Below are positions 1 to 64,000 of a DNA stretch of 64,000 nt, in pieces. The stretch lies in NCBI GenBank assembly GCA_019695375.1, contig JAIBAC010000002.1, forward strand, positions 700 to 64,699. The letters are read 5' to 3'. The translations under genes were made by a program, and so were the position numbers. The stretch's first letter is position 1, and every line of letters begins with the position of its first letter. The notes under the pieces are model-generated. The model saw only the letters and a list, made by a program, of their open reading frames with translations, did no database searches and had not been told where the DNA came from. Source of the stretch: Acidimicrobiia bacterium. GTDB lineage: Bacteria > Actinomycetota > Acidimicrobiia > UBA2766.

Positions 1-936
1 GGCGTTCGGGCGCCTGTCCTCGATGTAGCCCTTCTGGTCCTTCTCGACCTGCCACGGGATCCGCACCGAGGCACCGCGGTCGGACACCCCGTAGCTGTAC
101 TCGGTCCAAGGAGCGGTCTCGTGTAGGCCCGTGAGGCGCCGCTCGATGCCGTAGCCGTAGCTCTCGACGTGCTCGGTGGCCCGCTTGCCGAGCGCCTCGC
201 ACGCCGTGATGATCGCGTCGTAGCCCTCGCGCATCGCCTTCGTGGAGAAGTTCGTGTGCGCGCCGGCCCCGTTCCAGTCGCCCTGGACCGGCTTGGGGTC
301 GAGCGTGGCGGCGACGTCGAAGTCCTCCGCGACCCTGTACAGGAGCCAGCGAGACACCCAGATCTGGTCGGACACCTCGAGCGGGCTGAGCGGGCCGATC
401 TGGTACTCCCACTGGCCCATCATGACCTCGGCGTTGGTCCCGCTGATGCCGAGACCGGCGGTCATGCACGCCTCGGTGTGGGCCTCGACTATGTCGCGCC
501 CGAAGATCTCGTCGGCGCCGACACCGCAGTAGTAGCCACCCTGAGGGGCGGGGAACCCACCGGAAGGCCAGCCGAAGGGACGGCCGTCCTTGAAGAACGT
601 GTACTCCTGTTCGATTCCGAACAGGGGCTCCTGTCCCGCGAACTTCTCCGCGACCGCCGCACATGCAGCACGCGTGTTCGACTCGTGCGGGCTCATGTCG
701 GTGTTGAGGACCTCGGCCATGACGAGCACGTCGTCGCCGCCGCGGATCGGGTCGGGACACGAGAAGACCGGGCGCAGCACGCAGTCCGAGGCGCTGCCGG
801 GCGCCTGGTTCGTGCTCGAGCCGTCGAAGCCCCAGATGGGCAGGTCGGCGCCATCAGGCACGATCTTGGTCTTCGAACGCAGGTGTGGTGTGGGGTCGGT
901 GCCGTCGATCCAGATGTACTCGGCGCGGTAAGGCAT
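1..936 (-). CDS. glnII: Glutamine synthetase type II (eukaryote-like GSII), C-terminus runs off the window start
   Basis: Reverse-strand translation from ATG at 936..934 gives MPYRAEYIWIDGTDPTPHLRSKTKI..., the characteristic GSII N-terminus. The ORF is open to position 1. Confidence 0.85.
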   Translation of the reverse strand, partial: MPYRAEYIWIDGTDPTPHLRSKTKIVPDGADLPIWGFDGSSTNQAPGSASDCVLRPVFSCPDPIRGGDDVLVMAEVLNTDMSPHESNTRAACAAVAEKFAGQEPLFGIEQEYTFFKDGRPFGWPSGGFPAPQGGYYCGVGADEIFGRDIVEAHTEACMTAGLGISGTNAEVMMGQWEYQIGPLSPLEVSDQIWVSRWLLYRVAEDFDVAATLDPKPVQGDWNGAGAHTNFSTKAMREGYDAIITACEALGKRATEHVESYGYGIERRLTGLHETAPWTEYSYGVSDRGASVRIPWQVEKDQKGYIEDRRPNA

Positions 937-971
937 GTGGTTGCTCCATCCGTCTGGCTGCTGCGAGCAGG

Positions 972-1026
972 TTTCCACGGCGCGATTTCCCGACCGTTGC
1001 AGTCATGTGAACGGCGTGTGAACGGA
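972..1026 (-). promoter_or_regulatory. Candidate GlnR-box cluster 36-90 bp upstream of glnII, with repeated GTTCAC and GAAAC/GAAAT half-sites
   Basis: Minus-strand reading: GTTCAC-acgcc-GTTCAC-atgact-GCAAC-ggtcgg-GAAAT-cgcgccgtg-GAAAC. Resembles the actinobacterial GlnR a/b-site pattern GTnAC-n6-GaAAC. Confidence 0.3.
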
Positions 1027-1038
1027 CACGGGACGCGA

Positions 1039-1141
1039 TCTCGGCGCGCTCGTGGACACCGAAGCGCGTCTCGGCGCGCACGTGGCACCGTGTTGCCATC
1101 TGCGCGCCGAGACCGGTCGGGGCGTCCGTCAGCGCGCCGAG
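1039..1141. repeat. Copy A of a ~103-bp nested-palindrome repeat: TCTCGGCGCG(C) x2, loop, GCGCGCCGAGA x2
   Basis: Near-identical copy at 1680..1782. Inner stem TCTCGGCGCGC/GCGCGCCGAGA with loop ACGTGGCACCGTGTTGCC. Confidence 0.7.
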
Positions 1142-1171
1142 AACACCAGCGCAAGCGGGCAATATGGGGAC

Positions 1172-1636
1172 ATGGCGATCTCGAAGCAGGCGGTTCAGGC
1201 GTTCACGGGGGACTACCAGTCGGTGTTCGGGGCGGTGTGTGCCGCGCTGCAGGCCGAGAGAATGCAGATCTTGTCGGCCGACCCCGCCACGGGGGTGATC
1301 AACGCGTCGGGGTCGATGTCGTGGATCTCCTGGGGCGAGAACATCGTGATCGGCGTCGGTGCCGACCCGGCGGGCACGGTGTCGGTGAGCCTGCGGTCGA
1401 AGTTGAAGTTCGGGCTCGTGGACTGGGGTAAGAACCAGCAGAACATCAACAGGCTGTTCGGCCGCATCGGTGCCTTCGTCCAGAACCCGGCCATGATCCA
1501 GGCGCAGGCAGCCCAAGCCGGTGCGTGGCATCCCGACCCGCACGGCCGCCACGAGCTCCGCTACTGGGACGGCACCGTCTGGACCGACCACGTCAGCGAC
1601 GACGGCCAGGTGTCGACGGACCCGGTAGGTGCCTGA
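1172..1636 (+). CDS. Hypothetical protein with C-terminal DUF2510-like motif (WHPDPHGRHELRYWDGTVWTDHV)
   Basis: ORF-track frame 1052..1636. First ATG is at 1172 (MAISKQAVQ...). The C-terminus matches the actinobacterial DUF2510 signature. Flanked by repeat copies A and B. Confidence 0.55.
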   Translation: MAISKQAVQAFTGDYQSVFGAVCAALQAERMQILSADPATGVINASGSMSWISWGENIVIGVGADPAGTVSVSLRSKLKFGLVDWGKNQQNINRLFGRIGAFVQNPAMIQAQAAQAGAWHPDPHGRHELRYWDGTVWTDHVSDDGQVSTDPVGA

Positions 1637-1679
1637 GGCACCTCCGTTCACCACCCCCAGCGAAACATCAAACTCCACG

Positions 1680-1782
1680 GTCTCGGCGCGGATGTGGACA
1701 TCGGAGCAGGTCTCGGCGCGCACGTGGCACCGTGTTGCCGTCAGCGCGCCGAGACCGGGCGGGACGTCCGTCAGCGCGCCGA
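1680..1782. repeat. Copy B of the ~103-bp nested-palindrome repeat, in the convergent gap between the DUF2510 gene and nurA
   Basis: Aligns to 1039..1141 with about 8 mismatches. A partial third CCGAGACCGGG arm follows. Confidence 0.7.
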
Positions 1783-1808
1783 GACCGGGTGGGACGTACC
1801 TCGGTGGT

Positions 1809-2732
1809 TCATGCGGCCGCGGCGCGGCGCAACGCCCGGTAGAGGATCTCGCGGTCGCCGAGACGGCGTCTCAGCTGCGCCTCGAGCCCTGCGATCGGGT
1901 ACAGGTTCTGGGGCGCACGCGGTTCGCGGTGGTTGCGCGACGCGAACCGGACGACGGTCGCGGCAACGGCGTCGGCGAGCGATGCGACTTCGGCCGTCGA
2001 CCTGTCGGCGATGGTCTCGCAACGGATGCGGCCCGACAGCGGCGACCCGCCGTCCTCACCGGGGAGGCGCACGTACCAGCTGAGCATGGGCCGGCCCCAC
2101 GAGTCGAAGAGGAACAACGGCGTGCGCTCACCGGGCCGCAGGTCGCGCAGCACCGCCTGGCACTGCGGCGGCAGATACGCGGTCTGATGGGTCTTCACGT
2201 ACCCGAGCGCGCCGCGGACGTGGCCGCGCTGGCCCAGCGGGCCGTCGAGCACCACCAGGTCGGCTGCACCCGCATCGGCGGCGACGACGCCCTCGAGCGC
2301 CCCCATTTCGGTCTGCATGGCGAGGCTGAGCGACTCGACCGTGTCGTCGTGGGCGAGGTGGACTGCATACGCGCCCCAGCGGGTCTGCACGTCGTCGGCG
2401 TCGGAAGCGGTCGTGAACAGGCGCCGGCGCACCTCGGCGGCGACGACCTCGGCCTTGCCGTTGCAGCGCACCGCTCCCGCCGCGTAGCTGGCGCAGATCC
2501 CGTGGCGACCGGTGTCAGTGCCGTCGGTGTCGATCCAGACATGGGCGTCGATGCGTCGCACCCCGTCGACGAAGAGCACGTCGGCAATCGGCGCGGCTTG
2601 CGGCGCGATCGGCGCCCACGCCTGTGGGTCGACCTCGATGCCGGCGTCGACGTTCGCCGTGGTGGGTGCCAGGGCGGCGTCGTCGACGGGGCTGCCGTAC
2701 TCGGGCGCCCACGGTTCGACGTGGAACCTCAC
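1809..2732 (-). CDS. nurA: NurA-like 5'-3' nuclease (RNase-H-like), last gene of the herA-sbcD-sbcC-nurA string
   Basis: 307 aa. LFVDGVRRID matches the NurA motif-I (hhDGS-type) aspartate. Its start ATG overlaps the sbcC stop (ATGA at 2729..2732). Operon context matches the archaeal herA-mre11-rad50-nurA arrangement. Confidence 0.5.
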   Translation of the reverse strand: MRFHVEPWAPEYGSPVDDAALAPTTANVDAGIEVDPQAWAPIAPQAAPIADVLFVDGVRRIDAHVWIDTDGTDTGRHGICASYAAGAVRCNGKAEVVAAEVRRRLFTTASDADDVQTRWGAYAVHLAHDDTVESLSLAMQTEMGALEGVVAADAGAADLVVLDGPLGQRGHVRGALGYVKTHQTAYLPPQCQAVLRDLRPGERTPLFLFDSWGRPMLSWYVRLPGEDGGSPLSGRIRCETIADRSTAEVASLADAVAATVVRFASRNHREPRAPQNLYPIAGLEAQLRRRLGDREILYRALRRAAAA

Positions 2733-5134
2733 GACTCGATCCGCTCGACCGCGGAGCCGTTGGGGCCGTTGGACACCTCGAAACGCAGCGGCACGCGCTC
2801 GGCCAGGTCGCTGACGTGGGTCACGAGGCCGACCATGCGTCCGCCGGCACCGAGCTCCTCGATCGCAGCGGCGACGACGTCGAGGGTGTCGGCGTCGAGG
2901 GTGCCGAAGCCCTCGTCGAGGAAGAGCGACTCGAGGCGGGCCGCCCCGCGCGTAGCCATCGACGCGATGTGCTCACCGAGGGCGAGCGCCAGCGCGAGCG
3001 ACGCCAGGAACGTCTCGCCTCCCGACAACGTGCGCGCCGAGCGCGGCTGGTCGGCGTTGCGGTGGTCGATGACGTCGAACCCGCTCGCCTTGTCGTCGAG
3101 GGCGAGCGAGTACGCACCACCGGAGAGCTCCTCGAGGATCTCGCTCGCCCCGATCACGAGCTGCTCCTGGGCCTCGCGCTGCAGCCACGTCTGGAAGCCG
3201 TCGGTCTTGAGGTGGCGCCCGAGCGTGTCGGCGACCTTCCTCGCCGCCTCGAGGCCTGCCATCTCGGTGCGCAGCGAGCGCGCCTGCGCCAGGTTCGTCT
3301 CCGCGGTCGCATGCGCGATGCGGGCCTGCTCGGCGGCGCGGGGCACTCCGGCGGTGAGCCCGGCGACGTCGTCGACCTCGATGCCTATTTCTGCGGCTGC
3401 CGCGCAGAGCTCAGTGACGACCGCTGCCGCCGTCGACTCGGCCTTGGCGACGGCGGCCTCTGCACCGGCGAGCGCGTCTCTCTGCGCGGGCACGAGGTCA
3501 GCGGCCCAGCGCGCAAGTGCGGCCCAGTCGTCGCGCAGGTCCTCTTGGCCGGGCTCGGGCGGCGTCCAGGCGGCGACCCGGTCGCGGCCGGCGAGGAAGC
3601 GGCCGCGGGCGTCCTTGTCCGCCTTCTCTGCGCCGTCGAGGGCTTGACGCGCCTTGGCGTGGTCAGCGCGTGCGGTGTCGAACGTGGACGTAGCCGACCG
3701 CACCGTCTCTTCGAGCTCGGTCCGCCGCCTCTGCTGCTGGGCGCATTCGTCGGCGGTGGGAGCTTCGGCGAGCTCGGCGGCCAGCTCGGCCTCCTGCTCG
3801 TGCAGGCGCTGGAGCTGGCCGGCGGCATCACGGTGGTCGCGGGCGGCGGCGCTCGCGGTTGCCCGTGCCGCGTCGGCCTGGGCCTCGGCGTCCTGGAGCG
3901 CTGCCTGCGCGGCGGGCACCTCGGCCGGTGTGTCCAGGGACGGCACGGTGGTGACGGTCTGGGCGCAGACGGGGCAGGGCTCGCCGGGAGCGAGGGTCTC
4001 GGCGAGCGTGTGGGCGAGATGGCTGTCCTGCACGCTGCGCAGGTGGCGCCGCGCAACCTCGACCTGCTCGTCTGCCGCCTTTGCGGCAGTCGTCGCGTCG
4101 TCCTCGGCCGCAGCGAGTGGGGTCAGGGATTCCCCGAGGTCGTGGATCTGGGCCGCGAGCTTCGCGCGGCGCTCGTGCGCGGCTCTCACGCGGCCGAGCA
4201 CCCCCGCATCGGGGAGCTCGTCGACGGCGGCGGTCGCCTCGCGCAACGTGTCCGCAGCCGCAGCCTCGCGGGCTTCGGCCTCGGCGACGGCACGCCGCGC
4301 CACCGCGACGGCCTCGGCGATGTCGCCGATGCCGTCTGGCACCTGGACGGCACCGAGCACCGCGATCGCGTCGCTTGCAGTCGCGGCGTCATCGCGCCCG
4401 CGCCGCACGCTCTCCTGGAGTGCCTGCAACTGCGGTTCGGCTGTGCGCAGGCGCGCCTCGAGCGCCTCGGTCTCCCGGCAGCGCTGCGCCGCACCGGCCA
4501 CCAGCTCCTCCGATGCCGCGCCGATCTGCTCGAGCTTGCCGTCGAGAACCTTCACCTCGGTCGCGAGCGACGCTGCACGCTCGCGCGCTCGTTTGCCCAT
4601 CTGCTCGTACACCCCGAGGTCGAGGAGGCGCATGAGCAGGGCCTGACGGTCCTTGGGCTTGTCGAGCAGGAACTGCGCGAACTCGCCCTGGGGCAGCACC
4701 ACGCAGCGGGTGAAGTGCTCGAAGCCGAGTCCGAGCAGCCCCTCGACGGCTTTGGTCACCTCGTCGGCGGTTCCGGCGAGCACCTCGGGATCGCCGCCGC
4801 TGTGGACGCGCTCGAGGCGGGCCTCCTTGGTCGTGGCCCCCTTGCCCTTGGTGCGCCGCACGACCCGCGTGGCGACGTAGTCGTCACCACCGACGGAGAA
4901 CTCGAGACTGACGACCGCCTCGTTGCGGCTCTGGCTCACGACCGGGGCGACGGCACGCAGGTCGTCGTAGCGCGGCACCGCCCCGTAGAGGGCGAAGACG
5001 ATCGCGTCGATCAGGCTCGACTTACCCGCACCCGTGGGGCCGCAGAACGCGAACAGGTCGGCGCCGTCGAAGTCGACGACGGTGCGCCCGCGGAACGAGG
5101 TGAAGCCCTCGAGCTCAAGACGCCGCGGGCGCAT
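2729..5134 (-). CDS. sbcC: SbcC/Rad50 family ATPase (DNA double-strand break repair)
   Basis: Starts MRPRRLELEGFTSFRGRTVVDFDGADLFAFCGPTGAGKSS (Walker A). Zinc hook CPVC is present, with long coiled-coil Ala/Glu-rich regions. RBS GGAGGA lies upstream of ATG 5134. Overlaps the sbcD stop by 20 nt. Confidence 0.85.
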   Translation of the reverse strand: MRPRRLELEGFTSFRGRTVVDFDGADLFAFCGPTGAGKSSLIDAIVFALYGAVPRYDDLRAVAPVVSQSRNEAVVSLEFSVGGDDYVATRVVRRTKGKGATTKEARLERVHSGGDPEVLAGTADEVTKAVEGLLGLGFEHFTRCVVLPQGEFAQFLLDKPKDRQALLMRLLDLGVYEQMGKRARERAASLATEVKVLDGKLEQIGAASEELVAGAAQRCRETEALEARLRTAEPQLQALQESVRRGRDDAATASDAIAVLGAVQVPDGIGDIAEAVAVARRAVAEAEAREAAAADTLREATAAVDELPDAGVLGRVRAAHERRAKLAAQIHDLGESLTPLAAAEDDATTAAKAADEQVEVARRHLRSVQDSHLAHTLAETLAPGEPCPVCAQTVTTVPSLDTPAEVPAAQAALQDAEAQADAARATASAAARDHRDAAGQLQRLHEQEAELAAELAEAPTADECAQQQRRRTELEETVRSATSTFDTARADHAKARQALDGAEKADKDARGRFLAGRDRVAAWTPPEPGQEDLRDDWAALARWAADLVPAQRDALAGAEAAVAKAESTAAAVVTELCAAAAEIGIEVDDVAGLTAGVPRAAEQARIAHATAETNLAQARSLRTEMAGLEAARKVADTLGRHLKTDGFQTWLQREAQEQLVIGASEILEELSGGAYSLALDDKASGFDVIDHRNADQPRSARTLSGGETFLASLALALALGEHIASMATRGAARLESLFLDEGFGTLDADTLDVVAAAIEELGAGGRMVGLVTHVSDLAERVPLRFEVSNGPNGSAVERIES

Positions 5135-6272
5135 CGGCCTCCTCCATGAGCTCGTCGAAGAGGTCGAGGACCTGCGGGTCGGACGCCGCCCTCTCCTCCA
5201 AGTAGGCGGCGAAGAGCTCCCGCGGGGACTTGCCCACCCGCGACTCCACCGTCTTCGACTCGGGCCGCTGCGGGTCGTCGACCATGACGTCGACAGCCTC
5301 GGAAAAGATGTCGCGCACCTCGTCGGCGAGGCCGACCCGCGGCGCCTCCTTGATGCGGATGCGGAGGTAGGCGTCGCCGGTCGTCCCGGCGAGGGACTCG
5401 AGCTCGGCCATCGTGGCGCGGATGGTGCGCAGGGGCCGGCCGCTGCGCAGCGGTACTTCGCGCACCTGCGCTGGAACTCCCGGGGACGCCTCGACGACGA
5501 GGACCGATTTGGCGTCCTCCTTCTCGCCGAAGTCGAGCTGCAGCGGAGAGCCGCAGTAACGGACCGGGCATGCCGCCGGCAGGGACTGGCTGCGGTGCAG
5601 GTGGCCGAGGGCCACGTAGTGCAGTGAGCTGGGAAAGACCGTGGCTGCGACGCTGTAGTCGAAGACCGTGTGCGCGAGGCGCTCACCGCCGCCGTGGACG
5701 GCGTTGGTGATCGTCGTGTGGCCCAGCAGCACGTTGACCGATCCCGGGTCGAGGTCGGAGCAGAGCAGTGCGACGACTCGCGAGATGCGGTCGGCGTAGG
5801 TCTGGTTGTGCGCGTCGGCGTCCTTGCCGAGGAGGTCGGCGGCGTGGATCACGTGGCGTTGGGACAGGAACGGCAGCAGGGCAATGGCGAGACGCTCGCC
5901 CGACCTGGTCTCGATGTGCCGCACCCCGCCGCCGGCCGGTGCCTGGAAGCGGGTCTGGACGTGGACGCGCCCGAGCTCGAGCAGCGGTGCCACCGCTTCG
6001 AGGCGCCGCGGGTTGTCGTGGTTGCCGGAGACGACCACGACCTCGGCGCCGGTGGCGGCGAGGTCGAGGAGCGCCGCGTAGACGATCTCCTCCGCTTCGG
6101 GGCCGGGGGCCGCCGAGTCGTACAGGTCGCCGCCGACGAGGACGGCGTCGACCTCCTCGTCGCGGGCGATCGCGGCGACCTCCGCGAGCACCTCGCGGTG
6201 CTCGTCGGCGCGGGAGCGGCCCCGCAGCGTCTTACCGACGTGCCAGTCGGCCGTGTGCAGGAGCTTGATCAC
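5115..6272 (-). CDS. sbcD: SbcD/Mre11 nuclease (calcineurin-like phosphoesterase)
   Basis: MIKLLHTADWHVGKTL...GNHD motif. Start overlaps the herA stop (ATGA at 6269..6272). Confidence 0.9.
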   Translation of the reverse strand: MIKLLHTADWHVGKTLRGRSRADEHREVLAEVAAIARDEEVDAVLVGGDLYDSAAPGPEAEEIVYAALLDLAATGAEVVVVSGNHDNPRRLEAVAPLLELGRVHVQTRFQAPAGGGVRHIETRSGERLAIALLPFLSQRHVIHAADLLGKDADAHNQTYADRISRVVALLCSDLDPGSVNVLLGHTTITNAVHGGGERLAHTVFDYSVAATVFPSSLHYVALGHLHRSQSLPAACPVRYCGSPLQLDFGEKEDAKSVLVVEASPGVPAQVREVPLRSGRPLRTIRATMAELESLAGTTGDAYLRIRIKEAPRVGLADEVRDIFSEAVDVMVDDPQRPESKTVESRVGKSPRELFAAYLEERAASDPQVLDLFDELMEEADAPAAS

Positions 6273-8014
6273 GGCAGGCCCCTGAGCGGGTCGTCGTCGG
6301 GTGCGAGCGTCGATGCGGGGTTGTGTCCCGCCTCGGAGCTGCGCGAGGCCCAGGCGGGGAACGGGAACTGCACCATCAGCGGCACCGGCAGCTCGGGCTG
6401 GGTGACCAGCATCGTGCCGGGCTTGAGGATCGTCGACCGCTTGCGTTGCACATCGGGCAGGAAGCCGTACTCGTTGCGGGTGGCCTCGGCGCTGTCGAGG
6501 CGGCCCACGACGCGCATCGCGGCGTTGGCGATGATGCGTCGCTCGACCTCGCTGGCGGTCTGCTGGGCGCCGATGAGGATGACCCCGAGGGAGCGGCCGC
6601 GCTCGGCGATGTCGAGCAGAATCTCCTTGATCGGGCTCGACCCGTCGCGGGGGGCGTACCGGTTGAGCTCGTCGAGGACCACGAACTGCAGCGGGTGCGC
6701 CGTGCCCGAGCGTTCCTTGCGCTCGAACGCCCTGCGCAGCATCACACCGACGACGAAGCGCTTGGCGCGGTCGGCGAGGTTGTGCAGGTCGATCACGGTG
6801 ACCTGCTGGTTCTCGAGGTCGATCCGGTGGCGATCGGGGTTGGCGACGTCGGCGCGGACGAGGGGTTCGAGTGGCTTGACTGCCGCGTGGAGTCTGCGTA
6901 CGAACGCGCCGATGGTCCCGGCGCCGATCGCGCGGCCGGTCCAGCGGAACCGCTCCTCGACGTCGTCACCGTCGGGGTCGACGCGGTCGCCGATGAGGTC
7001 GACGAGCTCGCGGAGGGTGCGCACCGTCTCGCCGTCGATGGAGACCACCCCGTCTCCGACGGAGACCGCCGTCTTGAGCTTCGCGGTGACGTTGGAGACC
7101 ACGATCGTGTACTGCTGGCGGTCGTCCTCGGCGTCGGCGAAGAGGAACGGGAGCAGCTCCTGGTGGCAGAACTCCTCGATCGTCCAGAAGAACGAGGTGA
7201 CCCCGGCGGTGCGGCTCGACACGTCGGCGGTTGCGCTCGGGTCGTCGCGGCGCGGCGGCGCGTAGACCGCCACCGACGGGAACGGGCCGACGGGGAGTCC
7301 CATGCGCCCGTACGCGGCCTCGGCGTCCGCGTCGAGTCGGGTGTTGGCGTGGTCGAGGAAGAGGAGGTCCTCGCCCTTGACGTTGAAGATCAGCGCTTTG
7401 GTGTTGGCCGCGTCGGTGCCGAGCACGCCCGACGTGAACAGCGAGTAGAGCAGGAACGTGGCATAGGTGGTCTTGGTCGCGACGCCGGAGATGCCGCTGA
7501 TGTTGACGTGGCCACCGCGGGTGCCGTCGAGGAACTCGAGGTTGGCGAACACGGCGCCCTCGTCGCGGCTCAGCCCGATCGGCAGCCGCGCCTCCATGCC
7601 GTCGAAGAACAGGGCGGTGTCGCGCTCGTCGCCTTCGGCACGGCGCACCGGTGTGCCCGGCAGCGGCGGCACGAAGACCTCGGGCTCAACACGTGTGGTC
7701 TGCACGAGGGCGGCCTCGCTCACCTCGGCCGGGAGGACACCGTCGTCGACGAGGAAGACGTCGTTGTCGAAGCGGACACCGTCATGGCGTGCGCGCATGT
7801 CGCCGACGAGGCCGTACATCCGCACAGGGTCGCGTCCGGGCACCGCGCGCTCGAGCGCAACGACGTCGTCGAGCTGCAGGTACTGGCCCGGCGCGATCGC
7901 CACCCAGTACTCGAGGGGGGTGGCGTCATCGGTGCCGACGACGAGGCCGACCGGAGGTGCCGCATCCGGTATCGAGGAGTCCATCGACGAGACGTTACCA
8001 ACGCCCTGCGACAT
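6269..8014 (-). CDS. herA: HerA-like FtsK/HerA-superfamily ATPase (DUF87/helicase HerA)
   Basis: 581 aa. N-terminal barrel region followed by an ATPase domain. HerA-type arginine-finger region GRSLGVILIGAQQTASEVERRIIANAAMRVVGRL, with FVVLDELNRYAP Walker-B-like. Only 27 bp downstream of the padR stop. Confidence 0.7.
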   Translation of the reverse strand: MSQGVGNVSSMDSSIPDAAPPVGLVVGTDDATPLEYWVAIAPGQYLQLDDVVALERAVPGRDPVRMYGLVGDMRARHDGVRFDNDVFLVDDGVLPAEVSEAALVQTTRVEPEVFVPPLPGTPVRRAEGDERDTALFFDGMEARLPIGLSRDEGAVFANLEFLDGTRGGHVNISGISGVATKTTYATFLLYSLFTSGVLGTDAANTKALIFNVKGEDLLFLDHANTRLDADAEAAYGRMGLPVGPFPSVAVYAPPRRDDPSATADVSSRTAGVTSFFWTIEEFCHQELLPFLFADAEDDRQQYTIVVSNVTAKLKTAVSVGDGVVSIDGETVRTLRELVDLIGDRVDPDGDDVEERFRWTGRAIGAGTIGAFVRRLHAAVKPLEPLVRADVANPDRHRIDLENQQVTVIDLHNLADRAKRFVVGVMLRRAFERKERSGTAHPLQFVVLDELNRYAPRDGSSPIKEILLDIAERGRSLGVILIGAQQTASEVERRIIANAAMRVVGRLDSAEATRNEYGFLPDVQRKRSTILKPGTMLVTQPELPVPLMVQFPFPAWASRSSEAGHNPASTLAPDDDPLRGLP

Positions 8015-8041
8015 CGCCGCCCAGCCCTCGGGGCCGGCGGT

Positions 8042-8560
8042 TCAGGATTCGAGCAGCAGACGCAGGATCTCCCTGCGCGCCTCGGACAGGATCGTGCTGG
8101 TGCGCTCGACGTCCTCGGGGCGCCCGGTGACGGCGACCTGTTTCACGGCGAGCGAGAGGTCGCGCATCGCCACACGCAACCCCCCTTCCGCGCCGCGCCC
8201 GGCCATCGCCTCCCAGGGGCTCTCGTGGGCGGCGTTGCGCTCCCGCGCCTCGGCGACACCGGCGTCGGTGAGCTCGAAGACGCGCTTGCCGTCGACCTCG
8301 GCCGACGTGACCAGCCCCTCGTCGGCGAGCATCTGCAGGGACGGGTAGACCGAACCCGGGCTCGGTCGCCATCTCCCACCGGTCTTTGCTTCGAGCGCCT
8401 GGATCAGCTCGTAGCCGTGTGCGGGTCCGTCGAGCAGGGCGACGAGCAGCGCCGATCGCACGTTTCCGCGCCGGCCGCGTCCGCGCCCGGCTCGTGGGCC
8501 GCCGCCTCCTTGGCGCCTACCGCGGCGGCCGCTCCGGTTGTGCATCTGGTGTTCGTTCAT
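8042..8560 (-). CDS. PadR-family transcriptional regulator
   Basis: LLVALLDGPAHGYELIQALEAKTGGRWRPSPGSVYPSLQMLADEGLV is a typical PadR wHTH. Confidence 0.8.
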   Translation of the reverse strand: MNEHQMHNRSGRRGRRQGGGGPRAGRGRGRRGNVRSALLVALLDGPAHGYELIQALEAKTGGRWRPSPGSVYPSLQMLADEGLVTSAEVDGKRVFELTDAGVAEARERNAAHESPWEAMAGRGAEGGLRVAMRDLSLAVKQVAVTGRPEDVERTSTILSEARREILRLLLES

Positions 8561-8564
8561 ACAG

Positions 8565-8587
8565 TCACGATATATCGCGATACGTCA
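8565..8587. promoter_or_regulatory. AT-rich palindromic element (CGATATATCG overlapping ATCGCGAT), candidate PadR operator in the divergent intergenic region
   Basis: Perfect 10-bp and 8-bp palindromes form an AT-rich island in otherwise >70% GC DNA, immediately upstream of the padR start. Confidence 0.35.
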
Positions 8588-8645
8588 GGATTTCCAACCA
8601 GATCCCAGGGCAGGCGCCTCGTCGTGCGGTGTCGAACGCGTCGAG

Positions 8646-9305
8646 ATGGCGAAGCCGGCGTTGAGCCTGATCGCATGCGCACTGCTGGCCTTCGCGGCAA
8701 CCGGTGCCTGCGCAGGTGCCACGCGCGGGCACCTCCCGGCGACCAGCGCGGCGCAGACGGAATCGACCCTGCTCTACGCCGACGGGTCCGGCACGACCGG
8801 AGGCGGTGAGCCGTGGGAGGCCACCACCTCGACCGCCGTCGCGCCGACGTCGGCGCCGGCACCGGGCGCAGGTGTGCCGGGAGCGGGCATCTCAGCGCCC
8901 TGCGCATCGCAGGTGAGGCTCCCGGACCACGTCGACGGGTACACGGTCACGCCCGGGGACAGCGCCGCTCTCGGCCTGTTCGCGCTGCCGCCGGGGTTGC
9001 AGGGGACAGGGCTCAACCACGTGACACGTGGCGACGGCGCCGTCGTCGACCTCGTCTCCGTGAGCGGCGCGGCATACGTCTTCGGCGCCGCGCCGGACGC
9101 GACCGTGCTCGATCGATTCGCCCGCAGCGTCGGCATCTCGGGTCAACCGGCCGCGGTGGCGGTCGGCGCTCACCACGGGGTCGTGGTGCAGACGTCGACG
9201 GGATCGACGATGTACGCGTGGATGCCGTGCCGCGGCGCCGTGATGGCTGCCGCAGGCCGTGATGCGGCGATGACGGCGGACGTGGTGGCCCGCGTCAGCC
9301 GTTGA
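8646..9305 (+). CDS. Putative secreted or lipoprotein, hypothetical
   Basis: MAKPALSLIACALLAFAATGACAG is an N-terminal signal peptide with a cysteine. Ala/Gly/Thr-rich mature region. Confidence 0.5.
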   Translation: MAKPALSLIACALLAFAATGACAGATRGHLPATSAAQTESTLLYADGSGTTGGGEPWEATTSTAVAPTSAPAPGAGVPGAGISAPCASQVRLPDHVDGYTVTPGDSAALGLFALPPGLQGTGLNHVTRGDGAVVDLVSVSGAAYVFGAAPDATVLDRFARSVGISGQPAAVAVGAHHGVVVQTSTGSTMYAWMPCRGAVMAAAGRDAAMTADVVARVSR

Positions 9306-9684
9306 CGTCGATGGTCCCGGTCATCTGCGTCGGGTGGATCGCGCACCTGTAGGAGACCTTGCCCGTCACCGAGACGTCCGGTGACCAGGTGAACGTGCTG
9401 CCCGCGCCGATCGGGCCCGAGTCGAAAGACGCGCCCTCGGTGGCGACCATCTCGTGGGTCCCCTCGAGCACTGTCCAGGTCACGGGAGTGCCGGTGGTCG
9501 CCGTGATCGTCGGGGGATCGAACGCATAGTTGCGTACCGAGACCGCGACCGCGTCCGTGACACCCGGAGCCGTCGCCGGGGCTGCGGTCGTGGCGCCCGA
9601 GGGCTCGGAGCTGCAAGCCCCCATGAGGCTGGAAGCTGCCGCGACCACGCCCGCGGTCAACAACAGGACGGGTCGTCTCCACAT
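9295..9684 (-). CDS. Cupredoxin-like (plastocyanin/azurin-fold) secreted protein
   Basis: Signal peptide MWRRPVLLLTAGVVAAASSLMGAC. C-terminal YRCAIHPTQMTG is a type-1 copper-site-like C..H..M motif. Confidence 0.55.
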   Translation of the reverse strand: MWRRPVLLLTAGVVAAASSLMGACSSEPSGATTAAPATAPGVTDAVAVSVRNYAFDPPTITATTGTPVTWTVLEGTHEMVATEGASFDSGPIGAGSTFTWSPDVSVTGKVSYRCAIHPTQMTGTIDVNG

Positions 9685-9751
9685 GAGTCGCTCCGCTCGC
9701 ATCGGGGGTCGGCTGACAGCACCATTCTGGTGCGGGCGCGAGTGGATCCGC

Positions 9752-10492
9752 TCAGTAGCGCCCGAGAGCCGCGCGTGCGCTGCCGACCCGTGTCGAGGCA
9801 GTCGTCGCGGCGATGGTCGCGGTGGCGGTCGCCGGATGGGCCGCCTCGACCAACCGCGCCGCGGCGCTCGGCGCCTGTGGCGCATGCGACGCGGGCGGAG
9901 GCGCATATGGGTGGATGTCGGGTGTGGGAACCGGCGGTGGGGTGAGCGCCCCGAGCGCCATCGGCACGACGACCGCGTCCCGCGGTGACCCGTCGGGACC
10001 CGCGAACACCAGCGAGACCGAGTTGGTCGCGTCGGTCCGCACGGCTGTGCTGCGTGAGGCCACCGTGGTGGTGCCCATCCACAGCGTCACCCGCGTGCCG
10101 TCCTCGGCGACCTGCAGTGGAACCGCAAGTGGACCGAGGGCGACGGGACGCGTGAGCTCGACGAAGGCCTCCCATCCTCCGTAGGGCACGGCGCGCATGC
10201 CCGCGCGCGCCTCGATCGTGAGTGCGAAGCCGAACAGGTCGATGTTGGCCGTACCCACGGCGGTGAACTCCTGGGCGAGCCCGGATCCCTCGATCCACAG
10301 CGCGAGGTCGACGCCGTCCCACGACGCACAAGTGCGTGCGATCGCCGCGGTGTCGCTCAGCGTGACGGGCGTGTCCGCGCAGCCGCCCAGGGCGAGCGGT
10401 GCCGGGGCCGCGCGTGCGGGGGCCGCCTGCGCGGACACGAGTCCGAGGGCCGCGACGGAGGCCGCGACGGCGAATGCGAGGAAGCGTCTCAT
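9752..10492 (-). CDS. Secreted hypothetical protein
   Basis: MRRFLAFAVAASVAALGLVSAQAAPA is a signal peptide. Start placed at the internal ATG (10492) of ORF 9752..10798. Confidence 0.45.
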   Translation of the reverse strand: MRRFLAFAVAASVAALGLVSAQAAPARAAPAPLALGGCADTPVTLSDTAAIARTCASWDGVDLALWIEGSGLAQEFTAVGTANIDLFGFALTIEARAGMRAVPYGGWEAFVELTRPVALGPLAVPLQVAEDGTRVTLWMGTTTVASRSTAVRTDATNSVSLVFAGPDGSPRDAVVVPMALGALTPPPVPTPDIHPYAPPPASHAPQAPSAAARLVEAAHPATATATIAATTASTRVGSARAALGRY

Positions 10493-10539
10493 CCCCGGCG
10501 GATCGGCGCAGCCGGCCGCGGTATGAGCTGCCTGCGCCG

Positions 10540-11403
10540 CTAGCGACGCTGCATGCCGAACTGCACGACGACGAACATCACGAGGCGGTTGGTGCCCGCG
10601 AGGGGCCCAGTGGCCCAGCCGAGGCCGATGTAGCGATGACGGGGATCGAGCATGTTCGCCTTGTGCGGTGCCGAGTCCAAGAAGGCGGTCTGCACCACGT
10701 CTGCGGACGGCCGCACCGAGTAGGCGATGTTCTCGCCCCACCCGTTCCACGTCGCCGAGTCGGGTTCGCCGCCGGGGTCGCACTCGTTGGAGTGGCACAG
10801 CACACCGTGTTCTGCCATCCAGTCCGCGTGACGCTGGGCCGAGCGGATCAGGGAGAGGTCGAGCTGCAGCGGCTCGAGGCCGCGGCTCGTGCGCTGCGAG
10901 TTCGTCAGGTTGTACAGCCTCACCAGTTCGGGGCTCGCGAGATCGGCGGTGGTCGCTGCGCGTCCTGACGTCGCGGGTGCAGCACCGGATCCCGACGCGG
11001 CGCTGCCCGCAGCGTCCGAGCCGGCAGCGGAGCTGCTTCCGCCCTGGAGGCCTCCGAGGAGCCGGCTCAGCGGGTCTGAACCGGCATCACCCGCTGTCGT
11101 GTTCGGGTCCGCCAGGGGATCCGGTTCGCGCATGAACGCACCGTCGACACCGAACCCGCCGCTCACCTGAAGGCTCACTGGACGCGCGTCGTCGAGGCCG
11201 GCGGGCGATGAAGTGCGCGCCTCCTTGGTCGTCGAGGCGGAGAGGCTGGAGAAGATGACCGCCACGAGGACGAGCGCGGCGCCGACACCGAGCACAGCCG
11301 GCAGCGGGAATGCCCGCGCGAAACCCGAGTACCGGTTGCGCACGCGTCGCGCCACCTGCGGCACGACCCTGTTCAGGTCGGTGAGCTCGGTGGTGCGCGC
11401 CAT
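10540..11403 (-). CDS. CAP/SCP (PR-1-like) domain secreted protein
   Basis: CHSNECDPGG...FLDSAPHKANMLDPRHRYIGLGWA match CAP-domain motifs. TM/signal segment near the N-terminus. Start uncertain (11403 or 11469). Confidence 0.6.
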   Translation of the reverse strand: MARTTELTDLNRVVPQVARRVRNRYSGFARAFPLPAVLGVGAALVLVAVIFSSLSASTTKEARTSSPAGLDDARPVSLQVSGGFGVDGAFMREPDPLADPNTTAGDAGSDPLSRLLGGLQGGSSSAAGSDAAGSAASGSGAAPATSGRAATTADLASPELVRLYNLTNSQRTSRGLEPLQLDLSLIRSAQRHADWMAEHGVLCHSNECDPGGEPDSATWNGWGENIAYSVRPSADVVQTAFLDSAPHKANMLDPRHRYIGLGWATGPLAGTNRLVMFVVVQFGMQRR

Positions 11404-11611
11404 GCGGCGCTGGAAGCGGCGGTAGCCCGCGCCCACCGTGTCAGGGGCATGCGTCGGCCGGGATGGCATCGTCGCCAGGACTTCACGGACGTCACCCGCG
11501 AATCCTGCCGTTGCGCTCCCGCAGGCAGCGGCCAGAGCGGTTCAGCAGCCACCCCACTACCCTGGCACCTCGCGGGTCGACAGCGACGGCGACACCTCAC
11601 AGGCGGAAGCG

Positions 11612-12982
11612 ATGGCTCATTTCGAACGGCTGGCACCGGCAGACGCGCAGTTCCTCTACCAGGAGACACCGACGGCACACATGCACGTGGGTGGACTGGT
11701 GGTCTTCGACGACTCCGGCTTCGACCTCGCGGACGTGATGGCCCACACCGAGAGCCGGATGGCGCTCGTCCCGCGATTCCGCCAGAAGCTCATGTGGGTG
11801 CCCTACGGGTTCGGCCGTCCGGTGTGGGTCGACGACGCGGACTTCGACATCCGCTACCACGTGCGACACACCGGTCTGCCCCGACCTGGCGGCGAGCGTG
11901 AGCTGCTTGCGCTCATGGGACGCATCATGTCGGTGCAACTCGACCGCAAGCGACCGCTCTGGGAGATGTGGATCATCGACCTGCCCGACGAGCGCCGCGC
12001 GATGATCCACAAGACCCACCACGCGATGATCGACGGGATGAGCGGCGTCGACCTCGCCTCCGTCCTCCTCGACCTGACAGCCGAGGGTCAGGACCTCGGC
12101 CCGCCCACAGACAAGCCGCGGAGCGCGCCCACGAAGCCCGAGCTCCTCCGCGAGACCGTCGTGGAGCGGGCCACGCGCCCCGCCGAGGTGTGGCGCACAG
12201 CCGCACGCGCGACGCGAGGCCCGCGCGAGTTCCTCGGCCGCGCCCGCGAGGTCGGCGCCGGGGTCATGAGCTTCGGCAAGGCGCCCTTCCAGGTCGCACC
12301 GAAGACGTCGCTGTCGCAGCGCAACGGCCAGCACCGGCGCTACGGCGTCGTGCGAACCGACCTCGCCGACGTCAAGGTCGTGAAGAACCGCGTGGGATCG
12401 ACCGTCAACGACGTCGTCCTCGCCCTCGTGGCCGGCGGTTTGCGCCACCTGCTCCTCAGCCGCGGCGACGTCGTCGACGACCTCGTCATGCGCGCGTCGG
12501 TGCCCGTGTCGGTGCGCGAGGAGTCCGACAAGATGTCGATGGGCAACAAGGTGGCGGTGATGTTCGCCGAACTGCCGGTCGGTGAGCCCGACCCCGACGT
12601 CCGCCTCTCGCTCATCAAGGCGCACATGGGTCGTGCCAAAGACGGCAAGCAGGCACTCGGGGCCGACGCCATAATGCGTCTCGCCGACTTCGCACCGCCC
12701 ACGTTGCTCTCGCTCGCAGGCCGCGTGGTGGCGAACCAGTGGGTCATGAACCTGACCGTCACTAACGTCCCCGGCCCCCAGTTCCCGCTCTACTTCATGG
12801 GTGGGGCAGTGCACGAGATCCTGCCGATGGTGCCCCTCGTCGGCGAGACCAACATCGGCGTCGCGTGCCTGTCCTACAACGGAGCACTCGACTTCGGCCT
12901 CACCGGGGATTGGGACGCAGTTCCCGACCTCGACGTGTTCGCCGAGGGCATCGAGAAGACCCTCGCCGACTACCTGCGCTGA
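11612..12982 (+). CDS. Wax ester synthase/diacylglycerol acyltransferase (WS/DGAT)
   Basis: MAHFERLAPADAQFLYQETPTAHMHVGGL ... HHAMIDGMSG (HHxxxDG active site). Confidence 0.85.
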   Translation: MAHFERLAPADAQFLYQETPTAHMHVGGLVVFDDSGFDLADVMAHTESRMALVPRFRQKLMWVPYGFGRPVWVDDADFDIRYHVRHTGLPRPGGERELLALMGRIMSVQLDRKRPLWEMWIIDLPDERRAMIHKTHHAMIDGMSGVDLASVLLDLTAEGQDLGPPTDKPRSAPTKPELLRETVVERATRPAEVWRTAARATRGPREFLGRAREVGAGVMSFGKAPFQVAPKTSLSQRNGQHRRYGVVRTDLADVKVVKNRVGSTVNDVVLALVAGGLRHLLLSRGDVVDDLVMRASVPVSVREESDKMSMGNKVAVMFAELPVGEPDPDVRLSLIKAHMGRAKDGKQALGADAIMRLADFAPPTLLSLAGRVVANQWVMNLTVTNVPGPQFPLYFMGGAVHEILPMVPLVGETNIGVACLSYNGALDFGLTGDWDAVPDLDVFAEGIEKTLADYLR

Positions 12983-13126
12983 GAAGGCCAGGTGGCAGAC
13001 GGTTCCTAAATCACCCGAATCGGTCTAGCCTCTAGGTACCCACCCACATCACCCACGGAGAGGGCTGGTCCCCACCCGCCGGCTCTCTCCAATCGCCGGG
13101 GCCTGTTCACGGCTCTGGCCGACGCC

Positions 13127-13155
13127 GAGGCCCCGCCTGCAAACGGCGGGGCCTC
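13127..13155 (+). terminator. Intrinsic-terminator-like hairpin GAGGCCCCGCC-tgcaaac-GGCGGGGCCTC after the first WS/DGAT gene
   Basis: Perfect 11-bp stem with 7-nt loop, 145 bp downstream of the stop at 12982. Confidence 0.5.
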
Positions 13156-13302
13156 GCTCATCAACACACGAGGCGGTCGTGTTCCCCGTGTCCCTCCGCA
13201 CGAAGACGGCATCCGTGCTCTCGCGTCCGATGCCGTGGCGGCGTCGGTTGCACCGTCGTGCGCCGGCGGCAGAATGGTGTGCGCCGTCTATCGGGGGAGT
13301 CG

Positions 13303-14667
13303 ATGAGCTTCTACGAGAGGTTGTCGCCGCAGGACGTCTCGTTCCTCTACGCGGAGTCGGCAACGGCACAGATGCACGTCGGGTCGCTCGCGCTGCTCGA
13401 CGAGGCTGACTTCGGCTACGAGGACCTGTGCGACCTGATCGACACCAAGCTCGCGCTCGCGCCACGTTTGCGCCGCAAGCTCATGTGGGTGCCCTACGGC
13501 CAGGGGCGGCCGGTGTGGGTCGACGACGCCGACTTCGACATCCGCTACCACGTGCGCCACACCGGCCTGCCCCAGCCCGGAGGCCGTGAAGAACTGCTGA
13601 CGCTGTTCGGTCGTGTGATGAGCGTGCCGCTGGACCGCAAGCGGCCCCTCTGGGAGGTGTGGCTCGTCGACCAGCCCGGCGGCGCCAAGTCGGTCATCTA
13701 CAAGATCCACCACGCCATGGTCGACGGCATCAGCGGTGTCGACCTCGCAGTGGTGCTCTTCGACCTCGCACCCGACGCGGTGGCCCCCGAAGGGGGGTCG
13801 TTCGAACCGGAGCCGGCACCGTCGAAGCAACGCCTGGTGGTGGACAGCGTGATCGAGCGGTTCACGCGTCCAGCCGAGATCGTGCGTGGTCTCCGCGCGT
13901 CGATCCGCGCGCCGCGACACGCATACGAGGTGGCGGCACGCCGCGCGAAGGGTCTGCTCAGCCTCGGCGGATCGATCCAGAGCACGCAGACGACGTCGCT
14001 GTCGCGCACGGTCGGCGGACACCGGCGTTTCGAGACGGTCAGCCTCGCCCTCGCCGACGTCAAGGCTGTCAAGGCGCAGTACGGAACCACCGTGAACGAC
14101 GTCGTGCTGACGATCGTGGCAGGCGGGCTGCGCCACTACCTGCTCGAGCGTGGCGACGTCGTCGACGGGCCCGGACTCAAGGTCATGGTGCCGGTGTCGG
14201 TGCGTCCCGAGGCGGACCGGGGCACCTACGGCAACCAGGTGTCGATGATGCTCGTCACGCTGCCGGTCGGCGAGCCCGACGCGAGACAGGTGCTCGCCGC
14301 GATCCACGCCCAGACCGCGGCGCTCAAGGACTCGCACGAGGCGGAGGGTGCCGAGTCGCTGATGCGATCGTTCGACTACCTGCCGATGTTCTTCCTCAAC
14401 CTCGCTGCCCGTGGCGCCGCCGTGCAGAGCATCGTCAACCTCGTCGTCACCAACGTTCCAGGCCCGCAGTTCCCGCTCTACTGCCTCGGGGCGCGGATGC
14501 GCGAGGCGTACCCGTACGTGCCGCTGCTCGGCAAGATGGCCGTCGGTGTCGCGGTGCTCAGCTACGACGGCCAGCTCAACTTCGGCCTCAGCGGCGACTG
14601 GGACACCACAGCCGACCTCGCCGTGTTCGCCGAGGGCATCGAGAAGTCGCTCGGACAGCTCCGGTAG
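13303..14667 (+). CDS. Wax ester synthase/diacylglycerol acyltransferase (WS/DGAT), tandem paralog
   Basis: MSFYERLSPQDVSFLYAESATAQMHVG ... HHAMVDGISG. Confidence 0.85.
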   Translation: MSFYERLSPQDVSFLYAESATAQMHVGSLALLDEADFGYEDLCDLIDTKLALAPRLRRKLMWVPYGQGRPVWVDDADFDIRYHVRHTGLPQPGGREELLTLFGRVMSVPLDRKRPLWEVWLVDQPGGAKSVIYKIHHAMVDGISGVDLAVVLFDLAPDAVAPEGGSFEPEPAPSKQRLVVDSVIERFTRPAEIVRGLRASIRAPRHAYEVAARRAKGLLSLGGSIQSTQTTSLSRTVGGHRRFETVSLALADVKAVKAQYGTTVNDVVLTIVAGGLRHYLLERGDVVDGPGLKVMVPVSVRPEADRGTYGNQVSMMLVTLPVGEPDARQVLAAIHAQTAALKDSHEAEGAESLMRSFDYLPMFFLNLAARGAAVQSIVNLVVTNVPGPQFPLYCLGARMREAYPYVPLLGKMAVGVAVLSYDGQLNFGLSGDWDTTADLAVFAEGIEKSLGQLR

Positions 14668-14673
14668 CGCCGG

Positions 14674-15444
14674 TCAGGACGCGGCTGCAGAGCTCTCGCC
14701 GAGGCGTGCCGACATGGTGATCAGCTCCCCGCGGGTGCGGGCGCCGAGCTTCTCGCGGATCCGCCTGACGTAGCCGGTCACGGTTCCCACGCTGAGGCCG
14801 AGCTGGCTCCCGATCGCGCGGTTGTCGAGGCCGAGCCCCAGCTTCGAGAGCACCTGCAGCTCCCGCCGCGTGAGCTCCTCGACCACGTCAGCGGCGTCGA
14901 GTGGCGTGTCGGAGTCTGTGAGCGAGGCTGCTGCGTGCAGGGACGCCGACTCCACGATCACGCGGGTGGTGCGACGGTTGAGCGGCGGGACCGCGGTCGA
15001 CGCCGGCCTCCCCAGCGCTTCGCACGCAGACTCCAGCGCGCGGTCACCCAACGCGATCCTCCCCGCCCGAGCAGCTCGCAGGGCGTCGACGAGGGCGTCG
15101 AGGCCGTCGTCGACGTTGACGTAGCCGAACACACCCTCGCGCAGCGCTGCCAGGAGGGGCCGTGGCGAGAGGGTGAGGGTCCAGACCACGAGCGGTGTGC
15201 GTGGGAACGCGGCCGCGAGCGTGGACACCACCGCGTCGCCTCCGGGGCCCGGCACGGCGACGTCGGTCACGACCACGTCGGCGCCGAGGTCGGGTGGGAG
15301 CCTTCGCACGCTTGCCATGTCGGTCGCCCAGCCGCACCAGACGAAGTCGCCGGCGGCCTGTAGGGCTCCGCGCACGGCGGCGGCGGTGTCGCCGTCCGCA
15401 CAGACGACGAGCACACGGCTGCGGTCGTCGGTGATCCTGCTCAT
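14674..15444 (-). CDS. LuxR/NarL-family response regulator
   Basis: Receiver-like N-terminus. C-terminal LuxR HTH ELTRRELQVLSKLGLGLDNRAIGSQLGLSVGTVTGYVRRIREKL. Confidence 0.8.
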   Translation of the reverse strand: MSRITDDRSRVLVVCADGDTAAAVRGALQAAGDFVWCGWATDMASVRRLPPDLGADVVVTDVAVPGPGGDAVVSTLAAAFPRTPLVVWTLTLSPRPLLAALREGVFGYVNVDDGLDALVDALRAARAGRIALGDRALESACEALGRPASTAVPPLNRRTTRVIVESASLHAAASLTDSDTPLDAADVVEELTRRELQVLSKLGLGLDNRAIGSQLGLSVGTVTGYVRRIREKLGARTRGELITMSARLGESSAAAS

Positions 15445-15476
15445 CGCATCCTGCCCGGGATCGGGGTCTCTGCTGA

Positions 15477-16022
15477 GTGTCGGATCGCGAGCGGCGCCGA
15501 TTGAGCGCCATACTTGTCGCCGACCGGTTCGGACCGATCCGAAGGACGGAGCGCCAAGTGCCCAGGGACCTGCCAGTGTCGGACGTGATGACGACCGATC
15601 TCATCACGATCGGCGCCGACGCCGGGGTGCTCGATGCGGCGAAGATGATGGCCGAGCACGGCGTCGGCGGCCTCCCGGTCGTCGACGCGGGCGGTGATCT
15701 CGTCGGTCTCATCGAGGAGGGTGACGTCATCGTCGAGGACGCCGACCTTCCCCAGCGCAGCTACATCGAGTTCCTGGGCGCCTACATAGAGCTGCCGTCG
15801 GGACTGCACCGCTTCGAGGACCGGTTCCGCAAGGCCGTTGCCGCCACGGTCGGTGACGCGATGCGGAAGGACCCGCCGACGGTCCCGCCCGCGACCACGC
15901 TCGAGGACGTCGCGACCTACATGCTCGACCACGGTGTCGGGCGGCTGCCGATCGTCGAGGACGGCAAGCTCGTCGGCATCGTCACGCGGGGCGACCTCGT
16001 GCGTGCGATCGCCGCCGGCTAG
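15477..16022 (+). CDS. CBS-domain pair protein
   Basis: VSDVMTTDLITIGADAGVLDAAKMMAEHGVGGLPVV and a second CBS unit. True start is probably internal (ATG about 15588 or GTG about 15558). Confidence 0.7.
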   Translation: MSDRERRRLSAILVADRFGPIRRTERQVPRDLPVSDVMTTDLITIGADAGVLDAAKMMAEHGVGGLPVVDAGGDLVGLIEEGDVIVEDADLPQRSYIEFLGAYIELPSGLHRFEDRFRKAVAATVGDAMRKDPPTVPPATTLEDVATYMLDHGVGRLPIVEDGKLVGIVTRGDLVRAIAAG

Positions 16023-18880
16023 TCGCGGAACTCCTGCTGCGATCCCTGCTCGGGGTACAGGACCGACTCCGCGACCGAATGGGCACGGCGCGCCAGGCGG
16101 CGCCAGTCCTCACGCAGGGTCGGTGCGGGATGGTGCGAGTAGCCCAGCGACAGAGCGAGGCGGCCGAGCTCGGTGTGGTTGGCGGGCAGTGCATCGGTCG
16201 AGCGTGATGCCATGAGCCAGAGCCGGTCGCGCAGACGAGACGCGAACCTGTACGCGTCGGCGAGGCGCGAGGAGCCGCCGGCGTCGAGGACACCCGCAGC
16301 TGCGAGACGCTCGATCGCGATCCGGGTCGACGGTGTGCGCACCGTCGGCGTTGACGCCCCGTGCTCGAGCTGCAGGAGCTGCACGGCGAACTCCACGTCG
16401 ACGAGTCCGCCGCGTCCGAGCTTGAGGTTCAGCGCGGAATCGGAACCCTTGGGCAGCCGCTCCTTGTCGATGCGCGCCTTCATCTTGCGGACATCGGTGC
16501 GCCACGCCGTAGGGAACGGGTCGCGGTACACGAAATCGCCGGCCGCCGCGCACAGCTCCGCTCCCAGCGCGGCATCCCCCGCGATCGGTTGAGCCCTCAG
16601 CAGCGACTGGAACTCCCACGTCTCCGCCCAACGCTCCCAGTACTGCCGGTAGCCGTCGACCGTCCGCGACAGCACCCCGGCACGTCCCTCGGGACGCAGG
16701 TCGAGGTCGACGTCGAACGCGATCCCGTCGGCTGTGGGCGACGCGACCGCACGCACGACCGCCTGGACCACGGCCTCGGCCTTGCCGAAGGCGCCGGCAT
16801 CTCCTTCGTGCACGGCGACGATGTCCAGGTCGGAGCCGTACGACAGCTCGCGCCCGCCGAGACGGCCGAGGCCGACGAGGGCGATCCGCGGCACCGGCGC
16901 CGGAACGCCGCTCTCGTCGAGGGCGGCCTGCAGGCATGCCGACGCGAGACGCGTGAGCTCCTCGCCGACGCCTTCGTGGGTCGTGAACCCGAGCAGCTCG
17001 CGGATGCCCACGCGGGCGCGCTCGCGCTGGACGAACCGGCGGATCGCGCGCAGGCGGCCTGCGTCGCCGCGTCGCCAGGCCATCTGGCGCGTGGCGCCCT
17101 CGAGCAGCTCGTCCTCGTCGCGTGGCGCTGCCAGCGCGTCGTCCTGTTCGAGCAGCATCCTGATGAGATCCGGGAAGCGCTCGAGCGCCTCGCCCATCGG
17201 CCTCGACGTGCCGATCACCTTGCAGATCCGCTGGGCGGCGAGCGGTGACTCGCGGAACACGGCGGTTAGCGCTTCGGCGCGGTGGGAGCCCTCTGTGAGG
17301 CGCTCGAGCATGAGCAGACCGAGGTCGGGGTTCGGCGCATCGGTCAGCCAACCGAGCACGAGCGGCAGCATCGCCTCCATCAGCCGCGATTGGCGCGACA
17401 TCCCCGAGGTCAAGGCCGTGAGCGCCCGTCGTGTGGCCGCCGAGTTCGCAAATCCGAACACGTGCAGGCGCTCCTCGGCCGCGTCTGCGGAGATCGTCGT
17501 GTCCCCCTGGCCTGCGAAGACCTCGAGCAGCGGCCTGTAGAAGAGGCGCTCGTGCACGCTTCGCACGGTGGCGAGGTCGACGCGGAAGTCGTCGAGGAAC
17601 TGCGCTCCCGCCGCCGCATCCGCCGTCGGGCTGTACCCGAGCACGCGTGCGAGCCGTTCCAGCGAGGCGTCGTCGGCCGGCAGCGAGTGCACCTGCTTCT
17701 CGTCGAGGAGTTGGAGGCGGTGCTCCACGGTGCGAAGCTTCGTGTAGCTGTTCGCGAGGACCTCGGCATCGGCATGTGCGATGTAGCCGGCGTTTGCGAG
17801 CTGGCCGAGCGCCTCGAGCGTGTTCGGTGAGCGGATCGTGGGGTCGTGGCGGCCGTGCACGAGCTGGAGGAGCTGCACCGCGAACTCGACGTCGCGTATG
17901 CCGCCGGGCCCCAGCTTGACCTGCCTGTCGGCTGTGCCCGTGCGTGCGAGCTGTGCTTCGGCGCGGGCCTTCATGGCACGCAGCTCGTCGAGAGCGTCGG
18001 GGCGCAACGTCTCCGGCCAGACGTACCGCGATGCAGCGGTGGCGAACTGCTCACCGACGCTGCTGTCACCTGCGCAGGGACGCGCCTTGATCAGGGCCTG
18101 GAACTCCCACGTGTCCGCCCATCGCTCCCAGTACGACACGTAGCCGGCCACCGACCGGACGAGCTTGCCGGAGCGGCCCTCCGGGCGGAGGTCGGCGTCG
18201 GTCCGCCACACGATGCCCTCGCTGCTCGGTGCGGCCATCGTCGACAGGAGCCGGCGGCATGCAGGTGTCGGGTCGTCGCCGTCGGCCGACACGAACAGGA
18301 CGTCGACGTCGCTGGAGTAGTTGAGCTCGCGGCCGCCGTGCTTGCCCATGGCCACGATGCAGAGTCCCTCGGGGCTGCCTTCGGTCGCGATGGTGAGCGC
18401 CGCCTCCAGGCAGGCGTCGGCGAGGTCGGACAGTGCCGCCCCGACCTGGGAGAGCGTCGCGATCATGGACAGATCACGCAACGCGATCCGCAGATACCAG
18501 GAGTGCCGGAACGTCCTCAGGGCGGCCTCGGGATCGGCGGCCGAAGTCACGGTGGCGAGTGCACGTGATCGCAGCTCGTCGCGGTCTGGGAGCGGCGCCA
18601 GCACGAGCTCGGTGCCGAGGTCGCGCAGGTCGCTCGGATGGGTGCGGAGCCAGCGGACCAGCGATCGGGACGCGCCTGCCACGAGCGGGAGGTTTCGCCG
18701 CCCTGCGTCGGAGCCGAGCACGGCACGGGTCGCTTCCGGTTGTGCCTCTGTGAGCGCCACGAGCTCGGCGCCGACGGAGTCGGGATCTGCCGAGGCCGCG
18801 ACCGCGGCCAGGACCGCGTCGACGGGGGTGCCGGCCAGTGCACGAGAGATCGCGCCGGCCGTGTCGGTCGGATCCACCAT
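16019..18880 (-). CDS. glnE: Glutamine synthetase adenylyltransferase/adenylyl-removing enzyme
   Basis: About 950 aa with two nucleotidyltransferase domains (GKHGGRELNYSSDVDVLFV and GRLGGRELSYGSDLDIVAV). Start chosen at MVDPTDTAG (ATG 18880). A longer form starting at 18937 is possible. Confidence 0.9.
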   Translation of the reverse strand: MVDPTDTAGAISRALAGTPVDAVLAAVAASADPDSVGAELVALTEAQPEATRAVLGSDAGRRNLPLVAGASRSLVRWLRTHPSDLRDLGTELVLAPLPDRDELRSRALATVTSAADPEAALRTFRHSWYLRIALRDLSMIATLSQVGAALSDLADACLEAALTIATEGSPEGLCIVAMGKHGGRELNYSSDVDVLFVSADGDDPTPACRRLLSTMAAPSSEGIVWRTDADLRPEGRSGKLVRSVAGYVSYWERWADTWEFQALIKARPCAGDSSVGEQFATAASRYVWPETLRPDALDELRAMKARAEAQLARTGTADRQVKLGPGGIRDVEFAVQLLQLVHGRHDPTIRSPNTLEALGQLANAGYIAHADAEVLANSYTKLRTVEHRLQLLDEKQVHSLPADDASLERLARVLGYSPTADAAAGAQFLDDFRVDLATVRSVHERLFYRPLLEVFAGQGDTTISADAAEERLHVFGFANSAATRRALTALTSGMSRQSRLMEAMLPLVLGWLTDAPNPDLGLLMLERLTEGSHRAEALTAVFRESPLAAQRICKVIGTSRPMGEALERFPDLIRMLLEQDDALAAPRDEDELLEGATRQMAWRRGDAGRLRAIRRFVQRERARVGIRELLGFTTHEGVGEELTRLASACLQAALDESGVPAPVPRIALVGLGRLGGRELSYGSDLDIVAVHEGDAGAFGKAEAVVQAVVRAVASPTADGIAFDVDLDLRPEGRAGVLSRTVDGYRQYWERWAETWEFQSLLRAQPIAGDAALGAELCAAAGDFVYRDPFPTAWRTDVRKMKARIDKERLPKGSDSALNLKLGRGGLVDVEFAVQLLQLEHGASTPTVRTPSTRIAIERLAAAGVLDAGGSSRLADAYRFASRLRDRLWLMASRSTDALPANHTELGRLALSLGYSHHPAPTLREDWRRLARRAHSVAESVLYPEQGSQQEFRD

Positions 18881-20627
18881 GTCGGATACCCTGGCACTCG
18901 TGCGACTCAGGATCGGCGCCGCGCAGGTGAACACCACCGTCGGCGACCTCGATGGTAACGCCGCCTTGATTGCGGAGACCGCTCGAGCGGCCGGGGCCGC
19001 GGGTTGCGACGTCGTCTGCTTCCCAGAGCTCGCGCTGACCGGCTACCCACCCGAGGACCTGCTCCACAAGCCGGCGTTCGTCGCGGACGTAGAGGCCGCT
19101 CTCGCCGACCTCGCTGCCGCCGCTCCCGACGTCGTGATGGTCGTCGGCACCGTCGTGCACCGCCGCGACCTCTACAACGCGGCCGCGGTCATCGCCGGTG
19201 GGTCGGTCGCAGGGGTCTATCGCAAGGAGCACCTTCCGAACTACGGGGTCTTCGACGAGAAGCGCTACTTCGCGTCGAGCCCCGATCCCGGACCGCTGTT
19301 CCGCCTCCGCGGCGTCACGTTCGGGATCACGATCTGTGAGGACGTCTGGATGCCGGCGGGCCCGATCCTCGCCCAGGCGCGCGCTGGGGCGCAGCTCGCG
19401 ATCAACGTCAACGCGTCGCCGTACCACATCGGCAAACACCGGCGCCGGCGCGAGATGCTCGCCACGCGTGCATCCGACGTCGGCTTGCCACTCGTGTTCG
19501 TCAACCTCGTCGGCGGTCAGGACGAGCTCGTCTTCGACGGAGGTTCGGCGCTCTTCGACGTCGACGGAGAGGTGGTCGACGAGCTGGACCGCTTCGAGAC
19601 CGCACTGGGCGTGTGGGACGTCGACTGCAGCGAGGCGTTCCGGCGCCGGCTCGTCGACACGCGGCCACGATCGTGGGGTCCGCTCGACCTGCGTGTCGTC
19701 GACCTCGACGCGGTCGTCCCCGCGAGGCCGGGACCGCCTCGAACACCTGCCGTCGTGACAGGCACTTCAGAGCTGCAGCGCTGCGACGAGGTCTACAGAG
19801 CGCTGCGCCTCGGCGTGCACGACTACCTCGACAAGAACGGGTTCCGCAGCGCCGTCGTCGGCCTCTCCGGTGGAATCGACTCGGCACTCACGACCGTGAT
19901 CGCGGTCGACGCCATCGGGGCCGGTGCGGTGACCGGCATCGCGATGCCGTCTCCGTACTCGTCGGAGCACTCGGTCGCGGATGCCCGCCTTCTGGCCGAA
20001 CGCCTCGGTATCCGCTTCGAGCTCCTGCCGATCTCCGCCGTGTTCCGCTCCTACCTGGACACGCTCGACCCGTTGTTCGCCGGGACCGAGCACGGTGTCG
20101 CCGAGGAGAACCTGCAGGCGCGGATCCGGGGCACGCTGCTCATGGCGTTCTCCAACAAGTTCGGGTCGATCCTGCTGTCGACAGGCAACAAGAGCGAGAT
20201 GGCAGTCGGGTACTCGACCCTGTACGGCGATCTCGCCGGTGGCTACGCGGTCCTCAAAGACGTTCCCAAGACCTTGGTCTACGAGCTGTCACGATGGCGC
20301 AACGAGGTCGCAGGCACGGACCTCGTTCCCGAGTCGACCATCTCGAAGCCACCGTCGGCCGAGCTGCGCCCTGACCAGCTCGACAGCGATTCGTTGCCGC
20401 CCTACGACGTGCTCGACCGTGTGATCGAGGCCTACGTCGAGCGTGACCGCTCGCCGGCCGAGATCGTCGAGTCCGGTGTCGCCGACCAAGCCCTTGTCGA
20501 CCGTGTCGTGCGCATGATCGACGCTGCCGAGTACAAGCGCCGCCAGGCCCCACCGGGGGTGCGGATCACGCCCAAGGCGTTCGGCCGCGACCGGCGCCTC
20601 CCCATCACGAACGGGAGGCACCGATGA
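18879..20627 (+). CDS. nadE: Glutamine-dependent NAD+ synthetase
   Basis: N-terminal nitrilase/CN-hydrolase domain (VCFPELALTGYPPEDL). C-terminal NAD synthetase domain (VVGLSGGIDSAL, SGNKSEMAVGYSTLYGD). Confidence 0.9.
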   Translation: MSDTLALVRLRIGAAQVNTTVGDLDGNAALIAETARAAGAAGCDVVCFPELALTGYPPEDLLHKPAFVADVEAALADLAAAAPDVVMVVGTVVHRRDLYNAAAVIAGGSVAGVYRKEHLPNYGVFDEKRYFASSPDPGPLFRLRGVTFGITICEDVWMPAGPILAQARAGAQLAINVNASPYHIGKHRRRREMLATRASDVGLPLVFVNLVGGQDELVFDGGSALFDVDGEVVDELDRFETALGVWDVDCSEAFRRRLVDTRPRSWGPLDLRVVDLDAVVPARPGPPRTPAVVTGTSELQRCDEVYRALRLGVHDYLDKNGFRSAVVGLSGGIDSALTTVIAVDAIGAGAVTGIAMPSPYSSEHSVADARLLAERLGIRFELLPISAVFRSYLDTLDPLFAGTEHGVAEENLQARIRGTLLMAFSNKFGSILLSTGNKSEMAVGYSTLYGDLAGGYAVLKDVPKTLVYELSRWRNEVAGTDLVPESTISKPPSAELRPDQLDSDSLPPYDVLDRVIEAYVERDRSPAEIVESGVADQALVDRVVRMIDAAEYKRRQAPPGVRITPKAFGRDRRLPITNGRHR

Positions 20628-20634
20628 GCCTCGC

Positions 20635-20919
20635 TCAGCCCTGGGACAGCCTCTTGGCGTAGGCACGCAGGCTGGCGACGACGTCGGGGTCGGTGCCGCA
20701 ACATCGGCCCGTGGCAAGGGACCGCTTGATCTCCTCGAGCGCACGCGACTCGTCGGAGCAGGGCTTGCACGCCTCGAGATGCGCGACGACCTTCATCGCG
20801 GTCTCCGAGTCGCACTCGCCGTCGAGATAGGCCTCGACGACCCGCGCGATCGAGCGGCACGACGGTGCGGTGTCGCCTTCGAGCCGGGTCGGGGATCGTG
20901 GCGGGCGGAACATGGTCAA
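20635..20919 (-). CDS. rsrA: Zinc-binding anti-sigma factor (ZAS family, RsrA/RshA-like)
   Basis: HLEACKPCSDE is the H-x3-C-x2-C ZAS motif, plus upstream Cys and His. Start overlaps the sigma-factor stop (ATGA). Confidence 0.8.
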   Translation of the reverse strand: MTMFRPPRSPTRLEGDTAPSCRSIARVVEAYLDGECDSETAMKVVAHLEACKPCSDESRALEEIKRSLATGRCCGTDPDVVASLRAYAKRLSQG

Positions 20920-21515
20920 TGTCGGGTCGGGATCGGGAACTGCGCGTCGCGACTGGACTCGAGCGAGCGCAGCATGCGCTTGCGCGCCCGGTGGAGCCGG
21001 CTCATCACGGTGCCGACAGGGATGTCGAGAGCGTCGGCGGCCTCCTGGTAGCTCATCCCGCCGATGTCGACGAGTCCGACGACGCTGCGGAAGTCGTCGG
21101 AGAGGTCGTCGAGAGCTGCCTCGACAGCGGCATCGAAGCCGGCAGCGTCGAGCACCTCGGCCGGATCACCCTCGGCAGCGGCGCGTGCAGACGTCGTCGA
21201 GTGGATGGTCAGGTCGTCGAGGGTCGCGTCGGGGTCACGGAGCAGGTCGGGGCGGCGCCGGCGCACCGAGTTGACGTGGGTGTTGCGCAGGATGGTGAGC
21301 AGCCACGCACGCGGATGACGCCCGTCGAAGCGGTCGAGTGCGCTGTGCGCGCGGGCGAGGGTCTCCTGGACGAGGTCTTCGGCGTCGTAGCGGTTCCGCG
21401 TGAGCGAGAGCGCCACCCGGTAGAGGACGTCGATCTCGGGGAGGACCCAGCATTCGAACGCGCGCTCCGACCGCTCGGTTGAAGGTGCGTCGACGAGTTG
21501 GTCGCAGGGTGTCAT
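20916..21515 (-). CDS. sigR: ECF sigma factor of the SigR/SigH type
   Basis: 199 aa with sigma-70 regions 2 and 4 (DAEDLVQETLARAH; YQEAADALDIPVGTVMSRLHRARKRM). Gene pair with the ZAS anti-sigma. Confidence 0.85.
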   Translation of the reverse strand: MTPCDQLVDAPSTERSERAFECWVLPEIDVLYRVALSLTRNRYDAEDLVQETLARAHSALDRFDGRHPRAWLLTILRNTHVNSVRRRRPDLLRDPDATLDDLTIHSTTSARAAAEGDPAEVLDAAGFDAAVEAALDDLSDDFRSVVGLVDIGGMSYQEAADALDIPVGTVMSRLHRARKRMLRSLESSRDAQFPIPTRH

Positions 21516-21547
21516 CCGGTCTCCGCGCAGGCTTACGCCGTTGTCAC

Positions 21548-21573
21548 AACAACCGCAGCCCGGGATGTATTCC
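21548..21573 (-). promoter_or_regulatory. SigR/SigH-type promoter GGAAT-N18-GTT upstream of sigR (autoregulatory class)
   Basis: Minus strand reads cctGGAATacatcccgggctgcggttGTTgtgac, about 30-55 bp upstream of ATG 21515. Confidence 0.6.
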
Positions 21574-21600
21574 AGGAAAGCGGGATCAGCTGGCCGTAGC

Positions 21601-23205
21601 TCAGACGCGGACGGGGGGTTCCAGCGATGGCGGTGCGCAGCGTGGTGGCTGTCCGCAGAGCGTGTGGACTGCGCGTGTGCCGTTCTCCCACACGACCACA
21701 CGCCACAGGACCGGGGTCGCGCGGCCGCACCAGTCGCATCGGCGCGCCGTCGGCGGGGGCGGGGGTGGTGGCTGTCGCGCGGCCGCCGCGGGTGGTGGGG
21801 GCGGCGGCGGCTGAGCCGAGTGCGGTGTGGGAGGCGGAGGCGGTGGCGGGGGGGACGTGCGCGGCACCGGTGGTGGTGGAACCGGGGCGGGGACCGACGA
21901 CGCGAGGCCTCCGCTCGGGGTATGCGCCGGCGGCGGCGGCGTCGAGTGCATCGGCTGTGGTGGCGGTGCGGTCCCCATCGGCGCCGGTGGCGCCGATGCG
22001 GTGGGCGGTGGCGGCGGGAACGCGGCGAGCGGTTGGTTCGGCGCCGGCAGTTCCCTCCACAGCTCGTCCTGTCGCAGCGATCGGCGGAAGTCGTACTGGC
22101 ACTTGGGGCACTTCGTGAGGACGGCCTCGTCCCTGCGGTCGCCGCACTCCGGGCAGAACGTGACGATCCGGCCTGCACCGAGCATCCCCTGGCATCGTGG
22201 GCAGACGAAGTCCGGGTCGAGCTGGGTCATGCGGAACCACGTGCCGAAGACCACGAACGGGCTCGGACCGCCGCGGCCGAAGCTCGCGCCGAGGCTCGAC
22301 GTGAGCGTGCGGAGGCGGTCGTTGCGGCGGCGGACGCGCTCGAGGTCGGGGTTCGAGACCTTCTGAAAACGGCACTCCTGGCAGGTCGTCAGGATCCGCA
22401 TGGGCAGTTCGGCGCGGATGCGAGCCTGCATGTGCAGGAACTCCACCACCTTCTGCTCGCCGGCATCGAGCTGGATGACCACGACGCCGCGTCCACCGGA
22501 CAGGGCCTGTTCCACCTTGGTTGCAAGAGCCTCGATCCGGCGCACGAGCGTTTCGGGCATGCCTTCCGGCTGTGACCCGATCAGCGCCGCGACCGTGAGG
22601 CGCGTCCGGACCTCGGCGGCGTCGAGCTGGAGCGAGCCGGCGGGTGCGTCGAACCTGAGAGCTACCACGCCTTTCCACGCCGCGGGCTGGTCGGTCTTCT
22701 TCGGCCCCCCTTCGAGGACCCGTGTCGCCTTCTGCACGGCCTTGTCACCGACGTTGCCGGCCGCGACGTTCGTGCGCTCGAGTGCGGCCACGTCGCCGGT
22801 GGCGGACCAGAACCGGGGCGGCTCGAAGGAGGCGGCGCTGTGGGGGTCGAGCCGTGCGAGGGCCTCGTCGAGTTTGGCGGCGACCTCGTCGAAGAGCGTT
22901 CGATACGGGGTGTTCGCACCCCAGATCTTCCCGAACGGGCTGCGCCAGCGGTCCTCGATGCGGACCGACAGGCCGGTCCCGGACCCGTCGCCGGACCGCA
23001 CCTGGATCGTCACCGCGAGGGGGAGCTTCGACATCACCATCGCCGACGAGGCCATCTGCGATCCGCGGGTTGCCTCGATCACGCTGGTCTGGTCGGCGGC
23101 GACCTTGAACTTGAGGCGGCGGAGCACGTTCGCGAGGTCAGCGCGCACCCGCGCCGGCGGGGCTGACACCCATCGCTGGAAGTCACACAGGATGCTGCCG
23201 CTCAT
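21601..23205 (-). CDS. Hypothetical protein with a multi-zinc-ribbon region and long poly-proline tract
   Basis: Motifs CQECRF..CPRCQ..CPECG..CPKCQ, then PPPPPTASAPP...PPPPPPPPTPHSAQPPPPPPP, then C-terminal CDWCGR...CGQPPRC. Start overlaps the upstream gene stop (ATGA 23202..23205). Confidence 0.55.
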   Translation of the reverse strand: MSGSILCDFQRWVSAPPARVRADLANVLRRLKFKVAADQTSVIEATRGSQMASSAMVMSKLPLAVTIQVRSGDGSGTGLSVRIEDRWRSPFGKIWGANTPYRTLFDEVAAKLDEALARLDPHSAASFEPPRFWSATGDVAALERTNVAAGNVGDKAVQKATRVLEGGPKKTDQPAAWKGVVALRFDAPAGSLQLDAAEVRTRLTVAALIGSQPEGMPETLVRRIEALATKVEQALSGGRGVVVIQLDAGEQKVVEFLHMQARIRAELPMRILTTCQECRFQKVSNPDLERVRRRNDRLRTLTSSLGASFGRGGPSPFVVFGTWFRMTQLDPDFVCPRCQGMLGAGRIVTFCPECGDRRDEAVLTKCPKCQYDFRRSLRQDELWRELPAPNQPLAAFPPPPPTASAPPAPMGTAPPPQPMHSTPPPPAHTPSGGLASSVPAPVPPPPVPRTSPPPPPPPPTPHSAQPPPPPPPAAAARQPPPPPPPTARRCDWCGRATPVLWRVVVWENGTRAVHTLCGQPPRCAPPSLEPPVRV

Positions 23206-24272
23206 CGAGACGTCTCTGATGCAGTGGTGTCGTCGGGCTCGCCCGGCTCACCGGGCTCCAGATCCGGATCGGCTGTTGGGGCGTCGCCTTTTACCGTCGC
23301 TGCGGTTCCGGCGACCCGGCGCCGGCGAAGCACCGCGACGGTGAGGGCGCTCACGACAGCGACGATCACGACCGCCGCGAGCACCACGATCGCGACACCG
23401 AGGACGTCGCCCCAGTCCATAGGCGGTGGAGCCTGGCGGTCCCCCTCGGGCACGGGTATCGCATCGAGGTTGCAGTCCGGGCACGGCGGCAGTGACACGG
23501 CGCGCCACGCGTCGTACTCGGCGCGCACGTCGAGGATCGGGTTCTCGCGGTTGTCACCGTTGACCTCCGACACCGCAAGCCACGGCAGCCCCGCGATGAG
23601 CGCGAGCGGGGTGTTGGACGGAGCAGCGAAAACGGGGTCCTCGGGTCGTGCTGCGACCAGGAAGGCGCTGCGCGCGGTCTGGGTGATGCCGTCCACGTTG
23701 CATCGCTTGTCCCCACCCGCCGCCGAGCCCGCCTCGAGCGCGAGCATGAGGCGATCGGTCAGGTGCAGCGGCCCACGGTCGGTGGTCTGGAACGCGTCGA
23801 ACGCGCGACCGGCCACCTCGGCGTCGCCGGCGGCGTCCACGATCACGACGGCGTTGCCTCCCGGGCCGCTGCCGTTGCGATCGCCGGACCACTCCTCCAC
23901 CTTGCTGCCCGTGAACGCACCCGAGCCGCTCGTCGTCGCGATGCCGTACTGGCGCCGTGCGCTGTCGGGCTCGAACGCGGCCCCGGTCAGAGCTGTGAGG
24001 ATCTGCACCGGTGTCCGGCCCAGCCCGACCTGCTGCACTGCGAGATCGCGTCCGCGTTCGAGGTACTCACCTTGGGCCGCGACAGCGCCGCTGCGGGGTA
24101 CGAGACCCGCCACGGCGATCAGGTCGGCGTCGACGCAGCCGGCTCCGGCGGCGCCGACGTCACCGGTGCGCGTGTCCACCGCTGCGATGGTCCACGTCGC
24201 CCCCGCGGCGGCGGCGTGCCAAAACGCGGCACCGACAGCCACGATCGTGAACAGCCGAGCCATCCTGCGCAT
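23202..24272 (-). CDS. Secreted DUF1028-like (Ntn-hydrolase-fold) protein with a C-terminal TM anchor
   Basis: Signal peptide, then TWTIAAVDTRTGDVGAAGAGC, where the N-terminal Thr after cleavage resembles the DUF1028 TFSIVA start. C-terminal hydrophobic helix. Confidence 0.45.
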   Translation of the reverse strand: MRRMARLFTIVAVGAAFWHAAAAGATWTIAAVDTRTGDVGAAGAGCVDADLIAVAGLVPRSGAVAAQGEYLERGRDLAVQQVGLGRTPVQILTALTGAAFEPDSARRQYGIATTSGSGAFTGSKVEEWSGDRNGSGPGGNAVVIVDAAGDAEVAGRAFDAFQTTDRGPLHLTDRLMLALEAGSAAGGDKRCNVDGITQTARSAFLVAARPEDPVFAAPSNTPLALIAGLPWLAVSEVNGDNRENPILDVRAEYDAWRAVSLPPCPDCNLDAIPVPEGDRQAPPPMDWGDVLGVAIVVLAAVVIVAVVSALTVAVLRRRRVAGTAATVKGDAPTADPDLEPGEPGEPDDTTASETSR

Positions 24273-24298
24273 CGACGGAGACTACGCCGGGCCGCGCC

Positions 24299-25006
24299 AT
24301 GTGGATCAAGGATCGCGAGCGGATGTCCGACAAGACAGCGATGGCTGTCATACCCCGGGACGTGCTGGCCCAGCTGTGCGCACCCCACCTGGATCGGGGT
24401 GAGGGCGTGCGCGGGTGCGTGGAGGCCACCGTCGTCGACGTGAACGGGCGCGTCGACGCAGCTGGCGACATCGGCCGCGTGGTCGTCGTGCTCACCGAGA
24501 GACGGCTCGTCACCCTGGTCTGGCGTGCGAGTGCCGACCCTGAACCTGACGGTGCCGTGCCGCTGGAGATGCTCGGCCATGCTCACGTCGAAGACTCGCC
24601 GATCGGGGTGACGCTCACGATCGGCCTGTCGACCGGCCCTGTGGTGCGTTTCGCGATCGGCCCCGCGCACGTAGGTGAGGCAAGGGCGCTCGCGGCCGCC
24701 ATCTCGCGGGACAGCGGCGTGACGGAGGAGATCCCCGTCGTCGGCGCGGTCGCTCCGAAGCTCTCCCCTGAGGAGGCGGCGTCGCGGCTGGCCCTCGCGG
24801 CGGAGCTCGCCCGCCTCTGCGAACGCGATGACGACCGCATCCTCGAGCTCGTGCCCGGCGTCGTCGTGACCCGCAGCGACGACTCGGCGTCGACCTACTT
24901 CGTGCACGTCGCTCCGCCGCCGCTGATCCAGGGAGCGTGCCCACGCTGCCAGCACCCCACCCGCGACGGGGCGGTCTTCTGCGACGCCTGCGGCGCACTT
25001 CTGTGA
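24299..25006 (+). CDS. Hypothetical protein with C-terminal zinc ribbon (CPRC...CDAC)
   Basis: ORF with plausible composition. Start uncertain (24299, 24323 or 24341). Confidence 0.45.
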   Translation: MWIKDRERMSDKTAMAVIPRDVLAQLCAPHLDRGEGVRGCVEATVVDVNGRVDAAGDIGRVVVVLTERRLVTLVWRASADPEPDGAVPLEMLGHAHVEDSPIGVTLTIGLSTGPVVRFAIGPAHVGEARALAAAISRDSGVTEEIPVVGAVAPKLSPEEAASRLALAAELARLCERDDDRILELVPGVVVTRSDDSASTYFVHVAPPPLIQGACPRCQHPTRDGAVFCDACGALL

Positions 25007-25348
25007 CGCCGCTCGCGGTGGTGCGCGACCGGTCCCGGTAGGGCCGGTCGCTTCGCGGCAGGTCGACCGCGACCCGACGCGGCAGCCCGAGCAGCCACGG
25101 TGGCTTCTGGTACCACTAGCGCATTCCGCGCCGCGAGGATAGATTCGCTCCGTTTCGGGCTCTGCGCCCCTCTGGACGCAGCACCGCTCGGGAGTCGGCT
25201 GGGGAGGGTCCGCGAGGACCCGAAGGAGAGCATGGGCACCCGGGGTCCGGCAGGTCGGTGTCGTGGGGGCGCCGCCCACGGACCCCGTGGTCCCGGCACC
25301 AGCCGCCGCTGGTCGTTGGCGGCGCCCGGGTTCTCTAACCTCGGCCCG

Positions 25349-26515
25349 ATGTCGACGGCTTCCCCAGCACCTGTCCCCGACCTCTCGCTGGCTGTGGCTC
25401 GGGAGTGGTTCCCGGTGTTCAACCGCTGGGCGTACCTCGACTTCGCCGGGGTTGCCCCCATCCCGCAGATCGCCGTGGATGCGGCGACGCTCGCACTCGA
25501 GGCGCAGGCGCTCGACGCGATCGTGAGCGTCGACGACACCGAGGCCGCGATCGAGGAGCTGCGCGAGGACGTGGCGCGGTTCGTGGGCGCCACTGCCGAG
25601 GAGATCGCGTTCGTGCGCAACACGACCGAGGGGCTCGGGTGGGTCGCGAACGGACTCGGCCTCGGCGCGGGGGACCGGGTGGTGGTCGCCGGTGACGACT
25701 TCCCGAGCGCGGTGCTGCCCTGGACCAACCTCGCCGCCCGCGGCGTCGACGTCGACGTCGTGGCCCGCCGCGGGCCCGGTGTCGTCCTCGACGACCTCGT
25801 CGCGGCCGTCGGCGGCGGGAAGCCACCGGCGCTCGTCGCGCTCACGTGGGTCCACTACGCGACCGGATGGCGGACCGACCTCGGCGAGATCGTGCGTGCA
25901 TGTCACGAGCGTGGTTCGCTCGTGTGCGCAGATGTGATCCAGGGCGTCGGTGTCATGCCCCTCGACCTCCACGCCACGGGTGTCGATTTCGCCGCGGCCG
26001 ACGGTCACAAGTGGCTCTGCAGCGTCGAGGGCCAGGGCTTCCTCTACGTCAGGCACTCGGTGCTCGACCGGCTGCAGGTGCTCGAGCCGGGCTGGAACTC
26101 GGTCGTCCAGCGTGGTCAGTGGGAGGACCTCGCGTGGACGCCCGACCCCGGGGCGCGTCGCCTCGAGGGCGGTACACCCACCCGTGTGGCACTCGCGGCG
26201 CTGCTCGCGTCGCTGCACCTCCTCGCCAGCACCGGCAGTGAGCGCATCTGGGATCGCGTCCGCGACCTGACGAACCGGGTGGTGGCCGGCGTTCACGATG
26301 CAGGCATGAACCTGTTGACGGCGCGCGACCCCGCGCACGCTTCGGGCATCGTGACGTTCAGCCATCCGCGGATGCGCGCCGAGGACCTCGGTGCCCTGCT
26401 CCGCAGCCGCGGTGTCGTGGTAGCGGCTCCGCGCGGAGGTGGGGTGAGGGTGAGCCCCCATTTCGTGTGCAACGAGGACGACGTCGACGCGTTGCTCGAG
26501 GCGTTGCCGCGATGA
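25349..26515 (+). CDS. Class-V aminotransferase-fold PLP enzyme (cysteine desulfurase/SufS-like)
   Basis: DGHKWLCSVEGQGFLYV carries the PLP lysine in the HK motif. Start at MSTASPAPV (ATG 25349). Confidence 0.8.
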   Translation: MSTASPAPVPDLSLAVAREWFPVFNRWAYLDFAGVAPIPQIAVDAATLALEAQALDAIVSVDDTEAAIEELREDVARFVGATAEEIAFVRNTTEGLGWVANGLGLGAGDRVVVAGDDFPSAVLPWTNLAARGVDVDVVARRGPGVVLDDLVAAVGGGKPPALVALTWVHYATGWRTDLGEIVRACHERGSLVCADVIQGVGVMPLDLHATGVDFAAADGHKWLCSVEGQGFLYVRHSVLDRLQVLEPGWNSVVQRGQWEDLAWTPDPGARRLEGGTPTRVALAALLASLHLLASTGSERIWDRVRDLTNRVVAGVHDAGMNLLTARDPAHASGIVTFSHPRMRAEDLGALLRSRGVVVAAPRGGGVRVSPHFVCNEDDVDALLEALPR

Positions 26516-28179
26516 GCGGAGAGCTCGCGCCGCAGCGCCCGCCGCCGCCGTGGTGGGGGCGCTCCCACGGTACCGACTGGCTCTTCGTCCCGGGCAGTGC
26601 CGGAGCCGAGGGGCTCCTGACGCTCCCCGAGATCGATCTGCTGCACGAGGGTCAGCGTGCGATGGTGCGCTTCGTCGGCGACGACTCGCCCCTCGTCGCC
26701 GTGCACGGTGCCGGTGCTGCGGTGACGACGCGCAGCGAGCAGCGTGGGCTCACGATCGAGGGTGCCATGGTGCACCTCGATCTGCGCTGGGGCGGCGTAC
26801 TGCGCCAGCGGCACTCGAGCAGGCCGCTGCCCGTCTCCCTCGGGGTGCGTTGGGATCCGTGGGCGTACGCGCTTGTCTTCGAGCCACTCGGGCAGGTACC
26901 GCTGGGCGCCTTCGCCGTCGTTCCGCACGCAGGGGTCAACCGGATCCACGTCGAGGGCATCGACTGGGACCCCGAGCGTGAGTCACGTCATCCTCCCCAG
27001 GACCGCCTCCGGGCGATGCTCGATCTGCCGGGACCCGTCCACGTCGCGGTCGGCATCGACGGCGACACCGCCGTCGGCGCTGCTCATGCGCTGCGCCGCG
27101 CGGTCGGACGCCCGGCCGAGCGCGGAGTGTTCGTACCCGAGGGCGTCAGTGCGCGAACCGTCGAGAACCTCCGGTTCTGCCGCATCGGTGCGCTGGGCCG
27201 TGCCATCGACACGGGCGAGTGGGTCCCCGTGACGTCACGCTCGCCCCGCTACGACCTCCCAGCGACGTTCCGTGCACGCGACTGGTTCCGGTGGGCGCTG
27301 CCTGCGGTCACGGCGTGTGACCCCGACGCCGCGCGTGACGGGCTCATCGCGGCGTGCCGGCTTGCCGGCGCTGCGCCGGGGATGCACGCCCTCGATCCTG
27401 CAGGCGCGCCGCACTTCGGCGGCTTCCAGCTCGATGCTGCTTGTGACGTTGCGCTCGGAGTCGGTGAGTACGTGCGCTCGACCGGGGACCACGGCGTCGT
27501 GTCCGAGCCGGAGGTCGACGATGCGTTGCGCGCTGTGGCTGAGGAGCTGCCGCGCTGGCACGACCGTGCCTTCGGCCTGTTCCGCACCGAGCTCGCACCA
27601 TCGGGCGACGCTGCACCGGGTCCGTTCCTGGCGGTGCCGAACGCGATGGCGATAGCCGCTTACGAGGTGCTCGGGAAGCTGAAGGTGATCGAGCACTCGA
27701 GCGCGGTACCAAAGCTCGCCAGCCTGTGGCGACAGGCGTTCGTGCAGGACGGCTGGATCGTGGGCGCCCTCGGTGCCGAAGGTCAGCCCTTCAACTGGGA
27801 CGACGCCACCGCCTCCGTCGCGATGCTGGGACGCCTCGGTGTGCTCGAACGCCGGGACGAAGACGCATGGAGCCGGACAGTCACCCACCTCATGTCGGCG
27901 CGGAACCCGAACCACGTGCCAGGGCGCTACCCGGGCGAACGCGCCGTTTGGATGCCCGGGCCGTGCCTGGAGGCGCTGGCCGAACGGATGCTCGCGTTCC
28001 CGAGCGGACGCGACGTCAGCGACGAGGGTCGCATGATCGCCGAGCACGCCCCGTTCGACGCGGACGGCATGGCGTGTGAGACCTATGACGCCGATACCGG
28101 GGTGGCGCTGTCGGGGGTCGGTTGGGCAGCGGGCTCGGGCCTGCTCGCCGCCGCATTGATGACGGCCGCGGGTCTGTGA
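26512..28179 (+). CDS. Conserved hypothetical protein, 555 aa, no recognisable catalytic motif
   Basis: Start ATG overlaps the upstream stop (ATGA at 26512..26515). Protein-like composition over the full length. Confidence 0.65.
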   Translation: MSGELAPQRPPPPWWGRSHGTDWLFVPGSAGAEGLLTLPEIDLLHEGQRAMVRFVGDDSPLVAVHGAGAAVTTRSEQRGLTIEGAMVHLDLRWGGVLRQRHSSRPLPVSLGVRWDPWAYALVFEPLGQVPLGAFAVVPHAGVNRIHVEGIDWDPERESRHPPQDRLRAMLDLPGPVHVAVGIDGDTAVGAAHALRRAVGRPAERGVFVPEGVSARTVENLRFCRIGALGRAIDTGEWVPVTSRSPRYDLPATFRARDWFRWALPAVTACDPDAARDGLIAACRLAGAAPGMHALDPAGAPHFGGFQLDAACDVALGVGEYVRSTGDHGVVSEPEVDDALRAVAEELPRWHDRAFGLFRTELAPSGDAAPGPFLAVPNAMAIAAYEVLGKLKVIEHSSAVPKLASLWRQAFVQDGWIVGALGAEGQPFNWDDATASVAMLGRLGVLERRDEDAWSRTVTHLMSARNPNHVPGRYPGERAVWMPGPCLEALAERMLAFPSGRDVSDEGRMIAEHAPFDADGMACETYDADTGVALSGVGWAAGSGLLAAALMTAAGL

Positions 28180-29216
28180 CGCCCGTGGCCTCCGGCACGC
28201 CCACCCTCGGCGAGATCGCGATGCGATTCCTCGCGTTCGCCGACGCCGAGTGCGGGTCGTACGCGCCTACCTACGACCGGCTGTCGCGGGCGATCGCCGC
28301 CGACCCCGGGGCGGCCGCGTGTGTGTCGGCGGTGCGTCGCGGCCAGCAGCAGCCCAACGTGTTCTTCGGCGCCGCCCACCTGCACCTCGGCAGCGCCATC
28401 CGCGAGATCGACGACGCCGCATTCCTCGAGTGGTGCCACGCGAACCAGAACGTCCTCGCTCACGAGTGCGCAACGCGCCTCGTTCAGACGAACGAGGCAC
28501 GCCGCTCGTCGTTCCTGCTCCCTGCGCTGGCCCTCGTCGCGTCGGCGAGCCCCTCGCGTCCGCTCGCGCTCGTCGAGGTCGGCGCGTCAGCCGGCCTGCT
28601 CCTCGCGTTCGACAGGTACCGCTACGAGTACCGCTTCACGCCCGATGCCACGGTTGCAGCCACGGCCGGCGACCCGAACGCCCCCGTGCTCGTCGCCTGC
28701 GACCTGCGGAGCTCGCGGATACCACCCGTGGCCATCGACTCGGTCCCGCTCGTGGACCGGGTCGGGATCGATCTCGACCCGGTCCTGCCCACCGACACCG
28801 GTGCCGTCGAGTGGCTGCGAGCGCTGGTGTGGCCGGATCATCCGGACCGCCGTGCGCGCCTCGACGCCGCCCTCGCCCTCGTGGCTGCCGATCCTGTCCC
28901 ACTCGTGCGCGGAGATGCTCTGGAGGTGCTCGCCGCGGTGGTCGGCCGTCTCGGCGCCGGTGTCACACCGGTGGTGTTCCACACCGCCACCTTGATCCAC
29001 TTCGACGAGCGCGCAGGGCGCCGCTTCCGCGATCTCGTGCCGCGCATCGCGGCATCGCGCGGCGGTGACCTCGTCTGGGTCTTCGCGGAGTCGAGATCGA
29101 GCGTCGGGTGGAACGTCGAGGTCGTGGACTTCCGGGTGCCGGAACCCACACCCGTGCGGATCGCCGAGGTCAACGCGCATGGCACGTGGTTGCGCTGGAC
29201 GGTGAAGGAGAGATGA
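28176..29216 (+). CDS. DUF2332-family protein
   Basis: N-terminus MRFLAFADAECGSYAPTYDRLSRAIAADP resembles DUF2332. GTG 28176 overlaps the upstream TGA (GTGA). The alternative start is ATG 28221. Confidence 0.55.
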   Translation: MTPVASGTPTLGEIAMRFLAFADAECGSYAPTYDRLSRAIAADPGAAACVSAVRRGQQQPNVFFGAAHLHLGSAIREIDDAAFLEWCHANQNVLAHECATRLVQTNEARRSSFLLPALALVASASPSRPLALVEVGASAGLLLAFDRYRYEYRFTPDATVAATAGDPNAPVLVACDLRSSRIPPVAIDSVPLVDRVGIDLDPVLPTDTGAVEWLRALVWPDHPDRRARLDAALALVAADPVPLVRGDALEVLAAVVGRLGAGVTPVVFHTATLIHFDERAGRRFRDLVPRIAASRGGDLVWVFAESRSSVGWNVEVVDFRVPEPTPVRIAEVNAHGTWLRWTVKER

Positions 29217-29935
29217 CGATGGGATCCGAAGCCGCGCTCGAACCTGTTCCCGAGGACTGGAGCCGGGCACTCTGCGTCGTCGCCCACCCCGACGACCTCG
29301 AGTACGGAGCGGCGGCCGTCGTCGCCCGCTGGACACGTCAGGGAAAGGACGTCGGCTACGTGCTCGCGACCCGGGGTGAAGCGGGGATCGACGGGCTCCC
29401 CCCTGCCGAGACGGGGCCGTTGAGGGAGGCGGAGGAGCTGGCATCGGCCGCCGTCGTGGGGGTGGACGACGTCGTGTTCCTCGACCACGTCGACGGCCTC
29501 GTGGTCGACGGGCTCGACCTGAGGCGCGACATCGCCGAGCAGATCCGCCGCTTCCGCCCCGACGTGGTCGTCACGATGAACTTCGACCTGACCTGGGGAG
29601 GGGTCGCGGTCAACCACGCCGACCACCGCAACGTCGGTCTCGCGACCCTCGATGCGGTACGCCACGCCGCGAACCGCTGGCTCGACCCCGGTCTCGGTGA
29701 ACCGTGGGGTGGAGTCCGTTTCGCCCTCGTGGCAGGCGCGTCCACCGCGAGTCACTACGTCGACGTGTCCGCGACGCTCGAGTCCGGCATCGAGTCACTT
29801 CGCCTGCACCGTGCGTACATCGACGGGCTCGGCTCCGGCTTCGACCCAGACGACTTCCTCCGGTCCAACGCGAAGCGCCAGGGCGAGATGGCCGGCATCG
29901 ATCACGCCGTCACGTTCAGGCTGTACGAGGCGTAG
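29213..29935 (+). CDS. PIG-L/LmbE-family N-acetylglucosaminyl deacetylase-like protein
   Basis: VVAHPDDLEYGAA is the AHPDDE zinc-site motif. Start overlaps the upstream stop (ATGA 29213..29216). Confidence 0.85.
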   Translation: MTMGSEAALEPVPEDWSRALCVVAHPDDLEYGAAAVVARWTRQGKDVGYVLATRGEAGIDGLPPAETGPLREAEELASAAVVGVDDVVFLDHVDGLVVDGLDLRRDIAEQIRRFRPDVVVTMNFDLTWGGVAVNHADHRNVGLATLDAVRHAANRWLDPGLGEPWGGVRFALVAGASTASHYVDVSATLESGIESLRLHRAYIDGLGSGFDPDDFLRSNAKRQGEMAGIDHAVTFRLYEA

Positions 29936-29996
29936 TGACCACGCGCCGGGGAGAGCGTTCCGGAGGGGGCCGCCCCCACCATCGGGCGCCTTGCCT

Positions 29997-30467
29997 CTAG
30001 TAGATGCCGCCGAGCTTGCGGTGGTCCCAGCTCATCACGCGCACGGGGACGACCTTGAGCACCGCTCGCTTCGCTGCACGCTGGCGCACCGCGTCCTGGG
30101 CGTCGGGGCCGAGGACGCGCACATCGACTCCCTCGTAGCGGGCGGTCATGTCGAACATGACCTCGGCCGCGAGGTCGGGATCGTCGATGATCGCGGCATC
30201 ACCCTGGATCATCACGCCGCGCAGCTCCGCATATGCATTCCCGTCCTCGAGCAGCACGCTGATCTTGGGGTTGCGCCGCGCGTTGAGGATCTTCTGTGAC
30301 TTCGCGTAGGTCGCGAAGTGGATCGTGCCGTCGAGGAGGCCGTACCACATCGCGGTCGTGTGCGGGTAGCCGTCGCTGCCGATCGTGGTCAGGCTCGCGT
30401 TGTGGGCGGCGGCGAGGAACTCCGCACGCTCGGTTTCGCTCATCTGGATCAGGTCTCGACGGCTCAT
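29997..30467 (-). CDS. PPOX-class (pyridoxamine 5'-phosphate oxidase-like) probable F420-dependent enzyme
   Basis: MSRRDLIQMSETERAEFLAAAHNASLTTIGSDGYPHTTAMWY matches the split-barrel PPOX family. Confidence 0.7.
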   Translation of the reverse strand: MSRRDLIQMSETERAEFLAAAHNASLTTIGSDGYPHTTAMWYGLLDGTIHFATYAKSQKILNARRNPKISVLLEDGNAYAELRGVMIQGDAAIIDDPDLAAEVMFDMTARYEGVDVRVLGPDAQDAVRQRAAKRAVLKVVPVRVMSWDHRKLGGIY

Positions 30468-30603
30468 GGCGACCGAGGGTACCGGTGCCGGCCGCGCAAG
30501 CGTCGCGGGCATCCGAGAAGGGACGCGGTCGGGCGCCATCGAACTAACGGACAACCACGTCCCGATCCCGCTGCTCGCGGGGCCTCCGATTTCGGGAGGA
30601 CCG

Positions 30604-31596
30604 ATGTCCGGACTCGCAGTGATCGCCTCGAGGCCGTCGCCCGATGACCCGCTAGCCGCGCTCGAGATCGTCGATGCGCCCGAAGTGAAGCCCCTCGACG
30701 GCGACACCGTCGTGCCTGTGGTCGCTGCCGCCTTGAACCACCACGACCTGTGGGCGCTGCGCGGCGTCGGCGCCGCGCTCGAATCGTTCCCGTGCGTGCT
30801 CGGCAACGACGGCGCCGGCGACGGCTACGTCCTGTATCCGGTGATCGGATGCGACGACACGGAGAACTGCTACGGATGTCGTGTCGGCGACCAGTCGCTG
30901 TGCCGCCGGTTGACGGTGATCGGCGAGGGCCGGCCCGGCACGATGGCGCCCGCCGTCGCCCTTCCAGCGGCCAACGTCGTGCCCAGCCCCGTGAGCCTCA
31001 CCCCTGCGGAGGCCGCGTGCCTCCCCGCCGCGTACATGACGGCCTTCAACATGCTGTTCCGCGCATCTCAGCCCGAGCCCGGTGACACGGTCATGGTCAC
31101 GGGCGCGACCGGTGGCCTCGGCGTCGCGGCCCTGCAGCTCGGCGCCGCCGCCGGCTTCAGGATGGTCGCGCAGGTGCGCCGCCCTGAGGTCGCGTCCCAG
31201 CTCGAAGAGCTCGGCGCGGATGTCGTGATCAGCACCGAGGACAACCCCAAGCGCGTCATCGGCGGCGAGGTCGACGTCGTGATCGAGAGCGTGGGCGAGG
31301 CGACCTGGTCGACGAGCCTGCGCTCGTTGCGCTCGGGCGGCACCGTGGTTGTGGCCGGCGCGACCTCGGGTGCCAACCCACCCGCCGACCTCCAGCGTGT
31401 GTTCTGGCGTCAGATCCGCATCGCCGGCGCCTCGCTCGGATCCCTCGACGACTTCGAGGCGCTCGTCAAGTTCGTCGACGACCGCGGTGTCAAGCCCCAC
31501 ATCGCCGCCCGGTACCACGTGACCGAGGCGCACGCCGCCTTCGAGCACCTCTACAGAGGCGGCCCGATCGGCAAGATCGTGCTCGAGCTGACCTGA
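30604..31596 (+). CDS. Zinc-binding alcohol dehydrogenase/quinone oxidoreductase (MDR family)
   Basis: VTGATGGLGVAALQLGAAAGFRMVA is the Rossmann motif. About 330 aa. Confidence 0.85.
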   Translation: MSGLAVIASRPSPDDPLAALEIVDAPEVKPLDGDTVVPVVAAALNHHDLWALRGVGAALESFPCVLGNDGAGDGYVLYPVIGCDDTENCYGCRVGDQSLCRRLTVIGEGRPGTMAPAVALPAANVVPSPVSLTPAEAACLPAAYMTAFNMLFRASQPEPGDTVMVTGATGGLGVAALQLGAAAGFRMVAQVRRPEVASQLEELGADVVISTEDNPKRVIGGEVDVVIESVGEATWSTSLRSLRSGGTVVVAGATSGANPPADLQRVFWRQIRIAGASLGSLDDFEALVKFVDDRGVKPHIAARYHVTEAHAAFEHLYRGGPIGKIVLELT

Positions 31597-31649
31597 CGTC
31601 GAGGTCGGTGTCATCAGGATCGAGTGACCGGCGCGCGTAGGCTCCTGGC

Positions 31650-33116
31650 GTGGTCCGAGCGTGCCGAGGTCTCATCGCATCTGTGGCCACAGCAGCCATC
31701 GCGCTTGTTGCCGCCTGCAGCCCGCCCGGCGAGCAGGCCGGCCACGGCGTCGGCCACGTCGACGACGGCGTTATGCGCATCGGGGTCGTCGGCGCCTTCA
31801 GCGGCGACCTGTCCTATGTGGGCAAAGGCGTCGAGGGCGGCGTTCGCTATGCCGTCGACGAGCGCAACGACGGTGGCGGCTTCGGTGGCCGTGACGTGGA
31901 GATCGTCACGTGCGACGGCAAGTTCCAGCCGTCCACCGAACGCGACTGCCTGACCAAGCTCGTGAGCGAGGACGCGGTGGACGCGATCGTCCTCGACGAC
32001 CCTCAGCTCCCGGCGCTCGACGCACGGTTCGTGGCGAACCTCGACGTGCCTGTGATGCTGCCGGTGATCCCACCACCCACGATGGACGCCACGACGCTGC
32101 CGAACGCGTTCGCGTATCCGCCGCGTTCGGACTCGCCCGAGGTGCTCGCCGCGTGGCTCGCGCAGAAGTACCCGGGTGCCGCGGTCGGGCTGGTCGCAGC
32201 AGACGACTCGATCACCGACATCGGACTCGCAGACGTCGAGGTCGCGCTCGAGGGTGCAGGCCTCCGCGTGGTCGCCAAGGAGCGGTTCTCCGCCGGTGAC
32301 GCAGACATGACACCGCAGGTCCGCGCGCTGCAGTCCGCCGGCGCGGTCGTGATGGTGCCCCTCGCTCTCGGTGCCGACGCCGCCCACGCAGTGCAGGCCG
32401 CCGACCGCATCGGCTACCACCCGCAGGTTGCCGGCACCGAGACCCTGTACATGAGCGCCTATCGCGAGATCGCCGGTCCGCTCAGCAACGACACCGTTCT
32501 GACGCTGCCTCACGGGGCCGACCAGGTGGGCGTCTCCGTCGAGCTCCTCCAGTGGCTCTTCGACTACTTCCGCCGTTACGGAGTGCGCGTGCTGCAGGTG
32601 AACGGCTCGTTCTCGCCCGATTACCCAGGCCTCGAGCTCCTGTCGTACGAGATGACCGACGCCGTGCTCGAGGCCGCGCACGACGCCGACACCACCGAAC
32701 CCGACGCCGTGGTGCGCGAGCTGCAGCGCCCGAGTGGGTTCGCCGGGGTGGGCCGCCGGTTGAAGGTCGATCCCGCCACCAACGAGTTCGCGGTGACACC
32801 GCCGTTCCAGACCTGGATAGCACGGTTCAAGAACGGCCACGTCCTCTACGACTGGGATCCGCGCGCGGCGCCCGCGATCGAGGACGCGCGTTACGCCGTC
32901 GAGGACTGGTTCCTGACCGACGGCAAGGTGCCCGAGCTGAACGCGCAGACCGTGGTCGACCTCGCGCAGCGCTGGGTCGACGAGCTGACCGCACGCCAGA
33001 CGGATGCGGTCGCACAGATGGGCCAGGCCGCCTACGACGACCTCCTGTCCCGCTCGCAGCAGGGTCTCGAACTGGCCCGGCTCCTCGTCAAGCAGCAATC
33101 ATCCGGGTCGAACTAG
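31650..33116 (+). CDS. ABC-transporter substrate-binding lipoprotein (branched-chain amino acid/LivK-like)
   Basis: GTG start. Lipobox LVAACS. Periplasmic-binding-protein type-I composition. Confidence 0.75.
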   Translation: MVRACRGLIASVATAAIALVAACSPPGEQAGHGVGHVDDGVMRIGVVGAFSGDLSYVGKGVEGGVRYAVDERNDGGGFGGRDVEIVTCDGKFQPSTERDCLTKLVSEDAVDAIVLDDPQLPALDARFVANLDVPVMLPVIPPPTMDATTLPNAFAYPPRSDSPEVLAAWLAQKYPGAAVGLVAADDSITDIGLADVEVALEGAGLRVVAKERFSAGDADMTPQVRALQSAGAVVMVPLALGADAAHAVQAADRIGYHPQVAGTETLYMSAYREIAGPLSNDTVLTLPHGADQVGVSVELLQWLFDYFRRYGVRVLQVNGSFSPDYPGLELLSYEMTDAVLEAAHDADTTEPDAVVRELQRPSGFAGVGRRLKVDPATNEFAVTPPFQTWIARFKNGHVLYDWDPRAAPAIEDARYAVEDWFLTDGKVPELNAQTVVDLAQRWVDELTARQTDAVAQMGQAAYDDLLSRSQQGLELARLLVKQQSSGSN

Positions 33117-33146
33117 GCGTACACACCAGCGAGACCTGGGGATCAG

Positions 33147-34316
33147 TTGGACTTCGACCTACCGCCGGAAGCCGAGGAATACCGCGACGCCGTGCGGGCA
33201 TGGATCGCAGATCACCCCAAGCCGTCGGCGCGTGAGCTCGCCGAGGCAGGTTACGTGGCGCCGCACTGGCCCAAGCCGTACGGGCTCGACGCCGACCCGA
33301 TCCAGCAGATCGTGGTCGACGCGGAGCTCAAGGCGGCGGGGATCTCGCGGCCGGGGAACATCATCGGTATCGGCTGGGCGGGCCCGACGTTGATCTACGC
33401 CGGCACCGAGGAGCAGAAGCAGCGGTACCTGCCGGGCATCCTCTCGGGCGACGAGGTCTGGTGCCAGCTCTTCAGCGAACCCGGTGCCGGCAGCGACCTC
33501 GCAGACCTGTCGACGCGGGCCGTGCGCGACGGTGACGAGTGGGTCGTCACGGGCCAGAAGATCTGGACGTCGCTCGCGCAGCACTCCAAGTTCGGCATCC
33601 TCCTCGCGCGCACCGATCCGAACGCCACCAAGCAGGAGGGCATCTCCTACTTCGTGTGCCCGATGGACTCACCCGGCATCGAGATCCGCCCGATCATCGA
33701 GATGACCGGCGTGCACACCTTCAACGAGGTGTTCCTCGACGAGGTGCGCATCCCGGCGGCGAACCTCGTGGGCGAGGTCAACAGGGGGTGGAAGCTCGCC
33801 AAGGTCACCCTCGGCAACGAGCGTGTGTCGCTGTCGGGCGAGGGTGCGCTCTGGGGCGCGGGGCCGACGGCGGCCGACCTCGTGTCGCTGGTGCGCCAGG
33901 GGGGCGGCTGCGCCGACCCGCACCTGCGCCAGCAGCTCGCGTCGGTGTTTGCCGAGGGCGAGGTGCTGCGCCTGATCAGGCTGCGGACCGTGAGCGCTGC
34001 GATCGCTGGGCGTGAGCCCGGACCAGAGGCATCGATCCGCAAGGCCCTCGCCGACGAGCACGGCCAGCACGTCATGGGCGTCGCCAAGGCACTCGCCGGG
34101 GCGCGGGGAATGCTGAGCGGAACCGGGTCCTACGGGGGTCCCGAGGCGCTCGTAGCCAACGAGATCTGGAACCACGGCTTCCTCTTCGCGCCCGCGCTCA
34201 CGATCGGTGGGGGTACGTCGGAGGTGCAGCGCAACATAATCGGCGAGCGCGTCCTCGACCTCCCCCGCGAGCCCGATCCCACCGCCACCAAGGGATGGGC
34301 CGAGCTCCACGCGTGA
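33147..34316 (+). CDS. Acyl-CoA dehydrogenase family protein
   Basis: MDFDLPPEAEEYRDAVRAWI... GQKIWTSLAQHS ... NIIGERVL. TTG start as given by the ORF track. Confidence 0.85.
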   Translation: MDFDLPPEAEEYRDAVRAWIADHPKPSARELAEAGYVAPHWPKPYGLDADPIQQIVVDAELKAAGISRPGNIIGIGWAGPTLIYAGTEEQKQRYLPGILSGDEVWCQLFSEPGAGSDLADLSTRAVRDGDEWVVTGQKIWTSLAQHSKFGILLARTDPNATKQEGISYFVCPMDSPGIEIRPIIEMTGVHTFNEVFLDEVRIPAANLVGEVNRGWKLAKVTLGNERVSLSGEGALWGAGPTAADLVSLVRQGGGCADPHLRQQLASVFAEGEVLRLIRLRTVSAAIAGREPGPEASIRKALADEHGQHVMGVAKALAGARGMLSGTGSYGGPEALVANEIWNHGFLFAPALTIGGGTSEVQRNIIGERVLDLPREPDPTATKGWAELHA

Positions 34317-34383
34317 CCCCCAACCGCCCCAAACGCGGGTGGTTTGACGTGGTGGCGGGATGGGTTGCCCGCGTTTGGGGGGC

Positions 34384-36363
34384 CTAGGGGTCGAAGCGGA
34401 GTGGACAGCCCCCCTGAGTCGGGTTGGGGACGAGGTCTGCGTCGTTGACGACGGCGGTCCCCGTCGCCGCCCACGAGTCGACGAAACCACGAACCAGCTC
34501 GGGGTTGGCGCGACCCACGAAGTGCATACCCGGTATCTCGACGAGCACGCCGGTGCGGTCGCCTCCGAGGTTCTCGCTGATCGGACGGTCGAGCGCGGGT
34601 CTTCCCTGGATCGTCTCGATCCCGGGAACCGGCGTGAGCACAGGGTTGGCGACGTCGAAGCCCGCCGCGGTCGCGAGATGGAAGGCGGCCTCCCGCGGCT
34701 GGCAGCCGTCGTCCATGCCGTTGGTCATGAGCACGTTCGGCGTGAGGATCCCCGACGCGTAGTTGGACGAGTCGCCCGCCTCTGCGAGGGTCTGGAGGAG
34801 CTGTGGGATCGGGTGCGGCTCCGACAGCTCCGAGCGGCCGGTGAACAGGAGCGTGTCAACCAGGGGGCGGATGTCTCCACGGTGGATGATGGCGTGGTAG
34901 AGGCCCGCGCCCGCGCTCGAGAGGAACGCGGCACCGAATCCCGGGTCGACGGCGAGTGCCGGCGCCACCGAGGTCGACCCCTGGCTGTGGCCCGAGTACA
35001 GGACCCTGGAGGGGTCGGTGACGAGCGTCAGGGCCGACCCGTCGCCGGGGTCGACGGTGGTGGTGAACGAACTTCCGAGACGGCGGAGGAAGCTCGCGTC
35101 GGCCGCCTGCTGCAGCTGGTTGTCGCGCCCGGCGACGGGGTTGAAGAAGTTGTAGAAGGCGAGCTCGGTGAGGTTGAACCCCCCAAGGTTGATCCCGAGC
35201 GCCGCGAGCCGCTGGCCGAACTCGGCAAGGCCGGGATCGGCACGGTCACCCGAGAAGTACGGCGCGATCGAGAACACGGCGACGTCGAGGTCCGCGGGCG
35301 CCGCGTAGTAGAGGCGCACGAAGTCGGTCGCCCGCGAGTAGTCGGCGCCCGTACCGTCGATGTGGGTGACGATCGGCCAGCCTCCCGGTGGCGGAGGGGT
35401 GCACGGGAACACCGCGCGGAAGTGCACGGGCTCGTCGAACTGCTTCACGGCCCTGCCGTTCTCGACGACGATGTTCCCGCCCGCGTCGAGGTACGGCGGT
35501 CTGCCGGCTTGCCAGCGCGGCAGGTCGGCGACACCGTCGAGCGTCACGCGTCCGCCACCCGCCGCGCAGCTCGTGACCACCTGGACGTCGCGAGCGGCCG
35601 GCAGCGGCAGCTCCTCGGATGCCGCCTGGATCGCCGCCATCGTCGGCCGGATCGTCTGGGTCGTGTACGACGTGAACGCGACGACGTCGCTCAAGTCCCA
35701 GGCGGTGTCCGAACCGACGTAGTCCTTCACGGCCTGCCACTGCTGTTGCAGGGCCTCGAACTTGTCCTCGGTGTAGCCACTCTGCGGTGTCCAGGGCTGA
35801 TCGAGGCGGGGCAGGTACCTGGCGGCGTCGACCGCCGCCCCTTCGGACGTGCGCAGGCCGTCGAAGAGCACCACGGCATACGTGGTCGCCTCGTCGAGTG
35901 GGAAACCGGGGTACGGCATCACGCTGAGCAGGTTGGCGGGCTTGTACAGGCTCGGCGCCGACGTGAACGTGGATTGCGCCGGGATGCGGCGGCCTCTGTT
36001 GGGGGAGTCGGGGTCGACGTCGACGATCATCACGGGCGACGCGTCCTCGAGCGATGCGTTCGGGCTGGGCAGCGACGTCGTGTCGATCTGCCCGTCGAAG
36101 GTGAAGTACGCCGACGCGTTCGGCCCGAACCCCTTGGTCGCGACCTCGCCGCGTTGCATGACCATGTTGACGATGCCGTTCCAGCGGCCGGGGAACCCTG
36201 CGAGGTCGATCGTGCCGTCGGGACGTGTGCGCACGTCGTTGGGCCACGGTGTTGCGAAGAAGCCGCCCTGGCCCCCGGGCGTCATGTTCGGCCGCACGTC
36301 GCAGGCGGCCAGCGCGGCGACGGCCGCAGCGACGGCGACCACCTGCCGGAGCCTGATCCTCAT
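34384..36363 (-). CDS. Secreted lipoprotein, putative alpha/beta hydrolase (GHSQG serine motif)
   Basis: MRIRLRQVVAVAAAVAALAACDV is a lipobox with cysteine. GHSQGSTSV is GxSxG. RBS GGAGGA lies before ATG 36363. Confidence 0.6.
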   Translation of the reverse strand: MRIRLRQVVAVAAAVAALAACDVRPNMTPGGQGGFFATPWPNDVRTRPDGTIDLAGFPGRWNGIVNMVMQRGEVATKGFGPNASAYFTFDGQIDTTSLPSPNASLEDASPVMIVDVDPDSPNRGRRIPAQSTFTSAPSLYKPANLLSVMPYPGFPLDEATTYAVVLFDGLRTSEGAAVDAARYLPRLDQPWTPQSGYTEDKFEALQQQWQAVKDYVGSDTAWDLSDVVAFTSYTTQTIRPTMAAIQAASEELPLPAARDVQVVTSCAAGGGRVTLDGVADLPRWQAGRPPYLDAGGNIVVENGRAVKQFDEPVHFRAVFPCTPPPPGGWPIVTHIDGTGADYSRATDFVRLYYAAPADLDVAVFSIAPYFSGDRADPGLAEFGQRLAALGINLGGFNLTELAFYNFFNPVAGRDNQLQQAADASFLRRLGSSFTTTVDPGDGSALTLVTDPSRVLYSGHSQGSTSVAPALAVDPGFGAAFLSSAGAGLYHAIIHRGDIRPLVDTLLFTGRSELSEPHPIPQLLQTLAEAGDSSNYASGILTPNVLMTNGMDDGCQPREAAFHLATAAGFDVANPVLTPVPGIETIQGRPALDRPISENLGGDRTGVLVEIPGMHFVGRANPELVRGFVDSWAATGTAVVNDADLVPNPTQGGCPLRFDP

Positions 36364-36459
36364 GGATTCCTCCCCGCTCCGCGGCATCGACCCGCGGCCG
36401 TCCCCCAAGGTCGTCCTCAGGTTTGCGTTCGACGCGGCTGGGCGCGCATCCTGGCCGGC

Positions 36460-37287
36460 ATGATCACCCGGCTCCACCACGTCGCCGCCGTCGTCCCGAC
36501 CCTCGAGGACGGGGTGTCCGTGTGGCGTGACATCTTCGGCCTTCACGTCGAGTGCGAGGCGACGGTACCCGAACAAGGCGTGCGCGCGTGTCTGCTGCCC
36601 TGCGGTGACGGCGAGATCGAGCTGCTGCAGCCGCTCGATCCCGACGGCGCGATCGCAGGCTTCGCCGCCCGCGGCGGCGGTGTGCACCACGTCTGCTTCG
36701 AGTCCGACGACGTCGCCGCCGAGCTGAGCCGCATGGCTGCGGCGGGGGTGCGCCTCATCGACGAGGTGCCGCGGCCGGGCCTCGCAGGCCGCATCGGCTT
36801 CGTGCACCCGAAGGCGACGCTCGGCTCCCTCGTCGAGATCGCGACGCCCGGCGCGGGTGTCGCGGTCGAGGCCTACGCCGTGCCCGAACCGGCCGCGCCG
36901 GCACCGGTCCCTGTGCGCCGCTACAGCCACCTCACCTACTGCGTCGAGAACTTCGACGCGGCCGCCGAGCTCTTCGACGCGAACTTCGGACTCGAGGCTG
37001 CGCTCAACCCGCACGAGGTCGAGTACCTCGGGGGTGAGGCGCTGCGCGTCCCGCTCGCGAACGCAGCCGTCGAGCTGGCGCGCCCGATGGACGCCGGCGG
37101 TTGGCTCGACCGGCGCCTGTCCCAGCGCGGCGAGGGCGCCGCGGTGCTGCACCTCGAGCTCGGCGCCGCGACCGTCCCGGAAGAGGCCGAGCTGCGCGGG
37201 CTCGGTTTCGACGTCGAGGATCTCGGCGACGGGACCACGATGCTCTCTGGTGAGCGCACCGGCGGCATGTGCATCGCCCTGTCGTGA
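36460..37287 (+). CDS. Tandem VOC/glyoxalase-fold protein (methylmalonyl-CoA epimerase-like)
   Basis: MITRLHHVAAVVPTLEDGVSVWRDIFGL... second VOC unit YSHLTYCVENFDAAAELF. Confidence 0.7.
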   Translation: MITRLHHVAAVVPTLEDGVSVWRDIFGLHVECEATVPEQGVRACLLPCGDGEIELLQPLDPDGAIAGFAARGGGVHHVCFESDDVAAELSRMAAAGVRLIDEVPRPGLAGRIGFVHPKATLGSLVEIATPGAGVAVEAYAVPEPAAPAPVPVRRYSHLTYCVENFDAAAELFDANFGLEAALNPHEVEYLGGEALRVPLANAAVELARPMDAGGWLDRRLSQRGEGAAVLHLELGAATVPEEAELRGLGFDVEDLGDGTTMLSGERTGGMCIALS

Positions 37288-37306
37288 GCCGAGCGTGAGG
37301 CCGGGC

Positions 37307-38302
37307 TCAGAGCCACGGATCGACGAGGATCTTCGGCGGCGCGTCAGCGGTGGCGAGGCGGTCGAAGGTCTCTTCGGTCGCCTCGAGCGGCACGACGTGG
37401 GCCGACAGCGGTGCTGTGTCGACGCGGCCGTCGGCGAGAGACGCGACGGCGTCGGGGAATGCGCCTCCGTAGGCGAGCACCCCGCGGATCGTGACCTCTT
37501 TGACCATCCACACCACCGGCAGGACGGTGGTGGGCACCTCGACCACGCCGAGGAGCACTACCGTGCCACCGGAGGCCACGATCTGCGTCGCCTCCTGCAG
37601 CACCGATCCGACGCCGGTGCAGTCGAACACGACGGACGGCGCGTGCGAACGCGACATGGCCGCCGCTGGCTCGCACGTCTCGAAGCCGAGCAGCCCGAGC
37701 GTCTCACGGCGGACTGCGACCGGTTCGCTCACGAAGAAGTCGGTCACCCCCGTGGCCCGCAGGCCGACGGCAGCCATCACGCCGATCGAACCACCGCCGA
37801 GCACGACAGCACGCTCGCCGGCGCCGATGCCTGACGCGGCGACGCCGTGGAATCCGACGGCGAGCGGCTCGGCGAGGGCGCCCACGTGGGGCGGCACGCC
37901 GTCGGGGAGCCTGAAGAGCTGGCCGGGCCAGACGCTCACGTACTCGGCGAGCCCGCCTGGACGGATCCCGAGGCCCATCGTGTAGGGCGTCTGGTTGATG
38001 CAGAGCTGCGGACGGCCCGCACTGCACTGCGCGCACGCCCCGCACGGCAACGTCGGCATGACAGCCACTGCGTCGCCCACTGCCCAGCCTTCCACGTCGG
38101 ATCCGAGCGCCTCGACGGTCCCTCCGATCTCGTGGCCCATCGACATGCCGGGGAACACGAGGCCCGCGCGGCGCATGTGGACGTCCGAGCCGCACACGCC
38201 GCACGCGGCGACCCGCACCAGCACCTGGTCAGGGCCGACATCCGGCTCGGGCACGGACTTGACCTCGAAGTGCCCACCCTCGGCCACGATCGCGGCTCGC
38301 AT
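37307..38302 (-). CDS. Zinc-dependent alcohol dehydrogenase (threonine/sorbitol dehydrogenase-like)
   Basis: ACGVCGSDVH catalytic Zn motif. Structural Zn cluster CGACAQCSAGRPQLC. GxGxxG. Confidence 0.85.
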   Translation of the reverse strand: MRAAIVAEGGHFEVKSVPEPDVGPDQVLVRVAACGVCGSDVHMRRAGLVFPGMSMGHEIGGTVEALGSDVEGWAVGDAVAVMPTLPCGACAQCSAGRPQLCINQTPYTMGLGIRPGGLAEYVSVWPGQLFRLPDGVPPHVGALAEPLAVGFHGVAASGIGAGERAVVLGGGSIGVMAAVGLRATGVTDFFVSEPVAVRRETLGLLGFETCEPAAAMSRSHAPSVVFDCTGVGSVLQEATQIVASGGTVVLLGVVEVPTTVLPVVWMVKEVTIRGVLAYGGAFPDAVASLADGRVDTAPLSAHVVPLEATEETFDRLATADAPPKILVDPWL

Positions 38303-38321
38303 CGGCTCATGCTGGCACGTC

Positions 38322-39704
38322 TCACGCGGGAGCGAAGCGCACCCATGCGTCGAGGCCGCCACCGGGCGCCTCGTCGAGGCCGGCTTCGCCACCGCCGGAG
38401 CGGGCGAGCTGGTTCACGATCGCGAGGCCGAGGCCAGTACCGCCGCCGTCGGACGACCCCCGACCTCGCCAGAGCCGTTCGAACGCGACGGAGCGCTCCG
38501 CCGCGGTCATTCCGGGACCGGCGTCGAGGACGTGCATCTCGACCCACTCGTCGTCGCGCTCGACGAGCACGACCACCTCGCTGCCTTCGGGTGCGGCCTC
38601 GAGCGCGTTGGCGATGAGGTTGTCGAGAATCTGCTCCGGCGCGTCGGGGACGGTCGTTGCGCGGAGTGCGTCGGGGGCTTCGCAGCGCAACACCACGCCG
38701 CGCTCGTCGGCGAGGAACGTCCATGTGGCTGTCCGTTCCCGTGCGACCGCTGCGATGTCGCCGGTGACACGGTGCGAGGGCTCGTGCTGGGTTCGTGCGA
38801 ACGCGAGCAGACGGTCCACGAGGCGAGACAGCCGAGCTGTCTCGCTGAGAGCGGCCTCGACCTCGTCGCGGCCTCCGCCACCGATGGAGTCCTGGAGGTT
38901 TTCGAGGCGGAGCTGCAGTGCCGTGAGGGGAGTACGCAGGTCGTGGGATACGTTTGCTGTGAACTGGCTCTGCTGGACGAGTAGATCCTCGATGCGAGCT
39001 GCCATCACGTCGAGGGCCGCGGCGAGGTGGCGTATCTCATGCGGTCCCGACGCGATACCTGCTCGGGTGCCGAGGTCTCCGTCTGCGAGTCTCTCGGCAA
39101 CCGACTCGAGCTGGCGGAGCGGACGCGTGAAACTGCGGGCGAGAAGCGCTCCGACCGCGGCAGTTGTGGCGAGCACGACCGCGGAAAGCAATCCGAGGCG
39201 CACCCAGTTGCCGTTCACTCGGGAGTCCACCTCGCCGGCGGGGTGAGTGAGGCGCACGGCGCCGTACACCGTCCCGCCCGAGGCGACGGGCACTGCTGCG
39301 TACTGGAGGCTCTGACCCAACGTGTTGGAGTAGCGCCTTCCACCTGCACGCGAGCCGCCGAGGGCGATCTGGACTTCGGGTCGTGTCGCAAAGTCGCTGC
39401 CGACGTCGCTGTCCTCGTCGCCGGTCGGACCGGCGTCGGCGACGGCCGTGCCAGTGGCATCGACGACCACGACGCGGGCGCCGGTACGTCGGGAGTACCC
39501 GTCGGCGATCGCGTCCAACCCGTCGGTGCCTCCATGCTCCAGGGTCTCCTCGACGAACGTCGCTAGCACGGTCGCGTCCAACTCGAGTCTGGTGCTGAGC
39601 CGGTCGCGCTCGTTGCGGGCAACAACCAATCCGAGCGGAACGACCAGGACCAGCAGCACGAAGGCCGTGATCACGAGGTAGGTCAGCAGAAGCCGGCGGG
39701 TCAT
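38322..39704 (-). CDS. Two-component sensor histidine kinase
   Basis: TM-HAMP, then H-box NVSHDLRTPLTAL, then HATPase GGGTGLGLAIV. Confidence 0.9.
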   Translation of the reverse strand: MTRRLLLTYLVITAFVLLVLVVPLGLVVARNERDRLSTRLELDATVLATFVEETLEHGGTDGLDAIADGYSRRTGARVVVVDATGTAVADAGPTGDEDSDVGSDFATRPEVQIALGGSRAGGRRYSNTLGQSLQYAAVPVASGGTVYGAVRLTHPAGEVDSRVNGNWVRLGLLSAVVLATTAAVGALLARSFTRPLRQLESVAERLADGDLGTRAGIASGPHEIRHLAAALDVMAARIEDLLVQQSQFTANVSHDLRTPLTALQLRLENLQDSIGGGGRDEVEAALSETARLSRLVDRLLAFARTQHEPSHRVTGDIAAVARERTATWTFLADERGVVLRCEAPDALRATTVPDAPEQILDNLIANALEAAPEGSEVVVLVERDDEWVEMHVLDAGPGMTAAERSVAFERLWRGRGSSDGGGTGLGLAIVNQLARSGGGEAGLDEAPGGGLDAWVRFAPA

Positions 39705-40360
39705 TGCTGGGGTCCGAGCCTGAAGCCCACGCCGCGAACGGTTTCGATCCGGCCGGGGTCACCGAGCTTGCGCCGCAGCGACGCGACGTGGACGTCGAGC
39801 GTCTTCGTCGGGCCCCACCACTGTGTCTCCCACACGTCGTGCAAGATCCGGTCGCGGGAGCACACCGTACCGGGATCCTCGGCGAGATACGCCAGAACGT
39901 CGAACTCCTTCGGAGTCAGCGCTATCTCGTCACCGGCACGGGTGACCTTGCGGGCGCGCCTGTCTACGAAGAGGTCCCCGACGCGCGTCTGCGCGCCAGG
40001 GTCGGTTCGGTCACCGCTGCGCCGTGACACGGCGCGAATCCTCGCGATCAGCTCCCGCGCTCCGAAAGGCTTGACCAGGTAGTCGTCTGCACCGAGCTCG
40101 AGGAGCAGCACGCGGTCGACCTCGTCGGCTCGCGCGCTCACGACGATGATCGGCACCGCCGACTTCTCGCGCAGTTGCCGGCAGACTTCCTGCCCGTCGA
40201 TGTCGGGCAGGCCGAGGTCGAGCAGGACGAGGTCCGGTACGGTGGCGTCGAGAGCGGCGATGCCGCTGCGTTCGCGGATGACGTCGAATCCTTCCCGGAC
40301 CAGTCGGGACGTGACAGGTTCCGCGATCGAGTCGTCGTCCTCGACGAGCAGTATCCGCAT
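39701..40360 (-). CDS. OmpR-family response regulator
   Basis: MRILLVEDDDSIAE... LLDLGLPDIDG ... winged-helix VRGVGFRL. Stop/start overlap with the kinase. Confidence 0.9.
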   Translation of the reverse strand: MRILLVEDDDSIAEPVTSRLVREGFDVIRERSGIAALDATVPDLVLLDLGLPDIDGQEVCRQLREKSAVPIIVVSARADEVDRVLLLELGADDYLVKPFGARELIARIRAVSRRSGDRTDPGAQTRVGDLFVDRRARKVTRAGDEIALTPKEFDVLAYLAEDPGTVCSRDRILHDVWETQWWGPTKTLDVHVASLRRKLGDPGRIETVRGVGFRLGPQQ

Positions 40361-40420
40361 GGACGCAAGTCTGCACGACCTCACGGCTGTCGCCGCCGTC
40401 GGGTCCGGATCTTCACCGAA

Positions 40421-40448
40421 CCTTTACCTGTCGCAAACCCGCCTTTAC
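40421..40448 (+). promoter_or_regulatory. Direct repeat CCTTTAC-n14-CCTTTAC about 25-50 bp upstream of the ApbE operon, candidate response-regulator binding site
   Basis: Two exact CCTTTAC heptamers spaced 21 bp centre-to-centre, in the divergent region between the OmpR regulator and the 40472 gene. Confidence 0.3.
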
Positions 40449-40471
40449 ACAGAGGTGCATACGCTCACCGC

Positions 40472-40804
40472 ATGAGATCGAAGACCAGCACCGCCGCCAA
40501 GATCGGACTAGTGGCTCTCGTGCTCGCCGCCGGTGTGGTGGCCGTCGTCGCCAACTACGGCATCCTCACGGCGAATCGACCGAGCCCTGACGTGGGGGTC
40601 CTGTCCGCTACTGAGGTCGTGGAATCCTTCGACCCGACGACGGTGCCATCCGCGACGGCTCCCGCGGCAGTGGACGCTGCTCAACCGAACGCTGTCACGG
40701 AACCGTACGTCGACGATCACGACAGCGACCACCGCGACGATCATGATCGCGATCGCGAGGATCGCGGCGATCACGATGAGAGCCCGGACCACGACGATGA
40801 CTGA
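40472..40804 (+). CDS. Small membrane-anchored protein with C-terminal His/Asp-rich acidic tail
   Basis: N-terminal TM KIGLVALVLAAGVVAVVANYGIL. C-terminus DDHDSDHRDDHDRDREDRGDHDESPDHDDD. First gene of a four-gene operon whose stops and starts overlap. Confidence 0.45.
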   Translation: MRSKTSTAAKIGLVALVLAAGVVAVVANYGILTANRPSPDVGVLSATEVVESFDPTTVPSATAPAAVDAAQPNAVTEPYVDDHDSDHRDDHDRDREDRGDHDESPDHDDD

Positions 40805-41096
40805 CACATCCGCGCCCGCGGGCCGCGGTCATGCCGCCCGCAGTGCCCGCCGCTGGGCCGTCGGCCTGAGCACCTGGGCCGCTGTCGTCCTGACGGGTGT
40901 CTTCGCCGGATCAGCTTCCCGTGCCGGCACGGGAACCACTGTGTCGGTCTCAGGCGCCACGGCAGGAACGCAGTCGGTTGGGCCTCGCACCCCGCCGCCA
41001 GCCGCGGTGCCGAAGGCGACCTCGCCGTCGCGTGCGAAACCGGCACCGACTCCCACGTCGCGCCAGCCATCGGCTCGTAGCCGTGCAAGCGGCTGA
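40797..41096 (+). CDS. Small membrane-anchored Ser/Thr/Pro-rich protein with SGAT flavinylation-like motif
   Basis: ATG overlaps the upstream stop (ATGACTGA). TM WAVGLSTWAAVVLTGVFAG. Motif TTVSVSGATAGT resembles the ApbE target [S/T]GA[T/S]. Lies immediately upstream of apbE. Confidence 0.4.
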   Translation: MTDTSAPAGRGHAARSARRWAVGLSTWAAVVLTGVFAGSASRAGTGTTVSVSGATAGTQSVGPRTPPPAAVPKATSPSRAKPAPTPTSRQPSARSRASG

Positions 41097-42015
41097 CCGC
41101 ACATTCCGTGCGATGGGGTGCACGGCGGCAATGCGCGTCGTCGCGGACGATGCGTCCGTTGCCTCAGCGCTGGCTGATGTCCTGGTGGCACGCGTAGAGC
41201 ATTTGGAGCGGCGGTGGAGCCGCTTCAACCCCGACAGCGAGGTGAGCCGTGTCAACGCCGCCGGCGGACGCCCTGTCGCGGTCAGCGATGACACCGCACT
41301 CCTCGTCGCAACGATGGTCGAAGCGTCGCAGTTGACGGCGGGGCGCTACGACCCGACGCTGCTCGACGCTCTGCGGGACGTTGGCTACGGCGACACCTGG
41401 GATCCCGATAGGCGCTTCGTCGAGGACGCGAGCGTCGAATCGACGCACCGTGGCCACGGCTGCGGCGGCATCCACGTCGACCTCGACACCGGAGTCGTGG
41501 AGATGGCTCCAGGCGTCGCGATCGAACCCGGCGGTATCGGCAAGGGCCTCGCCGGCGACCTCCTCGTCGCCGATGCCGTGGCCGGAGGTGCGTCAGGGGT
41601 CATGATCGACCTCGGCGGCGACGTTCGCGTCCATGGCGACGCGGGTGACGGGCCTGGCTGGTTGGTGGCGATCGAGGATCCCCACGAACGCGGTCGCGAC
41701 CTCGCGGCGGTCGAGATCGAGACGGGCGCCGTCTGCACGAGCAGTCGCCTACTGCGGCGATGGTTCACGCATACGGGTCCTGCTCACCACCTCCTCGACC
41801 CGGCCACGGGACGTCCCGTGGATGGCGAGCTCGACGCTGTCACTGTCGTCGCCGGTACCGGCTGGTGGGCAGAGGCACTGACGAAGGCCGTGTTCGTCGC
41901 CGGGCTGCCTGATGCGGTGGATCTCATTCGCGAATCCGGTTGCAGCGCAGCCCTCGTCACAGCAAGCGGAGAGGTGGTCAGGACTGGCGATCTCCTGATG
42001 GAGGAGGTGGCATGA
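41083..42015 (+). CDS. apbE: FAD:protein FMN transferase ApbE
   Basis: FRAMGCTAAMRVV (F-x-AMGT ApbE N-motif) ... IEPGGIGKGLAGD. Start probably GTG 41083 (or ATG 41113), no signal peptide evident. Confidence 0.75.
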   Translation: MQAADRTFRAMGCTAAMRVVADDASVASALADVLVARVEHLERRWSRFNPDSEVSRVNAAGGRPVAVSDDTALLVATMVEASQLTAGRYDPTLLDALRDVGYGDTWDPDRRFVEDASVESTHRGHGCGGIHVDLDTGVVEMAPGVAIEPGGIGKGLAGDLLVADAVAGGASGVMIDLGGDVRVHGDAGDGPGWLVAIEDPHERGRDLAAVEIETGAVCTSSRLLRRWFTHTGPAHHLLDPATGRPVDGELDAVTVVAGTGWWAEALTKAVFVAGLPDAVDLIRESGCSAALVTASGEVVRTGDLLMEEVA

Positions 42016-42572
42016 CGGAGCAGGTGTGGTGGTATGTAGCTCGAGCTAGCGGCATCGTCGCGTCGGCCTTGGTGGCGGCAGCGGTGATCTGGGGACTGTT
42101 GTTGTCCACGCGGGTGCTGCGCGACCGGCCGCGCCCGGCATGGCTTCTCGACCTGCACCGGATGCTCGGCGGCCTCGCGGTCGCGTTCGTGGTTGTCCAC
42201 GTGGCTTCGCTCGCCGCAGACTCCTACGTGGAGTTCGGGCCGGTGGACGTGCTTGTGCCTTTCGTGTCCGACTGGCGGCCCGGTCCGGTTGCGTTCGGAG
42301 TCCTGGCTACGTACTTGCTCATGGCGGCCGAGGTCTCGTCGCTGATGATGCGGCGACTGCCGCGCCGATGGTGGCACCGCGTTCACCTGAGCAGTTACGT
42401 GTGCTTCTGGGCCGTCACCATGCACGGAGCCACCGCAGGCACCGACGTCGCCAACCCCTTGTTCCGTTGGGGTTCGATCACCGCGATCGCTGTTGTTGTA
42501 GTGCTGAGCGTGTACCGCGTGGCCGTCGAGCGCAGATCCAGGCGCAAGCGGCCGGTGCCGGCAGCAGCGTGA
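42012..42572 (+). CDS. Ferric-reductase-like (FRD/MsrQ-like) di-haem transmembrane protein
   Basis: Six predicted TM segments. Paired His in HRMLGGLAVAFVVVH and HRVHLSSYVCFWAVTMH. ATGA overlap with the apbE stop. Confidence 0.7.
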   Translation: MTEQVWWYVARASGIVASALVAAAVIWGLLLSTRVLRDRPRPAWLLDLHRMLGGLAVAFVVVHVASLAADSYVEFGPVDVLVPFVSDWRPGPVAFGVLATYLLMAAEVSSLMMRRLPRRWWHRVHLSSYVCFWAVTMHGATAGTDVANPLFRWGSITAIAVVVVLSVYRVAVERRSRRKRPVPAAA

Positions 42573-42631
42573 CGTCTGCCGGCGGTCACAGGGATGGGCG
42601 TTGCCACCGGGCGCCTCTTGTGGCAACCGGC

Positions 42632-43051
42632 TCAGCCGAGGTCGGCCAGCAGCCCGATGAGATCGGTGCGCAGGCGCGTGAGCTCGTCGCGGTGCGCCGA
42701 GGTCAGGGCCCCGAGGACTGCTTCGCCGGCGTCGGTCAGCGCGAGGCGGTGCTGGCGCGCGTCGGAGGGGTCGGCGACGCGGTGGACGAGTCCGGCAGCC
42801 TCGGTGCGTGCAACCAGCTCGCCGGCGGAATGGTGCTTGAGGAACAGCGCTGCCGCGATGTCGGAGACGTTGGGGGCGCCGGGGCCGGGATGGCCGCGGA
42901 CGGCGAGCAGGAGCTGGTGCTGCGCCGGCGTCAGGCCTTCGCGGCGGGCGGCGCTCTCGGAGAACTCGAAGAAGCCGTGCAGGAGGTGGCGGAACCGCGC
43001 GAGGTTCGCGTAATCAGCGTCGCTGAGGGCGGTGCGGTCACGCCGCGGCAT
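42632..43051 (-). CDS. MarR-family transcriptional regulator
   Basis: LTPAQHQLLLAVRG...VSDIAAALFLKHHSAGELVARTEAAGLVHRVADPSDARQHRLALT. Confidence 0.85.
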   Translation of the reverse strand: MPRRDRTALSDADYANLARFRHLLHGFFEFSESAARREGLTPAQHQLLLAVRGHPGPGAPNVSDIAAALFLKHHSAGELVARTEAAGLVHRVADPSDARQHRLALTDAGEAVLGALTSAHRDELTRLRTDLIGLLADLG

Positions 43052-44309
43052 CGGCGGCTCCGGTTTGTGGCGGTGAGGACGGGACGGTGCGGTCGCGCTG
43101 GGAGTGGATGAGCCCGAAGCGGTTCGTGATCAGGAGTGCGGTGACGGCCGCGAGCAGCGTGGTGGGCAGGAGCGGGAGACCCGCCATCCCGGCGACGACG
43201 AGGGTCGACCCCACCGGGGTCTTGGTGACCGCGACGCACGCGGCGGCCATGAAAGCCGCCATCAGGGCGGCTTGATTGGTGCTCGGCACGACGGTGTGGA
43301 TCGCGCATGCGGCTGCCGCCCCGCAGAAGAACAGGGGGATGATGAACCCGCCGCGCCATCCGGTGCAGAGCGTCACGACGCTCGCGATGAGCTTCGCCAC
43401 GAGTGCGACCAGGAGGACCTTGACTGCGAGGTTGCCGTCGATGAGCTCCTGGATCTGCTGTTCGCCGAAGGTCAGGGCGAACGGTGACCAGAGGGCGAGG
43501 AGGCCGAGGGCGAGCCCGCCGAGGACGGGCCGCAGGGTCGTCGGTACCACGCTGAGGCCGCGGCGCAGCCACGAGGCACCGAGCGCGAACGCGACCCCGA
43601 TCGCCGCCCCACCGAGGCCGGCGAGGAGGGCCCAGCCGAAGTCGACGAGCGACAGGCTGCCGGCCTCCGGGAACTCCCAGATCGGTCGGAGGCCGACGCC
43701 GGTCAGGATCGCGTGGACGCCGTAGCCGAAGAGGCTCCCTACGAGCGCGGGGACGAGCGCCTCGTAGTACTCCATCCCGCGACGATGCAGGATCTCGAGG
43801 GCGAAGAACGCGCCGCCGATGGGGGTGCCGAACAGGACCGTGAAACCGGCAGCCATTCCGGTGATCGTGAGGATGCGGAGCTCCGAGCGCGAGGCGCGGC
43901 CGCGGCGGGCGAGCCACGATCCGAGCGAGCCCGTCGTCTGCACCAGCGGTGCCTCGGGGCCCATCGCGCCGCCGGCGCTGATGCAGAGCAGTGACACCGG
44001 CAGCAGCGAGCGCAGCTCGCGCAGGTCCTCCTTGCCGCCTAGGACGTGGATGTTGTCGACGAGGAGCTCGACGTCGCCGGGGCTGCCCACGAAGCGGACC
44101 ACCAGGGCGACCACAGCACCGACGCAGGTCAGGATCACGATCTGTACGGCCCCGGAGTGGGCGCCGGGTCCCAGGATCCTGTCGAGCAGATGCATGAGCC
44201 CCACATAGCCCGCGCCGACCACGCCGCCCATCGCGCCGACCGCGCAGACCCCTACGAGGAGCCGGGGCGGGATACCGAGGACTGCTTCATGGCGATGCCG
44301 TCGCAACAC
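43038..44309 (-). CDS. Voltage-gated chloride channel (ClC) family protein
   Basis: GSPGDVE, GKEDL (GKEGP-like), GAMGPEAP, GTPIGGAFFALE ClC selectivity motifs. Confidence 0.85.
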   Translation of the reverse strand: MLRRHRHEAVLGIPPRLLVGVCAVGAMGGVVGAGYVGLMHLLDRILGPGAHSGAVQIVILTCVGAVVALVVRFVGSPGDVELLVDNIHVLGGKEDLRELRSLLPVSLLCISAGGAMGPEAPLVQTTGSLGSWLARRGRASRSELRILTITGMAAGFTVLFGTPIGGAFFALEILHRRGMEYYEALVPALVGSLFGYGVHAILTGVGLRPIWEFPEAGSLSLVDFGWALLAGLGGAAIGVAFALGASWLRRGLSVVPTTLRPVLGGLALGLLALWSPFALTFGEQQIQELIDGNLAVKVLLVALVAKLIASVVTLCTGWRGGFIIPLFFCGAAAACAIHTVVPSTNQAALMAAFMAAACVAVTKTPVGSTLVVAGMAGLPLLPTTLLAAVTALLITNRFGLIHSQRDRTVPSSPPQTGAADAAA

Positions 44310-44369
44310 AGTTATATCGTATCACGACATATATCCCTCCCCGAAAGCCGGCGAGTCGCGAGCCGGGGC

Positions 44370-44570
44370 GCGCGGGCCCCGTCGGGGCCGGGTGCGGACG
44401 TGGGGACGTGGATCGGCGTGAGAGCGCGTTCTGCGTCCCCACGTCGGGGACGGGTGCGGACGTGGGGACGTGGATCGGCGTGAGAGCGCGTTCTGCGTCC
44501 CCACGTCGGGGACGGGTGCGGACGTGGGGACGTGGATCGGCGTGAGAGCGCGTTCTGCGTCCCCACGTCG
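44370..44570. repeat. Tandem array of three identical 62-bp hairpin units, MIRU/VNTR-like
   Basis: Period 62 (units start 44390, 44452, 44514). Each unit has stem GACGTGGGGACG/CGTCCCCACGTC with a 25-nt loop. A degenerate partial unit precedes the array. Confidence 0.85.
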
Positions 44571-44586
44571 ATGCCGGGTAGCCGCT

Positions 44587-45771
44587 TCAGTCGGGCAGGG
44601 TGGCCTCGATGACACCGGGGAGGGCGTCCTCGATGGGGCGGCCCGAGCGCAGGTGGACCGGCCAGCGCTTGCGGGACTTGGCGGCGAGGCGGCGCATCAG
44701 GGTGACGGCGGCAGGGTCCTCGTCGACGGCGGACTTCACCTCGAGCCAGCCCTCGGACACCATCTCGTCGAAGATCTTGCGGCCTGTCTCAGTGCGGACG
44801 ATCGTCAGCGTCCACCCGCCGGTCTGACCGAGGCCCCCCATCGAGATGTCGGCGTGCTCGGCGGCGAAGTCAGGACACGTCGTGCAGCCGGGGCGCGTGA
44901 ACTCGTGGCACTCCGACAGCGGCACCTCGAGGTAGTCGCCCTCCACGACGCCGGGGCGGGTCCAGAGCTGGAGCTTGCCTTTGATGTTCATCTTGACGAT
45001 GTCGCTGCGGGCGAGGCCGTACTTGGGCGCGATCAGGTCCTCGAAGATGTCGTCGGTGAACGACTTCGAGCACAGCAACCCGATGGTGAGCACGAACTTC
45101 TTGCCGGACTTGCGGGCGCCGCGGGTCATCATCATCGGCGGAGACGACGTCATGCATCCCATCCCGACGAGCGCGAGCTTCTCGGCCCCGGCGTCGATCG
45201 CCTCCTGGTACGCAAGGGGGTTTGCGGAGTACGTGTACCGCGAGCCCGCTGCCCGCAGGACGTCGGCCTCGGTGGTGGCGACGCCCGGCGTGGCACGCCA
45301 TTCGTCGTCGACGTAGCTCACGAGCGCGGCGTCGATGTGTCCCTTGCGCAGGCACCAGATCAGCATCGCCGTGCAGAAGCCGCCGTCCTGGCCCTTGTCG
45401 AGCCAGTCGGGGTCGACGGTGCGCACCAACAGGACGTCCTGGTGGATGCCGATGACCTCCTTCTGGGTCGGCTTGCGCTCGCGACCGTGGAGGAACTCGT
45501 CGATCTCGGGTTCCCACGCGCGAAACCGCGGGCACGCCCGCGTGCACATCGTGCACGCCTTCTCACCGTGGACGCAGCGGTCGGCGGCACCGTCGACGCG
45601 GGCCTCCTCGGCGAGGACCGGGTGCCAGTGCTCGTCGTAGCCGAGGACGTCGTGGGGGCAGGCGACGATGCAGCCGCTGCAACCGGTGCACACGTTGGTG
45701 GCCACGACCTCGTTCTGGAGGTGGTTCCAGTGCAACAGCCAACGTGGCTTCTTCTGGACTTCGCCGGCCAC
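44587..45771 (-). CDS. Coenzyme F420 hydrogenase/dehydrogenase beta-subunit (FrhB/FpoF)-family protein with N-terminal 2x[4Fe-4S] ferredoxin domain
   Basis: CTGCSGCIVACP and CTMCTRACP cluster motifs, then an FrhB-like domain. Start uncertain (GTG about 45771 with GGGAGA RBS, or upstream). Confidence 0.65.
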   Translation of the reverse strand: MAGEVQKKPRWLLHWNHLQNEVVATNVCTGCSGCIVACPHDVLGYDEHWHPVLAEEARVDGAADRCVHGEKACTMCTRACPRFRAWEPEIDEFLHGRERKPTQKEVIGIHQDVLLVRTVDPDWLDKGQDGGFCTAMLIWCLRKGHIDAALVSYVDDEWRATPGVATTEADVLRAAGSRYTYSANPLAYQEAIDAGAEKLALVGMGCMTSSPPMMMTRGARKSGKKFVLTIGLLCSKSFTDDIFEDLIAPKYGLARSDIVKMNIKGKLQLWTRPGVVEGDYLEVPLSECHEFTRPGCTTCPDFAAEHADISMGGLGQTGGWTLTIVRTETGRKIFDEMVSEGWLEVKSAVDEDPAAVTLMRRLAAKSRKRWPVHLRSGRPIEDALPGVIEATLPD

Positions 45772-45808
45772 GGCCAGTGTCTCCCGGGTGGTGGACGATG
45801 GCGAGAGC

Positions 45809-47221
45809 CTACGTGACGGGCCCGCCACCGGCCGAAGCAGCGATGGCTGCCGCCGCCGGGACGCTCGGGCCGCCACGGCGCAGCGCCCGCGTCATGCGGA
45901 CCGCAGTCACGACGCCCACGACCGTGATCGCAGCCCCGGTCGCGAGCGTGAAGGTGTACGACCCCGCGACGGTCTCACCGCCCCCGACTTCGACGAGGGA
46001 GAGGAACACGGCGATTCCCGTCGAGTTCGCGAGCTGAGACGTGAGCGAGAGCACGCTTGCCGCCGGCCCGAGCAGCTCGCGGGGGGACCGGCTCGTCACA
46101 ACGGTGCCGATCGCCGACGACGACAGGCCGAGCCCGACGCCCTGGAGCACGAGCGCGAGGAGCAGCAGCGGGTAGTTGGGCTGATCCGGGAGGAGCGCGA
46201 GGACCACGAGGGCGGCGGCGACGAGCGAGCTGCCACCGACGGTGAGGGCTCCTTCGCCCAGGCGCGAGGTGAGGCGTGGGATGAACGGGCCTGTTATCCC
46301 CATGGCGATGGGACGGGGAAGGAGTGCGAAGCTGACGAGTGCCACGTCCCAGCCCCAGATGTCACCGAGGAACAGCGGCATCACGATGAAGCTGCCCATG
46401 TACGCGGCGTTGACGACGAAGCGGCTCGTCATCCCGTTGGCTATCGCCCGCTCCAGGAAGAGGCGCAGGGGCACGATGGGGTTGTCAGCCCTCTGCTCGG
46501 TGCGGACGAACAGTGCGGTCGCGGTCACTGCGACGGCGATGCACGCGAGCACGGGTGCGGATGTCCAGCCCCACTTGGGAGCCTGGTTCACGCCGAGGAG
46601 GAGAGTGGTGACGGCGGCTGCCGCCAGCACGGTGCCCATGGTGTCGAAGCGGCCCTTGGTCTCGATGCGCTGCTCGTCGAAGACAACGAACGCCAGCAGC
46701 CACGCCAGCAGTGCGAGTGGGAGCTGCATGGCGAAGAGCCAGCGCCAGCTCAGCCACTCGACGACGACGCCGCCGACGATCCCCAGGGCGGGGGCGAAAG
46801 CGACCGTTGCAGTCCAGTAACCGATGGGCGTGGAGCGCGCCTCCGGTGGGTAGTGGCTCGTAGCCATCGCGAGACCCGATGGCAGCACCCAGGCGGTGCC
46901 GAAGCCGGTCAGGAGGCGCGCTGCGATCAGCGCCGGCAGCGACCACGCCACTGCCGAGAACGCCATCCCGGCGATCGTGATCGCGAAGCCGACGAGCCAG
47001 ATCCGGCGACGGCCGAAGCGGTCGGCGATGCGACCTGCGGGTGGGGTGAGGAGGGTCGCGAGGACGATCGGCCCGAGTGTGATCCACGCCGTGTCGCCGG
47101 TCGAGGCCCCGAACTCGTCTGCGATCGTCTTGATCGCGATCCCGAGGATGGTGAGGGTGAGGTTGACGGCGAAGGTGGCGAGGAGCACCACTGCGAGCAC
47201 CCACGCGCGACGGCCTCGGAC
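45809..47221 (-). CDS. MFS transporter (DHA2-like, 14 TMS)
   Basis: GRIADRFGRRRIWLVG MFS motif A. Start set at GTG 47221, preceded by GGAGG. The longer ORF would overlap tetR. Confidence 0.8.
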   Translation of the reverse strand, partial: VRGRRAWVLAVVLLATFAVNLTLTILGIAIKTIADEFGASTGDTAWITLGPIVLATLLTPPAGRIADRFGRRRIWLVGFAITIAGMAFSAVAWSLPALIAARLLTGFGTAWVLPSGLAMATSHYPPEARSTPIGYWTATVAFAPALGIVGGVVVEWLSWRWLFAMQLPLALLAWLLAFVVFDEQRIETKGRFDTMGTVLAAAAVTTLLLGVNQAPKWGWTSAPVLACIAVAVTATALFVRTEQRADNPIVPLRLFLERAIANGMTSRFVVNAAYMGSFIVMPLFLGDIWGWDVALVSFALLPRPIAMGITGPFIPRLTSRLGEGALTVGGSSLVAAALVVLALLPDQPNYPLLLLALVLQGVGLGLSSSAIGTVVTSRSPRELLGPAASVLSLTSQLANSTGIAVFLSLVEVGGGETVAGSYTFTLATGAAITVVGVVTAVRMTRALRRGGPSVPAAAAIAASAGGGPVT

Positions 47222-47229
47222 ACGGGCTC

Positions 47230-47787
47230 TCACCTCCGGCCCCCTGCGTCGGCGAGCAGGAAGGCGACGTAACCGCCGATGCGGTCGTAGGCGGTCTGGG
47301 GGCGCACGAACGCCCGCGCCACGTATCCGATGCACGCGGTGAGCAGGAATCCGGTGAGCTGATCGACGTCGCCGCTGAGATCGCCGGACGCGGCAGACGC
47401 CTCAGCGGCCTCGTGCACGAGGGCGAACACGTCGTTGGTGGCCGCGACGTCGGAACCCGTCGTTCGCGGAAGCGTCCAGAACAGGAACTCGTAGAGGTTC
47501 GGGTTGTCGAGGCCGACGTGTATGAACTCGCGCAGCACGGCTTCGAGCCGTCGTCTCGGTGCGGCCCGCCCCGGCACGCGGCTGCGGATCTCGTCGACGA
47601 GACGGGCGAACTCACCCTGGGCGAGCTCGTGGAGCAGATCCTCTTTGCACGTGAAGTGCCGGTAGATGGCCGCGTGGGTCACACCTGCGGCGGACGCGAT
47701 CGATCGCATGCCTGCCGCGCGGCCCTCACGTGCGAAGGCCGCGCGAGCGGCATCGAGGATCGCGTCGCGGGTCGCATCTGCCGGCAC
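47230..47787 (-). CDS. TetR-family transcriptional regulator
   Basis: ILDAARAAFAREGRAAGMRSIASAAGVTHAAIYRHF is the TetR HTH. Confidence 0.85.
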   Translation of the reverse strand: MPADATRDAILDAARAAFAREGRAAGMRSIASAAGVTHAAIYRHFTCKEDLLHELAQGEFARLVDEIRSRVPGRAAPRRRLEAVLREFIHVGLDNPNLYEFLFWTLPRTTGSDVAATNDVFALVHEAAEASAASGDLSGDVDQLTGFLLTACIGYVARAFVRPQTAYDRIGGYVAFLLADAGGRR

Positions 47788-47794
47788 ACGCGCA

Positions 47795-47809
47795 AGTTAC
47801 CACTGGTAA
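47795..47809. promoter_or_regulatory. Perfect 15-bp palindrome GTTACCACTGGTAAC, candidate TetR operator
   Basis: 7-bp arms around a central base, 8 bp upstream of the tetR start codon. Confidence 0.5.
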
Positions 47810-47826
47810 CGAACGCCGTGCCAGGG

Positions 47827-47870
47827 GTTGGAGCACGGGGCGGCCACATGTGGCCGCCCCGTGCTCCAAC
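47827..47870. terminator. 44-nt perfect palindrome GTTGGAGCACGGGGCGGCCACA|TGTGGCCGCCCCGTGCTCCAAC, terminator-like hairpin
   Basis: 22-bp perfect stem immediately 3' of the polyprenyl synthase stop (47878) and 5' of the tetR promoter. Confidence 0.5.
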
Positions 47871-47877
47871 GGGGCGC

Positions 47878-48924
47878 TCAGTGGTCGCGACGGACGCAGC
47901 GGCGTGCGAGGTCGGCGAGTGCAGACTCGGCGTCGGCGGGAGCACCGAGGCCGCCGAGCGCCTCGAGGGCCTCGGCGGCCAGAGCTTCGATGCGGCGCTC
48001 GCACTCGGCGACGGCACCGGAGTCGCGGAGCACACCGCGGATGGCCTCGACGCCGTCCGCGTCGAGGTCGGGATCGCCGACGAGTGTGTCGAGGATGCCG
48101 GCCTGCCGGGCGTTCGCGGCGTCGCGGGCCAGCGCCAGGACGTATGTGTGCTTGCCCTCGCGGAAGTCGATCCCTGTCGGCTTGCCGGTCACGGCTGCGT
48201 CGCCGAATGCACCGAGGAGGTCGTCGCGGAGCTGGAACGCGATGCCGAGGGGCTCGCCGAACGCCGACAACCCGTCGAGGACAGGCGCCGGCGCACCTGC
48301 GAGGCACGCGCCGATCCGCAGAGGTCGCTCCACCGTGTACTTCGCCGTCTTGAGCGACGCGACGTACAGCGCCGTGGTCGTGTCGCCCGTGGAGCGGTGG
48401 CCGTCGACGAGATCGAGGTACTGGCCCTCGACGACCTCGATCCGCATGCGCGTGAACTCCTCGAATGCAGCCGCAAGACGCGGCGCATCGACGTCGGAAC
48501 GCGCGAACAGGGAATCGGCGACGACGAGCGCGAGGTCGCCGAGCATGATCGCGGCGGAGACCCCGAAATGCCCGGCATCGCCCGCCCACCCCGCCTCCTG
48601 GTGAGCAGCCTTGAAGGTCTCGTGCGCCGTCGGCCTACCGCGCCGCAACGGTGAGGCATCCATCACGTCGTCGTGGATCAGCGCGCAGGCGTGGACGAAC
48701 TCGATCGCAGCGTTCACGGGCAGCACCGCCGAACTCGCGTCCGGGTCGCCGCCGGCCGCGCGGAACCCCCACCACGCGAACAGAGGCCGCAGGCGCTTGC
48801 CGCCCGAGGACAGGAAGTCCCGCAGATCGCCGAAGAACGCCCTGAACGCGGTGTCGGGCGGCGCCGCAGCCTCCAGCGCATCGACCTCGGCGACGAGGAA
48901 GGCGTCTAGCGCCTCGACGTCCAC
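47878..48924 (-). CDS. Polyprenyl diphosphate synthase (GGPP/FPP synthase family)
   Basis: FARM LIHDDVMD and SARM FQLRDDLLG motifs. Confidence 0.85.
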   Translation of the reverse strand: MDVEALDAFLVAEVDALEAAAPPDTAFRAFFGDLRDFLSSGGKRLRPLFAWWGFRAAGGDPDASSAVLPVNAAIEFVHACALIHDDVMDASPLRRGRPTAHETFKAAHQEAGWAGDAGHFGVSAAIMLGDLALVVADSLFARSDVDAPRLAAAFEEFTRMRIEVVEGQYLDLVDGHRSTGDTTTALYVASLKTAKYTVERPLRIGACLAGAPAPVLDGLSAFGEPLGIAFQLRDDLLGAFGDAAVTGKPTGIDFREGKHTYVLALARDAANARQAGILDTLVGDPDLDADGVEAIRGVLRDSGAVAECERRIEALAAEALEALGGLGAPADAESALADLARRCVRRDH

Positions 48925-49083
48925 GTCCTAGTGCTCCGCAGGGGAGCCGTCAGCGTTGACGCTGGATTCAGTCTGCACGTGGATGCCCTCTGGCGGCCAT
49001 GGGGTGGGAACGGGACCCGAGCCCGCCGGGCGAGCCTATGCCGCGGGAGTCCGCTGGCCGCAAGCCGGTCGCGCTCGGGGTGC

Positions 49084-51411
49084 TCAGTCGGCAGGCGCGA
49101 TCTCGTACGCGGGGTTCAGGATCGCGAGGTGGCCGCGGAGCTCACCGACGGTGCCCTCGACGGTCATCCTCGTGCCGACGTTGATGCCGGGTATGTGGCG
49201 CCGTCCAGAGAACCACACGAGCAGCCGGCCGGTACCGTCGTCGAGGGTGACCTCGGTGTACGCGGTCTGGCGCCACGGGCGCACGCGCATCGCCTGGACC
49301 TCTCCCGTCACCACGACACGGTCACGCCAGATCACGTCGCGGATCGCGGTGACCTGAGCGGTTGCGCTCGGCGCCGCGGCCACCTCCGTCGGGCTCGCGC
49401 GACCTGTCTCCCCCTTGCGAACTCGCCGCGGTGACCGGGTCCCTCTGCCTCTCGCGGGGCCAGGGCGCGGCGTGGCCGGCACGGGGTCGGGGCGACCGTC
49501 GCGGTCCACGTCCGTGAAGTGGAACGGAACGAACGTGACGTTGGCGTGGGGTACGCGGGCGATCGCGCGCGCGATGTTGTCCGACGTGCGGTCGTGCAGG
49601 AGGCGGTGCCAGAGGCGGCTGTACTCGCGCCGCGGCACGAGCAGCGACACCTCTGTCTCGCCGTCTGCGACTTCTTCCAGGACGAGCTCGAGCACCGCTC
49701 TCGCGATACGGCGGTCGGGGCACGCCACGATCTCGAGCGGCATGCGGCTCAACGCGAGCTCCGACCACTGGCGCGCCAACCCGTCGGCGAACTCGGGGTC
49801 GGCAGCGACGTGAACGGCGCGCAGCTCGTCGGGTGTGAGCGACCGCGCGTACTGGATCGCGCGAGCCGTCGACTTGCTGATCTTGTCGACGAGCACCAGC
49901 ACGGAGTGGCGCGGCATGATCGGAGCTTCGGCCGCGGCCACGGCGTCCTCCTCGAGGACCTCGACCTCGCCTTCGTACTGGCGGTTCAGGCGCAGGAGCA
50001 CGAGCACGAGGATGGGCACGAGGATGAGGATCAGGTAGGCGCCGTCGACGAACTTCGTCACACCGATCACGACCGCGACGATGAAGCTGAGCAGGGTGCC
50101 GAAGCCGTTGATGGCCACGCCGCGACGCCATCCCGGCTCCTTCTTGCGCAGGTGATGGCGTGTCATGCCCGCCTGGCTGAGGGTGAAGCTCGTGAAGACA
50201 CCGATCGCGTACAACGGGATCAGGCGCGAGACCTCGGCCCCGGTCGCGATCACGAGCAGGCCCCCGAGCGTGGACAGCAGGATGATGCCGTTGCTGTACA
50301 CGAGGCGGTGCCCGCGCTTGGTGAGCTGGCGCGGCATGAAGTAGTCACCGGCCGCGAAGGCGGCGAGCCGCGGGAAGTCGGCGAAGCTCGTGTTCGCGGC
50401 AAGCACGAGGATCAGCATCGTCCCGGCCTGCAGGCTGTAGAAGAGCACAGTCCCGAGACCGCCGGTGCCGTACACGAGACGGCCGATCTCGGAGATCACA
50501 GTCGGTGTGCCGTCCTCGTAGGGCGCGACCTGCATGGTCTGCGCGAGCCACGAGATCCCGAGGAACATGGCGCCGAGGGAGCTGCCCATGATGACGAGGG
50601 TCGTGCGTGCGTTCCTCCACTCAGGCGGCTTGAACGCCGGGATCCCGTTGCTGATCGCCTCGACTCCGGTAACGGCGGCACCGCCCGACGCGAAGGCGTG
50701 GAGCACGACGTACGCGAGCGCGAAGCCGGCGAGCGCGTTTGCCGGACCGAACTCGACGATCGTGTGGTCGCCCACGATCGAGTCGGCCTGCAGCGGCAGC
50801 CCCGTGACGATGCCCTTGTAGACGCCGACCGCCAACAGCACAGCCACGTTCACCATGAAGAAGTAGGTCGGGACGGCGAAGACGACCCCGGACTCCTTGA
50901 CCCCGCGCAGGTTCCCGAACGCCACGATCGCGATGAAGAACAGCCCCAGCGGGACCACCCAGTCCTCGAGGACCGGGAACGCGGACGCGAGGGCGGCGGC
51001 GCCGGCGGAGACCGACACGGCGACGGTCAGGATGTAGTCGGTGAGCAGTGCGACTCCGGCCACCTGGGCAGGGACCGGTCCGAAGTTGTCCTTCGTGACG
51101 ATGTACGCGCCGCCGGCGTTGGGGTACTCCTTGATCGTCTGGCGGTAGCTGAGGATCAGGAAGAACAGGACGACGAGCATCGCCACCGTGACCGGGACCA
51201 CGAGCGAGAACGCGAGCAGCCCGACGGTGGGGACGAGGACGTGCAGGATCTCCTCCGTCGCGTACGACGCGGACGAGAGGTTGTCCGACGCGAGCACAGC
51301 GAGTGCGGTCGGCTTGCCGAGCCGTTCGTGCTTGAGCTGGTCGGTGCGCAGGGGCTTTCCGAGGAGCCTGCGCTTGATCCGGTACGAGAGCGGCTCCGGC
51401 ACGTCGACCAT
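49084..51411 (-). CDS. APC-superfamily transporter fused to a C-terminal cytoplasmic USP-like region and an OB-fold-like tail
   Basis: About 12 TMS permease core, then SVLVLVDKISKSTARAIQYARSL...VHVAAD (USP-like), then VTGEVQAMRVRPWRQTAYTEVTLDDGTGRLLVWFSG (OB-fold-like). Divergent from the trkA pair. Confidence 0.75.
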   Translation of the reverse strand: MVDVPEPLSYRIKRRLLGKPLRTDQLKHERLGKPTALAVLASDNLSSASYATEEILHVLVPTVGLLAFSLVVPVTVAMLVVLFFLILSYRQTIKEYPNAGGAYIVTKDNFGPVPAQVAGVALLTDYILTVAVSVSAGAAALASAFPVLEDWVVPLGLFFIAIVAFGNLRGVKESGVVFAVPTYFFMVNVAVLLAVGVYKGIVTGLPLQADSIVGDHTIVEFGPANALAGFALAYVVLHAFASGGAAVTGVEAISNGIPAFKPPEWRNARTTLVIMGSSLGAMFLGISWLAQTMQVAPYEDGTPTVISEIGRLVYGTGGLGTVLFYSLQAGTMLILVLAANTSFADFPRLAAFAAGDYFMPRQLTKRGHRLVYSNGIILLSTLGGLLVIATGAEVSRLIPLYAIGVFTSFTLSQAGMTRHHLRKKEPGWRRGVAINGFGTLLSFIVAVVIGVTKFVDGAYLILILVPILVLVLLRLNRQYEGEVEVLEEDAVAAAEAPIMPRHSVLVLVDKISKSTARAIQYARSLTPDELRAVHVAADPEFADGLARQWSELALSRMPLEIVACPDRRIARAVLELVLEEVADGETEVSLLVPRREYSRLWHRLLHDRTSDNIARAIARVPHANVTFVPFHFTDVDRDGRPDPVPATPRPGPARGRGTRSPRRVRKGETGRASPTEVAAAPSATAQVTAIRDVIWRDRVVVTGEVQAMRVRPWRQTAYTEVTLDDGTGRLLVWFSGRRHIPGINVGTRMTVEGTVGELRGHLAILNPAYEIAPAD

Positions 51412-51643
51412 GGTCGCGAGCCTGGGGGCAGCCTCTCCGGTCGCGGTTCGAGCCGGGGCGGATCCGGCACCCTCGTCGGTGGTCTGCAAGGCCTCTCCCG
51501 TGTCAGCCGGCTCCCACGTGGGGACCTAGCCGGTCTCAGGTCGGCGCAAGGCTAGGCGGGTGAGGTGCGGTGGCGGCGAGCATGGGTAGATTGCAGCCTT
51601 CGTCGGAAAGTCCCGGTCCGGAATCGCCGAGTCGAGGTGGGCC

Positions 51644-52315
51644 TTGCACATCGTCGTAGTCGGATGTGGCCGAGTTGGCAGCGAGCTCGCCGGCCATCTG
51701 GAACGCAACGGCCACAGCGTCGCCATCGTGGACAAGAACGCCAACGCGTTCCGGCGCCTGCCGTCCGAGTACGGGGGACGCGCGATCGTGGGCTACGGCT
51801 TCGATCGCGACACCCTGCTCGAGGCGGGGATCGAGGACGCCGACGCTCTCGCGGCTGTGACCAACGGCGACAACTCCAACATCCTCACGGCCCGCGTCGC
51901 ACGTGAGACGTTCCAGGTCGCGCATGTGGCCGCCCGTATCTACGACCCGCGCCGCGCGGTCATCTACGAGCGGCTCGGGATCACGACCGTGGCCACCGTG
52001 TCCTGGACGACGGATCAGGTCCTGCGCCGCGTGCTGCCCGGCGAGCACCACGCCGACTGGATCGACCCGTCGGGACGGATCGGGCTCGTCGAGCTGGCCT
52101 TGCCCGACGCGTGGGCAGGTAAGCCGCTCGAGGGTCTCGACCTGCCGGGCAGCTACTGGCTCGTGGGGATCACGCGTCTTGGCAAGGCGCAGCTCACGAC
52201 CGACAAGGTCGTCGGCCAAGAGGGTGACCGGCTGCACTTCGTGGCCAGCATGGACCGCATCGACGACCTCCGCACCCAGCTCGACGCGGGCGCCGACGGA
52301 GGTGGCCACCAATGA
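51644..52315 (+). CDS. trkA: TrkA-family K+ transport regulatory protein (RCK N plus C domains)
   Basis: MHIVVVGCGRVGSELAGHL is the NAD-binding GxGxxG. Confidence 0.85.
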   Translation: MHIVVVGCGRVGSELAGHLERNGHSVAIVDKNANAFRRLPSEYGGRAIVGYGFDRDTLLEAGIEDADALAAVTNGDNSNILTARVARETFQVAHVAARIYDPRRAVIYERLGITTVATVSWTTDQVLRRVLPGEHHADWIDPSGRIGLVELALPDAWAGKPLEGLDLPGSYWLVGITRLGKAQLTTDKVVGQEGDRLHFVASMDRIDDLRTQLDAGADGGGHQ

Positions 52316-52980
52316 GGATCGCGATCGCGGGAGCCGGCAACGTCGGCCTGTTCATCGCCAACGACCTCGCCAAGAGCGGCCACGACGTCCTGCTGCTGGA
52401 GCAGGACCCCCTCGTGGTAGCCCGTCAGCAGGAACGCACCGAGGCGGGTGTGCACTGGATCCAGGCCGACGTGTGCGAGGTGAGCTCGCTGCGTGAAGCG
52501 CAGCTCGGCACGGTCGACGTCCTCGTCGCCGCCACAGGAGACGACGAGGACAACCTCGTGGTCTCGCTGCTCGCCAAGCAGGAGTTCGCGGTCGAGCGCG
52601 TGATCGCACGCGTGAACCATCCCAAGAACGAGTGGCTCTTCAACGAGACGTGGGGTGTCGACGTCGCCGTGTCGACCCCGCACCTCATCACGGCGTTCGT
52701 CGAGGAGGCCGTCACCGTCGGCACGCTGGTGCGACTCCTCCAGCTCGAGGGTGGGCAGGCGCAGCTCGTGGAGATCAAGCTCGCTCCGAACGCACCGGTG
52801 GTCGACCGCAGCGTCCGCGACGTCGGCCGCCCCAAGGATTCGACGTTCGTGGCCATCATCCGCGACGAGCACGTCGTCGTGCCTCACGGCGACACCGTCT
52901 TCGAGGCCGGCGACGAGGTGCTCGCGCTCGTCACGCCCGACTCGGAGGAAGAGGTCCGCCGGCTCTTCACCGGAGCATGA
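52312..52980 (+). CDS. trkA: TrkA-family K+ transport regulatory protein, second paralog
   Basis: MRIAIAGAGNVGLFIANDL. ATGA overlap with the upstream gene. Confidence 0.85.
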   Translation: MRIAIAGAGNVGLFIANDLAKSGHDVLLLEQDPLVVARQQERTEAGVHWIQADVCEVSSLREAQLGTVDVLVAATGDDEDNLVVSLLAKQEFAVERVIARVNHPKNEWLFNETWGVDVAVSTPHLITAFVEEAVTVGTLVRLLQLEGGQAQLVEIKLAPNAPVVDRSVRDVGRPKDSTFVAIIRDEHVVVPHGDTVFEAGDEVLALVTPDSEEEVRRLFTGA

Positions 52981-52991
52981 GCGAGGCTTGA

Positions 52992-53858
<867 letters not shown>

Positions 53859-53904
53859 CAGAGCCCCCTATCGGCAGAGCAAGGCCTCAACCTGAGCTTT
53901 AAGT

Positions 53905-55068
53905 TCAAGGTTTGCGCCGGCGGAGGCCGATCTCCAGTGACGCGGCGCTCGCGAGCGCGGCTGTGATAGACGCCGCCAGGATCGCGATCAGCGCGTGCGA
54001 CAGGGTCTCGGGGTCCTCGAACGAGAGTGTGGCTATGAACAGCGCGACCGTGAAGCCGATGCCGCCCAGCGGCGATGCGAGCACGATCGACGCCAGTGTG
54101 GAGCGCTCGGTGAGACCGGCGCGATAGCCCGCCCAGGACGCGAGGGAGATGCCGAGCGGCTTGCCCGCCACGAGTCCGGCGAAGATCCCCCAGAAGACCG
54201 GTGCCTGCAGCGCTGCTTCGACCGAGGCCGCAGACAGGGCCACTCCCGCGTTGGCGAGCGCGAAGACAGGGGCGATGACGAAGCTCGTGTAGGGATGCAG
54301 GCGCGTCTCGATGAGATCCATGACGTCGTCGCCGCCGTGGAAGGGGCCGACGGGCATGAGCAGGCCGACGACCACACCCGCGATCGTCGGGTGTACGCCC
54401 GAGAGGAGCATCGCGTACCAGATCCAGACCCCGAAGGGCACGTATGCCCACACCCGCGCGACGCGGGCGCGGCGCAGGACCAGGATCGCTGCCACACCAC
54501 CTGCAGCGGCCAGCAGCCACGGCAACGAGACCCCGGTCGCGTAAACGAGCGCGATCACGAGGATCCCGCCGATGTCGTCGGCGATCGCGAGCGCGAGGAA
54601 GAAGAGCCTCACCGACGCCGAGACACGGCTTGCGAGGAGTGCGCAGACGCCGACCACGAAGGCGATGTCGGTCGCAGTCGGGACGGCCCAGCCGCGGATA
54701 GCGGGATCGCCGGCCGTGAACGCCACGAAGACGAGCGCCGGGACCGCCATTCCTCCAGCTGCGGCGAGCACGGGCATCGCAGCCGCCCGGCGGCCGCACA
54801 GCTCGCCGACCGTGACCTCGCGCTTGATCTCGAGACCGGCGACGAAGAAGAAGAGCGTCATGAGGCCGTCGTCGACCCAGGCCTTCAACGTGAAGTGGTC
54901 GAGGCCCGGCAGCGGCAGGGTGAGAGGGGTCGCCCAGAACTCCGGGTAGCCCGATGGGCTCAGTGTCGCCCAGACGACAGCCACGAGCGCGGCCACGACC
55001 ATCGCCGCACCGGCGGACTGCTCCGTCCTCAGGAACTCGAGCAGCGCCGACCGCGGGCGGCCGGACAT
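53905..55068 (-). CDS. nhaA: Na+/H+ antiporter NhaA
   Basis: NhaA-type 12-TM layout with conserved ALAIADDIG. Confidence 0.85.
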   Translation of the reverse strand: MSGRPRSALLEFLRTEQSAGAAMVVAALVAVVWATLSPSGYPEFWATPLTLPLPGLDHFTLKAWVDDGLMTLFFFVAGLEIKREVTVGELCGRRAAAMPVLAAAGGMAVPALVFVAFTAGDPAIRGWAVPTATDIAFVVGVCALLASRVSASVRLFFLALAIADDIGGILVIALVYATGVSLPWLLAAAGGVAAILVLRRARVARVWAYVPFGVWIWYAMLLSGVHPTIAGVVVGLLMPVGPFHGGDDVMDLIETRLHPYTSFVIAPVFALANAGVALSAASVEAALQAPVFWGIFAGLVAGKPLGISLASWAGYRAGLTERSTLASIVLASPLGGIGFTVALFIATLSFEDPETLSHALIAILAASITAALASAASLEIGLRRRKP

Positions 55069-55073
55069 CACCG

Positions 55074-55871
55074 TCAGCGGCCCTCGAGGTTCGAGATGTC
55101 CTCTTCGACGGCGTGCACGACCTGCTCGGGGAAGCGTTCGAGCAGGTTGCGGGTGGCTTCGGCGAGCGCCGCGGGATCGCGACTGTCCATCGTGACCTTC
55201 ACCTGGTACTCGACCTCGCCGATGACCGGATAGCTCCCGAAGCTGACCGCGCCGGCGAACGCCTCGGCCAGATCGGTCAGCGGGCGCGCGAGCTGACCCT
55301 CGTCGATGCGGAAGTACGCGACGTTGGTCACGACCGGTCGCGACCCGAGTCCAGCGAGGAGCGCGTCGACCTGGCGCCGGAAGATCTGGGGGACACCCGG
55401 GAGCATCACGACGTTCTCGACGGTGTACGCCGGCCACGCCGTGGCGAGGTCGAGCAGCCGGCAGCCCGTCGGCACCATCGCCATCTTCTGCCAGGCCTGG
55501 CCGCTCTCGTCGTTGCCGAAGAAGGTGGCGACCACGGCGGCAAGGTCCTCGCGCAGCTCGAGCTCCATGCCGAAGGCCTTGGCGACGGCCTCCATCGATA
55601 CGTCGTCGTGGGTGGGTCCGATACCTCCGGACGTGAAGCAGATGTCACGGCGGTGGCGCACGAGGTCGACCGATTCGATGATGGCGTCGACGTCGTCGGA
55701 TACGAAATGGATCTCCTCGAGATCGAGCCCGTGACGACGCAACGCGTCGATTAGATAGGGGCCGTTGGCGTCGCGGACCTTGCCCGAGAGGAGCTCGTCG
55801 CCGATCATCACGACTCCGGCGGTGAGGGGGCCCTCCTTGTCGCCGGCGAGCTGGCGGCGGAACGTGGTCAC
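55074..55871 (-). CDS. CinA N-terminal-domain/MoCF-biosynthesis-domain protein
   Basis: AGVVMIGDELLSGKVRDANG matches the CinA N-terminus. GTG start 55871 with AGGAG RBS. GTGA overlap with the upstream VOC gene stop. Confidence 0.65.
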   Translation of the reverse strand: MTTFRRQLAGDKEGPLTAGVVMIGDELLSGKVRDANGPYLIDALRRHGLDLEEIHFVSDDVDAIIESVDLVRHRRDICFTSGGIGPTHDDVSMEAVAKAFGMELELREDLAAVVATFFGNDESGQAWQKMAMVPTGCRLLDLATAWPAYTVENVVMLPGVPQIFRRQVDALLAGLGSRPVVTNVAYFRIDEGQLARPLTDLAEAFAGAVSFGSYPVIGEVEYQVKVTMDSRDPAALAEATRNLLERFPEQVVHAVEEDISNLEGR

Positions 55872-56530
55872 GCGCTCCTGCCTCTCTGCGCTGGTGCCGC
55901 TTCGACGAACGCGATCGTGGCACCGAGCACATCCCCCGGGCACTGTGCGATGCGGCCGCCCTGGATCGAGCGGCTCGGGTCGGTGATGGTGCCGCCACGT
56001 TCGCGCACTACGGCCGCGGTCTTGTCGCAGTCGTCCACCGCGAAGGCGACGCCCCACAGGCGTGGCCCGGCCAGCGAGCGCATCTCGATCAGTTCGAGCA
56101 CCGCTTCACCCGCACGCAGGAACGCCGCCGGCAGGCCCTTGACCTCGCCACGCCGCCGGCAGTCGGCACCGGCGTACTCCTCGAGACCGGCGATCGAGGT
56201 CTCGAGGCGAGGCACCATGACGACGACATGGTCGACGTGATCTGCACCGTTGGCGTGCGCGGCGTCCCGCGGGACCGGTGCCGCGCTCCGCAGCGTCGTG
56301 GGCGGAAGAGTCGACGGGTCGAGGCGGATCGGGCCGTCCGACTCGCCTGAGAACGACCAGGCACGCAGGCCGGGCTCGTCGACTTCATCGCCACCGGCCT
56401 CGAGCTCGAACGTGACCTCGCCCACCGTGAGGGCATCGGGCGTATCGAGGTCGAAGCCGATCCGTGCGAGCTCGGCGGCGGCGCCGGCGAGGTCTTCCAC
56501 GGTCCACGTCAAGGCGATCAGGTGGCTCAC
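55868..56530 (-). CDS. VOC/glyoxalase-family protein, two domains
   Basis: Protein-like ORF with VOC-like beta-alpha-beta repeats. Weak assignment. Confidence 0.5.
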   Translation of the reverse strand: MSHLIALTWTVEDLAGAAAELARIGFDLDTPDALTVGEVTFELEAGGDEVDEPGLRAWSFSGESDGPIRLDPSTLPPTTLRSAAPVPRDAAHANGADHVDHVVVMVPRLETSIAGLEEYAGADCRRRGEVKGLPAAFLRAGEAVLELIEMRSLAGPRLWGVAFAVDDCDKTAAVVRERGGTITDPSRSIQGGRIAQCPGDVLGATIAFVEAAPAQRGRSA

Positions 56531-56570
56531 AACGTGGACGCTACAGCTTCAGACTCGATTCGAGGCGTCG

Positions 56571-57767
56571 TCAGGTCCGTGCGGCGAGGAGCGGGACGAC
56601 CGCTTCGGCCGCAGTGAGGCTGCCGTGGTGGCCGATGAGCTCGGCTTGGCGCGGGTCGACGCGGCGGCAGAACACGCCGCCCTCGCCGTGGTAGGCCGCC
56701 ACGACATCGCCGATGCGGTTGCGGGCCTCGGGGCCGGCGTGAGGCCCGAACCAGCCTGCTGCGATCGCGTCGGCACCGCGCAGCACCCAGGCCACCTCAC
56801 CGAGGCGCTCGGACCATGCGTCGAGCACATCGCCGGCTGCACCATCACGGGCGTAGACATGGCGGAAGCGAGGTTCGCCGCCGAGGGCGCGGACGCCGCC
56901 GGCGAGGGCAGCGTCGTCGTCGACGTCTATGCGGCCCTCCGCCACGTCGACCATCCCGTGGTCGCCGGTCACGAGCAGCACCGATCCCGCAGGCAGCTCG
57001 TCACGAAGACGCGCTGCCACGGCGTCGACCGCGGCGAGGGCGGTGACAGCGTCCTCACCATCGATGCCGCTTCCGTGCGCGGCGTGGTCGAAGCGTGGGT
57101 CGTAGGCGTAGACGAGCGCCCGGTCACCCTCTCCGAGGGCGGCCGCGACGAGCTCCGGGATCTCGTCAGGTGAGTCCCAGCCGGCGTAGTTGCCACCACG
57201 GAGAGCGGCACGCGTGAGGCCGCTGTCGGAGAAGCGGCGGTCCGACACGGTGGTGGTGGCCACGCCTGCCGCGACGGCGCGCTCGAACACCGTCCGGTTC
57301 GCCTGGAGCTGCTCCGGTACGAGGCGGCGGACGAGCGTGTTCGACTTCGACTCGCCGTAGCGGTTGAACCGGATCAGGTTGACGACCGCGCCGACCTCAC
57401 GCATCCACGCCGTGTAGCCGACGACGCCGTGGCGGCCCGGTGCCGTGCCCGTCCCGAACGACGTGATGCTCGTGGCCGTCGTCGACGGGCAGCACGTGTC
57501 GATCTGCCGGCTACCGGTCTCGGCGCGCATCGCCGCGAGCGTCGGTGCGACGTCGCGGTGGTGTTCGACGACGTCGCTGCCGAGACCGTCGGCGAGCAGC
57601 ACGCAGACCCGCTCGCACGTGCCGAGGGACTCACGCAGGGCCAGCGGATCTGCCGTGGAGTCGTGAGGATCCACCAGCGCGAGCGCCGATGGGAGGACCT
57701 CTGCCAGGGTCCCGCGACCGTAGGCGGGCAGCCGCGGCCCGGGCACGGAATCGGAGGACGCCACCAC
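56571..57767 (-). CDS. Alkaline-phosphatase-superfamily protein (type I phosphodiesterase/nucleotide pyrophosphatase-like)
   Basis: LLADGLGSD ... GDHGM metal-ligand motifs typical of the AP superfamily. Confidence 0.65.
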   Translation of the reverse strand: MVASSDSVPGPRLPAYGRGTLAEVLPSALALVDPHDSTADPLALRESLGTCERVCVLLADGLGSDVVEHHRDVAPTLAAMRAETGSRQIDTCCPSTTATSITSFGTGTAPGRHGVVGYTAWMREVGAVVNLIRFNRYGESKSNTLVRRLVPEQLQANRTVFERAVAAGVATTTVSDRRFSDSGLTRAALRGGNYAGWDSPDEIPELVAAALGEGDRALVYAYDPRFDHAAHGSGIDGEDAVTALAAVDAVAARLRDELPAGSVLLVTGDHGMVDVAEGRIDVDDDAALAGGVRALGGEPRFRHVYARDGAAGDVLDAWSERLGEVAWVLRGADAIAAGWFGPHAGPEARNRIGDVVAAYHGEGGVFCRRVDPRQAELIGHHGSLTAAEAVVPLLAART

Positions 57768-57904
57768 GGCGGCAGGGTAGCGGTCCCGTCGAGGTGGGCC
57801 TTAGACTGACGCACCGCTCGCTGGCTCCAGCTACTGCACCGCAGCCGGCACCGGGTGCCTGCGGTCCGTGCGGTCCGGACCCCTCAGTCCCAAGGAGTTC
57901 TCCG

Positions 57905-58540
57905 ATGCACGTAGGGATTCTCGGTGGCACCGGACCTGCAGGGCGAGGTGTGGGAGTCCGCCTCGCACTCGCCGGTCACGATGTGCTGCTGGGCTCGCGC
58001 TCGCCTGAACGTGCGGTCGGGATCGCCGACGAGCTCGGGATGTCCAACATCAAAGGCGGCGGCAACTTCGATGCCGCGTCGTTCGGCGATGTCGTGGTCC
58101 TCGCTGTGCCGTGGGAGGCTGCCATGCCGACCGCGGTCGAGGTCGAGAACGCCGCCCGCGGCAAGGTTCTCCTCTCGATGGCGAACGCGGTGGCGTTCAT
58201 CGGGGGCAAGCCGGAGCCGGTGGTGCCGTCATCGGGTTCGATCGCGCTCGGGATCCAGGCGCGGCTGCCGACCGTGCGCGTGGTGGCTGCGATGCACCAC
58301 GTGCCCGCGAGGTCGTTGGTGGAGACCGACGTGGCGCTCGACTTCGACGTCCTCTGCTGTGGGGACGACCGCGGCGCCCTCGACCGCGTCATGAGCCTCG
58401 TGGATTCGATTCCCGGCCTGCGTTCTGTCGACGCCGGTGGGCTGCACAACGCGTCTGCGATCGAGGCGCTCACGCCACTGCTCATCGGGCTGAACAAGCG
58501 CTATCGCGCCCGGACAGGCGTCCGCATCGTCGGGATCTAG
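57905..58540 (+). CDS. fno: NADPH-dependent F420 reductase (Fno/Npd family)
   Basis: MHVGILGGTGPAGRGVGVRLALAGHDVLLGSR. RBS AAGGAG lies 8 nt upstream. Confidence 0.8.
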   Translation: MHVGILGGTGPAGRGVGVRLALAGHDVLLGSRSPERAVGIADELGMSNIKGGGNFDAASFGDVVVLAVPWEAAMPTAVEVENAARGKVLLSMANAVAFIGGKPEPVVPSSGSIALGIQARLPTVRVVAAMHHVPARSLVETDVALDFDVLCCGDDRGALDRVMSLVDSIPGLRSVDAGGLHNASAIEALTPLLIGLNKRYRARTGVRIVGI

Positions 58541-58568
58541 CTCGACGGTCGCTGTGCCCGCAGCGAGC

Positions 58569-59201
58569 TCAGCGACGGCGTTCGGTCCAGGTGGTCATCC
58601 GGAGGTCCGCTGCGAGGGGATCGGCGAGCGGAGGCGGTGCCAGCGCCCGCGCCGGATCCGGGTGCTCGAGCGCCTCGAGCTCGTCGACGGCGGAGTCGAG
58701 CGCCGCGGCGCGGCGGCGGACATGCTCGCCTGAGCTCACTCCCTCACGGGACGAGTGCAGACCACCCAGATGGGTGGCGGTGACCACGAGCTGGTTCGCT
58801 CCACGCTCGAGGTCGACGACGGCAGCCTCGAGGCGATCGGCCTCGCGGACCTTCAAGTCACCCGCGAGCCGAGATGCCGCCTGCACTTGGAGGCGCACCG
58901 CCGCGGACGCCGCCCTCAACTCGGCGGCGAGGCCCCGCACCTCGTCGGCCAGGAACGTCGGTGCCGCGCACGCGCAGGCGTAGCCGGCCTTCTCCTCGAC
59001 CCGATCGAGGCGACCCGCGAGCCACCAGGTCTGCGAGCCGAGCGCCTGCTGTGGGATGTGCTCCTGGATCCGGCGGGTCGCGCGCCCGGCCTGGCGGCGC
59101 AGCGACCGGAACGAACGTGCGAGACCCCAGAGGACGAGGACCGTGACCAACAGTGTCACGACGACAGCGACGATCCCGATCGCGAGGATGAAGTCGACCA
59201 T
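58569..59201 (-). CDS. Membrane-anchored hypothetical protein
   Basis: N-terminal TM ILAIGIVAVVVTLLVTVLVLWGL, then a coiled-coil-like Ala/Arg/Glu-rich region. Confidence 0.45.
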   Translation of the reverse strand: MVDFILAIGIVAVVVTLLVTVLVLWGLARSFRSLRRQAGRATRRIQEHIPQQALGSQTWWLAGRLDRVEEKAGYACACAAPTFLADEVRGLAAELRAASAAVRLQVQAASRLAGDLKVREADRLEAAVVDLERGANQLVVTATHLGGLHSSREGVSSGEHVRRRAAALDSAVDELEALEHPDPARALAPPPLADPLAADLRMTTWTERRR

Positions 59202-59244
59202 TGGCTCAGGATACGACGAAGCCGCCGCGCTGAACCGCGGTAGG

Positions 59245-59709
59245 TCAGCGATCGGCGCCGCGGAGGCTTCCCGTAGTGGGCGCCGCGCCCGATCCCACCA
59301 GGCAGGCCACCTCGCGGTCGTCGCGGCCGAACGAGTCGGCAGTGGGCGTGAGGTAGGTCACATCGAGCACGGAGTCGGACACATCGCGTCCCACGAACGT
59401 CTTGAACTCCGCCGCGCACACCTCCTGCGCGAAGCTGTCGATCTTCGCCGCGTCATAGGTGTCGCCCTGGTACTGCGCGACGGCGAAGACCTCGTACGCG
59501 TGCTCCTGGTCACAAGGGACCGCGCCCACGTTCGAGACCAGTCCCAGTGACGCGTCCTGTGTGCAGTCCCCGAGGCGGAGATGGAAGATCGAGACGTCGC
59601 CTTGTTCCTTGACCTGTCCCTGTTCGTCCCGCTCCGGCTCGTTCGCGATCGCGCATGCCGTCCCGCCGAGCGTGACGGCGACGAGGACCCCCGCGAGCAG
59701 CTTGCGCAT
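59245..59709 (-). CDS. Secreted cysteine-containing small protein (septum-formation-domain-like)
   Basis: MRKLLAGVLVAVTLGGTACAIA signal peptide. Four conserved Cys. Start at ATG 59709. Confidence 0.45.
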   Translation of the reverse strand: MRKLLAGVLVAVTLGGTACAIANEPERDEQGQVKEQGDVSIFHLRLGDCTQDASLGLVSNVGAVPCDQEHAYEVFAVAQYQGDTYDAAKIDSFAQEVCAAEFKTFVGRDVSDSVLDVTYLTPTADSFGRDDREVACLVGSGAAPTTGSLRGADR

Positions 59710-59746
59710 TGGCCCGCCACGTGGACAGGTGGGCAGGATCGGGTGC

Positions 59747-60205
59747 ATGCGGTTCTTCCTCCTCTGCGTCCACGTCCTGGCAGTCACGGTCTGGATCGGT
59801 GGACAGTTGACGATCGCGATGCTGATGCCGGCGCTGCGCCGCACGGGTCGCGACGAGCCGGAGGGGCGCCGGATCGTATCCGCAGCGGCGCGCCGGTTCC
59901 AGCCATTGGCCTGGGGCGCGTTCGTGCTCCTGCTCTTCAGCGGTCTCGCACTGATCATGGAGACGCCGGCAGGAGGCAGCCTCGGCAGGGCCTTCGCCGA
60001 GAAGATGGTGTTTGTCGTCGTGAGCGCGGCCGCCGCCGCCGTGCACGCCCTCGGGACCGGTCCGCGAGTGAGGCGGGCAGCCGCGGCGGGCAAACCGGCG
60101 AGCGCACGCAGGCTCGCGGTTGCCGGCGCGGTCGTGTCGGTCATCGGGCTCACGGCCGCCGTCGTCGCGATGGGCTACGGCATCTACCTGGTGACCGGCG
60201 CCTAA
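59747..60205 (+). CDS. Integral membrane hypothetical protein (four TM segments)
   Basis: MRFFLLCVHVLAVTVWIGGQLTIAMLM... hydrophobic helices. Confidence 0.45.
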   Translation: MRFFLLCVHVLAVTVWIGGQLTIAMLMPALRRTGRDEPEGRRIVSAAARRFQPLAWGAFVLLLFSGLALIMETPAGGSLGRAFAEKMVFVVVSAAAAAVHALGTGPRVRRAAAAGKPASARRLAVAGAVVSVIGLTAAVVAMGYGIYLVTGA

Positions 60206-60238
60206 GCTCTGCCGGGGCGGGGCAGACCAACTGAGAAC

Positions 60239-61162
60239 ATGCAGGCCCCCACACCCCCGCGACCCCCGCTCTTCCCACCGCCCCCGGCTGCGGGCGACGG
60301 CCGTGAGAGCTCTGCGCCGGATGCTGTACCCAGCGGCCCGCAGGCCCTCGACGGCGGGCGGCTCGGTCCTCCCACCCCGCCGCGCCAGCCCGCGCCGCCG
60401 TCACCCGACCGCTTTGCGGCCATGGACACGAGTTGGTACGGAGCCACGAGCGAGATGCCGCGGTCTCAGGCGGCGTCGCTGCCGGCGCCACCGTCACCAA
60501 ACGCATCGGCGTCCCCGCCCGCGTCCCATGAGTCCCCATTGGTGGCGCGGTACCGGGCGTCGGCGGGGGACAAGTCCGCCACGGACAAGGCCGCGGCGGC
60601 CACGTCATCGCGGAAGCGCCCCTCACGCGGTGCCGTGGTCGCCTGGATCGCGGGGGGCACGGTGGTGGTCGTCGGGGTGATCGTGGCAGCCGTTCTGTAC
60701 CTGACGGCCGGTGGTGACAAGCTCGCGCCGGCACCGGACGAGGCCGCCACGATCCTGCCGACCCGTGTCACCGGGATGTCGGTCGAGCTCGACAAGCACC
60801 CCGGGGTCCTCGCCAACGTCCCCTACCGCCGCGACGGAGCGACCATCGTGGTCACCGACCCGAAGCAGGCGGACAACGGGGGCTACGCGGCGGCAGTCGT
60901 GCTCGACCCCGCAGCCACCCGTGGAACCGACTTCGCAGCATCGTTCGAGACGGGGCTGCGATCGGACGGCAAGGTCGGCGAGTTCTCCGACACGGTCTTC
61001 GACGCCGTGCAGCTTCGCACCGCCGAGATCAGCGGTACCTCCGACATGACGCGTGTCTGGTGGTACCAGCCCTACCGCGACGCGGTCGTCGTCGTGTACG
61101 CATCGGACGAAGCCACAGGCCGGCGCATCGTCGAGGCGCTGGTGGAGCGCAACACGACCTGA
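60239..61162 (+). CDS. Proline-rich N-terminus, single TM, extracytoplasmic domain, hypothetical
   Basis: PPRPPLFPPPPAAGD... TM VVAWIAGGTVVVVGVIVAAVLYL. Confidence 0.45.
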   Translation: MQAPTPPRPPLFPPPPAAGDGRESSAPDAVPSGPQALDGGRLGPPTPPRQPAPPSPDRFAAMDTSWYGATSEMPRSQAASLPAPPSPNASASPPASHESPLVARYRASAGDKSATDKAAAATSSRKRPSRGAVVAWIAGGTVVVVGVIVAAVLYLTAGGDKLAPAPDEAATILPTRVTGMSVELDKHPGVLANVPYRRDGATIVVTDPKQADNGGYAAAVVLDPAATRGTDFAASFETGLRSDGKVGEFSDTVFDAVQLRTAEISGTSDMTRVWWYQPYRDAVVVVYASDEATGRRIVEALVERNTT

Positions 61163-61184
61163 GTCGGGCCGCGCGGCCACCCCC

Positions 61185-61417
61185 GACGTGGGGACGTGAA
61201 ACGTCCTGTGACGCCGATCTGCGTCCCCACGTGGACGGGCGGTGCGGACGTGGGGACGTGAAAGGGCCTGTGACGCCGATCTGCGTCCCCACGTGGACGG
61301 GCGGTGCGGACGTGGGGACGTGAAAGGGCCTGTGACGCCGATCTGCGTCCCCACGTGGACGGGCGGTGCGGACGTGGGGACGTGAAACGTCCTGTGACGC
61401 ACGCTCGCGTCCCCACG
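61185..61417. repeat. Tandem array of four 62-bp hairpin units, same family as 44370..44570, with loop variants
   Basis: Units start at 61185, 61247, 61309 and 61371. Shared stem GACGTGGGGACGTG/CGTCCCCACGT. Copies 2 and 3 are identical. Copies 1 and 4 differ in the loop. Lies between convergent genes and abuts the proS stop. Confidence 0.85.
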
Positions 61418-62833
61418 TCAGTACGCGCGGGCGACGTATGCGACGAGACCGTCGTCGGGCGTGTCGGCTCCGGGTACCCCGCCGTCGGGTGACACCAGGC
61501 AGCGGACCGTGTAGCCGGCTTCGGCGATCGTCGCCTCACCCGCCTCTCCGAGGGACGACCACGCGATGCGGGTGAACCCATCGGCGCCGCCGTCGAGGAC
61601 TGCATCGGGGCCGTCCCCATCGCGGGTCTCGGCGTCGCGGCGCGCCGTCGTCTCCGCGAGCAGGCTCGCCTGCACGTCGTCGAGCAGCCGGACCACAGCG
61701 GCACCTATCCCGGAGCGGGGATGTGAGGCCTTCTCGCCGGTGTCGCGGCGCACGACCGTCACAGCAGCCTGCTCGACGTCACGTGGGCCGAGCTCGAGGC
61801 GCACGGGAACACCCTTGATCTCCCAGTCCGTCGCGCGTCGACCGAAGCCCGTGTGCGTGTCGTCGTCCAGGCGGCTGCGCACACCTGCCGCTTCGAGTTC
61901 TGCGTGGAGCTCACGAGCGTCGGCGGCGACCTCGTCGCGGATGGCGATCACCACTGCCTGCACCGGTGCGACACGAGGTGGCAGCCGCAGCCCGCGATCG
62001 TCTCCGTGGGTCATGATCAGTGACCCGACGACGCGCGTGGACACACCCCACGACGTCGTGTGGCAGTGAGCGAGTTGCCCGTCGGTGTCGCTGAAGGTGA
62101 TGTCGAAGGCACGCGCGAAGTTCTGGCCGAGGTAGTGGCTGGTGCCCATCTGCAGCGCCTTGCCGTCACGCATGAGGCCCTCGAGCGTGTAGGTGAGCTC
62201 GGCGCCTGCGAAGCGCTCGGCAGCGGTCTTGCGCCCGAGCACGGGGTTCATGGCGAGGGTGTCATGCATCAGGTCGTAGTAGACGCGATGCATCCGCAGC
62301 GTCTCCTCGACCGCCTCCTCGCGGGATGCGTGAGCGGTGTGCCCTTCCTGCCACAGGAACTCGCTCGTGCGCAGGAACAGCCGCGGGCGGAGCTCCCAGC
62401 GCACCACGTTTGCCCACTGGTTGAGCAGGAGCGGGAGGTCGCGGTGGGACTGGATCCAGCGGCTCATGCAGTCGCCGATCACTGTCTCCGACGTCGGGCG
62501 GACCGCGACCGGCTCGCCGAGCTCGGCGCCACCACCGTGGGTCACGACCGCGAGCTCGGGGCTGAACCCCTCTACGTGATCAGCCTCGCGTTCGAAGAAC
62601 GGCATCGGGATGAACAGAGGGAAGTATGCGTTCTCGTGACCGGTCTCCTTGATGCGCGAGTCGAGGTCGGCCTGGATCCGCTCCCAGATCGCGTACCCCC
62701 ATGGCCTGATCGTCATGGTGCCGCGCACAGGGCCGTTCTCAGCGAGCTCGGCCTTTGCGATCACGTCCTGGTACCAGCGAGGGAAGTCCTCGGACTGCGG
62801 TGTCAACACCGGCTGCTTGCTCATCGGAGCCAC
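61418..62833 (-). CDS. proS: Prolyl-tRNA synthetase, archaeal/eukaryotic-type (class IIa, no editing insertion)
   Basis: RPWGYAIWERIQADLDSRIKETGHENAYFPLFIP ... 471 aa with a C-terminal zinc-binding-like domain. Confidence 0.9.
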   Translation of the reverse strand: MAPMSKQPVLTPQSEDFPRWYQDVIAKAELAENGPVRGTMTIRPWGYAIWERIQADLDSRIKETGHENAYFPLFIPMPFFEREADHVEGFSPELAVVTHGGGAELGEPVAVRPTSETVIGDCMSRWIQSHRDLPLLLNQWANVVRWELRPRLFLRTSEFLWQEGHTAHASREEAVEETLRMHRVYYDLMHDTLAMNPVLGRKTAAERFAGAELTYTLEGLMRDGKALQMGTSHYLGQNFARAFDITFSDTDGQLAHCHTTSWGVSTRVVGSLIMTHGDDRGLRLPPRVAPVQAVVIAIRDEVAADARELHAELEAAGVRSRLDDDTHTGFGRRATDWEIKGVPVRLELGPRDVEQAAVTVVRRDTGEKASHPRSGIGAAVVRLLDDVQASLLAETTARRDAETRDGDGPDAVLDGGADGFTRIAWSSLGEAGEATIAEAGYTVRCLVSPDGGVPGADTPDDGLVAYVARAY

Positions 62834-62920
62834 AGTATGGCAGCCGTCCAGTCGCGCCCGGCTGCGCTGTGACGACGCTTTCCGTGAAAGCCTGGCCCTC
62901 CGCGGTGCCGATGAGAACCC

Positions 62921-63172
62921 ATGAGCACCGAACGTCGATGGCCGCGTGGCCGCAACCGGGTCGCGGCCGGAGCGCTCGTGTCGGTCTGCCTCCTGGCGGG
63001 GTGCGCCGGCACGGCGAGTCCGTCACAGCAGCCGCAGCAGCCGCAGCAGCAGCAGGAACCGCAACAGGTCGGAGGGATGCCTGGAGCGGTGCAACGTGCG
63101 GGTGAGGTCAGAGATCAGACCAACCAGCACACCGAGGACCTCGAGGACCAGATCGAGACCTACGGCAAGTGA
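62921..63172 (+). CDS. Small putative lipoprotein with poly-Gln/Pro linker
   Basis: LVSVCLLAGCAG lipobox. QQPQQPQQQQEPQQ. Confidence 0.35.
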   Translation: MSTERRWPRGRNRVAAGALVSVCLLAGCAGTASPSQQPQQPQQQQEPQQVGGMPGAVQRAGEVRDQTNQHTEDLEDQIETYGK

Positions 63173-64000
63173 CTCCGGACAGCCGCATGCGCTGGTGCTC
63201 CCCCCATCAGGGCAGCGACGAGAGCGTCGTTCATGCTCAGCGATGCGGCGATCTCCCGCGCCGCCTCGCCGAGCCGGGTCGGGATGGCGTCGGGACCGGG
63301 GGTGAACTCGACGCAGGCAAGGGTCAACACCATCCCGAGGCGGTTCTCGGTCCCGGAGTAGAGCTCCGCGGCCTCGATCAGAGCCCTCCGTGGTGAGTCG
63401 GATGTCGTGAAGGCGGTGACGAGCAGTTCCCCAGCCGGCAGGGAAGGCCGTGTGCCCCCTGCGGCGGAGTCGCGGAAGACGGCGTCGAGGTCCATCACGG
63501 GCTCGACGCCGAGCACGCCCGTGAGCATCGCGAGGCCCGGCACCGAGCGCGAGACGAGGTTCGCGGCGCCGAGTGAGATCGCGCTGTCGACGGCCTCGAG
63601 GCTCGCGGTGTACGCCTCGCGCAGCTCGAGGCGCATCGCGTGGCCCAGTGAGCGCCACCAGGCCGACAACGCCCGGTCGAACGGTGTGGTCCTCGCGGCG
63701 AGCGCCTCGCGGCTGCGCTCGAGGCCGCGGCGCCGCCCGCGCTCGTCGCCGCGGGCAGCGGCCAGCGCTGCGTACGCCGCCCAAATCGGGCCCATCTCGT
63801 GGTTGGGCTCGTCGCGTCTCACGTCGATCGCGGCGGCGAGGGCTTCCTCCATCCGCGCCCAGCGACCACCGAGGAACGCGGCGGTCACCTCCGTGCGCAC
63901 GCAGCGGGGCACCTGGTCGAGAAGGCCGCGGCTGTCGAGCCATGCGCGCAGCTCCGTGAGCGTGTCCAGGCACTCGTCGTAGCGATCGGCGCGCTCGAGC
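63160..64000 (-). CDS. Hypothetical protein, N-terminus runs beyond the window end
   Basis: Frame with protein-like composition (…DALVAALMGGAPAHAAVRSHLP*). The competing frames are Arg-rich artefacts. Confidence 0.35.
   Translation of the reverse strand, partial: LERADRYDECLDTLTELRAWLDSRGLLDQVPRCVRTEVTAAFLGGRWARMEEALAAAIDVRRDEPNHEMGPIWAAYAALAAARGDERGRRRGLERSREALAARTTPFDRALSAWWRSLGHAMRLELREAYTASLEAVDSAISLGAANLVSRSVPGLAMLTGVLGVEPVMDLDAVFRDSAAGGTRPSLPAGELLVTAFTTSDSPRRALIEAAELYSGTENRLGMVLTLACVEFTPGPDAIPTRLGEAAREIAASLSMNDALVAALMGGAPAHAAVRSHLP

Follow-up and report, generated by a model that had tools for sequence, protein, structure and literature searches.

To our knowledge, mechanistic understanding of REP-type repeats rests solely on HUH-Y1 (RAYT) enzymes and comes mostly from Proteobacteria. 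Mycobacterial MIRUs lie within operons, where stop and start codons overlap, and have no 12-bp perfect palindrome at their core; we know of no replichore polarity or associated nuclease gene described for them. In P. fluorescens SBW25, REPs arranged in tandem face in opposite orientations on the two replichores (PMC3116915). IS200/IS605 elements have their active hairpin on one specific strand, with an orientation coupled to the lagging-strand template (PMC6006769). The CGTC-tagged REPs combine stems of 8–9 bp and loops of 4–5 nt with an unpaired CGTC tag and form head-to-head dimers, head-to-tail arrangements being negligible; they come mostly from Alphaproteobacteria, with none reported from Actinobacteria, and are explicitly termed an ‘orphan’ class without a dedicated transposase (Di Nocera et al. 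2013, PMC3733652).

The locus considered here lies in a 64,000-nt stretch of DNA from an Acidimicrobiia bacterium (hereafter the window), in which a sequence-only reading had noticed three identical 62-bp hairpin units, each with a 12-bp stem and a 25-nt loop. TRF, the sequence itself and folding all bear this description out. TRF delimits the array (array 1) at 44380–44570, with a period of 62, 3.1 copies, 99% matches and a score of 375, and an nhmmer family profile gives a higher score to the + strand, which here is the R strand as defined below, than to the − strand. Each unit consists of the 12-bp stem, the 25-nt loop and a 13-nt linker, the hairpin part measuring 49 nt. By sequence and fold, hairpin 1 (44397–44445, +) reads GACGTGGGGACG, the loop TGGATCGGCGTGAGAGCGCGTTCTG and CGTCCCCACGTC, and the same sequence recurs in hairpin 2 (44459–44507, +) and in hairpin 3 (44521–44569, +), whose end lies 17 nt short of the neighbouring FrhB-like stop codon. 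The G-rich linker GGGGACGGGTGCG occupies 44446–44458 and again 44508–44520 on the + strand; a near-copy, GGGGCCGGGTGCG, precedes hairpin 1 at 44384–44396. With at most one mismatch, the stem 12-mer occurs 14 times in the window compared to 2.2 ± 1.7 times in shuffled sequence (0 of 100 shuffles reach 14), and the array 1 region folds more stably than shuffled controls on the + (z = −5.5) as well as the − strand (z = −6.3). In the + strand fold, the stem reaches 16 bp by way of G.U pairs, and a small inner helix forms within the loop.

Pfam matches agree with the proposed location of array 1 between an FrhB-like gene and a ClC gene, both on the − strand. Upstream lies the FrhB/FdhB-like gene (44587–45876, −; Pfam and homologues), whose real start is probably later than that of this longest ORF, as judged from homologues of about 395 aa. 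Downstream follows the gene of a ClC-type channel (43038–44309, −; Pfam), the 3′ end of which is overlapped by a MarR gene (42632–43051, −). Three nucleotides upstream of the ClC GTG start, the sequence contains an AT-rich imperfect palindrome, TTATATCGTATCACGACATATAT (44312–44334, no strand assigned), which is kept in the orthologous loci L072 and L080 and is probably the promoter/operator of a leaderless ClC–MarR operon. Array 1 sits upstream of this palindrome, between it and the FrhB-like stop codon. ORFs of 84–97 aa that cross the array, e.g. 44312–44566 (−) and 44322–44615 (−), are annotation artefacts because the 62-bp period does not divide by three, and a coding-repeat reading of array 1 was ruled out for the same reason.

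The unit is present elsewhere, which the sequence-only reading had proposed to check by counting loci. Array 2 (61185–61419, +; R again on +) comprises four 62-bp units with the stem and period of array 1, as seen by TRF, sequence and family profile; its loop (TGAAAC/GG..CTGTGACGCCGATCTG) and linker (GACGGGCGGTGCG) differ from those of array 1. It is located between convergent genes, and its last stem overlaps the stop codon of the adjoining aaRS-like gene (61418–62833, −) by 2 nt. A hand alignment in which array 2 appeared inverted relative to array 1 was ruled out by linker composition and the family profile, both of which place R on the + strand in the two arrays. Searching the 64-kb window with the family profile returned seven copies, all in arrays 1 and 2 and no others.

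A pattern scan for stem-N20-30-stem, run on one genome per species with matches retrieved as 8-kb blocks, yielded at least 71 loci. Among the matches listed, 65 are separate 8-kb blocks of a single Acidimicrobiia bacterium MAG, STL-ACT9 (JAXLRM01; about 0.5 Mb sampled), and five stem from the Actinomycetes MAG SOY_34. STL-ACT9 differs from the window genome: its block L069 is the orthologous FrhB–ClC locus and shows 85% and 80% nucleotide identity. The blocks retrieved contain at least 197 hairpins in at least 80 arrays of 1–9 units each, and the loop measures 25 nt in 188 of the 197; the STL-ACT9 blocks hold at least 74 of these arrays with at least about 180 hairpins, which are extragenic. 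Arrays occur at a density of about 1 per 50 kb and are intergenic. Their period, among the matches listed, is 62 in 60 cases and 72–73 in 26, with a few at 83 and 104, the longer periods reflecting extra 10–11-nt GGTTCGG-like sub-repeats in the linker. These period classes step by about 10.5 bp (e.g. L029 2678–3088, L010 7605–7756 and L058 2231–2451).

Beyond these genomes, the array-1-specific loop had no matches in a metagenome scan, the general stem pattern gave two matches in JGI metagenomes, neither belonging to the family, and viral contigs gave none. The hairpin family is confined to a narrow lineage, and JGI metagenomes and viral contigs hold essentially none of it. Perfect long AT-rich hairpins with a GACGTGGGGACG arm at L044 6256–6307, L085 4548–4601 and L086 3549–3599 are unrelated to the family; they lie in AT-rich Bacillota and metagenome contigs and are probably ordinary terminators. 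The units of the sequence-only reading are real, and what it had missed are the genome-wide family, array 2, the strand polarity of the unit and a nuclease gene associated with the arrays.

Strand polarity is evident from base composition and folding, since one strand, R, is G/T-rich and folds better than its complement. In STL-ACT9, R reads GACGTGGGGACG-TGAGGTGGGTTGTGGACCCGTTTTG-CGTCCCCACGTC, after which comes a tail, e.g. GGGGGTTCGGATG. The 49 nt of R form a continuous hairpin of ~22 bp including about six G.T(U) wobbles, at which the complement has C.A mismatches, and the typical fold energy is −37 kcal/mol for R vs −29 kcal/mol for the other strand. At the inner pairs 13–18 of 91 distinct hairpins, G.T outnumbers A.C on R by 241 to 42. 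In a pairing test that covered 61 distinct sequences and at least four genomes, with 500 shuffles and a slid partner as controls, 88.4% of the cells were paired, compared to 84.9% after shuffling (0 of 500 shuffles reach 88.4%) and 36–57% when the partner was slid. Across the same 61 sequences, the 12 outer stem pairs are essentially invariant and pairs 13–22 co-vary as a CG/UG/UA-type series. The outer stem is therefore under constraint as sequence, and this invariance suggests recognition by a protein; the inner helix is under constraint as structure, and on one strand. The 3′ flank is G-rich in every array (88% G at position +1), the 5′ flank has the consensus GGAT(C/G) in about 46% of arrays, the foot of the hairpin is GACG, and the tails have one G-rich and one C-rich strand. 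All arrays are arranged head-to-tail as judged by G/C and A/T skew; by folding energy, one array, L059, reads ‘+−’.

The polarity of the unit extends to whole contigs. R lies on the − strand in 26 of 26 arrays of JAXLRM010000003.1 (1.5 Mb) and on the + strand in 31 of 31 arrays of JAXLRM010000004.1 (1.34 Mb), and the smaller STL-ACT9 contigs are likewise uniform, except for one switch on contig 8. There, JAXLRM010000008.1 carries ‘+’ at L042 (40–48 kb) and ‘−’ at L011, L032 and L040 (96–128 kb). In the array-containing 8-kb blocks, the strand with R carries 62% of the coding bases on contigs 3 and 4, and the third-position T-A skew has opposite signs on the two contigs (−0.086 ± 0.013 on contig 3, +0.053 ± 0.013 on contig 4), the GC3 component of the skew being weak. 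From this gene-strand bias and AT3 skew in array-containing blocks, we infer that R is the leading-strand sequence and therefore the lagging-strand template, which is transiently single-stranded; this inferred leading-strand sequence shares its orientation with 57 of 57 arrays of the two large contigs. If R is indeed the leading strand, the switch on contig 8 would imply that replication terminates (at dif) somewhere in the interval from 48 to 96 kb. The window itself has 68% of its coding bases on the − strand while R is on +, at odds with the STL-ACT9 pattern; its skew agrees weakly with R on + (r_GC3 +0.018 ± 0.009).

With respect to transcription, R is sense in 20 and antisense in 12 spacers between genes of the same direction, as the 62% gene-strand bias alone predicts. 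The orientation of the arrays is independent of the neighbouring genes and fixed per contig or replichore. Gene context was assessed by two methods, ORF calls, which leave many gaps in the STL-ACT9 blocks (possibly MAG frameshifts), and a frame score. Both find arrays over-represented at convergent spacers (ORF calls, 13 of 29; frame score, 22 of 66; background, 20%) and also present at tandem and divergent spacers; they disagree on a depletion at the latter, with 3 of 29 by ORF calls vs 12 of 66 by frame score.

The exact identity of the copies had been taken as a sign of recent expansion, and the family at large supports this view. Within STL-ACT9 arrays, loops are 97.5% and linkers 86% identical, vs 80.5% and 47.5%, respectively, between arrays; because within-array identity exceeds between-array identity, the arrays grow by local duplication of hairpin-plus-linker units, and their copy number changes as such units are locally duplicated or deleted. 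VNTR-like behaviour had been postulated as well, and a comparison of the FrhB–ClC spacer among relatives reveals copy numbers of 3, 2, about 1 and 0. Specifically, the window has three units with a period of 62, STL-ACT9 (L069) has two units with a period of 82 and a different loop, L080 has one unit plus a truncated one, L072–75 have an unrelated 511-nt spacer lacking any hairpin, and L076–79 and L081–84 have none. Between the window and STL-ACT9, a base-by-base count at this locus gives 24 of 24 identical stem positions and 14 of 25 identical loop positions. L072–75 represent the closest FrhB relative, with 89% amino acid identity to the window protein. The L072 spacer is simply a different sequence rather than a clean empty site, and no target-site duplication or transposition intermediate came to light. 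At L072 6722–6937 (also in L073–L075), a 71-aa reverse ORF with a DUF4140 match is called, which may be real or spurious.

A candidate partner protein emerged from the gene content around the arrays. Among the matches listed, L039 and L008 are the only places at which a gene of ~1 kb lies between two hairpin arrays, and in both cases, in STL-ACT9 (L039 5810–7105) and in SOY_34 (L008 3436–4940), this gene encodes an AbiEi_4 wHTH fused to a DUF559/REase_MTES_1575 nuclease domain. DUF559 proteins, of unknown function, are very common in actinobacteria. The L039 and L008 proteins share 30% identity, and no second copy of the gene was found in the 0.6 Mb sampled, i.e. it is single-copy per sampled genome. 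Homologues of the STL-ACT9 protein (P0121) with 39–69% identity are found almost exclusively on contigs of 1.0–1.4 kb, which begin and end inside the flanking hairpins (L087–L100 and L106); the gene resides on such ~1-kb contigs because short-read assemblies break inside the hairpin arrays. The NCBI protein P0121 itself ends in a hairpin-translated tail, ...TPDVGTRSGSTTPLTSPRP (L039 6996–7049), which is an annotation artefact.

The hairpins that flank these homologues change with the protein. L087 and L088 share the GACGTGGGGACG stem and have a loop in which 17 of 25 positions agree with the array 1 loop of the window. Other hairpins flank L095 (39% identity) and L106 (42%), with stems CGTGTGCGT/ACGCACACG and CGCGTGT/ACACGCG, yet their architecture resembles that of the window: L095 has a 45-nt hairpin with a period of ~61 and a G-rich linker (1005–1110), and L106 has its hairpins at 1–45 and 1085–1109. 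A homologue of 33% identity (L104) lies between direct copies of a 44-nt hairpin element (3981–4024 and 4978–5021) that contains a perfect 13-bp palindrome, and its start codon falls within the upstream copy. P0128 and P0127 are flanked by differing hairpin sequences, so that protein and repeat co-vary; the distant homologues L101 and L105 have no common flanking repeat. Between the upstream hairpin and the start codon of the nuclease gene, a leader (TGTCACAGG...CTTCCCC) is conserved, and the stop codon often lies inside a hairpin. Relative to R, the gene is in the opposite orientation in STL-ACT9 and co-oriented in four other lineages. Altogether, it is embedded between hairpin arrays in seven lineages and in every close lineage examined, and with about one array per 50 kb, the likelihood that one gene is flanked on both sides by chance in all seven is negligible.

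The structure of the nuclease was predicted with a pLDDT of 94. Its two N-terminal domains match AbiEi (6Y8Q) and Rv2827c (1ZEL), and the C-terminal domain matches the homing endonuclease I-Bth0305I (3R3P, TM 0.75), Vsr (1VSR) and 3HRL; the residues D..ExDG..H..RD are invariant. Vsr is specific for mismatches, and we know of no strand transfer by PD-(D/E)XK/Vsr-type nucleases. A regex scan of six-frame translations covering about 0.6 Mb for the HUH/Y motif pair of RAYT proteins had no match; with about 0.5 Mb of STL-ACT9 covered, a RAYT/Y1 transposase may lie elsewhere in that genome. A literature search on DUF559, Vsr-like nucleases or Acidimicrobiia in connection with repeats returned no earlier description.

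On balance, we think it probable, though with no great margin of confidence, that array 1 belongs, as one locus among many, to a dispersed, lineage-specific, REP-like family of selfish hairpins whose propagation would be coupled to replication and whose partner would be a non-RAYT nuclease. In the mechanism we propose, R serves as the lagging-strand template, and the G.T-tolerant hairpin would extrude as single-stranded DNA during replication. The family may then spread or be maintained by a replication-coupled, hairpin-dependent process, formally like that of IS200/IS605 and REP/RAYT, with the AbiEi-DUF559 protein as a sequence-specific partner that would bind the invariant stem and nick. At the locus itself, array 1 is probably carried as a passenger, neutral or selfish, in the interval that separates the FrhB-like stop codon from the ClC promoter/operator. 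Hairpins at the 3′ end of the FrhB-like transcript plausibly affect RNA stability or read-through, as a by-product rather than as the reason for the array.

A bolder and more tentative version, which we regard as possible but would not bet on, is that the family represents a new REP-like class of enzyme and repeat in Actinomycetota, in which the cognate enzyme is an AbiEi-type wHTH joined to a Vsr/EDxHD-fold nuclease rather than an HUH transposase. Here, the wHTH would read the invariant stem, and the Vsr-like domain would have as its target the T.G-mismatched hairpin, which the lagging-strand template alone would extrude. If true, the one-strand G.T signature and the perfect replichore polarity would both be accounted for, and the action of the nuclease would drive the repeats to disperse and to amplify in tandem.

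Equally, the partner gene could be a selfish gene of the homing type that merely targets the arrays. An independent AbiEi-DUF559 gene that inserts into existing arrays would account for the similarity of its C-terminal domain to I-Bth0305I, for the direct orientation of the flanking arrays, which insertion into an array predicts, for the frequent location of its stop codon within a hairpin and for its varying orientation relative to R. Yet, the gene is single-copy per sampled genome, whereas arrays are numerous, and leader (TGTCACAGG, CTTCCCC) and gene are always found with hairpins, even where these have changed, which fits a co-evolved cognate pair. The hairpins would moreover have to spread by other means, be it an unseen Y1/RAYT enzyme, for which the motif scan of 0.6 Mb gave no match, or recombination and slippage. 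We judge this explanation unlikely, albeit one to be kept in mind.

Less probable still is that the arrays have been selected by the host as RNA elements, i.e. that array 1 is a factor-independent terminator or insulator, or stabilises the 3′ end of an mRNA, at its place between the FrhB-like and ClC genes. In favour are the high stability of the hairpins, the position of array 1, which begins 17 nt past a stop codon and precedes the likely ClC promoter, the convergent genes on either side of array 2 and the enrichment of arrays at convergent spacers; furthermore, REPs elsewhere stabilise mRNA and can terminate transcription (PMC6006769). However, an intrinsic terminator in the usual sense, with a GC-rich stem, a loop of 3–8 nt and a U-tract, was ruled out, as there is no U-tract and no terminator-like site in 44000–44900, and neither a terminator nor a promoter consensus was found around array 1. 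Rfam had no match in the window at the gathering score and, with an E-value threshold, gave no more than sub-threshold chance matches on the STL-ACT9 arrays. The orientation of the arrays tracks the contig rather than transcription, the mRNA at this locus would bear the weaker F form with its C.A mismatches, and the closest relative (L072–75) has no array in this spacer. In addition, the stem is invariant in sequence instead of co-varying, which points to protein recognition rather than mere structure, and termination needs no multiple copies. Consequently, the terminator, insulator or structured-RNA function that the sequence-only reading had suggested is not supported as the primary role of the array.

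About as improbable is the view that the arrays are double-stranded DNA binding sites without mobility, namely phased inverted-repeat operators for the AbiEi-like wHTH protein or another nucleoid protein, with a KOPS/BIME-like role in chromosome organisation. Binding of AbiEi proteins to tandem inverted repeats is indeed on record (PMC7319586), the outer stem has an invariant sequence across genomes, the flanks of the nuclease gene bear such sites themselves, and the replichore polarity resembles that of architecture-imparting sequences. The periods of 62, 72–73, 83 and 104 differ by about 10.5 bp, i.e. one helical turn, but these 10–11-nt steps are also explained by duplication of GGTTCGG-type sub-repeats in the linker. 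What B-form DNA cannot give meaning to is the one-strand bias of G.T over A.C and the co-variation of the inner helix; likewise, presence or absence and rapid copy-number turnover among close relatives speak against a conserved architectural role.

Finally, an assembly artefact or a degenerate CRISPR array can be dismissed almost entirely: exact repeats may arise as assembly errors and the period of 61–62 equals that of type I-E CRISPR, but assemblies made independently in separate projects (STL-ACT9, SOY_34, ENA and Logan contigs) have the same architecture, the ‘spacers’, here the loops, are identical within arrays and common to about 70 arrays instead of unique, and the genes flanking both window arrays carry unrelated Pfam annotations, with no cas gene beside either array.

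Given the strict replication orientation, the one-strand G.T signature and the DUF559 partner, a mechanism for the family is testable with one protein and a 49-nt oligonucleotide, and for DUF559/AbiEi fusions the hairpin would constitute a first candidate substrate. In practical terms, the arrays break short-read assemblies and generate spurious ORF calls, and they could be used as VNTR markers for an uncultured lineage.

Compared to known systems, the MIRU analogy drawn by the sequence-only reading holds in part. Like MIRU-VNTRs, the family consists of tandem intergenic repeats of 40–100 bp that are scattered over an actinobacterial chromosome and polymorphic in copy number. The analogy breaks down at the operon location with overlapping, repeat-borne stop and start codons, as the arrays occupy convergent, tandem and divergent spacers and 62 is indivisible by three. 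The likeness to IS200/IS605 consists in the hairpin strand, which we would place on the lagging-strand template. Unlike these elements and hairpin MITEs, however, the family forms tandem arrays with variable linkers; in the sampled DNA, neither a TnpA(Y1) nor defined LE/RE with a target tetra- or pentanucleotide came to light, but a weak GGAT(C/G) 5′ motif did. The CGTC-tagged REPs share with it a CGTC/GACG motif at the hairpin, and a RAYT has been identified for neither, in the case of the window family within the ~0.6 Mb scanned; in this family, though, the stem measures 12 bp (22 bp with wobbles), CGTC lies inside the stem and the arrangement is exclusively head-to-tail.

The family is most like REP/BIME-RAYT, yet it has neither the GTAG tag nor the inverted pairs that define that system, nor, in the ~0.6 Mb covered by the motif scan, a RAYT. 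Its hairpins measure 49 nt rather than the 20–40 nt of REPs and have a GACG foot in place of the GTAG/GTGG (GT[AG]G) guide tetranucleotide; they are arranged strictly head-to-tail and, throughout, in a single orientation per replichore. The gene they flank encodes an AbiEi-wHTH with a Vsr/EDxHD (DUF559) nuclease instead of an HUH-Y1 RAYT, and the host belongs to the Actinomycetota (Acidimicrobiia). Nevertheless, the family shares with REP/BIME/REPIN-RAYT (the ‘REPtron’) short extragenic hairpins in tens to hundreds of copies with a species-specific sequence, which are often clustered and found at the 3′ ends of genes, as well as a single-copy protein gene flanked by cognate repeats, protein and repeat co-varying between lineages. 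For the orientation pattern of the arrays, the closest precedent is likewise a REP system, namely the tandem REP arrays of SBW25 (PMC3116915).

Follow-up and report, generated by a model that had tools for sequence, protein, structure and literature searches.

The analysed stretch of DNA, 64,000 nucleotides from an Acidimicrobiia bacterium and here called the window, contains two tandem arrays of a 62-bp unit, with four units at 61185-61419 (array B) and three at 44397-44569 (array A). Array B lies between convergent genes. To its right, on the reverse strand, is proS (61418-62824), which encodes a 468-aa, archaeal/eukaryote-like short ProRS with the Pfam domains tRNA-synt_2b and HGTP_anticodon. 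The product is a class II aminoacyl-tRNA synthetase; those of its homologues that carry a name are proline--tRNA ligases, and it shares 87% identity with the ProRS of the MAG Acidimicrobiia STL-ACT9. The protein ends in ...ARAY, and the TGA stop codon, the complement of 61418-61420, overlaps the last arm of the fourth unit by 2 nt. To the left, on the forward strand, the gene at 60239-61162 encodes a proline-rich protein with one predicted membrane helix and no match to a Pfam family. The start of this gene is uncertain (60239 or 60542); its GC3 is 0.85, the codon log-odds gene call spans 60542-61162, and its stop codon (61160-61162) lies 22 nt before the first unit.

Array A is adjoined on one side by a gene for an FrhB/FdhB-like F420 hydrogenase beta subunit (44587-45771, reverse strand; Pfam FrhB_FdhB_C/N and Fer4), the stop codon of which is 17 nt from the array. 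Downstream of the array is a CLC-type chloride channel gene (43038-44290, reverse strand; Pfam Voltage_CLC), and the interval between the two holds the start of the CLC gene and an AT-rich near-palindrome (44296-44330). Flanking genes were called by codon log-odds, with a finder trained on the repeat loci that gave a coding density of 93% in the window; these calls replaced those from a GC3 threshold and from 240-nt GC3 windows, which disagreed with each other.

Anatomy of the window arrays

The sequence-only reading described a four-copy array of 62-bp hairpins with conserved arms at 61185-61417, a description confirmed by Tandem Repeats Finder (TRF), by shuffling controls and by a covariance model. 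TRF reported a 62-bp array of 3.8 copies at 61185-61418 (95% matches) and one of 3.1 copies at 44380-44570. With one mismatch allowed, the 12-mer GACGTGGGGACG occurs 14 times in the window, all 14 within the two arrays, while shuffled sequence gave a mean of 2.2 and reached 14 in 0 of 100 trials. The covariance model, built from 66 distinct units and run on the 64 kb with filters off, returned exactly the seven window units at 47-59 bits, the next best match scoring 16 bits. All seven scored higher on the forward strand. Weak matches at 24156-24198 and 59718-59776 were inspected and are not units. On either strand each window unit is predicted to fold as a hairpin, with z-scores of -4.1 to -6.2 against shuffles.

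In each 62-bp unit, the invariant 12-bp arm GACGTGGGGACG and its complement enclose an inner part of 25 nt, and a G-rich linker of 15 nt completes the period. Unit B1 (61185-61233, forward strand; 56.8 bits) reads G-ACGTGGGGACG, then the 25-nt inner part tgaaacgtcctgtgacgccgatctg, then CGTCCCCACGT-G, and as DNA folds at -15.9 kcal/mol (z -5.1). It is followed on the same strand by the linker at 61234-61246, which, counted as the 15 nt between the 11-nt arm cores, is GGACGGGCGGTGCGG and recurs between B2 and B3 (61296-61308) and between B3 and B4 (61358-61370). Units B2 (61247-61295) and B3 (61309-61357), both on the forward strand, have the same sequence, with the inner part tgaaagggcctgtgacgccgatctg and 58.7 bits each. 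Unit B4 (61371-61419, forward strand; 53.1 bits) has the inner part tgaaacgtcctgtgacgcacgctcg, and it is this unit whose last arm runs into the proS stop. Copies 2 and 3 are thus identical with 1 and 4 variant, and the array sits in a convergent intergenic gap and reaches the proS stop codon, both as originally proposed.

Array A comprises three identical forward-strand units (44397-44445, 44459-44507 and 44521-44569) with the inner part tggatcggcgtgagagcgcgttctg and the linker CGGGGACGGGTGCGG. Each scores 57.9 bits and folds at -20.1 kcal/mol (z -6.2), and a degenerate arm plus linker precedes the array at 44380-44396. No coding potential was found in either array, and Rfam 15 gave no match anywhere in the window at gathering thresholds. 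The loops had been said to differ between the two loci. Their sequences do differ, but they are not unrelated, as GATCGGCGT in the 5' half of the array A inner part has its complement, ACGCCGATC, in the 3' half of that of array B. The inner parts of the two arrays look like decayed versions of one longer palindrome.

The repeat family in related genomes

The sequence-only reading also proposed an interspersed family with constant arms and a variable middle, to be sought genome-wide. The search recovered the same unit, as ACGTGGGGACG-N(20-32)-CGTCCCCACGT, at no fewer than 74 loci elsewhere, of which approximately 61 of those listed come from MAG STL-ACT9, so that the family is indeed interspersed. 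In STL-ACT9 there are at least 164 units in at least 64 arrays, at 61 loci among the matches listed (which include none from two STL-ACT9 contigs), and essentially all are intergenic. A second actinobacterial MAG, SOY_34, holds 7 arrays. The supposed loop is variable in sequence but is really a fixed inner segment, 25 nt long in 182 of the 198 units over all loci listed, and in STL-ACT9 it is itself palindromic, making the unit a stem of ~22 bp with a 5-nt loop. Across lineages the inner stem covaries, with pairing in 85.9% of cells and changes on both sides in 60 cells, compared with 35 +/- 9 in shuffles, of which 1 in 500 reached the observed count.

One 25-mer inner sequence or its complement occurs 32 times in STL-ACT9. 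Inner sequences are uniform inside one genome and different between genomes, which indicates recent amplification or homogenisation in each. The 12-bp arm stays invariant even between genomes in which MgsA orthologues share no more than ~61% identity, a figure that is an upper bound from a paralogue cluster. Doublets are the commonest arrangement (34 of 64 STL-ACT9 arrays) and fold as a single long hairpin at -63 to -82 kcal/mol; such a doublet is two direct copies of a palindrome, whereas in REPINs, where the doublet is the replicating unit, the REPs are inverted. Arrays reach nine tandem copies, all in one orientation within any array, at a fixed period of 62 bp (or 72/73 bp). Over all loci the linker is 15 nt long in 59 of 115 cases and is G/T-rich in the orientation set by the inner part. 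At the foot of the hairpin, position -1 is G in 62 of 63 and position +1 is C in 56 of 63, merely extending the stem. As RNA, the hairpins fold at -27 to -39 kcal/mol.

For 65 arrays with callable flanks, the neighbouring genes are convergent in 19, divergent in 16 and co-directional in 30. The median gap is 20.5 nt to a stop codon and 76 nt to a start codon, and a stop codon is overlapped in 12 of 74. Unit orientation shows no bias relative to the direction of the flanking genes (8 forward and 6 reverse between ++ pairs; 8 forward and 7 reverse between -- pairs), which argues against a strand-specific RNA function. Orientation correlated at first with local GC skew (r = 0.46), as a replication-strand bias might produce, but the value fell to r = 0.26 (p = 0.04) after masking of the arrays and to p = 0.12 when each locus contributed a single array. 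The dominant STL-ACT9 inner sequence has five G.T pairs on one strand, and orienting units by similarity to it biases this statistic.

No cas or transposase genes were found among the genes flanking the arrays, and an all-against-all BLASTp search combined with Pfam for multi-copy or IS-like genes near them returned only housekeeping paralogues (thiolases, AAA+ proteins and ABC components). No direct target-site duplication was seen flanking the arrays. The unit had 0 matches in 2.9 million viral contigs, and BLASTn of the array against 72,556 plasmids gave none. A metagenome scan with the window-specific pattern ACGCCGATCNNCGTCCCCACGT gave 5 matches, all due to chance and none a hairpin unit. 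The units also interrupt assemblies: an exact match to the window's ProRS is found only on a 2.3-kb Logan contig, from a public run, that ends inside the array.

Among described repeats, the family can be compared with several classes. MIRU/VNTR loci of mycobacteria are likewise tandem units of 40-100 bp in actinobacterial intergenic DNA, often lying over an upstream stop codon and likely variable in copy number, but MIRUs are not palindromic hairpins, have no inverted arms, and are typified by small ORFs coupled to their neighbouring genes. MITEs such as Correia/NEMIS of Neisseria are also miniature, bounded by terminal inverted repeats and dispersed in intergenic DNA, and can form hairpins in transcripts and supply stop codons or other signals. 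Here the unit is much smaller (47-62 bp) and tandem, no target-site duplication is visible, and no related IS with a known transposase was found. The MITE class was therefore rejected: inverted arms are present, but flanking duplications and transposase-like genes near the arrays are not. Enterobacterial BIMEs affect mRNA 3' ends and, near stop codons, translation. They too are intergenic clusters of REP-type hairpins with defined linkers, but they alternate two REP types in opposite orientation, with linker motifs and IHF, gyrase or Pol I sites, while the present arrays repeat one unit type head to tail. With all units of an array in the same orientation and linkers uniformly G-rich, the BIME class was also set aside.

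The closest likeness is to the REP/REPIN-RAYT systems of E. coli and Pseudomonas, which share short extragenic palindromes in tens to hundreds of copies, doublets that form a long hairpin, uniformity within and divergence between genomes, and a single-copy, repeat-flanked gene that is apparently vertically inherited. In the present family the units follow one another in direct tandem, up to nine in a row, at a fixed period and separated by a G-rich linker; it also differs in lacking a GTAG-type 5' motif and in having an 11-12-bp arm that is invariant across distantly related genomes. The flanked gene also differs, encoding an AbiEi-HTH + DUF559 PD-(D/E)XK nuclease rather than a Y1 HUH transposase.

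A nuclease gene bracketed by hairpin units

Of the 444 genes wholly inside the loci listed, exactly two have units at both ends, and these are the only AbiEi-HTH + DUF559 nuclease genes that a family profile detects in the 74 loci and the window. The window itself, with its two arrays, has no DUF559 homologue by profile search. Six close orthologues from different sequencing runs (61-79% mutual identity) have arms on both flanks in 6 of 6 cases, and their short-read contigs end inside units. The STL-ACT9 and SOY_34 nucleases are approximately 31% identical and their genes are flanked by identical arms. In a relative on a JGI contig (43% identity to the SOY_34 protein), a perfect inverted repeat of 19 bp, CTGGGGACCTGCGTCAACC, stands on either side of the gene and supplies the outer arms of two hairpin units. 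In the isolate Tsukamurella tyrosinosolvens NCTC13231, an annotated DUF559 gene (28% identical) lies between 41-nt hairpins of the form TGCGGTGGA-N23-TCCACCGCA, and orphan copies of this hairpin occur in other intergenic regions. The distant homologues P0007, P0009, P0011 and P0019 have no clear hairpins on their flanks. A tblastn search of the nuclease against plasmids at relaxed E-values gave, besides Tsukamurella, only single-domain matches in other architectures.

The nuclease gene lies next to Liv ABC genes in STL-ACT9, rarA/mgsA in SOY_34, acyl-CoA dehydrogenases in locus L095 and lysE in Tsukamurella; in the orthologue loci L043, L081 and L083 it is beside a Peripla_BP_6 gene. The family has an invariant, intact D...ExDG..H...D site, a Vsr/I-Bth0305I-like DUF559 domain and an AbiEi-like N-terminus. 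A confident structural model (pLDDT 92) matches AbiEi (6Y8Q) and the homing endonuclease I-Bth0305I (3R3P), and also 3HRL and 1VSR. Its N-terminal ~190 residues superpose on AbiEi 6Y8Q (Foldseek E-value 5e-7), and its C-terminal ~95 residues on the I-Bth0305I catalytic domain (TM 0.75), DUF559 3HRL and Vsr. AbiEi, an antitoxin that doubles as a transcriptional repressor, binds inverted repeats at its own promoter. Unlike AbiEi and I-Bth0305I, both of which it resembles in part, the candidate is a single fused polypeptide, encoded outside any intron or intein and flanked by hairpins that are also dispersed in the genome. No gene for the AbiEii nucleotidyltransferase toxin adjoins the nuclease gene in the contexts read. 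A type IV AbiE toxin-antitoxin system was considered and rejected, as the AbiEi-like N-terminus has no AbiEii neighbour and the C-terminus is a DUF559 nuclease.

Interpretation and significance

We conclude, with moderate confidence, that array B is an orphan tandem cluster of a non-autonomous REP/REPIN-like element, that the AbiEi-DUF559 nuclease is its likely partner, and that the cluster would act at proS as a local hairpin barrier. The arms would be recognised by a protein encoded in single copy, with an AbiEi-type winged helix and a DUF559 PD-(D/E)XK domain; as its gene is bracketed by the hairpins in each related lineage covered, in parallel with RAYT genes and their REPs, this protein is probably the arm-recognising factor. 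Copies would disperse through a genome into whichever intergenic positions tolerate them, and arrays may then lengthen or shorten locally by slippage or unequal exchange. Two neighbouring units could fold back together as one long hairpin. At array B, four stable hairpins between converging genes, the last fused to the proS stop, would form a barrier that could block read-through transcription and 3'-exonucleases from both directions, and ribosomes ending on proS would need to unwind the last hairpin. Mobility, protein binding and a termination effect of the units are what we infer from these data.

A classical REP/REPIN family moved by a RAYT, a Y1 HUH transposase, encoded elsewhere, with the DUF559 gene as a neighbour or secondary invader, would share the architecture described here, and we regard it as unlikely though the most credible of the alternatives. 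REPIN-RAYT systems are described as single-copy and vertically inherited, and the repeat loci are known from the matches listed (at least 74), beyond which a RAYT locus may lie. Hairpins with identical 11-nt arms also exist in Bacillota, including one in Virgibacillus profundi that is 35 nt from a Y1_Tnp gene. However, searches with E. coli RayT (phmmer) and the Virgibacillus protein (jackhmmer) detected no ORF of the Y1 type in either the window or the ~0.5 Mb of actinobacterial sequence around the repeats, the only match being in a Bacillota locus. RAYT genes are normally flanked by their own REPs, so one should have turned up among repeat-bearing loci, yet the only unit-bracketed genes in the loci listed are the DUF559 genes. 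The conserved GTAG-type tetranucleotide of REPs is also replaced by flanks that are merely G and C. The repeats could instead be passive, spread only by slippage, gene conversion and recombination, and the AbiEi-DUF559 gene a selfish, homing-endonuclease-like parasite of them. REPs are known targets of insertion sequences (IS1397, ISKpn1 and IS110-family members), the nuclease domain resembles I-Bth0305I, and the gene sits between units in several unrelated neighbourhoods (STL-ACT9, SOY_34, L095 and Tsukamurella), with identical arms around proteins of 31% identity. With 64 potential target arrays in ~0.5 Mb, a gene that was actively homing should occupy many of them, but only one copy was seen, and the units beside it are whole, not the two halves of a split site. 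Moreover, the arms change where the protein changes (L095 and Tsukamurella), suggesting that the gene travels with its own repeat type, and the neighbourhood is partly kept among orthologues (Peripla_BP_6). We consider this explanation improbable.

Selection of the arrays as host gene-end elements, either bidirectional terminators or mRNA-stabilising 3' hairpins, would fit the position of both window arrays 0-22 nt from a stop codon, the short median distance to stop codons across loci, the very stable RNA folds and a ~1.8-fold enrichment of convergent pairs over the local baseline. Against this, the 16 of 65 arrays between divergent genes, in promoter regions, are no fewer than the 16% baseline predicts, and orientation is random relative to transcription. 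Nor does a terminator require an invariant 12-bp arm, a fixed inner length or as many as nine copies in tandem. Beyond the arms the sequence is G/C-rich and the hairpins lack a trailing T-run, so that intrinsic termination of the classical kind would not be expected; a terminator scan found no site on either strand at 60900-61700, and the intrinsic terminator class was rejected on the combination of a hairpin with no U-tract. We hold such selection to be very improbable. The bidirectional terminator suggested for this site by the sequence-only reading therefore survives in part: a barrier at 61.2 kb is plausible, but the family is not confined to gene ends, and with no terminator-specific placement the effect at proS would be a by-product. 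A degenerate CRISPR or other small-RNA gene array is suggested by the 62-bp period and by conserved and variable parts of similar length, a resemblance that had already been called superficial, and correctly so. The "spacers" are identical in array A, near-identical in array B and shared with dozens of loci in STL-ACT9, and this identity already refutes the reading. In addition, the conserved parts are inverted arms of one hairpin and not direct repeats, the flanking genes (ProRS, an uncharacterised membrane protein, an FrhB-like protein and a CLC channel) are not cas, and Rfam and viral searches gave no match. We give it practically no weight.

Returning to the favoured reading of an orphan REP/REPIN-like cluster with a nuclease partner, the bracketing of one nuclease gene by hairpins in relatives suggests a new kind of repeat-plus-enzyme partnership. 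On our analysis, the hairpins and the AbiEi-DUF559 protein may even constitute an unrecognised Actinomycetota system analogous to REPIN-RAYT, in which the AbiEi module would guide the nuclease to the arms, as duplex inverted repeats or extruded hairpins, and nicking would seed duplication, dispersal or maintenance. This extension is more tentative, and we hold it to be somewhat less likely than not. Against the nuclease partnership itself stand the four distant homologues with no clear flanking hairpins and the window, which has no DUF559 homologue; proteins of ~31% identity with identical arms are also unlike what tight protein-site co-evolution predicts. Bracketing could also arise from insertion of the nuclease gene into pre-existing repeats.

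Few non-coding features of bacterial genomes are commoner than REP-like repeats. To our knowledge, RAYTs are the only enzyme class tied to them, and we know of nothing comparable for high-G+C Actinomycetota; full-text literature searches for the arm motif, and for DUF559 with AbiEi and repeats, found nothing relevant. In practical terms, the units break short-read assemblies, overlap the stop codons of essential genes and are likely VNTR-type markers. If the association is functional, a second, unrelated enzyme type would be partnered with dispersed palindromes, and the widespread AbiEi-DUF559 proteins, now annotated as "very-short-patch-repair endonuclease" or "antitoxin domain protein", would gain a testable role. 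The association can be tested in the cultivable Tsukamurella tyrosinosolvens NCTC13231. If the repeat-plus-enzyme system is real, it would provide the first function for a large family of DUF559/AbiEi-domain proteins and represent a new class of domesticated replicator.

Arrays and hairpin units in the window

Array B (61185-61418; period 62 bp, 3.8 copies, 95% matches by Tandem Repeats Finder) and array A (44380-44570; period 62 bp, 3.1 copies, 99% matches) are built from the same hairpin repeat. In array B, copies 2 and 3 have an identical inner part (tgaaagggcctgtgacgccgatctg), and copies 1 (tgaaacgtcctgtgacgccgatctg) and 4 (tgaaacgtcctgtgacgcacgctcg) are variants. The array lies between a plus-strand gene with its stop at 61162, 22 nt ahead of the first arm, and the minus-strand gene proS (61418-62824), which encodes a class II aaRS core and HGTP anticodon domain and has homologues named proline--tRNA ligase. 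The proS product terminates in ...ARAY followed by a TGA stop, the last two bases of which are the first two of the terminal arm. The sequence-only reading, with four copies, the second and third alike, the outer two variant, and the array abutting the proS stop, was thus accurate in every detail. The 12-mer GACGTGGGGACG (up to 1 mismatch, both strands) occurs 14 times in the window, each time within array A or B; shuffled sequences gave a mean of 2.2 and reached 14 in 0 of 100 trials.

Each unit consists, in order, of a G and the arm ACGTGGGGACG, a 25-nt inner part, the complementary arm CGTCCCCACGT followed by C/G, and a 15-nt linker, and folds into a hairpin on either strand far above shuffles (z −4.1 to −6.2). 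In array A the 5' half of the inner part contains GATCGGCGT; in array B the 3' half contains its complement, ACGCCGATC, and both have TG...TG beside the arms and TGTGA/TGAGA at the centre; judged by sequence, they look like one longer palindrome that decayed in two different ways. The loops do differ between loci and between copies, as had been proposed, but those of arrays A and B are related.

A covariance model from 66 distinct units, run over the window with filters off, found exactly seven units (47-59 bits, the + strand always better), the next match scoring 16 bits. Two weak matches were inspected and judged to be non-units. One of them, in the Septum_form gene, is a 9-bp inverted repeat with a 41-nt spacer (59718-59776; CACGTGGAC ... 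GTCCACGTC) that resembles the arm minus GG, scores only 13 bits (E 0.3), and is probably a chance match. In the 66-unit alignment 85.9% of cells are paired, and shifting partner columns lowers pairing to 35-55%. Eight pairs are changed on both sides in 60 cells, compared to 35 ± 9 when shuffled (1 of 500 shuffles reaches 60), and the inner helices vary by lineage (GGTGGGT/ACCCGTT, GATCGCG/CGCGTTGATC, CGGCG/CGCCG, GTC.CG/CG.GAC).

Among the matches listed, the inner part is 25 nt long in 182 of 198 units, and the linker measures 15 nt in 59 and 25-26 nt in 25 of 115 cases, giving periods of 62 and 72/73 bp. The inner part in Acidimicrobiia bacterium STL-ACT9 (JAXLRM01), a metagenome-assembled genome (MAG) with the same units, is itself palindromic, so that units there form a ~22-bp stem closed by a 5-nt loop (TGTGG/TGTGA). 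Two adjacent units fold into a single long hairpin whose loop is the linker (−63 to −82 kcal/mol), as a REPIN does. In STL-ACT9, when arrays are oriented by inner part, short G-rich tandem tracts, for instance (CGGGGGT)n or (GGTCTGG)n, come after them, as at repeat loci L014 (5100-5140), L062 (5773-5810), L070 (5563-5600), L073 (3565-3600) and L004 (4583-4622), and (ACCCCG)n comes before some of them. The 15-nt linker resembles a fragment of these tracts, and the tracts could possibly be an insertion target, a slippage by-product or a G-quadruplex former.

The window contains other palindromes. An unrelated family with a ~107-nt unit is present in two copies (1036-1142 and 1678-1784; 642 bp apart, 89% identical), each a nested hairpin with arms GTCTCGGCGCGC / GCGCGCCGAGAC, which bracket a small ORF (1052-1636, +) with a DUF2510 domain. 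This 70% G+C genome also has an AT-rich near-palindrome (44296-44330; acagTTATATCGTATCACGACATATATcc) in the stretch that separates array A from the start of the CLC chloride-channel gene. An operator or promoter is its probable role; no riboswitch was detected there by Rfam at gathering thresholds.

Distribution and placement of the repeat family

The sequence-only reading held the units to be an interspersed family, and a scan of GTDB (one genome per species) for ACGTGGGGACG-N(20-32)-CGTCCCCACGT bore this out with at least 74 loci. Among the matches listed, at least about 61 loci come from STL-ACT9, at least 6 from Actinomycetes bacterium SOY_34_metabat_58, and the few others from Bacillota and Acidobacteriota. 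STL-ACT9 is, on sequence, a relative of the window's organism: the ProRS proteins are 87% identical, and the next named matches (Egibacteraceae, Nitriliruptorales, Euzebya) are at 63-72%. The window itself falls outside this MAG, because the repeats and one gene (~68% identity) alone align.

STL-ACT9 has at least 64 arrays and at least 164 units; in the matches listed, 8 arrays hold one unit, 34 two, 12 three, 5 four, 2 five, and one each six, seven and nine. In STL-ACT9 at least 32 units, spread over many loci, have one 25-mer or its complement as inner part; the window has a type of its own, and so do the Logan lineages and SOY_34. Inner parts that agree within a genome and differ between genomes indicate that units were recently amplified or homogenised inside each genome; plain inheritance of old copies would not give this pattern. 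The same 11-nt arms (ACGTGGGGACG/CGTCCCCACGT) in Bacillota and Acidobacteriota (loci L032, L008, L048, L052, L068 and L017) enclose 28-32-nt perfectly palindromic, genome-specific inner parts. At L032 (Virgibacillus profundi NZ_NPOA01000013; features 259-308, 2150-2923 and 2958-3007) a hairpin is 35 nt from a Y1_Tnp (RAYT-like) gene, and one arm motif adjoins two different enzyme types in two phyla.

The likeness to CRISPR proved superficial, as had been suspected; that identity is ruled out by intervening sequences that are identical and found again across many loci, and by conserved parts that are inverted arms. The units had no match in Rfam, in viral contigs or in plasmids, and are thus neither phage-borne nor plasmid-borne. 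A strict MITE was rejected given the lack of target duplication and of any multi-copy or transposase-like gene near the arrays.

Gene calls from a codon log-odds finder trained on the repeat loci (coding density in the window 93%) allowed classification of 65 arrays with callable flanks among the matches listed. Flanks were convergent at 19, divergent at 16 and co-directional at 30, compared to 16%, 16% and 67% of all adjacent gene pairs; several divergent arrays (e.g., L040, L047, L071, L072) have long, high-scoring genes on either side. Among the matches listed, the median gap is 20.5 nt to a gene 3' end and 76 nt to a gene start, and 12 of 74 arrays overlap a stop codon; nine of these genes terminate at the opening TGA of the inner part and three, like proS, at an arm-fused TGA. 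Units show no orientation bias relative to flanking genes (++ 8F/6R; -- 8F/7R), no T-run follows the hairpins, and a terminator scan returned zero sites. Based on the mixed flanks, the gaps, random orientation and lack of a T-run, we conclude that the family is intergenic "filler" that stays clear of promoters and ribosome-binding sites and is tolerated as far as the stop codon itself. Array B does sit between convergent genes, where a bidirectional terminator had been envisaged, but the family, found in all gene arrangements, is not a dedicated terminator. Unit orientation seemed to correlate with GC skew, but most of this correlation vanished after the arrays were masked. At L069 (STL-ACT9), a two-unit array (4224-4342) is called inside the ORF (3778-5502) of dnaX (DNA polymerase III tau/gamma, Pfam); the array may fall within the variable linker of tau, or it may split the gene call.

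At proS, the four RNA hairpins of array B (−27 to −32 kcal/mol), between converging genes, would hinder both read-through and 3'-to-5' exonucleases arriving from either side. Because the stop codon of this essential gene forms part of the last stem, terminating ribosomes would have to melt that stem. In E. coli, a REP that lies no more than about 15 nt from a stop codon lowers expression via ribosome stalling; a similar effect may occur at proS.

A nuclease gene bracketed by the repeats

In both STL-ACT9 (locus L043, 6096-7049) and SOY_34 (locus L009, 3822-4793), a gene with DUF559/REase_MTES_1575 domains, and AbiEi_4 in the latter, lies between two arrays. A family profile run against all six-frame ORFs of the 74 listed loci and the window found these two genes alone, and they are also the only 2 of 444 genes fully inside listed loci with units within 260 nt of both ends; by simple counting, the odds of both-end bracketing falling on the same two genes are about 1 in 10^5. 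Five further close orthologues of the STL-ACT9 protein, P0002-P0006, derive from separate sequencing runs and share 61-79% identity among themselves. In all five genes CGTCCCCACGT precedes the ATG by about 75-115 nt and ACGTGGGGACG coincides with or closely follows the stop, and the flanking inner parts (...ACGCCAATCCA, ...ACACCGATCCA, ...CGTTGATCTG) resemble ...ACGCCGATCTG of the window. Their ~1-kb short-read contigs end within the flanking units, as multi-copy repeats cause, and so does Logan contig L075 (SRR14610234; 2.3 kb), which is identical to window 61358-63650 and is the sole public contig with a gene for its exact ProRS, indicating that the units systematically break short-read assemblies.

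Bracketing extends to more distant homologues with different hairpins. The closest relative of the SOY_34 protein, P0085 (JGI sample 3300048838; 43% identical), is encoded within a perfect 19-bp inverted repeat, CTGGGGACCTGCGTCAACC / GGTTGACGCAGGTCCCCAG, the copies of which form the outer arms in a pair of hairpin units, partly decayed and with loop TGTGA. In Tsukamurella tyrosinosolvens NCTC13231, the gene for WP_068740572 (annotated "DUF559 domain-containing protein"; 28% identical to P0004) is bracketed by 41-nt hairpins, TGCGGTGGA-N23-TCCACCGCA, at a distance of 62 nt on the upstream and 22 nt on the downstream side, and other records of this assembly have more copies, between one convergent and between one divergent gene pair. 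Clear flanking hairpins were not found at homologues P0007, P0009, P0011 and P0019; the first three share the order polA - malic enzyme - gene - Liv ABC transporter, and at P0019 the inverted matches span only 10-11 bp.

The nuclease is intact, with D234, E245-x-D247-G248, H251 and D260 (P0004 numbering) invariant in 18 of 18 sequences. The N-terminal ~180 residues match AbiEi models. Superposition of a confident AlphaFold model (pLDDT 92) matched AbiEi 6Y8Q (E 5e-7) and, for the C-terminal domain, homing endonuclease I-Bth0305I (3R3P, TM 0.75), DUF559 3HRL and Vsr 1VSR. No AbiEii toxin gene adjoins the gene in any context read. Six orthologues (L043, 6030-6098; L081, L084, L098, L099 and L101) share a leader, TGTCACAG...GATGGGGAC...CTTCCCC-N7-CTTCCCCA...CAGGGGAA-ATG, with middle motif GATGG(G/A)GAC; compared to the orthologues, the annotated STL-ACT9 start (P0001) is 28 codons too late. 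Two anti-Shine-Dalgarno-like repeats stand opposite a GGGGA ribosome-binding site. The motifs are similar to the arm core TGGGGAC/GTCCCCA. The leader looks like a Shine-Dalgarno/anti-Shine-Dalgarno arrangement, which suggests tight control of nuclease expression.

Relation to REP/REPIN elements

The hallmarks of REPIN-RAYT systems are dispersed palindromes, long-hairpin doublets, genome-specific "master" sequences and one repeat-flanked single-copy gene. The present units are likewise dispersed, form long hairpins as doublets and have genome-specific "master" sequences, and one single-copy repeat-flanked gene, partly syntenic among orthologues, accompanies them. That gene differs in encoding an AbiEi DNA-binding module and PD-(D/E)XK nuclease, whereas a RAYT is a Y1 transposase. 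Because the defining features are shared, the window arrays are likely orphan clusters of a REP/REPIN-like element, with the AbiEi-DUF559 nuclease as probable cognate protein. The nuclease would bind or cut the hairpin arms and drive the spread of units, not merely settle among them, and the window's own genome would encode it; the 64-kb window contains no homologue.

The main rival is that a RAYT elsewhere in the genome mobilises the units. Several Bacillota do carry hairpins with these 11-nt arms and 28-32-nt palindromic inner parts, including the one beside the V. profundi Y1_Tnp gene, and two STL-ACT9 contigs yielded none of the matches listed; a RAYT is, however, normally flanked by its own REPs, and neither the window nor ~0.5 Mb of repeat-centred actinobacterial loci contains a Y1 ORF. 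The nuclease gene could instead be a homing-type gene that parasitises a passive family of repeats, consistent with its fold and varied gene neighbourhoods. One gene copy against at least 64 potential target arrays fits this poorly, as do arms that change where the protein changes.

A full-text literature search found no description of the repeat family or of its nuclease association. In form and behaviour the family is REP/REPIN-like, and its candidate partner enzyme belongs to a different class. Alone, the feature in the window is an ordinary orphan repeat cluster, and its interest lies in the family-level association of repeat and nuclease, which is testable in cultivable Tsukamurella.
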